Positions 1 through 28,237 of a stretch of DNA of 28,237 nucleotides are shown here, piece by piece. The position numbers and the translations under genes were made by a program. Position 1 is the stretch's first letter. Each line of letters begins with the position of its first letter. The stretch is taken from assembly GCA_027623195.1 (NCBI GenBank), contig JAQBUT010000031.1:1-28237 (forward strand). The letters are read 5' to 3'. Under the pieces are notes generated by a model that made no database searches, was not told the DNA's origin, and saw nothing but the letters and a program-made list of their open reading frames with translations. This DNA comes from Chloroflexota bacterium. GTDB taxonomy: Bacteria > Chloroflexota > Dehalococcoidia > Lucifugimonadales > JADFKI01.

Positions 1-126
1 GAGACGCGCGACGCCCTCCTGGCCGTCTCCGGCCGTGATCACTTCGAATCCGGCCTCTGTAAGCCATTCGCTTATGAGGTTCCGGAGTTGTCTCTCATCA
101 TCAACTACAAGAATTCTCGTCGCCAT
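1..126 (-). CDS. Response regulator receiver domain, N-terminal part (continues beyond the window edge)
   Basis: Manual translation from ATG at 126: MATRILVVDDERQLRNLISEWLTEAGFEVITAGDGQEGVARL, a typical REC N-terminus (ILVVDD). Not in the ORF track because it is cut by the window. Confidence 0.85.
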   Translation of the reverse strand, partial: MATRILVVDDERQLRNLISEWLTEAGFEVITAGDGQEGVARL

Positions 127-157
127 ATTTATCGTGCCTCGACTGCCTGGTATATCT

Positions 158-799
158 TTAAATTATGCGAGTCTGATCCAGGTAGGCCTTTACTGCCGCC
201 ACTCGCGTATCAACCCGACTATCCAGCTTAATTCCCATTGCCTCGCAAATAACTACGAGCTCTAGGGAAATGTCTGACTCTACCATATCCATTTCCTGCG
301 CAATGGCCATGTCCGACATGCCGTGAGCCACTCTCTCTAGTAGCTGCAGTTGGTCTACCGTAAGCCGAATCAGCGGAGTGTTCATCCTGGGGTCGAGTAA
401 TTCCGTTATCTGAGGGTCGATAACCAGCATTCCCCATGATGCCCCTCTGATTGCCCTGGCAACGGAATCGATGTCCCGTACGTTGCGCTTCAGGAGGTAC
501 GACCATCCGCCGGAGTTCACGATGAACTGCTTGCTGACATGGCTGGAAAGGACAACAATGCCGGTATTCGGCCGCGCAAACTTGATTGCGAAGCCAGCCT
601 CTATTCCGGAAATGCCTTTACCCAGTTCGATGTCCATCAGGACGACTTCTGGTTGAAGTTCTTCAGCCAGGCCTATGGCGTCCTCACCTGTGCTTGCCTC
701 CGCGACCACTTCTATCTCAGGGTCCCTCGAAAGCTGGCTCTGTATCAGATGGCGAAACAGAGGCTCGTCCTCAACTATGATTGTTCTGGTCGCGCTCAC
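158..799 (-). CDS. NarL/LuxR-family response regulator
   Basis: REC motifs IIVEDE, VVLMDI (phospho-acceptor Asp) and YLLK. The C-terminal LuxR-like region LTVDQLQLLERVAHGMSDMAIAQEM is divergent. Confidence 0.85.
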   Translation of the reverse strand: MSATRTIIVEDEPLFRHLIQSQLSRDPEIEVVAEASTGEDAIGLAEELQPEVVLMDIELGKGISGIEAGFAIKFARPNTGIVVLSSHVSKQFIVNSGGWSYLLKRNVRDIDSVARAIRGASWGMLVIDPQITELLDPRMNTPLIRLTVDQLQLLERVAHGMSDMAIAQEMDMVESDISLELVVICEAMGIKLDSRVDTRVAAVKAYLDQTRII

Positions 800-1105
800 C
801 CTGTTCTCCGTCCTTACACCTTGATTTATCAGCTAAACAGTGTCTTTGACTGTAAAACCAGTACGGGCCTACATTTCTATAATCAGGGGAAATCATTGTC
901 ATAACTGGGAATTAAATTTGCCGTCTGATCCAACCCGTCTCCCCAATCAGGCTAGACGAGGCGCCTCGACGCCAGGTTTTTGCATTTCGAGTAAATGTTT
1001 ACCTGTTAAGTAACCCGAAGGGCACTGGGATGACACAAAATCCAGGCCGATTCAGGAAATTCGTGCCAGCTATCCGCAGGCATAACCCCGTTATTAGGAT
1101 CGAGA

Positions 1106-3493
1106 ATGCGCTCAACTATATTCGGCTGGGACGCCGGATCCGAAAATTTGGTTGCCGGTTACGACCTCATCGTGAAGCTCAGGAACGATAGAGGCGCAGA
1201 CGCAGACCAGTCTAATCTGCGAGAGTTGGCCGCCACGGCGCTGGTAGCCAAAGGCAACAGCCTTGCAGGGGCAGGCCACCACCAGGAGGCTATGAAGGCC
1301 TTCGAGGAGGTGCTCGGCAAGTTTGGGGACGTGCAAGAGCTAGCGATCAGAAAACAGTTGGCGTACTCCATGACATCCAAGGGGCGGCTCCTCGAACTCT
1401 TGGGTGATAAGCAACAGGCAGCCACAGTTTTCGAGGACGTTATCGCGCGTTTTGGTGATGATGAGGCCCTGGTCTTGCAGGAAGCAGTGGCAACATCCCT
1501 CCTGGCGAAGGGCAGTGCCCTCGCTGTTGAAGGCCTAGATGTCGAGGCTATAGCCGTATTCGACGAGATTCTTCGGCGTTACGGCGAGTCGGACACCCTG
1601 GGATTAAGAGAGCAGGTTGCTGGTGCTCTGCTGGCTAAAGGTAACCGGCTGGGTAGCCTGGGCCAAGATGACGCCGCGCTTGATTCTTATCGGCATCTGG
1701 TGGATCGCTTCGGTGATTGCAGTACGCAGGTCTTACAAGAACGAGTTGCAGGCGCCCTGGTGAATATGGGATTTCGCTTCGGCCTTATGGGTAAATCTAG
1801 TGAAGCAATAGCCGCATACGATCAGGTTCTGGAACGGTTCGGCGATTCCGGGGATGCCCCCATGAGGTTATATGTGGCCAACGCCCTGGTAAACAAGGGC
1901 AATCGCCTTGGGGCCATGGGGCAAGCTACTGAAGCCATAAGTGTTTACGACGATGTGCTGGCAAGATACATTGAATCGGATGACCTTTCGTTGATGGAGC
2001 GTAACGCCAGTGCGATGGTCGCCAAAGGGCATCGCCTGGGAGACCTGGAAAGGCATGAAGAGGCCCTCAATGCATACGATGAGGTCGTCCGGCGATACGG
2101 CAAGTCCGACGCCTCGGCGCTCAGGGACCGCGTTGCCAATGCTCTGGTGAGCAAGTCGTATCGTCTCCGACAACTTGGTGCGCTCTCCGAGGCCGTAGAG
2201 GTTTGTGACGAGGTTTTAGAATTGCTGGGGCAGTCATCGGAGGAGGACCCGAGCGAGGATTTGGCCAACGCTCTTCTCAACAAGGCTGAGGCGCTGGCAG
2301 ACCTTGGCAGGTCCGAAGAGGCCCTACGGCTGTACGATGAGGTCACGTCTCGCCTCCGGGATTCTCAGCATCTTTACCTGCAACAGGCATCGGCGAACGC
2401 CATGGTTTCCAAGGGCAACCGTCTTGTGGAACTTCGGCGTCAGAACGAAGCCATAACGGCATACGACGAAGCCTTGGACGCGTTTTCAAGTTCCAATGAT
2501 CCCTTAATCGTCACCTGCATGGCCAGCGCGATGATATCTAAGGGAAATCGCCTTAGCGATATGGGCAGCACGGACGAGGCGATTGAGGTGTTTGACAAGG
2601 TGACGTTGCTGGTGGATGGCACGCTGTACGAATCGCTTAGGGAGGGCGTATCAAGCCTTCTGTTGGTCAAAGGATTGCGGGTAGGGAGCCAGGGCAAGCT
2701 TGAAGAAGAGTTAGCTGTCTATGACGATGCCGTAGCTAGATTCGGAGATATGGAAAGCCCTGCGATGCGTGAAGACGTGGTGAACGCGCTTCTTATAAAG
2801 GGTTACAGACTCGCGAATATTGGCCGCCACCAGGAGGCGATTGTAGCCTATGAAGAGGCTATTAGCCGATTGGGAGACGAGGAATCCCCCATTATGCAGG
2901 GGCTCGCGATAGTGGTGCTGATGGCTAAATCCAACAGCCTGGCCGCAGACGGCAACCCGGTGGAGGCTGTAGCCTGCCTCTCGGAAGTCGCCAGACGATA
3001 CAGCAACACGCAAGGGATAGAGTTACAAGAAGGGGTAGCTGGCTCCCTGCTGGCTAAGGGCGGTATTCTCAAGTCCTCTGGCGATGTGGAGGGGGCCATT
3101 TCGGCGTTTGATGAGATTGTGGCAACCTTTGGCTCAAACAACCTTCCAGGGTTTAAGAAATTGGTGGCGAAGGCAATCATAGCCAAGGCGCAGGTGCTCA
3201 GTGAACTGGGCAGGTCTGATGAGGCAACAGTAGCCCTGGATGATGTGGTGAGACGATTCGGTGGGGACGAAAATGCCAGACCAGTCGCCACATTTAGAGA
3301 TTTCTCTGCCAATGCCGGAGTTGAAGGTCAGGATAGCGGCGTAACAGGGACAACCCTTTCAGACGTAATCAAAGATGCGGTCAGCAATTTCGCCGAGGAG
3401 AACGCCGCCGGCGATATCGGCGCGGCAGGAGCCACAAAAGTCCTGGATAAGGTGCTGCGGGGAATAAAAAATAACCTGTACGAGAGCGTCTAG
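1106..3493 (+). CDS. TPR-like repeat protein (16 x ~43-aa repeats)
   Basis: Recurrent unit A-x-A-L-V-x-K-G-x-R-L-x3-G-x3-E-A-I-x2-Y-D-E-V-x2-R-F-G-D throughout the 795-aa ORF. Confidence 0.85.
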   Translation: MRSTIFGWDAGSENLVAGYDLIVKLRNDRGADADQSNLRELAATALVAKGNSLAGAGHHQEAMKAFEEVLGKFGDVQELAIRKQLAYSMTSKGRLLELLGDKQQAATVFEDVIARFGDDEALVLQEAVATSLLAKGSALAVEGLDVEAIAVFDEILRRYGESDTLGLREQVAGALLAKGNRLGSLGQDDAALDSYRHLVDRFGDCSTQVLQERVAGALVNMGFRFGLMGKSSEAIAAYDQVLERFGDSGDAPMRLYVANALVNKGNRLGAMGQATEAISVYDDVLARYIESDDLSLMERNASAMVAKGHRLGDLERHEEALNAYDEVVRRYGKSDASALRDRVANALVSKSYRLRQLGALSEAVEVCDEVLELLGQSSEEDPSEDLANALLNKAEALADLGRSEEALRLYDEVTSRLRDSQHLYLQQASANAMVSKGNRLVELRRQNEAITAYDEALDAFSSSNDPLIVTCMASAMISKGNRLSDMGSTDEAIEVFDKVTLLVDGTLYESLREGVSSLLLVKGLRVGSQGKLEEELAVYDDAVARFGDMESPAMREDVVNALLIKGYRLANIGRHQEAIVAYEEAISRLGDEESPIMQGLAIVVLMAKSNSLAADGNPVEAVACLSEVARRYSNTQGIELQEGVAGSLLAKGGILKSSGDVEGAISAFDEIVATFGSNNLPGFKKLVAKAIIAKAQVLSELGRSDEATVALDDVVRRFGGDENARPVATFRDFSANAGVEGQDSGVTGTTLSDVIKDAVSNFAEENAAGDIGAAGATKVLDKVLRGIKNNLYESV

Positions 3494-3553
3494 CTGGCCC
3501 GAAGCTGCCTGTATGGGGTCTCGAGGGTGTGGCAAAGTTCAAGAGATAGACTC

Positions 3554-4174
3554 TTACTCTTCTGCTCCGCCTTCCACGAATGCGCTGGATTCCGAAGTTG
3601 CCATCCACTCGGAAGTCGCTTTTAGCTGATCAACGTCGTTTAGAATACGCTGAATCTTGAGCTCCTCAATCGCGTCTTGCTGTAGAGACTCTATGCGCTT
3701 GAGAACGATCTTTATCTCGTCGATTGCGTGCCTTTTCAGGTCCGCAATCTCGCCTTGGGCCCGCACAATAGCCGATTCCACTATGCCCTGCACTCGCTCT
3801 GTTACCTCGGAGTAGATTTGATCCCGCTGTTGTCCTAGCTGGGCTCGAATCTCGCGGGCCTCCGCCAGTTCCTCTGACATTTGGCGCTGTGTTTCCCAGG
3901 CGTCTGTGTGCTCCATACTTGACTTGACTGTAGTCTCTGACTCCACCAATTCAACGGCTTCGGCGTCTGGTTCAGGGCTGAGGTAAGACTCGGGGTCGGA
4001 AATTTCCCTAGGAGGCGCGATTTCTTGCTCGGCAGGGCTCTTCGTACTGGGTACCGAGTTGTGTAGCCCAAAACGGCTCCACAGCTCCTCTACGCGGCCC
4101 TCCATGGCGTCGCCGGGCGAGGATGCGTGGCCTGCTCCATCGAGCATCAGTTTCCTCCTTGCAAAATCCACCAT
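3554..4174 (-). CDS. Hypothetical protein with acidic linker and C-terminal coiled coil
   Basis: 206-aa ORF filling the gap between the TPR gene and the arlI terminator. It has a Pro/Glu/Ser-rich middle and a helical heptad-like C-terminal half (ELAEAREIRAQLGQQRDQIY...). Confidence 0.65.
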   Translation of the reverse strand: MVDFARRKLMLDGAGHASSPGDAMEGRVEELWSRFGLHNSVPSTKSPAEQEIAPPREISDPESYLSPEPDAEAVELVESETTVKSSMEHTDAWETQRQMSEELAEAREIRAQLGQQRDQIYSEVTERVQGIVESAIVRAQGEIADLKRHAIDEIKIVLKRIESLQQDAIEELKIQRILNDVDQLKATSEWMATSESSAFVEGGAEE

Positions 4175-4297
4175 GCCGCATCCAACCTGGGTAGCAGCGT
4201 TCTACCTGAAAAGTAACCCGGCTCCCCCTGGCCCAAAACATATATGCCAGACTTCGGTGCGTTTTTTTGCACTGGAGGTTATAGGGATTCAACGCAG

Positions 4298-4333
4298 AAA
4301 AAAATAAGGGGGTGGAATATCTCATCCACCCCC
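4298..4333 (-). terminator. Intrinsic terminator after the arlI fragment
   Basis: Stem GGGGGTGGA (4308-4316) / TCCACCCCC (4325-4333). The A-tract at 4298-4304 gives a U-tract on the minus strand. Confidence 0.75.
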
Positions 4334-4343
4334 GCTTTTCGAT

Positions 4344-5048
4344 TTAGAAGATGCCGTCCTTTTGGGCTTTGGCGATTACTTTGTAGAATTGCTGGTAATC
4401 GGTTATGCCTTTTTCGGCCAGTTTCTCAAGTATCCTCGCGCGTTTTTTGATAAGCGCATAGATTTGACGCTTTTTGGTGGGAGGGATGCCTCTTCGAGGC
4501 GCGATCTTGTACTCCAACAGGAAGCTGTTGTTTTCGCCCACGAACTCAAACACGTCTTTTACGGGGTCCCACTTGAAAACGTCGGCGAACGAGAATGCGT
4601 CAGCAACCGAGTCGTAGCTGATGATCTCTGAAATGCTTGTGGCGCGCCTTCCTGGTCTTCCATCTGGCAGCTTGACGCCTTCCTGAATGACGACCAGGTT
4701 GAGGTTATCAACGTAGGTCTTCGGCACACTGATGGGGCTACCCGTCAGCCTCTGGATCAGTTTTTGTACTGACGACGCGTGGAAGGTCGCCATAACAGAG
4801 TGACCGGTCTGCATCGCCTGGAAGGCAATCAAACCCTCCTCGCCACGAATCTCACCGATGATTATCTCGTCCGGCCTTTGACGGAGGGCTGCCTTTAGCA
4901 GGTCGAACATTCCTACGCCCGAACCTTCCTCTCCGGGTTTCGTCTGGCGTGTGACCTCTCTTATCCAGTTTGGATGCGGAACCTGCACCTCAGCGGTGTC
5001 CTCGATGCTTACGATCTTGGCGTCTGGATTAATGAACACAGTCATGGC
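4344..5048 (-). pseudogene. flaI: Archaellum motor ATPase ArlI/FlaI-type, 3' portion only (N-terminal domain and Walker A missing here)
   Basis: Contains KIVSIEDTAE (Asp box), MFDLLKAALRQRPDEIIIGEIRG (Walker B), AFQAMQTGHSVMATFHA (His box), LIQRLTG.PI.VPK, and the archaeal-type tail VFKWDPVKDVFEFVGENNSFLLEYKIA. Similarity begins at AMTVFINPD, just after where GxxGKTT should be. Confidence 0.8.
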
Positions 5049-5253
5049 TGTTGTTCTTCTTAGCGCCGTCCACGACTTCGTGCTGGGCCCTCGGGTGTCA
5101 GACCGCCTGGCCGCTTTGCGAGAGGACGGGGCGCCCCCTGCGGCCTTGCAAAGCGCTCGACGCTGGCTAATATGGGTTGCTCGCATCAACGTGCTAATGG
5201 TGCTTATTGTCGTGGCCCTTGCCATAATGCTAACCAGAGGTTCGCCATTCTAA
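5041..5253 (+). pseudogene. C-terminal fragment of a CopD/DUF4149-like membrane protein
   Basis: VMAVVLLSAVHDFVLGPR...RRWLIWVARINVLMVLIVVALAIML has two hydrophobic helices and an HDFxLGP motif typical of such C-termini. Upstream of 5041 the frame is only antisense of the ATPase. Confidence 0.6.
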
Positions 5254-5323
5254 AACAGGCTGGTCGCAACCGGGACTGTTTTGCAGGCCCGGGTTACTTC
5301 CGTAATCCTCAGGAGACTTTTCG

Positions 5324-5839
5324 ATGAACTTTGAACCGGAGCAAGTACTTCAGACACTGCCGGTCTTTACCACCAGCACCCAGGTAACAGAATGGAAAGG
5401 CCTTCGGGTATGTGGGCTTGTAGCGAATTCGTTAACACTGGACCTGGATAGGCTGTCAGACCTTCCGCAGGAGTCGCTGGTGGAGGACTTCCACTGCACT
5501 CACGGGTGGGTGGTTCCTGAACTCCTTTGGGAAGGCGTGCAGTTGAAGACGATACTGGAAATGGCAGGCCCCCTGCCCGAATCCAGCTACGTAAGCGTGA
5601 CGGCGGGCGATTACCAGATGGGTTTCTCACTATACGACGTGTTTTCCACCAAAATCCTGGTGGCCTTGAAGCTAAATGGCGAGACGCTAACCCCTGAGCA
5701 CGGCTTCCCCTGCCGCCTGATAGCCTCGGGTAAGCTATGCCACTATAGCGTGAAATGGATAGAAACCATCGAAATCACAGACGGGCCGCCGGAGGACACC
5801 GGGGTGGCCATTGCGGAAAGCGGAGACGGTCAGGCCTGA
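5324..5839 (+). CDS. Molybdopterin-dependent oxidoreductase, sulfite-oxidase/MsrP-like Moco-binding domain
   Basis: Motifs DFHCTHGW (candidate Mo-ligand Cys), WEGVQL, LNGETLTPEHGFPCRL, SVKWIETIE. RBS AGGAG upstream. Confidence 0.85.
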   Translation: MNFEPEQVLQTLPVFTTSTQVTEWKGLRVCGLVANSLTLDLDRLSDLPQESLVEDFHCTHGWVVPELLWEGVQLKTILEMAGPLPESSYVSVTAGDYQMGFSLYDVFSTKILVALKLNGETLTPEHGFPCRLIASGKLCHYSVKWIETIEITDGPPEDTGVAIAESGDGQA

Positions 5840-5844
5840 TCACC

Positions 5845-5873
5845 TCGACTTGAGGGCGCGGCCTCGGTATAAT
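5845..5873 (+). promoter_or_regulatory. Sigma70-type promoter for the MOSC gene
   Basis: TCGACT (5845-5850), 17-bp spacer, TATAAT (5868-5873). Confidence 0.55.
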
Positions 5874-5954
5874 TTGCGGAAACGCCAGGCTGGGTTGATA
5901 TTTGCTGGGACAGCCCCGCTCCCTAGGCGTAATTCTGCGATAAGAGGTGCCCCC

Positions 5955-6512
5955 ATGGTCGTTGCCAAAAACATGACGCTGGAAGACCTGCAAGCTGGGT
6001 TGGACGATATAAAGCTGTCACCCAAGGATGCAGGCGCAGTCCAGATGATCGTTCGCAGACCAAGCACCGAGGAGCGCGAGTCCCTGGAAGAGGGGCAGTT
6101 GAGCCTGGTTGAAGGTCTCGTCGGAGACAACTGGGGCACACGGGGCAGCTCCCGTACCGCCGACGGCAGCTCGCACCCCGACATGCAGCTCACCATCATG
6201 AACACTCGTGTCATCGACCTTATCGCCCAGGGCAAAGAGCGCTGGCATCTCGCCGGAGACCAGCTTTTCGTCGATATGGACCTGAGCGTCGAGAACATGC
6301 CCCCGGGTACTCGCATCTCATTGGGCACTGCAGTCATTGAGGCCACCGACCAGCCTCACACCGGCTGCAAGAAGTTCGTGGCCCGCTTCGGTGTAGATGC
6401 CCTGAAATTCTTGAACTCGGACATTGGCAAAGAGTTGCAGTTTCGAGGGATCAACGCCAAGGTAGTAGAGCCTGGCATCGTTCATGTGGGAGACGCGGCC
6501 CGCAAGGTCTGA
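5955..6512 (+). CDS. MOSC domain-containing protein
   Basis: Motifs GLVGDNW, LAGDQLFVD, PHTGCKKF, RGINAKVVEPG. Start moved to ATG 5955 (RBS AGAGGTG, downstream of the promoter). Confidence 0.85.
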   Translation: MVVAKNMTLEDLQAGLDDIKLSPKDAGAVQMIVRRPSTEERESLEEGQLSLVEGLVGDNWGTRGSSRTADGSSHPDMQLTIMNTRVIDLIAQGKERWHLAGDQLFVDMDLSVENMPPGTRISLGTAVIEATDQPHTGCKKFVARFGVDALKFLNSDIGKELQFRGINAKVVEPGIVHVGDAARKV

Positions 6513-6597
6513 ATTTCAGAGATAGCCATGGGATACAGGTCTCGTGAAAATACTAGATAGAACCGGAACATACTTTTAAAGAGGATATTCAAGAATA

Positions 6598-6981
6598 ATG
6601 TTCAAAATGCATCACATTCATCTGAAGGCGCCTGATCCTCAGAAGACGGCCCAGTGGTATGTGGATAATTTCGACGCCACCGTAAAGGGGGAGGCCCAGG
6701 GCTTGGGCGGCTCCAAGACGATCCGCATCGACGTAGGCGGAGGCCTCATAAATGTCACCAGCGCCCCTGCGGGCGAGACTCTGCCGGAGGGCACCGCCGA
6801 TTACCATTTCGGCCTTGAGCACTTTGGCTTCGAAACCGACGATATCGAGGCCTCCATGGCTAGCCTTGAGGCGTCGGGCGTCGAAGTATTGTTGCCCATC
6901 ACCAACAGCGCCACGGGAGCCAAAATTTCCTACGTCAAGGGTCCCGACAACGTTCGTATAGAGTTGGTACAACCGGCGTAG
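6598..6981 (+). CDS. VOC/glyoxalase family protein
   Basis: Motifs HHIHL, GLEHFGF, GPDNVRIELVQ. RBS GAGGA. Confidence 0.9.
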   Translation: MFKMHHIHLKAPDPQKTAQWYVDNFDATVKGEAQGLGGSKTIRIDVGGGLINVTSAPAGETLPEGTADYHFGLEHFGFETDDIEASMASLEASGVEVLLPITNSATGAKISYVKGPDNVRIELVQPA

Positions 6982-6983
6982 TT

Positions 6984-7421
6984 ATGCCATCCACTTCAGA
7001 CGGTTCCGTAACACAGTACGCCGGTCCCCTACCCCAGCCAACGCCGGAGACGCAGCCCTTTTTCGATGGCTTGAAAGAGCGCCGACTAATGGTCCAGCGG
7101 TGTGAGGCTTGCGGGCAGGCGTACTACTACCCTCGCCCCATCTGCCCTCACTGCATGTCGGATTACGTCCACTGGTTTCAGGCGTCCGGCAAGGGCCGGG
7201 TGTACTCGTTTGTCATAAGCCACCGCAGCCGTCCGGGCTTCGAAGCGCCTTACGTCATTGCGGTTGTGGAATTGGACGAAGGGCCGCGTATGATGACCAA
7301 CCTGATTGGCATCGAACCAGACCCCGAAGTTTTGCGTTGCGACATGCCGGTTGAGATTGTTTATGACGAAGTTACCTTAGAGGTAACTCTGCCCAAGTTC
7401 AGGCCAGTGGAACAGGCCTGA
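6984..7421 (+). CDS. Zn-ribbon OB-fold protein (DUF35/ChsH2-like)
   Basis: Motifs QRCEACG...YPRPICPHC, SGKGRVYSF, PYVIAVVELDEGPRMMTN. Stop overlaps the thiolase start (TGATG). Confidence 0.9.
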   Translation: MPSTSDGSVTQYAGPLPQPTPETQPFFDGLKERRLMVQRCEACGQAYYYPRPICPHCMSDYVHWFQASGKGRVYSFVISHRSRPGFEAPYVIAVVELDEGPRMMTNLIGIEPDPEVLRCDMPVEIVYDEVTLEVTLPKFRPVEQA

Positions 7422-8602
7422 TGCCGCCCGCGAACCCTAGACGAGACTTGCGCGGAAGCGTAGCCATCGTGGGAGCCTCCGAGTCCAACCGGATTGGCGT
7501 TCGCCCGGACGCATCTGCGCTGACTTTACACGCCGAAGCCGCCAAGAACGCCTTGGCCGATGCAGGACTTGGCATTAAGGACGTGGACGGCCTGTTTACG
7601 GCAGGCGTAACCAGCGTTCAGTTGGGCGAGTATCTTGGAATAGTTCCTCGATACACCGACGGCACCAGCGTTGGCGGCTGCTCATTTATCATCCAGGTCG
7701 AGCACGCGATGCTAGCCCTTGCCGCAGGGATTATAAACGTTGCGCTGATTACCCACGGCGAGAGTGGCAGGTCGCGTATCGGGGGCATCGGCGCGGGGCA
7801 TCGAGGCATCCCGCCCGATTCTCCTCAAGGCCAGTTCGAGGCGCCTTTCGGGACGATGGGCCCGCCGACCTTGTTCTCCCTACCGGCCACGCGACATATG
7901 CACCAGTACGGCACCACGCAGGAGCAGATGGCCCAGGTGGCCGTTTCCACCCGGCAGTGGGCGGCTATGCACCCCATGGCCATGATGAAAGAGCCTATCA
8001 CTGTCGAAGACGTGCTGGCATCGCGTCCCGTTTGCTGGCCATACACATTGTTCATGTGCTGCCTGGTGACGGATGCCGGAGGCGCTATCGTCATGACCAG
8101 GGCCGATATGGCCAGGGGCCTTCAGAGGCCTCCCGTGTACGTTCTGGGCACTGGCGAGGGTACGGAGCACAACATGGTCAGTATGATGGCCGACATGACC
8201 ACGTCTCGGGCCGCCAAGGTCTCCGGCAAGGCTGCGTTCGAAATGGCGGGGGTTTCTCAGGGCGATATCGATGTCGCAGAACTGTATGACGCCTTTGCCT
8301 TTACGCCCATGCTGGCTCTGGAGGACCTGGGCTTTGTCCAGCCGGGCGAGAGTGGGGCCTTTGTAGCCGATGGACGCACCGCCCCGGGGGGTGAGTTTCC
8401 CATGAACACCAACGGCGGCGGACTTTCGTACACACATTCCGGCATGTACGGCATGTTCACCCTCATCGAGTTGACGCGGCAACTTCGTGGCGAGGCTGGT
8501 GAGCGCCAAGTGCCGAATGCCAACGTTGGCATAGCCCACGGCCCTGGTGGCATGTTCGCCGCTGCGGGCACGCTTATTGCCGGCAACGCTAACTCCTTGT
8601 AG
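7421..8602 (+). CDS. Thiolase-superfamily protein (SCP-x/Ltp2-like, DUF35-associated)
   Basis: Motifs VAIVGASES, CCLVTDAGGA, ELYDAF, NTNGGGLSYTH, QLRGEAGERQV. Confidence 0.9.
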   Translation: MPPANPRRDLRGSVAIVGASESNRIGVRPDASALTLHAEAAKNALADAGLGIKDVDGLFTAGVTSVQLGEYLGIVPRYTDGTSVGGCSFIIQVEHAMLALAAGIINVALITHGESGRSRIGGIGAGHRGIPPDSPQGQFEAPFGTMGPPTLFSLPATRHMHQYGTTQEQMAQVAVSTRQWAAMHPMAMMKEPITVEDVLASRPVCWPYTLFMCCLVTDAGGAIVMTRADMARGLQRPPVYVLGTGEGTEHNMVSMMADMTTSRAAKVSGKAAFEMAGVSQGDIDVAELYDAFAFTPMLALEDLGFVQPGESGAFVADGRTAPGGEFPMNTNGGGLSYTHSGMYGMFTLIELTRQLRGEAGERQVPNANVGIAHGPGGMFAAAGTLIAGNANSL

Positions 8603-8804
8603 CCTTTACGTTAACCTTCCACCACTGGATGCTCACCTAGTCCCGGCTCCGATTTCGGCTCTGTAACCCCAGTTATTTTCTGAGTAAAGCGTGCTGACTA
8701 AATCCTGCGAATAAATTCATGTTTGGATGTATAATCAGGCTCGCTTAGCGGTGCCGTTACGCATGCGGAAATATGCAATTGAGACGAAGGAGACAATGCC
8801 GTAA

Positions 8805-10052
8805 ATGGAAACCTCTATCCGAGTGTCACCAGAGGTAAGGAGAGGAAGAAACAAACTAGCTGCAACCGTAGTCGGCGGGCACGCCGTCAAGCACATCTAC
8901 AATGCCGCATTAACTTTCATTTTGCTCCCGGTAATAAAGGTTTCGTTGGGTCTTACTGGAACGCAGCTGGGTCTCCTGTCATTCTCTATGAGGGTAACCG
9001 GCGGAGTCACCACCATGGGCGCGGGCTATCTTGGTGACAGGTTCGCCAACAAGTCAGGCCTAATGCTGGCCATCTCCCTGAGCATACTGGGGATATCCTT
9101 TTTCCTTCTGGGTAGCGCAACAAACTTCTGGTACCTCTTCGGTGTCATGCTGCTGGTCGGCATAGGCCCATCTATATACCACCCACCGGCAATCGCTGCT
9201 CTCTCCCGCAAGTTTCCAGACAGGCGAGGTTTTGCAATTTCCCTTCATGGCACCGGCGGCAGCATCGGTAATCTCGTAGGCCCTGTGCTGGTCGGGGGGC
9301 TCTTGGCAGGCTCCTTCGTGCTTGTGATTTCTTGGCAGAATGTGTTGAGGTTCAGCCTGATACCCGCCCTGATCTTCGCCGTACTGATATACGTGCTCAT
9401 GCGCAATATCCCTACCGCAGACGCCGGGACCAAGTCCTTTGCCGATTACTATTCCGGGCTTGGGCGTCTTTTAAAGAAGCGCGCCATGATAATGCTGGTA
9501 CTTCTGACGGGTCTTCGAAGTATGGGCCAGAGCGCTATTCAGACGTTTCTTCCTGTTTACCTGTTGCAGGACTTGGGATATTCTGAGATTCGAGTGCCTA
9601 TTTATTTGGCGGGCGCGCAGATCGCAGGCGTCGCGGCGCAGCCCGTGATGGGTTGGCTGTCAGATAGGTTCGGCAGGAAGATCGTGCTGGTTCCGGCGGT
9701 GGCGGCCCTGGGAGTCCTTTACCTGGCTTTGCGATTCGCCGACCCCGGACCTCAGCTAATCATGGTTATACTGGCCATGGGTTCATTCCAGTACTCGTTG
9801 CACAGCATCTTTATCGCCTCGGCAATGGACGTTGCACAGGGGGCCTCCCAGTCCACGGTGGTGTCGCTAATTTACGGCGCCTCCATCCTTGGTGCGTTCT
9901 CCCCGATTCTGGCTGGGAAGATTACGGACGCCACCATTACCCAGGACGCTTTTGTTTATGGCGGCCTCGTGGTACTGGCCAGCGCAGTCATATTGGCCAT
10001 GGTGAAATTGCCTAAGACCGACAACCAGATTGCCAGTTCAAACGGTGGCTAG
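8805..10052 (+). CDS. MFS transporter
   Basis: About 12 hydrophobic segments. Motif A copies GYLGDRFANK and GWLSDRFGRK; also YHPPA. Confidence 0.9.
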   Translation: METSIRVSPEVRRGRNKLAATVVGGHAVKHIYNAALTFILLPVIKVSLGLTGTQLGLLSFSMRVTGGVTTMGAGYLGDRFANKSGLMLAISLSILGISFFLLGSATNFWYLFGVMLLVGIGPSIYHPPAIAALSRKFPDRRGFAISLHGTGGSIGNLVGPVLVGGLLAGSFVLVISWQNVLRFSLIPALIFAVLIYVLMRNIPTADAGTKSFADYYSGLGRLLKKRAMIMLVLLTGLRSMGQSAIQTFLPVYLLQDLGYSEIRVPIYLAGAQIAGVAAQPVMGWLSDRFGRKIVLVPAVAALGVLYLALRFADPGPQLIMVILAMGSFQYSLHSIFIASAMDVAQGASQSTVVSLIYGASILGAFSPILAGKITDATITQDAFVYGGLVVLASAVILAMVKLPKTDNQIASSNGG

Positions 10053-10072
10053 TTCCGCTCTCTAGATATCAA

Positions 10073-10118
10073 AAAGACCGGCGAAGAATCTTATCCAGGA
10101 TGTCCCTCGCCGCTCTTT
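10073..10118. terminator. Probable terminator between the convergent MFS and SDR genes
   Basis: Imperfect inverted repeat AAAGA-C-CGGCGA ... TCGCCG-C-TCTTT. Confidence 0.45.
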
Positions 10119-10148
10119 CATTTAATGCGGTTTTCTAAACGTGCTCGA

Positions 10149-10895
10149 CTACCCGAAGTGTGAGCCGCCGTTTATGTGTAGCGTTTGCCCTGTAATGAAG
10201 CCGCAGTCGTCCGTCACTAGGAACAGGCAGGCAGCTGCTATCTCTTCGGGTAGGCCAAGCCTTCCCAAAGGAATCTCATCAGTGTTGCGCATGTTTTCGT
10301 TGGGGTACCAGCTCAGGTCGCGGCTGGTGTCTATGCGCCCCGGTGAGACGATGTTAACGCGTACGTTGTCCGCTGCGAACTCCAGCGCCAGGCTCCGCGA
10401 CAGGCCGATTAGCCCTGTTTTGGCAGCAGACACGAAGGCCCTGTCCGAACCGCCTGTGAACGAGCCGTCGCCGCAGAAGAAGAGCACCCTTCCGAACTGG
10501 TTCTTCACCATGGACGGCATAACCGCGCGAGTGCAGTAGATCGCCCCGTCCAGCACCACGCCGCGAACGCGCTCCCAGTCCTCGATGGTCGCCTCGTTGA
10601 AGGCGCTATGAGGTCTTATGGCAGCGTTGTTGATCAGGATGTCCACCTTGCCGAACTCAGCCATCGCCTTGGAAACCATGTCCTCTACTTGCGCCCTGTC
10701 CGCCACATCGGCCAGCGCCGCTATAGCTCCGACTCCCAGGTCGCGCACCTCTTGGGCCACCGCCTCGGCCTCTGCCATGTTGGAGCGGGCGTTGACTACG
10801 ATGTTTGCGCCCTCCTTTGCCAATGCCAAGGCCGTTGCCCGACCTATATTGCGCCCCGAGCCGGTGATGAGGGCCGTCTTTCCTTCAAGTCGCAT
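10149..10895 (-). CDS. Short-chain dehydrogenase/reductase (FabG-like, atypical active site)
   Basis: Motifs TGSGRNIG, INNAA, VRVNIVSPG, ITGQTLHINGG. The YxxxK motif appears as VSAAK. Confidence 0.9.
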   Translation of the reverse strand: MRLEGKTALITGSGRNIGRATALALAKEGANIVVNARSNMAEAEAVAQEVRDLGVGAIAALADVADRAQVEDMVSKAMAEFGKVDILINNAAIRPHSAFNEATIEDWERVRGVVLDGAIYCTRAVMPSMVKNQFGRVLFFCGDGSFTGGSDRAFVSAAKTGLIGLSRSLALEFAADNVRVNIVSPGRIDTSRDLSWYPNENMRNTDEIPLGRLGLPEEIAAACLFLVTDDCGFITGQTLHINGGSHFG

Positions 10896-11016
10896 GTCAT
10901 CTCCTTCTACTGACCGCTCCCCTACTCCCTTTCTTCTTCAGGCCGGTGTAGGGAAGGCCGTTAATTACCCCTGGCTTTGAACGTGGGGGTAAGGTTGCCT
11001 AAGTTAACTTTTCGTT

Positions 11017-11454
11017 TTAGTCTTCTGCCGTCCTTGTAGTCTCTGACATCACCCTGAATATTACGTTATCCGGCGTTAGGCTTATCACAACGCGGTTCTC
11101 CGTCCGAAGGATCGCCATACGGCCCTCGACGCGGTCGGCAGGCAGGTGACGCTCGACGATGGTCCGGGTTATGGGCCAGATGGAATCGTCGTCGCTGATC
11201 TCCACATGGCCGGTGATGCTGGCATATTCCGGGGCCGTTGTGCCCGAGTAAACGCAAGCCGACATGCGGTTGTCACGCGCAAGGTTAATGTATTTCATTC
11301 GTTCTTTGGTGGTCGAAATATGCAGCTTGCCATCGGAAAACACGTACCAGTTTGGCGTCAGGTGGGGCATGCCGGTGCGGTCCACGGTGGCCACTACCAC
11401 AATCCTCGTAGGCTTAAGGAATTCTTCTAGTTTCACGTTGTCTTCAGGACTCAT
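11017..11454 (-). CDS. PPOX-class (split beta-barrel) putative F420-dependent oxidoreductase
   Basis: Motifs ATVDRTGMPHLTPNWY, KYINLARDNR, ENRVVISLTP. Confidence 0.85.
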   Translation of the reverse strand: MSPEDNVKLEEFLKPTRIVVVATVDRTGMPHLTPNWYVFSDGKLHISTTKERMKYINLARDNRMSACVYSGTTAPEYASITGHVEISDDDSIWPITRTIVERHLPADRVEGRMAILRTENRVVISLTPDNVIFRVMSETTRTAED

Positions 11455-11752
11455 TTTTGAAATCTCTCTCCATAACCTTTACTCCCAACCCCGTTGCCGT
11501 CGACAGAGTGCACTTTATCAATTTATCTTGAGCGTAGCGCGGGGATGAGGTCGCCAACTGTAACCTCGTGTCAGTGAAAGTCTGATTGTGCGGCACAAAC
11601 CCATAGTCTGGGTCGGCATTTTAGCAGAGTGGCTGCGTAGTTGGCCCGAGACCTGTGCGCCTTCATCGGATGTGACCTAATATAATGGTCGGGCCTCAAA
11701 ACTTCATACAACTCAAGGCGACCATTCGAAACTAAATACCCTGGAGGACAAC

Positions 11753-13381
11753 ATGCGCGGTGCTGATCTGCTGGTAAAGGCATTAACTGATGCCGGTGTC
11801 ACTAAGATATTCGCTCTTTCCGGCAACCAGATAATGTCTATATTCGACGCGAGCATTGGCACAGGTCTCCAGCTTATCCATACCCGCCACGAGGCCGCGG
11901 CTGTGCACATGGCGGACGCTTGGGGTAGGCTCACAGGCCAGCCCGGTGTCGCTCTCATCACGGCGGGGCCCGGCCTGGCGAACGCGCTTTCGGCTCTTTA
12001 CGTGGCCAGGGTTGCGGAATCGCCCCTGGTGCTGCTCAGTGGGCACACCCCGATCAACCAGCTTGGCCTGGGCGCTTTTCAGGAGATGCCTCAGGCCGAC
12101 ATGGCCGCCCACGTCTCGAAAGCCTCCTGGATGGCCTCGGACGGCGCGCAGCTGGGTCGCGAAATAGAGAGGGCCATGGCAATTGCTTCCTCAGGTCGAC
12201 CTGGCCCTGTCCACCTAAGTCTGCCCGCCGACGTTCTTGAGTCAGGGATTTCAGGCACCCAGGCTAATCTGGCTGGAGATGGCGATGACGCTCATGTCCC
12301 GTCGCCCTTGTCGGAAAACGCTCTTGGACAACTGGCAGACGCTTTGTCCAACGCTCAGAAGCCACTGGTGCTTGGCGGCCCTGCCCTGTCTCGCGGCAGC
12401 TCGTCGGAGGCGTTGAAGGCCTTCTCCGACGCCACCGGCGTGCCTGCCGTTGCCATGGAGAGTCCTCGCGGAGTTAACGATCCTAGCCTGGGGGCGTTCG
12501 CTGAGGTGCTGGTTCAGGCGGACCTGGTCCTCCTCATGGGCAAGCGGTTGGACTTCATGGTGCAGTTTGGTTCTGGCCCGAACATCAACCCTGATGCTCT
12601 ATTCATGCACGTAGACGCCGATGAGGATGCCGTAGCACATTCCCGTGCCAGGTTGGAGGCTATGGGAAGGCCCAGGGCCGCGCAACACGGGGACCCGGTT
12701 GAAGCACTGGAAAGGCTTTCCGGCGTAGTCCGGGCGTCGTCATCGGAGTGGAGGGACGAGGTGGAGGCAGCTATCGCCTACAGCCCTGTTCAGTGGCGGG
12801 AGATAGAGTCTTCTCCAGGTGAGCCTTTGCATGCGGTGGAGATTGGAAGGGCCGCCCAGGAGTATCTCAACGGTGGTGAGGAGTCTATTTATGTGTCCGA
12901 TGGCGGCGAGTTCGGCCAGTGGGCCCAGGCCTGTCTTACGACTTTGCGAAGGGTAATTAACGGACCGTCCGGCTCGATAGGTAGCTCCATTCCAATGGCC
13001 ATTGGCGCTAGAGCAGCCTTCCCAGATGCCAGGATCGTCACGCTGCTGGGCGACGGCACCTTCGGGTTCCATCCCGCTGAGTTCGACACGGCGGTGCGAA
13101 ACAAACTGCCTTTTATCGCTTTGGTAGGTAACGACTCGACTTGGAACGCCGAATACCAGATTCAGCTTCGTGACTACGGCCCGGACAGGCTGTCCGGGTG
13201 TGAGCTAACGCTGGCAACCCGCTACGACGAGGTGGCAAAGGCCCTAGGAGGCTATGGAGAGCTGGTCACCGAGGCGTCCGAACTCGGGCCTGCCCTTCAG
13301 CGGGCGCACGATTCCGGTTTGCCGGCGTGCATCAACGTGATCATGGCCAGAAACGCCGCTCCCGTGATCCGTCGAGGCTAG
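11753..13381 (+). CDS. Thiamine pyrophosphate-dependent enzyme (acetolactate synthase-like / acyl-CoA lyase-like)
   Basis: Motifs RHEAAAVHMADAWGRLTG, TAGPG, FQE, GRPGPVHLSLP, and TPP motif GDGTFG...GND. RBS GGAGG. Confidence 0.9.
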   Translation: MRGADLLVKALTDAGVTKIFALSGNQIMSIFDASIGTGLQLIHTRHEAAAVHMADAWGRLTGQPGVALITAGPGLANALSALYVARVAESPLVLLSGHTPINQLGLGAFQEMPQADMAAHVSKASWMASDGAQLGREIERAMAIASSGRPGPVHLSLPADVLESGISGTQANLAGDGDDAHVPSPLSENALGQLADALSNAQKPLVLGGPALSRGSSSEALKAFSDATGVPAVAMESPRGVNDPSLGAFAEVLVQADLVLLMGKRLDFMVQFGSGPNINPDALFMHVDADEDAVAHSRARLEAMGRPRAAQHGDPVEALERLSGVVRASSSEWRDEVEAAIAYSPVQWREIESSPGEPLHAVEIGRAAQEYLNGGEESIYVSDGGEFGQWAQACLTTLRRVINGPSGSIGSSIPMAIGARAAFPDARIVTLLGDGTFGFHPAEFDTAVRNKLPFIALVGNDSTWNAEYQIQLRDYGPDRLSGCELTLATRYDEVAKALGGYGELVTEASELGPALQRAHDSGLPACINVIMARNAAPVIRRG

Positions 13382-13812
13382 CCGCTGGGAAAGTACTTTT
13401 GACCGGTACGCAGACTGTCTAGCGCAATCTCCGCAGGTCTGAACAGTGGCTGAGGGAGGGCGTCCAAGGCAAACCAACCCGATTCGCCGAATGCCTCGGG
13501 TTCCGCAATTATGGGCCGCTGTGTGCCTATGTCGCCGGCGAACTCAATGTCGACGTAATGCCGGTCGTAGGCGATTACGTTGCTGATGCATAGGAACCTT
13601 AGATGGCCAACGGTAACGCCCATCTCCTCCAATGCCTCGCGCCTGGCGCACTCCTCCAGTGTTTCCCCAAACTCCAGATGACCTCCGGCAAAGCCCCAGG
13701 ACGCTGCTCCGTGAGAACCCTGACGCTTGGCTAAAAATACCGTCTCGTTTCTTACAAACAGTACGCCAACGCCTACAAGCGGTCTTGACGGCTGCGATTC
13801 TGTGGAAGTCAT
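13378..13812 (-). CDS. NUDIX hydrolase (NUDT15-like)
   Basis: Nudix box GGHLEFGETLEECARREALEEMG. Start placed at ATG 13812 (MTSTESQPSRPLVGVG). Confidence 0.88.
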   Translation of the reverse strand: MTSTESQPSRPLVGVGVLFVRNETVFLAKRQGSHGAASWGFAGGHLEFGETLEECARREALEEMGVTVGHLRFLCISNVIAYDRHYVDIEFAGDIGTQRPIIAEPEAFGESGWFALDALPQPLFRPAEIALDSLRTGQKYFPSG

Positions 13813-14026
13813 GCTCGGCAGTATATCAGCGGAGTGTCGGCTACGACATGGCCCGTGGCGCGCCAGCCAGTTTGGTGGTAATCTGCGCCCAATCAATATG
13901 TGACCAAGAGCTAAACGTGATCGGGCATCGACCTTTCCCTGGAGTTCTATAAGCAAATTTCCTAGCGTTCCAAGGGCATTGATCAACAGCAAGCGTCCAC
14001 TATCTAACATTAAAAAGGGAGGGAAA

Positions 14027-14875
14027 ATGAATATTGGAGTTTCTACGCCACTACCCGCGCACACCGTAGACCCGGCCTTTACCGCGAAAAAAGCAGAGGA
14101 ACTGGGCTTCGATTCCATCTGGTACGCAGAGCATCCTATCCTGCCAGTGCACTCGAATAGCCCATTCCCCGGCTCCGAAGACGGCGTGATCCCGGAGACC
14201 TATCAGCACTTCACTGACCCCTTCATTGCGCTGTCCAGGGCGTCGGCAGTTACTACCAAGATTAAGCTGGCCACAGGCATCACGCTCATCACCGAGCGCA
14301 ACCCACTGGTGCTGGCAAAAGCCATTTCCAGCCTGGACCTCTACAGCGGAGGTCGTTTCCTATTCGGCATTGGCACGGGCTGGCACCGCGAGGAGACCAC
14401 CATTATGGGAGGCGACTTCGACCACCGTTGGGGCCAGGCTCGCGAGGCAGTTCTGGCGCTGAAGGAGTTGTGGACCAAGGACGAGGCGGAGTTCCACGGC
14501 AAGTATTATGACTTCCCGCCGGTTCGCATGTACCCCAAGCCTGCGCAGAAGCCACACCCGCCAGTGCTGCTGGGTGGCATGGCCAAGAACGTGCTTCGCC
14601 GTGTGGCTCGCTGGGGCGACGGCTGGATGCCAAATCGCATTACTCCGGACGGGATTCGAGAGGGCCGGGCCATGCTGGATACGTTGGCCGCAGAGTACGA
14701 ACGAGACGCCTCTGCACTGTCCATAACTGTGCACGGTCAGCTTGCCGATCTGGACCTCATCAAGGCCTACCATGAGGCCGGTGCGAATCGTGTTATCGTC
14801 AGGCCAAACCCAGCAAATACGGAGCGCGAAATGTCCGATGAGTTAGAGCGTCTCGCAGGTGCGGTTTTCAAATAA
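14027..14875 (+). CDS. LLM-class (luciferase-like) putative F420-dependent oxidoreductase
   Basis: Motifs AEELGFDSIWYAEH, DPFIAL, SGGRFLFGIGTGW, PKPAQKPHPPVLLGG, RVARWGDGW. ATG 14027 follows RBS GGGAGG. Confidence 0.9.
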   Translation: MNIGVSTPLPAHTVDPAFTAKKAEELGFDSIWYAEHPILPVHSNSPFPGSEDGVIPETYQHFTDPFIALSRASAVTTKIKLATGITLITERNPLVLAKAISSLDLYSGGRFLFGIGTGWHREETTIMGGDFDHRWGQAREAVLALKELWTKDEAEFHGKYYDFPPVRMYPKPAQKPHPPVLLGGMAKNVLRRVARWGDGWMPNRITPDGIREGRAMLDTLAAEYERDASALSITVHGQLADLDLIKAYHEAGANRVIVRPNPANTEREMSDELERLAGAVFK

Positions 14876-15318
14876 ATATTGTCCTAAGTTCGGCCAGTTG
14901 ATATACGAAACCAGGATTCTAAATATCTAACCATTAGACCTGGCTACTTGAATGACTCATGGGCTAGTCGGCAGTTGTATTGATGAAGAACTATGCTTCT
15001 TAACATCACTAGAACTGCCGCTTAGGGCCTTCAATAGGCACGCAATTAACCTGATAATTGCGTGCCTATTTCTTTGCCTGTTGGGTGAAACTGCATCGTC
15101 TTATGCGCTCTCAGAAGCGCTATTCATAGCGGCATGCTAGATATGTCTCCATTCTGTGCAGCGGCTTGTAAAGGCAGTGGTGATATTGCTGAGGTATGTT
15201 GGCACCGAAAGCCGCTGCGTAATCGAAACACGAATAAACAGGGAATAGAAACGCCTTTAGCTCCACCAGTGGCGCGTCTAAAATGGCCGTAATCTTAGAA
15301 CAAGTGGAGTTTAATATC

Positions 15319-15684
15319 TTGCCAAAATTTGAACTAATAACCAAAGATGAGGCCCAATCAAAGTCCAGATTCGGTGGAAGAAGCGGGCAGGTTGTGGCTA
15401 TGTATATGTTCTTTATAGAGCAAATTAGGGAGGGCAAGGCTGGTCGACTAAAGCCTAGCGAAGGCGAGACGATTCAGGCCGTGCGAAGAAGGCTCGGAAA
15501 GGCCGCAAAGTTAGCTGGTAAGGAGCTAACTATAAAGCGCGTTCACGACGAGATTTATTTCTGGGTAGGTGCAGAGGAAGGCGCCAAGCAAACGAAGCGT
15601 AAACCACGCAGAAGCGTAGATAAAGGCCCCGCCAAGTTGGCTCCCGTATTCGTCGATAATATCGTTACGTTACACGAAAGGTAA
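15319..15684 (+). CDS. Small basic hypothetical protein, possible nucleic-acid binder
   Basis: K/R-rich ORF (AGRLKPSEGETIQAVRRRLGKAAKLAGKELTIKR...KRKPRR). Likely TTG start at 15319 with GGAG at 15306-15309; ATG 15283 is an alternative start. Confidence 0.65.
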   Translation: MPKFELITKDEAQSKSRFGGRSGQVVAMYMFFIEQIREGKAGRLKPSEGETIQAVRRRLGKAAKLAGKELTIKRVHDEIYFWVGAEEGAKQTKRKPRRSVDKGPAKLAPVFVDNIVTLHER

Positions 15685-16212
15685 TCGTTCGTATTACTAG
15701 TTTGGGAATTGGTGCGTAGTGATTTATGTTCACGTTTGATCTGCATACGAATGGGCATATAATTGACTAGCGAATAGTAAAAAAGAAGACTTTGAAATGC
15801 ACTTATAAAGGCAAGGGAATTGGCTTTGGATTGCGATGAAAGCTTCCATAAGTCGTATTTCTGTAGCCCTGCAAGCGTCAAAGCAACGTGCGGGTAAGTG
15901 AGCAGGCAAAACGCATCCTGTTTGGTCAACAAACGGAACCCCGTGCAACCCTACCCGGCCGACTTGACGTGCTGAACTGTCGTTGGGAAGGCCTGTTTTT
16001 TTGAGACCATTTGCAGGTTATTGAGTCATTAAATTAAACCCATATTGCCCTTAATTAAGCGCTATAGATCGGTCTTAATCTTGTTCGAAACATATATTTT
16101 TTAGCATCCCAATTCAATGCTACTTACGAAATGTTTAGTATATTTTTTATTTAACTAATTCAGAAAACATAATGCCGCTACTTTCCATATCGACGCATGT
16201 GCTAGACGCAAT

Positions 16213-16239
16213 AAGGGCCTCCCAAAATGGGAGGCCCTT
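16213..16239. terminator. Strong hairpin, probable terminator downstream of the minus-strand LLM gene
   Basis: Perfect 12-bp stem AAGGGCCTCCCA-AAA-TGGGAGGCCCTT. Confidence 0.65.
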
Positions 16240-16452
16240 GCGTTGATTTGCTGGTCCATTGCCGATGAACCTAACCAAACGAATGGCGTTTCAAATGCGG
16301 CGATATCCGTTTGTTACTACTTCGTGCGGTCCTGCGCCAAAGGCCGTGATGAGGCCTGTGTTTCGACGGGTTCGCCACGAACCGACAAGGCGTTCAAAAT
16401 TGGCCTTTCTTTTGCAAAGGCATCCGGCATGATTAGGTTGTTATCTGAGAAA

Positions 16453-17637
16453 CTACCTTGCAGATGATGCCGCCTGTTTGGCAGCCTCTCCCTTCTTGAA
16501 CTCGGGAATTACATACTTGCCGAATAGCTCAATGGACTTCATGACCTTCTCGTGAGGGATGGTCTCGGTCTGCATCATAATCATCATCTGGTCGATGCCC
16601 GTAGCCTCATGCTTTTTCAGCGCCTCGATGCAGCTATCCGGGTCGCCGCCGATGACCACTGCCCTTTCGCATAGCGTTTCGGCGTCCAGTTCGTCCCAGA
16701 TCTTATTGGCGATGGCGGAGCCGCCGGAGTAGTCCAGGATATTCTCCTTTATCTCCGTTTCGCCCTCCAACTCAACGTAGCGCGAGAAGTTGGCCTGCAG
16801 ATGGTCGGGCACGCCGCCCCACCGTTCCAGCAGCTGGGCGTATATGTCCTTCTGCCCCTGTACGTAGGGTCTATCGGGGCCGAAGAAGTTCTTAAGCGAC
16901 TGTGCGCTTAGTCTCTTTGCCTCCGCGTCGTCCTCCAGGCAGATCCCCAGCGTCGAGCTAGCCCACTGGTCGTTGACGAAGGCGCCGACTGGCTTGGCGT
17001 TCTTGACGCGCTCCTTGTAGGCCTTCACGTACGGCTCCAGGGACGACGGCGCGCTGGACCCGAAGGCCAACACCCCTATGCCCTTGTCCGCGGCGATGTC
17101 GTACGTAGACGGCTGCAGCGCCGCCACCCACATTGGCGGGTGCGGCTTCTGGTAAGGCTTGGGCAGGATCTGCCGCTCCGGTACCTGCCAGAACTTGCCC
17201 TCGTAGGAGAACTTGTCTGAGCCCCAGATCTTCGGCACCATGGTCAGGGACTCCTCCCACATTTCGCGGCTGTCCCGCGGGTCAATGCCCATGCCTGTGA
17301 GTTCATACGGCGCAGAACGGCCCGTTCCGAAGTCGACCCGACCCTCAGATAGGTGGTCCAGCATTGCGACGCGCTCCGCCACTCTATTCGGGTGATGGTA
17401 CGGCAGAATCACGACTCCTAAGCCAAGCCGAATCTGCTTCGTGCGCTGGCTCAGCGCGGCGTAAATCAGGTCCGGGCACGGCGATGCGGAGAAGCCCGTG
17501 AGGAAGTGGTGTTCCACGAACCACAGGTAATCGAAGCCAACCTCGTCGGCCAAGATGCATTGCTCCATCGTCTCTTGAAGCACCAGGTGGTCATCCAATG
17601 ATGGGCGCTGCATTTCGTACTGTAATGCTAATTTCAT
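16453..17637 (-). CDS. LLM-class flavin-dependent oxidoreductase (luciferase-like monooxygenase)
   Basis: Motifs ADEVGFDYLWFVEHHF, HPNRVAERVAMLDHLSEGRVDFGTGRS, PKPYQKPHPPMW. Confidence 0.92.
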   Translation of the reverse strand: MKLALQYEMQRPSLDDHLVLQETMEQCILADEVGFDYLWFVEHHFLTGFSASPCPDLIYAALSQRTKQIRLGLGVVILPYHHPNRVAERVAMLDHLSEGRVDFGTGRSAPYELTGMGIDPRDSREMWEESLTMVPKIWGSDKFSYEGKFWQVPERQILPKPYQKPHPPMWVAALQPSTYDIAADKGIGVLAFGSSAPSSLEPYVKAYKERVKNAKPVGAFVNDQWASSTLGICLEDDAEAKRLSAQSLKNFFGPDRPYVQGQKDIYAQLLERWGGVPDHLQANFSRYVELEGETEIKENILDYSGGSAIANKIWDELDAETLCERAVVIGGDPDSCIEALKKHEATGIDQMMIMMQTETIPHEKVMKSIELFGKYVIPEFKKGEAAKQAASSAR

Positions 17638-17685
17638 CGTGACTCCTATTTCTTGATTCTGCCCGCTTCTAATTGATTTGGCGGT

Positions 17686-17714
17686 ATTCTATATGTCCCA
17701 TTGAGTGGTGACAA
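17686..17714 (-). promoter_or_regulatory. Sigma70-type promoter for the LLM gene
   Basis: On the minus strand: TTGTCA, 17-bp spacer, TAGAAT. Confidence 0.6.
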
Positions 17715-17776
17715 GGTAGCCTCGAATGGGTCCCATCTCATCGTTGGAAATACTCTTCACAACGCCTTTTTTTACC

Positions 17777-17805
17777 TGGACACATATTTAGAATAATCTT
17801 ATAAA
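17777..17805 (+). promoter_or_regulatory. Sigma70-type promoter for parA
   Basis: TGGACA (17777-17782), 17-bp spacer, TATAAA (17800-17805). Confidence 0.55.
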
Positions 17806-17860
17806 GATAGTTAAACATCGAGATGGTGAGTCATCTAGTTAACTTGCTATCTAGTTGGGC
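17805..17860. repeat. 8-bp-phased degenerate repeat patch over the parA promoter (putative operator)
   Basis: Consecutive octamers AGATAGTT AAACATCG AGATGGTG AGTCATCT AGTTAACT TGCTATCT AGTTGGGC, the same pattern as the downstream patches. Confidence 0.6.
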
Positions 17861-17902
17861 CTCATGGCTTGTTAGACTGCCTGAAAGGGGTAGGGAGAGA
17901 AA

Positions 17903-18565
17903 GTGATAGTAGCTGTATTGGGTGAAAAGGGCGGAACAGGAAAGACCACGTTTTCGACGAATCTGGCCGGCATGAGGTCGGCTTCAGGTCGGGACGTTCT
18001 GGTAGTGGATGCGGACCGTCAGGGTAGTTCTAGCTACTGGGCGGAGGCCCGAGAGGCAAAGGGGTTGACGTCAGTTAGCTGTGTCCAGAAATTCGGCGAT
18101 GGACTGGCCAGAGCCATTAGAGATATGTCGCGCCGCTACGACGATGTGGTCATAGACATAGCCTCTGGCGACAGCCGCGAGATCGAGGGCGCACTTCGAG
18201 TGGCCGACATGGTAATCATCCCGGTGCAGCCCTCCGGCATCGACGTATGGACGCTGGGCCTGCTGGACGACCGCATAAGCCAAGCCATGCAGGGCAACAA
18301 GAAGCTCACCGCTTACGTCGTCATAAACAGGGCATCTACGAACCCACGGGACAACGATGCCGACGACGCCAAGGATGCCATGGCCGTGTGCGAAACCCTG
18401 ACCATCACAGATGTTGTAGTGAGGGATCGGGTGTCGATAAAAAGGTCTGTTCCCGCTGGCATTACCGCCAGCGAGTATAGGCCTTTGGACAGCAAGGCGG
18501 CCCTGGAAATGACTGCACTGTACAATCTTGCTTTTGGAGAGAATGGACACAGAAATGGAAATTAG
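17903..18565 (+). CDS. parA: ParA/ParF-type Walker-box partition ATPase (type Ib, no N-terminal HTH)
   Basis: Deviant Walker A GEKGGTGKTT at the very N-terminus; also VVDADRQGS, DDVVIDIA, ADMVIIPVQPS. 220 aa. Confidence 0.9.
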   Translation: MIVAVLGEKGGTGKTTFSTNLAGMRSASGRDVLVVDADRQGSSSYWAEAREAKGLTSVSCVQKFGDGLARAIRDMSRRYDDVVIDIASGDSREIEGALRVADMVIIPVQPSGIDVWTLGLLDDRISQAMQGNKKLTAYVVINRASTNPRDNDADDAKDAMAVCETLTITDVVVRDRVSIKRSVPAGITASEYRPLDSKAALEMTALYNLAFGENGHRNGN

Positions 18566-18794
18566 ACCGCGAAGTAAGGCTCAGAAGGTAGATACCAGGG
18601 GAAGTGGCCCAGGCGCTAAGCCCCGTAGAATAGCGGAAACAGGTCCCCGAAAGGCCGTTATCATACGCATGCCCGAGGAGCTGGCACACCAGCTCAAGGT
18701 CGTTTCGGCCCACGAGGACATGACGGCTCAAGACTTCTGTCTGGACGCCATTCGGCCTATGATCGACAAGGCGCTCAAACGACACGGACTGTAA
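18543..18794 (+). CDS. Ribbon-helix-helix DNA-binding protein (ParG-like partner of ParA)
   Basis: 83 aa, overlaps the parA 3' end, RBS GGAGAG. A flexible basic N-tail is followed by a strand (KAVIIRM), a helix (PEELAHQLKVVSAHE) and a second helix (TAQDFCLDAI). Confidence 0.75.
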   Translation: MDTEMEIRPRSKAQKVDTRGSGPGAKPRRIAETGPRKAVIIRMPEELAHQLKVVSAHEDMTAQDFCLDAIRPMIDKALKRHGL

Positions 18795-18828
18795 CCCCCT
18801 CCCCTACACCCTCTTATTCGGACGTTAA

Positions 18829-18862
18829 AAGTGGCAGGCAAATCGCCTGCCACTTGTTTTTT
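18829..18862 (+). terminator. Intrinsic terminator of the parA-RHH operon
   Basis: AAGTGGCAGGC-AAATC-GCCTGCCACTT followed by GTTTTTT. Confidence 0.8.
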
Positions 18863-18897
18863 GGATGGGTTTTTGCGATGAGTTGGATCTATTTATT

Positions 18898-19459
18898 AGA
18901 TAACTAGTTAGCAAGCTGTCCAGATAACTAGCCGACTAGTTATCTGTATGTACGGCTGTATTGCCTTCTAAACGGAAATGCCCTCGAGTGAATAACATCC
19001 TCAGCTACGGATTATTTTTTGGTGATATATTGATGACTTGATAACTAGTCATATGGCTAACATGATATCGAGTTGTCTAGATGTTTTGTTGTCAAGATAT
19101 CCAAAATAAACCGCATGCGGAACATGACAGATGCCATCAAAACTTAGTTTTGGTTCAGTCATGGGAAGGTGGGCAGGGCCAGATTCGGCACATACGAAAT
19201 CCTGGAGGAATATACAAAGCCTGTGACGTTGAATAAATCGGGTCCACGTGTTGAGATTCAGGTACCATCTTGTTCTAGATAATAGAGAACTTGATGACTA
19301 GCTAATGTGAGGACAAGCTATATTGTTATCTAGATAACTAATGAGCATGAATACCGGATGTGATGTCATGGTGATCACTCGCGGCAGTGCTGATTGGATA
19401 ACTAGCTATGATGTCATATTAATATCAAGATGCTTCGCCACCATGCTATCTAGATAGCT
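18898..19459. repeat. Three patches of 8-bp-phased degenerate repeats (approx. WGAT-RWCT), putative centromere-like site
   Basis: Patches at 18898-18961, 19023-19102 and 19288-19459. GATAACTA starts at 18899, 18923, 19040, 19333 and 19397. Inverted repeat CAGATAACTAG-CCGA-CTAGTTATCTG (18921-18946). Palindromes GTTATCTAGATAAC (19325-19338) and GCTATCTAGATAGC (19445-19458). Confidence 0.75.
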
Positions 19460-19524
19460 TTATGCTGCGGACCAGTCAAAACAGGGTTAAATTGCTGTTT
19501 GTGAGAAAGAGAAGGGTCTCGTAA

Positions 19525-20166
19525 TTGAAGGCATTCATAAGTTATTCGACAACCGATAAGCCCGTGGCGGGGTCTGTTAAGACAGTCCTTGATAACATCG
19601 GTAAAGAAGCATTCCTAGCACACGAAGACATCAGAGTTTCCCAAGACTGGAAGAATCGTATCCTCCGTGAATTGAAAGAGGCGCAGATTTTTGTTCCATT
19701 ACTAAGTAAGGCATTCAAACGGTCCAGATGGGCGTCCCAGGAAATCGGACTGGCATTTGCACAAGAGGATGTTTTATTCATTCCGCTTTCGATAGATGGC
19801 ACAATTCCATTTGGATTCATTTCCCACCTTCAAGGCAAATTGATTCCAGACGATGGAGACTACGAAGAATTGATAATTTCTCCTATCATTGGTGGGTACC
19901 CCCACGAAGTTATCCCTGGTCTCATCAAACGCATGGCAAATGCAGGTAGCTTCCGAAGTACCGAGGCCTTCATGCTGCCTATGGTTTCTCATTTTGACAG
20001 GTTTAATGTTGCTGAAGTGAGCGCCTTCGCAAATGCTTCAATAGACAACGGGCATATACGGTCAGCTAAAGATTGCCGTAACTTATACTTGCCTAATTTT
20101 ATTCGGATTAACAGATCAAAGATGACTTCTAAGGTACGAAAAGCGCTTGAGAATAAAATAGCCTAA
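19525..20166 (+). CDS. TIR-domain protein with an uncharacterised C-terminal helical domain
   Basis: Motifs AFISYS, AFLAHEDI, IFVPLLSKAF, SRWASQEIG (candidate catalytic Glu). TTG start. Visibly AT-richer than the neighbouring metabolic genes. Confidence 0.85.
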   Translation: MKAFISYSTTDKPVAGSVKTVLDNIGKEAFLAHEDIRVSQDWKNRILRELKEAQIFVPLLSKAFKRSRWASQEIGLAFAQEDVLFIPLSIDGTIPFGFISHLQGKLIPDDGDYEELIISPIIGGYPHEVIPGLIKRMANAGSFRSTEAFMLPMVSHFDRFNVAEVSAFANASIDNGHIRSAKDCRNLYLPNFIRINRSKMTSKVRKALENKIA

Positions 20167-20208
20167 GGGGCGCAAGCATCCAAGCTGCAGAACTGACCCG
20201 TTTGCCTC

Positions 20209-21138
20209 CTACAACCCCGCCTCGATACGCATAGCCGCTGGCTTTAATAGGGCGTAGATGGTGCTGTTGACTGGGGTGGGCACGCCGGCCTCTATGCCCA
20301 TGCGCAGCACCGTGCCAACGATGCCCTCCAGCTCAACCCGATTGCCGCCGCGAAAGTCCTTGGCCAGCGAGGCCATACCGTCCGGCGGAAAGTTGTCCAG
20401 CTGCGTCATGGACCAGTCAACCATGGAGTCGTCTACCGGCGCGCCTCTGGCCTTTCCGACGGCGAGAATCTCGGCGCAACTCTGGCGGATAAGCTCTCGC
20501 GTCTCCGGTATTGTCCGCATATCGCTGTAGGGAATCTGCGTAACGGCGTTTACGCCCGCTGCGCTCGTCAGGAAAAGGTACTTTCGCCACACTGCGCCCA
20601 TGGCGTTGTCGGAAAGCTCCACGTTCCAGCCGCCGTTCTTGAACACATCGTACAGTCGTCTGCCCCTGTCGGTAATGCCGCCCGGGATTTCTCCGAACGC
20701 CGCCATGCCGAACTGGCCGAGCTGTTCCACGGCTCCCGGCTCTCGGATTCGCGCCTGGACGCCCACCATGCCGACCATGACGTGCTCCTCACCGTAGGCC
20801 TCCACCAGCCTGTCGCCGTTGTCGATGCCGTTTTGCACCGTGAGAACTACCGTGCCGTCGCCCACCAGCGGCGCTATGAAGGGGATCGCCTCCTCGTTGT
20901 GGTACATCTTGACCGTGTATAGGACAAGGTCGACATGCCCGATCTCGTCAGGATTGTCTGTGGCCTGACTGCCCGCGACAAACTCGCCTGAGAGGTCGCT
21001 GAACACCCGTAGGCCGCTGTTTTTGATGGCCTGAAGGTGAGGACCTCTTGCGATGAACGTAACGTCCTCTCCGGCGCGGGCCAGCAGGCCGCCGAAGTAT
21101 CCGCCTACGCCCCCGGTACCCATAACGGCTATTTTCAT
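20209..21138 (-). CDS. panE: 2-dehydropantoate 2-reductase (ketopantoate reductase family)
   Basis: Motifs MKIAVMGTGGVGGYFG, TVQNG, WRKY, SLAKDFRGGNRVELE, GVPTPVN. Confidence 0.88.
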   Translation of the reverse strand: MKIAVMGTGGVGGYFGGLLARAGEDVTFIARGPHLQAIKNSGLRVFSDLSGEFVAGSQATDNPDEIGHVDLVLYTVKMYHNEEAIPFIAPLVGDGTVVLTVQNGIDNGDRLVEAYGEEHVMVGMVGVQARIREPGAVEQLGQFGMAAFGEIPGGITDRGRRLYDVFKNGGWNVELSDNAMGAVWRKYLFLTSAAGVNAVTQIPYSDMRTIPETRELIRQSCAEILAVGKARGAPVDDSMVDWSMTQLDNFPPDGMASLAKDFRGGNRVELEGIVGTVLRMGIEAGVPTPVNSTIYALLKPAAMRIEAGL

Positions 21139-21208
21139 CTTCTTAGGATCTCCTTGTATTTCGTCTTCAGTGCGGACGACGCCTGACTGCAGCCGGGCGA
21201 CCGTCTGA

Positions 21209-21829
21209 TCAAGCGCTGCCGTTGCGTCTGGCCATCGCCTCTACTACGTTCGCCTGGTAGGCCTTCTCAGACGCAGAGGTAAACAGAGAAACTCTTGAGA
21301 TGCGGGCATCCAGGTCTACGTGTAAACCCAGGACCAGCATTACGCGGTTGTAAAGCCCCAGTGCGGCCTCCAGGGGAACCTGCTTTTCCCAGTTTTGTTC
21401 CCAGGGAATCGCATCATGTGCGGCGACATTCGGAGACTTGGCCACAGCTTCCCTAAAGTCGAAAGCAGTGTGGCAAAGGCCTTCGAACTCTGCGTCCTTG
21501 TCGTAGCCTTCCAGGCCGCCCAGGCCGCGATTTCGGAGGATGACAAGCTGGTATAGCAGCATCCACCAATAAATGGCGGCGAGGCGAGGCTGGTCCAGTT
21601 TGCGTCTGTGTCCCTTCAAGCCCCAGTCCAGGTGCTTGTCGCTATTCCTAATAAACATTTGTGTAACCAGGTCAGCGGCTCCGTCGCAGCAGGCATCCCA
21701 AAGAGCCTTGCGTTGATCTGTCAGGTCGTCTCGTTGGGAATGTGAGATGGCCACACCCTTAAGGTCGGCCAAATTGCTAGACAGGTTCGCCTTCACGCGT
21801 CCGGGGATAAAGATGTCCAGTATAGACAT
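21209..21829 (-). CDS. Hypothetical protein
   Basis: 206-aa ORF with RBS GGAGA, co-oriented with panE. No recognised motif. Confidence 0.7.
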   Translation of the reverse strand: MSILDIFIPGRVKANLSSNLADLKGVAISHSQRDDLTDQRKALWDACCDGAADLVTQMFIRNSDKHLDWGLKGHRRKLDQPRLAAIYWWMLLYQLVILRNRGLGGLEGYDKDAEFEGLCHTAFDFREAVAKSPNVAAHDAIPWEQNWEKQVPLEAALGLYNRVMLVLGLHVDLDARISRVSLFTSASEKAYQANVVEAMARRNGSA

Positions 21830-21958
21830 GGGGTTCTCCGGGAGGTACGAACATCTGTAATCCGGTCATACCTCAGTTATGGTTTGGAGCCAACTTAACA
21901 TTGGGCGGGTAGGGGAGCAAGCTCTCCCGCAAAGCCATTCCTCCGGCTACCGAGTGGG

Positions 21959-22252
21959 TCAGTCGTCCTTCCCCGCGAAGTAGCCTTCTGTGTAACCAAG
22001 TTGGGCCGCCCGTAATATCGCAGCACGTATCTTGAGTGTGCCTTCGTCCCGGTCGGTGATTTGGCTAACGAAGGCAGAGTAGGGGAGGAGCCATTCAGGG
22101 AAGTAGCCGTCCGCCCCTGTGTTGCCTCGTACCTCCTCCACGAATTTCCAGGATTCCAATCGGCTGTCTTCCAGGTCCTGGCTGGTGAGCTTCTCTATTG
22201 TGGAGTTGTAGTACGCCTCAAAGCCGGCGTCCAAATCTTGTTTATCCGCCAC
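21959..22252 (-). CDS. Small acidic hypothetical protein
   Basis: 97-aa ORF, GTG start with RBS GAGGA. Confidence 0.65.
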   Translation of the reverse strand: MADKQDLDAGFEAYYNSTIEKLTSQDLEDSRLESWKFVEEVRGNTGADGYFPEWLLPYSAFVSQITDRDEGTLKIRAAILRAAQLGYTEGYFAGKDD

Positions 22253-22380
22253 TTTCCTCAGTCCTTATACTTCATGAAATAGCCGTCATCATGCAATCTT
22301 GATTAGATGATTAAAGGATATCAAAACATCAGGTATGAGCCTCGGCGGTTGCGCCTGAAGGACTAGACCTAAACCCACAC

Positions 22381-22409
22381 TTGACCAAGCCACAAAACAG
22401 AACTATGAT
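22381..22409 (+). promoter_or_regulatory. Sigma70-type promoter for apt
   Basis: TTGACC, 17-bp spacer, TATGAT. Confidence 0.6.
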
Positions 22410-22484
22410 TTCGGAGCGGAATTTCTGAAGCGGCTACGCCTGAAGGTATGTCCTTAGCCGGGATATGATTCAAAAAAGGGATAT

Positions 22485-22997
22485 ATGGATCTAACGGAAT
22501 ATATTAGGGACGTGCCGGATTTCCCGCAACCAGGAATCCTGTTCAAAGACATAACGCCACTTCTCAGCCATCCGCCTGCGTTGCGACAGGCCATAGACCA
22601 GATGGGCGAAAGGTGCGCGGCGCTTAATCCAGATACTATTGTCTGCATTGAGGCCAGGGGCTTCCTGTTCGCGGCACCCATGGCCTATAAATTGGGTGTG
22701 CCGTTGGTGCCCGTCCGCAAGCGGGGCAAATTGCCTTACCAAACGCACTCAGTGACGTACGACCTGGAATATGGTTCGGATACGGTTGAGGTCCACGTAG
22801 ATGCGATCTCGCAGGGACATAGAGTGGTGATAGTGGATGACCTGTTGGCGACAGGCGGCACCATGGCTGCAGCTGCCAAGCTTGTTGAACAGACGGGCGG
22901 CGAAATCGCCGGATTATCGGTGCTCATTGAGCTTGGGGACTTGCACGGCAGGGACCGTTTGGGCGGATATGAAGTAATATCTTTGATTGAATACTGA
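22485..22997 (+). CDS. apt: Adenine phosphoribosyltransferase
   Basis: Motifs [36 protein letters not shown], and PRPP motif [10 protein letters not shown]. Confidence 0.96.
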
Positions 22998-23057
22998 AGC
23001 AATCAGAAATTAAATTTAGGCAAAAGCAATAAATTTCAATTCGACAGGGGGACCTAG

Positions 23058-23504
23058 ATGGTGACCGAACAGAATATCGATACGTTGATTTCATCAGTCG
23101 AGCAGGCTGTACAGGCTGGAGTTGCGTTCTTCCAGGCAAACTCCAATTCTGAAACTCGTGTGGGCCTGTGGACTGGTCGTGAATTCCTGTGCCACCTCAT
23201 TTACTGGCACCAGGCAACTGTGGATGGTATTGCATCAGTGTCGGGCGGCGGAGCCCCCGTTCAGGTCTATGCCTCCGTAGACGAGATGAACGCTCGCTCG
23301 GTTGGTCGTCAGGCCGGCAAGAGCGTTGCTCAGTTACTAGAGCAGGTCGGTTCTATTCAGGAGAGCCTGATTAGCTCGGCTCGTTCCATATCCGACCCCA
23401 ACGCGGTAGTTCTCATCAACAGTAGTGGATCGGGTATGTCCACCGCACAGAGGTTGGAGCGTATCGCGACTCACTGGAATGAGCATATCGCCGAACTGAA
23501 ATAA
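23058..23504 (+). CDS. DinB/YfiT-like four-helix bundle protein
   Basis: WTGREFLCHLIYWH and C-terminal HWNEHIAEL histidine pattern. Confidence 0.7.
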   Translation: MVTEQNIDTLISSVEQAVQAGVAFFQANSNSETRVGLWTGREFLCHLIYWHQATVDGIASVSGGGAPVQVYASVDEMNARSVGRQAGKSVAQLLEQVGSIQESLISSARSISDPNAVVLINSSGSGMSTAQRLERIATHWNEHIAELK

Positions 23505-23617
23505 GCTAAGCCATTACACCTGTGTAGGGTGAAATAGGCTACATGCATTTGATGTCGTGATTTCGCATTCATGCGATGGTCAATGTTTCGGAAACGTTTA
23601 AAAAAGCGTTAAAAATA

Positions 23618-23646
23618 TTGACAAAAGCGTAACTATTTGCCATTAT
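23618..23646 (+). promoter_or_regulatory. Sigma70-type promoter
   Basis: TTGACA (23618-23623), 17-bp spacer, CATTAT (23641-23646). Confidence 0.6.
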
Positions 23647-23930
23647 GAAATCCAGTTGACTGATCCGAGTTGCCCCAGCTTGCAACAAACGGGCCTGTCG
23701 CTGGATTTCTTTTTTCGTGCCTTGATGTACCGGCGGGGTTAACGGCAAGCCAAGTCTGTTGATTTCCTATATATGGCCACCCGGCCTAATGACACCGGTC
23801 CTAACATTGCTTTCCACTAATCAACCCCTTCGAGATACCCATTAAAATCAAACAGAACTAATATACTGGTTTGAATGAATTGTCATAGGATTCGGCGAAA
23901 ATAAATATGGACCTGGCTTAGAAGAGGTAT

Positions 23931-24428
23931 GTGATGGTTTATCGCGTTAACGTCAAACATATTAGTCGCTTTCTTCAGGAAGTAGACGTGTTCCAAGGAC
24001 TGTCTGAGCGACATCTGGACCGGATTGCTGCCCTCTGTGATGAGGAGACCTTCCGCAAGGGAGAGCGCCTTACCATGCGCGACGATAGAGGCACAAATCT
24101 CTACGTTTTGCGAAGCGGCGAACTCAAGGTGAGCACCGGGTCCAGAGACTCGGATGTGGTCGTGCGGACGTTGCATGAGAAGGAAGCCTTTCCGCTGGCC
24201 ATACTGATGGAGCCGCCGACCCTGGTCACCACCAATGAGGCCATAACCGACATTGAGGCGTACGTCATGCCCAGAGTACGGCTTCTGGAGCTTTGCGAAT
24301 TGGAGACCAGAATAGGTCTTCACATATACAAGGCCAGCTTCTCCATACTTATGAATCGGTATCGCTATACACTGGCTGAGCTTGCGGAATCGATGAACTC
24401 GGCCACTCACATCAATCCGGCCTTGTAG
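23931..24428 (+). CDS. Stand-alone cyclic nucleotide-binding (CRP/FNR-like sensor) domain protein
   Basis: Motifs FLQEVDVFQGLS, FRKGERL, LYVLRSGELKV. No C-terminal HTH. Confidence 0.8.
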   Translation: MMVYRVNVKHISRFLQEVDVFQGLSERHLDRIAALCDEETFRKGERLTMRDDRGTNLYVLRSGELKVSTGSRDSDVVVRTLHEKEAFPLAILMEPPTLVTTNEAITDIEAYVMPRVRLLELCELETRIGLHIYKASFSILMNRYRYTLAELAESMNSATHINPAL

Positions 24429-24582
24429 GGCGCTGAGGTATAGGCGGCTAAGTCTTTTTTTATTAGGCTTGGAATAATTCCAGGAATGCGGTAATCTTAC
24501 GCGTAAATTTGGAGCCTCGGGTGGACAGACAGGTCCTAAGGCACCCCTTAACGGCACCCCTTTCTTTGAATGGAGGTTTGTC

Positions 24583-25323
24583 ATGACAATCATTGCGTTG
24601 GGTGGACTTTCCGGCGGTGGCGCCAGAACCTTGGGGCCAGCTGTGGCCCAGGCGTTAGGTGCGGACTACGTGGATAGGCTGATACTTACCGACATAGCCC
24701 GACATGTGGGCGCGACGGTGGAGGCTCTTCATCAGCGCGAGGAGAGGCCACCGACCAGAGCAGAGCGCATTTCTCGAATGCTGCGACGCATCCTGGAAAG
24801 GTCGGCTGTCACAGGCGCTGGCGGGGACCCTTATTTTGGCCCCGGCGTAGCGGCCTTCCTCACAGAAGAGTACGAAGACATTCCCCAGTCCACCATAACC
24901 AGGGGGCATGAACTGGAGGATGACAGGTACATTGAGGGCGTCCAGAAGGTTGTAACGGAGATGGCAGAAGGTGGGAATGTCGTCTTCGTCGGTCGTGGTG
25001 CTTACGTAATCCTAAAGGACATGCCGAATGTGCTGCGGGTTGGCATCGAGGCCAGGTTGGAAGATCGAATTTCCACCATCATGGCGAGAGAGCGTCTCAC
25101 GCAGGAAGCCGCTGCCGCTGTCATTACGGAACGGGATAACGCCCGTGGATACTACTTTAAAAAATTCTTCAAAATGGACAATCCTGACGATCCATCGCTA
25201 TTCCACTTCGTCATAAATACAAGTGACGTTGGCCAGGACTATGCAGTAAAACTCATTGTTGACGCCTTTAAGGCACAGCAGGAAGGTAAGCTAGGGCCTG
25301 TCAAAGTTGGCTCAGCCGCATAG
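24583..25323 (+). CDS. Cytidylate kinase-like family protein
   Basis: Motifs IIALGGLSGGGARTLG, YVDRLIL, NVVFVGRGA, ERDNARGYY, FHFVINTS. RBS GGAGG. Confidence 0.85.
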   Translation: MTIIALGGLSGGGARTLGPAVAQALGADYVDRLILTDIARHVGATVEALHQREERPPTRAERISRMLRRILERSAVTGAGGDPYFGPGVAAFLTEEYEDIPQSTITRGHELEDDRYIEGVQKVVTEMAEGGNVVFVGRGAYVILKDMPNVLRVGIEARLEDRISTIMARERLTQEAAAAVITERDNARGYYFKKFFKMDNPDDPSLFHFVINTSDVGQDYAVKLIVDAFKAQQEGKLGPVKVGSAA

Positions 25324-25354
25324 ATTTTCCTCTCCCGTAAAATTAACTAAAAGT

Positions 25355-25400
25355 AATAGTGGGGCGACCCGTCTCGGCGGGAATGCCCCACTATTTTTTT
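25355..25400 (+). terminator. Intrinsic terminator
   Basis: AATAGTGGGGC ... GCCCCACTATT followed by a T-tract. Confidence 0.75.
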
Positions 25401-25637
25401 CGCTCATCTAGTGTGGGCGACGGCAAGATACATGGGCCATCTATCGCAGTATGCCGGGCTGGTTGCGCTACCGATAAGCCTTGGCTACAATATGCCAATC
25501 AAATTTCGGTCACCTGCCCAGCCATTACTCTGACCCTGCTAACATCTTGGTAAGTCAATTCTTGGTGGTGCTGGGTTTAGAGTTTAAGGCATCTGTCGGC
25601 AGGTATTTGCTAACGGGGATATCCATAAGGAGACCAT

Positions 25638-26633
25638 ATGCCACTGCTCGAAGTTAAAGACTTGGCAACGCATTTCTTCACCCAAGAGGGCGTAGTGAAA
25701 GCCGTAAACGGCATTTCGTTCGAACTTGAGGAGGGCGAGGTTTTAGGCGTTGTCGGTGAAAGCGGCTGCGGCAAGAGCGTGAGCGCTCTTTCCGTAATGC
25801 GTCTGGTCGCTGACCCACCAGGTCGGACGGTTCGCGGAGAGGTCATCTTTGAAGGAGAAGACCTGCTTAAGCTGGACGACTCCGAAATGCGTAAGGTTCG
25901 TGGCAATAAGATTTCCATGGTATTCCAGGAGCCTATGACATCGCTGAATCCAGTGCTTACTATTGGCAGGCAGCTAACGGAAACGGCGGAGCTGCACATG
26001 GGTATGAACAAGAAACAGGCGGAGCAGCACGCTGCGGAACTCCTGCAACGAGTTGGTATACCCGATGCTGCCAACAGGCTTAAAGATTACCCTCACCAGT
26101 TCAGCGGCGGAATGCGACAGAGAGTCATGATTGCCATAGCCATGAGTTGCAATCCGCGACTTATTATTGCGGACGAGCCAACCACGGCGCTAGACGTAAC
26201 TATCCAGGCGCAGATCCTGGAGTTGATGCAGGAGCTTGCCAGAGAGTTCGGTACGGCTCTTATTATCATCACGCACAACCTGGGCGTGGTGGCGCGGTAC
26301 GCACACAGGGTCATAGTCATGTACGCCGGCAAGATAATTGAAACCGGTACCGCTGCGGAGATTTACCACAACCCCAGGCATCCCTATACAATGGGCCTCC
26401 TTGCGTCTGTCCCGCGTTTGGACGAAATCCAGAGGACCAAATTACAGGCCATTGAGGGCCTGCCCCCTAATCTGGTGAACCTGCCGCAGGGCTGCTCGTT
26501 CGCTCCTCGCTGTGCATATGCAAACGATAAGTGCCTGCAAGAGGAGCCCAGCCTGGCGAATTATTCCGATGAGCACACCGCGGCCTGCTGGAGATACGCT
26601 GAGCTCCCGGAGCTGGCGAAAGTATCCACCTAA
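25638..26633 (+). CDS. oppD: Oligo/dipeptide ABC transporter ATP-binding subunit (OppD/DppD-like)
   Basis: Motifs GESGCGKS, FQEPMTSLNP, FSGGMRQR, IIADEPTTALD, HPYT, C-terminal Cys motif. Confidence 0.9.
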   Translation: MPLLEVKDLATHFFTQEGVVKAVNGISFELEEGEVLGVVGESGCGKSVSALSVMRLVADPPGRTVRGEVIFEGEDLLKLDDSEMRKVRGNKISMVFQEPMTSLNPVLTIGRQLTETAELHMGMNKKQAEQHAAELLQRVGIPDAANRLKDYPHQFSGGMRQRVMIAIAMSCNPRLIIADEPTTALDVTIQAQILELMQELAREFGTALIIITHNLGVVARYAHRVIVMYAGKIIETGTAAEIYHNPRHPYTMGLLASVPRLDEIQRTKLQAIEGLPPNLVNLPQGCSFAPRCAYANDKCLQEEPSLANYSDEHTAACWRYAELPELAKVST

Positions 26634-26659
26634 ATAAACGGGAAGAAGAGGATTTTTAA

Positions 26660-27703
26660 ATGGTAGAGACTCAAAGTCACAGTGGGGTTCGGGTCGCAAA
26701 TGACAACGATATCCTGCTGGAGGTTAAGAACCTCAAAATGTACTTCCCGGTTACGTCAGGTGTTATTTTCCAACGTAAAATGGCGGACGTAAAGGCAGTG
26801 GACGGCGTCAGCTTCTTTATTCGCAAAGGGGAGACGTTGGGCCTAGTTGGAGAAAGCGGTTGCGGCAAAACCACCACCGGACGCTGCATACTTCAGCTAT
26901 ACAAGGCCACCGCCGGCGAGATCATTTTCGAAGGCCAAAACCTTAATGATCTGGGCGGTCGTGAGATGCGCGAGATGCGTAAGAAGATACAGGTCATATT
27001 CCAGGACCCGTATGGCTCTCTCAACCCGCGCATGACCTGTGGCGACATCGTAGGCGAACCACTAGTCGTGCACAAGCTCACATCCGGCAAGGGTGAGTAT
27101 CGAGACAAAGTTGCGGAACTGCTGCAGATCGTAGGGCTAAACCCTTACATGGCAGACCGCTATCCCCACGAGTTTAGCGGAGGGCAGCGCCAGCGCATTG
27201 GCATAGCCCGTGCCCTGGCGGTTAACCCCAGCTTCATAGTTTGTGATGAGCCCGTATCCGCGCTGGACGTTTCCATTCAGGCGCAGGTAATTAACCTGCT
27301 GGAGGACCTGCAGGAGCGGTTCGACCTGACGTACCTGTTCATTGCGCATGACCTATCTGTGGTCAGGCACATCAGCGACCGGGTGGCCGTTATGTACCTG
27401 GGACACATCGTGGAGGTCGCGGACCGTATCGAACTTTACGAGAATCCGCTTCACCCGTACACCAAGGCTCTTCTATCCGCGGTCCCTATCCCGGACCCTG
27501 TGATTGAGGCTCAGCGAGAGCGAATTATACTGACAGGCGACGTACCCAGTCCCATGAATCCGCCTGATGGATGTGTATTCCATACCCGCTGCCCGTTGAT
27601 GTCGGATGAGTGTAGGGTAGAGGTGCCGGAGCTTCGCGAGGTCAGTCCCAACCATTGGGTTTCCTGCATTAAAGTGGACGGCTACAGTACCGCTAATCCA
27701 TAG
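26660..27703 (+). CDS. oppF: Oligo/dipeptide ABC transporter ATP-binding subunit (OppF/DppF-like)
   Basis: Motifs [46 protein letters not shown]. Confidence 0.9.
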
Positions 27704-27724
27704 GCTCCGAAGATAATCTAGGAC

Positions 27725-27772
27725 AAAAAAGAAGGGCGACCCGCCATGGCGAGTCGCCCTTCTTCAGTTTTT
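27725..27772. terminator. Bidirectional intrinsic terminator
   Basis: AAGAAGGGCGAC ... GTCGCCCTTCTT with an A-tract before and a T-tract after, lying between convergent genes. Confidence 0.8.
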
Positions 27773-27798
27773 GCTTTAGAAATTCAGGGTTCCGGAGA

Positions 27799-28098
27799 CT
27801 AGCTAGCCGCTCGCTGCTGGTCGTCCTTTTCCTGGCTTTCACGCTCTCGTCGACGCTTCTCTCTTTCCCAGCCGCTCAACGGGGGCTTTCCGGTGCCGAT
27901 CTGTTTGTGCGTGTACCGGTCCTCCATAAAGGTCTTGCCCAGGTGGGCCTCAACCTCAGCCTGCACGTCGGCGGGGACACTAACCTTGCGCCATCCGCAG
28001 GTTATGCACATTGGGCTGTCGGTGATCGGTGAATAATAGTCTAGAATCGCTCCGCCACAACGCTGACACGCGTCCAGTTCGATCATTTCCTGAGCCAT
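27799..28098 (-). CDS. Small Zn-ribbon hypothetical protein
   Basis: CQRCGG...CITCGW (CxxC-CxxC) with a charged C-terminus. RBS-like AAGGAAAG. Confidence 0.7.
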   Translation of the reverse strand: MAQEMIELDACQRCGGAILDYYSPITDSPMCITCGWRKVSVPADVQAEVEAHLGKTFMEDRYTHKQIGTGKPPLSGWEREKRRRERESQEKDDQQRAAS

Positions 28099-28237
28099 GT
28101 TTAACTTTCCTTTGGCCCGCGGTATAGATTTAATCGGAGGGTCGAGTGTGGAAGGCAGGCCATCGCTCCACTGTTGTCATTCAGCGAAGTGGGACAGAAA
28201 ACTTAGTGGAGAGAATCGGCTGAATTGGCGAGCTCTC

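Follow-up and report, generated by a model that had tools for sequence, protein, structure and literature searches.

In the literature covered here, bacterial chromosomes are served by ParB clamps on parS, and ribbon-helix-helix (RHH) centromeres belong to plasmids and to the SegAB system of Sulfolobus; passages of PMC7022226 mention RHH partners among plasmid systems only. In the type Ib system of TP228 (ParF-ParG-parH), one ParG dimer occupies each box at 8-bp spacing, the same box serves as operator and centromere, and the tail of ParG carries an arginine finger (PMC3130281). In Sulfolobales, SegA-SegB-segS combines a chromosomal ParA and an RHH gene that overlaps it with 7-bp repeat sites close by, and SegB is regarded as specific to archaea (PMC9178275, PMC12139799). 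In Sulfolobus, the distance between segS and an origin is 166 kb (PMC12139799).

The cassette analysed here lies in a window of 28,237 nucleotides, which is the entire contig C31 of a genome assembly (G000; 3.0 Mb in 65 contigs, 87% complete) from a probable SAR202 member within the Chloroflexota. No description of this module was found in the literature searched (mostly open papers, supplements excluded). Like TP228 ParF-ParG-parH, the cassette combines a short ParA without a helix-turn-helix (HTH) and a small RHH partner with a flexible N-terminal tail, and, like parH and OF of TP228, degenerate boxes of 8-bp period in mixed orientation stand at the operator and the centromere (PMC3130281), both roles being predicted here. 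The box reads WWGATRAC, whereas that of TP228 is ACTC plus a 4-bp AT spacer, and the main field spans ~560 bp downstream of the genes in three sub-arrays, compared with ~100 bp upstream in TP228 (PMC3130281). Unlike TP228, the window cassette has no replicon and is fixed among chromosomal genes. The likeness to SegA-SegB-segS is one of architecture only: the window cassette is bacterial, has close relatives linked to plasmid replication (Rep) genes, occurs in few lineages, and its box differs from the segS motif (PMC12139799). The chromosomal ParMR(C) of Desulfitobacterium is likewise a partition system of plasmid type that one genus has conserved on its chromosomes (PMC12270681); its motor is of the actin-like type II, and that of the window is of the Walker-A type Ib. 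As in canonical ParABS (Soj/Spo0J), a ParA-family ATPase would act at a chromosomal cis site; unlike that system, no HTH/CTPase ParB or 16-bp parS was found in G000, and the cassette is probably not beside dnaA.

Organization of the parA-RHH cassette and its box arrays

The features of the cassette and its surroundings are listed in Table 1. The parA product contains a deviant Walker A motif (KGGTGKT, residues 9-15) and no N-terminal HTH, as expected of a short type Ib ATPase. Its best sequence match in the PDB was TP228 ParF (4dzz, E 2.9e-13), and it scored 150 bits against NF041546, under the cut-off of 180.

Table 1. Features of the cassette and neighbouring genes, in window coordinates
Feature	Position	Strand	Basis or remark
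Luciferase-like monooxygenase (LLM) gene, left flank	16453..17637	-	divergent from parA; synteny anchor
Predicted sigma-70 promoter	17777..17805	+	-35 TGGACA 17777-17782, 17 nt, -10 TATAAA 17800-17805; read from sequence
Predicted operator, 8-bp-phased boxes	17804..17859	+	starts at -10 element; scoring boxes 17804, 17830, 17846
parA, 220-aa short ParF-like type Ib Walker-A ATPase	17903..18565 (GTG to TAG)	+	sequence, profile matches
Predicted RHH centromere-binding protein gene, 79 aa	18555..18794	+	homologue starts, predicted model, structural matches
Intrinsic terminator-like hairpin with T tail	18829..18863	+	hairpin itself 18829-18855
Centromere-like sub-array A, 8-bp phase	18897..18946	.	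rank 9 in genome, externally trained PWM
Centromere-like sub-array B	19024..19101	.	rank 1 in genome, externally trained PWM
Centromere-like sub-array C	19276..19459	.	rank 2 in genome, externally trained PWM
TIR-domain gene	19525..20166	+	Pfam TIR_2 E 1.8e-16; sits between array and panE
panE/apbA ketopantoate reductase gene, right flank	20209..21138	-	position beyond TIR gene

The RHH gene most likely starts at ATG 18555, which is the start position in 26 of 27 aligned homologues, and this frame overlaps parA by 11 nt; the alternative ATG at 18543 would give a product of 83 aa. In the AlphaFold2 model of the product, a disordered N-terminus and an extended segment precede two confident helices; confidence was low for residues 1-40, and pLDDT was 86-93 in the C-terminal half. 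Nearly all top structural matches of the model were RHH proteins (VIA Z 6.6 for TacA1 and 6.5 for the PutA RHH, range 6.6-4.2); the Foldseek matches were RHH proteins as well, but none reached E<=0.001. Such middling scores would be expected of a 45-residue fold. Pfam RHH_10 matched the protein with E 6e-4, under the curated cut-off. The small protein is therefore predicted, from the models, to adopt the ribbon-helix-helix fold. In the predicted model it is a small downstream RHH protein with a flexible N-terminal tail, as in type Ib systems, and this tail carries the conserved motif RGSGPGAxxRR. Compared with ParG, it gave no significant sequence match and 11-16% identity in structural alignments. 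A complex prediction with two ParA, two RHH, ATP and Mg scored 0.00 and was weighed neither for nor against an interaction.

L089 and L091 retain both hexamers of the predicted promoter but differ in the spacer. A promoter scanner, the rule of which demands T at position 6 of the -10 element and so misses TATAAA, reported nothing above chance; the case for the promoter comes from the conservation of the hexamers. The set of boxes over the promoter is small (four boxes, a count reached by 45 of 1000 dinucleotide shuffles), and three of its six pairs are in 8-bp phase, which 2 of 1000 shuffles reached. Similar boxes stand upstream of parA in L089, L091, L092, L079 and the Rep-linked loci. The operator region is common to parA and the divergent LLM promoter. 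For the terminator, the search found one candidate where 2.1 were expected in shuffles, and its support thus comes from its position rather than its count; other hairpins with T tails occupy the same place in L089 and L091.

The repeat consensus, WWGATRAC in both orientations, recurs downstream with the same 8-bp period. Between 18860 and 19470 there are 20 boxes, compared with a shuffle mean of 8.0 (0 of 1000 reached 20), and 38 of the 43 box pairs up to 64 bp apart are in 8-bp phase, compared with a shuffle mean of 0.82 (0 of 1000 reached 38). This field ranks first among 29,593 segments of 600 bp in the genome. When the box position weight matrix (PWM) was trained solely on 29 regions beside distant homologues, the RHH proteins of which are ~60% identical, the window sub-arrays were still peaks 1, 2 and 9 across the 3.0 Mb genome, and boxes are concentrated at this single locus in the host. 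Enriched and phased boxes also accompany the cassette in L089, L091, L093 and L079 (in-phase pairs reached by 0 of 1000 shuffles) and, more weakly, in L092 (14 of 1000). The presence of the same box at the promoter and in the array, kept across homologues, is a further trait of type Ib systems, and the architecture is supported as type Ib of the TP228 ParFGH kind.

The original prediction had described a layout like TP228 ParF-ParG-parH with an overlapping 83-aa RHH gene, a terminator after it and one phased repeat over the promoter and downstream, flanked by LLM and panE genes in a probable Chloroflexota host, with no rep, relaxase, integrase or transposase in the 28 kb. The architectural features, the gene overlap, the predicted fold, the hairpin with T tail, the phased repeat and the host assignment all stood, while the length of the RHH protein is revised to 79 aa from homologue starts. 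The left neighbour is LLM as described, but the right neighbour is a TIR_2 gene, with panE only after it. A Pfam scan of the 34 ORFs of the window, 10 of which matched no Pfam family, found zero rep, relaxase, integrase or transposase domains, in agreement with that description. The TIR gene had a weak ThsB-like match in PADLOC, and its slot is variable: L089, L090 and L092 have no TIR gene there and L091 has a different ORF. It is regarded as a passenger outside the conserved module.

Conservation and probable chromosomal residence of the cassette

The order LLM-parA-RHH-array is common to four related lineages (the window, G001/L089/L090, L091 and L092), as the original prediction had proposed to check, with ParA identities of 79-94%. 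The ParAs of these syntenic lineages form one clade (support 100/98). The LLM of L092 clusters with that of G003 of genus g2 (support 100/100), and the syntenic cassette probably spans two genera. dN/dS was 0.04 for ParA (0.038-0.041 against L078, L089 and L091) and 0.04-0.05 for the RHH protein (0.038-0.048 against L089 and L091), within the range of neighbouring genes (0.004-0.107); dS of ParA was 0.8-1.2, near saturation. The window, L089, L091 and L092 have downstream arrays that can no longer be aligned, with a single 26-bp match in three comparisons; the in-phase pairs of these unalignable arrays were reached by 0 (window), 0 (L089), 0 (L091) and 14 (L092) per 1000 shuffles. The persistence of phased boxes despite turnover of the array sequence points to selection on the sites.

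In the sister genera g3 and g4, parA was missing within 1.5 kb of the LLM gene at 13 of 13 loci; at 11 of these 13, the LLM gene adjoins a gene whose window counterpart lies downstream of panE. G002 and G003, in which assembly gaps lie over the cassette site, were not scored for presence. The same gene block is located ~5 kb from polA and metH in G003 and on the single contig or chromosome of closed genus g4 genomes, which favours a location on the main chromosome. In contigs from a second study, LLM-parA and array-TIR-panE were equal in depth and were bridged by an overlapping 287-bp piece; no one piece spans the whole cassette in that study, and cassette depth was about that of the flanks. 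Among the sequencing runs searched, no RNA data set holding the cassette was listed. GC content was 54.4% for C31 and ~55% genome-wide. The cassette itself lies within a lower-GC stretch. Neither C31 nor its syntenic neighbour C33 showed a universal core marker. GC skew was weak and did not switch sign within C31 or over 80 kb of G417:C1; the search for core markers and a skew switch suggested earlier thus yielded neither.

A second chromosomal copy of the cassette was found in G417, from another family of the same order, among lysS, ftsH, rsgA, lepA, ksgA and ispE-like genes. Its neighbours are unrelated to those of the window, its field comprises 28 boxes in 1.6 kb and lies upstream, and no Rep or integrase was found in the part of the ORFs scanned (~45 in 80 kb). 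Strong RHH matches occurred in 2 of 401 genomes of the order and 2 of 401 of the class. Weak RHH matches (L082-L084, L123, L132-L146, L148) had no parA within 1.5 kb and were set aside as unrelated or incomplete. An ancestral class-wide short-ParA system was also considered and was not supported; 2 of 301 class genomes matched at E<=1e-30, and strong NF041546 matches were few. Taken together, the cassette appears to be a long-term chromosomal resident in this host.

Plasmid relatives and proposed plasmid ancestry

Distant relatives were collected from 29 metagenome loci (L094-L122). In 15 of them the array runs directly into a 351-aa ORF. Proteins annotated for plasmid replication matched this ORF in 1310 PLSDB records (best 36-40%, E about 1e-60), and it scored 0.95-0.98 to RepA/TrfA clusters in Atlas. 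These 15 Rep-linked loci are 91-100% identical and were counted as one lineage. In L094 and L095 the array continues into a 656-aa ORF and, in one of the two, then into a DnaB-like helicase; a Rep assignment of the 656-aa ORF was not supported, its Atlas name being HTH protein. Some of the remaining distant loci lie near transposases, a resolvase or an integrase. In G779 the surroundings are rich in IS elements, and ~12 kb separate the cassette from a Rep of the RPA family. Residence on a plasmid replicon was thus found for distant relatives and not for the window cassette. The box field of the Rep-linked relatives is <100 bp, compared with ~560 bp in the window and 1.6 kb in G417. ParAs of PLSDB plasmids and of viral contigs are more distant, with identities of 47% and 45% at most, respectively.

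In the ParA tree the Rep-linked group (100/99) and the window group (100/98) were both recovered, and the branching order between them had no support. Plasmid ancestry of the cassette is supported by these sequence comparisons, and the plasmid-to-chromosome direction is proposed because the distribution of the cassette is rare and patchy (strong RHH matches in 2/401 order and 2/401 class genomes), not because of the root of the tree. A plasmid RHH system under selection on a bacterial chromosome, with plasmid sisters, would show transfer of segregation machines from plasmid to chromosome.

Host segregation background and possible roles of the cassette

The original prediction had raised the question of a canonical parAB/parS in this genome. 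Neither PF02195 (ParB_N) nor TIGR00180 found a match in G000, where ParB-like queries matched only a non-ParB C-terminal stretch; as this assembly is 87% complete, a ParB may sit in the missing sequence. No parS within 1 mismatch of the 16-bp palindrome was found in G000, the best being three scattered sites with 2-3 mismatches. ScpB had no match in G000 or in any of 121 genomes across the order (0/121), and TIGR00180 scored above its cut-off in 23 of 151 order genomes; control genomes were positive in both searches. Closed relatives, including G005, G007, G008 and G011, have neither ParB nor the cassette, so it is not needed for segregation in the family. The cassette is missing, too, from most relatives without ParB, and a role as general ParABS substitute is not supported. 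With two genes in 1.7 kb, the cassette offers a small handle on DNA segregation in this order; it is too rare to be a general answer to it.

The dnaA gene is on C65, in a scaffold (C44-C61-C52-C65) ordered by synteny with G001 and G002. C31 is outside this scaffold and links by synteny to C33 alone, the walk having ended at gaps before reaching any connection with the dnaA scaffold. Assuming a common gene order, about 165 kb or more would separate the cassette from dnaA. As segS is 166 kb from an origin, such a distance leaves a segregation role possible, yet it is unlike that of origin-adjacent parABS. No DnaA-box cluster was found near the cassette.

We give roughly even weight to the reading that the host likely acquired an intact type Ib-style cassette from a plasmid and now uses it to position or segregate this part of its chromosome. 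By analogy with TP228 ParFGH, each RHH dimer would bind one WWGATRAC box at 8-bp spacing; boxes over the -10 element would repress the operon, and the ~20 downstream boxes in three sub-arrays would load a cooperative RHH coat as the centromere complex. ATP-bound ParA would coat the nucleoid, the RGSGPGAxxRR tail of the RHH protein, a candidate arginine finger, would stimulate its ATP hydrolysis, and duplicated loci would separate along the resulting ParA gradient. Because relatives manage without the cassette, it would be an accessory aid and not the essential segregation machine of the lineage.

The captured cassette could alternatively be an incompatibility barrier, in which ParA, the RHH protein and the box field titrate or mis-position plasmids and integrative elements with the same box, as ParI in Pseudomonas putida offers a precedent (PMC9178275). 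Mobile DNA in the host family commonly carries related ParA-RHH modules: more distant pairs (39-54% identity) number 0-18 copies per genome, and those of G014 and G024, the two that were annotated, belong to large integrated elements. Similar boxes are found at some element promoters (4-7 scoring in L024-L026, L033 and L039), G000 and G001 each have a single such ParA, and a Thoeris-like TIR gene occupies the neighbouring variable slot. However, the element ParAs are just 39-54% identical, the upstream region of most contains 0-2 matching boxes, exclusion would take more than three genomes to demonstrate, and no same-box plasmid was found in a SAR202 genome, the Rep query having returned nothing in 10 genomes in a search without a positive control. 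We consider such a barrier unlikely.

A relic of an integrated plasmid, kept since partial loss of an autoregulated operon is costly and with no useful positioning role, would fit the patchy distribution, the relatives that live without the cassette and its lower GC, and unbalanced ParA or RHH protein would be harmful. Both genes, however, are under strong purifying selection with dS above 1, and the downstream field, dispensable for autoregulation, retains its motif through sequence turnover and is larger than that of the Rep-linked relatives (~560 bp, and 1.6 kb in G417, against <100 bp); this explanation is quite improbable. It is very doubtful, too, that the RHH field organises or tethers the local nucleoid or regulates its neighbours, with ParA positioning the complex or other cargo and no segregation involved. 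The locus is probably not origin-adjacent, the operator region is shared with the LLM promoter, and orphan ParAs position non-DNA cargo (PMC9178275), but the boxes are concentrated at one locus, the G417 copy has unrelated neighbours, and the layout is identical to that of the Rep-linked relatives. Hardly any weight is given to the contig being a chromid, megaplasmid or large island with the cassette as its own partition system: the lack of core markers on C31 and C33, the assembly in 65 pieces and the 10 of 34 window ORFs without a family would allow it, but in G003 the same block lies near polA/metH, in closed g4 genomes it is part of the single contig, the GC of the contig is close to that of the genome, two candidate Rep queries and the ParB-like, Rad52 and ArdC genes of an element had no homologue in G000, and the G417 copy is among core genes.

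The earlier inference of a segregation or positioning system, possibly domesticated, for a chromosome region, a chromid or a large island is accordingly narrowed: the type Ib assignment and a domesticated chromosomal system are supported, the latter by four-lineage synteny, purifying selection, array turnover with the motif retained, cassette-free sister sites, Rep-linked relatives and the failure to find ParB or parS, and a chromid or large island is disfavoured. Returning to capture for chromosome positioning or segregation, we hold it possible, with somewhat less than even confidence, that SAR202-type Chloroflexota captured the same plasmid type Ib cassette into the main chromosome at least twice and expanded the box field to form a functional bacterial RHH centromere. 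If true, archaeal SegAB would have a bacterial equivalent, observed so soon after domestication that plasmid sisters linked to Rep can still be found. One ParA relative and one Rep relative are named Ca. Tectomicrobia.

Large integrated elements carrying ParA-RHH pairs

In two closed genomes of the host's family, G014 and G024, ParA-RHH pairs are carried on large integrated elements, whose positions are listed in the table together with the features of the window contig. The elements possess their own rpoB, with a product of about 1240 aa that matches the copy of the host genome at 45%, while the rpoB copies of the elements match each other at 76-86%. Further genes on these elements encode dnaN, ligA, Rad52, ArdC, RadC and a ParB-like protein, and the ParA-RHH pair is followed directly in tandem by a DnaC-like ATPase; such a gene was located 3′ of the pair in 12 of the 32 loci. 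The G014 element additionally carries HU, two SSBs and a DnaG zinc finger, with a tyrosine integrase at its far end. Genome G020 contained 18 ParAs of the kind seen in these pairs. The rpoB-bearing elements may represent an undescribed element family.

The promoters of the element-borne pairs L021-L048 were covered by other short repeats, and matches to the WWGATRAC model were few. The boxes of the element-borne pairs appear to have changed, and the pairs are a natural set in which to study the switching of RHH specificity.

Positions of features in the window and of the integrated elements
Feature	Sequence	Position	Remarks
T2SSE-like ATPase ORF	window	4344-5225	293 aa
Low-GC stretch	window	15000-16450	45-47% GC
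TIR_2 gene	window	19525-20166	lone; variable slot 3′ of array
68-bp repeat	window	28170-28237	terminates contig
Large integrated element	G014:C1	about 305-367 kb	loci L060-L063
Large integrated elements	G024:C1	about 2978-3070 kb and 3141-3200 kb	loci L065-L073

Segregation genes across the order

ScpB (PF04079) was found in none of the 121 genomes of an order-wide sample, and the cut-off of the ParB model TIGR00180 was passed in 23 of 151 genomes. Both usual segregation systems seem to be lacking in the host's order.

In the family sample, a canonical-looking ParB was present only in G021:C3 (L049, L151), close to a second dnaA. This separate contig is probably contamination of the G021 assembly.

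Other features of the window contig

The TIR_2 gene showed weak matches to Thoeris ThsB-like proteins, and no ThsA partner was seen within the window. The low-GC stretch contains one conserved ORF (15283-15684) and long non-coding parts; the ORF generated no Pfam match and has homologues in the relatives G001 (79%) and G003, of a second genus (52%). The 68-bp repeat has 100% identical copies at ten other contig ends and weaker copies in contig C19, and could represent a small repeat, mobile or REP-like, at which the assembly is broken. The counterpart of the T2SSE-like ORF in the relative G002 (contig C101) is about 590 aa long, and G002 contains an additional 8 kb at this position; the comparison suggests that the window copy may have been shortened through deletion.
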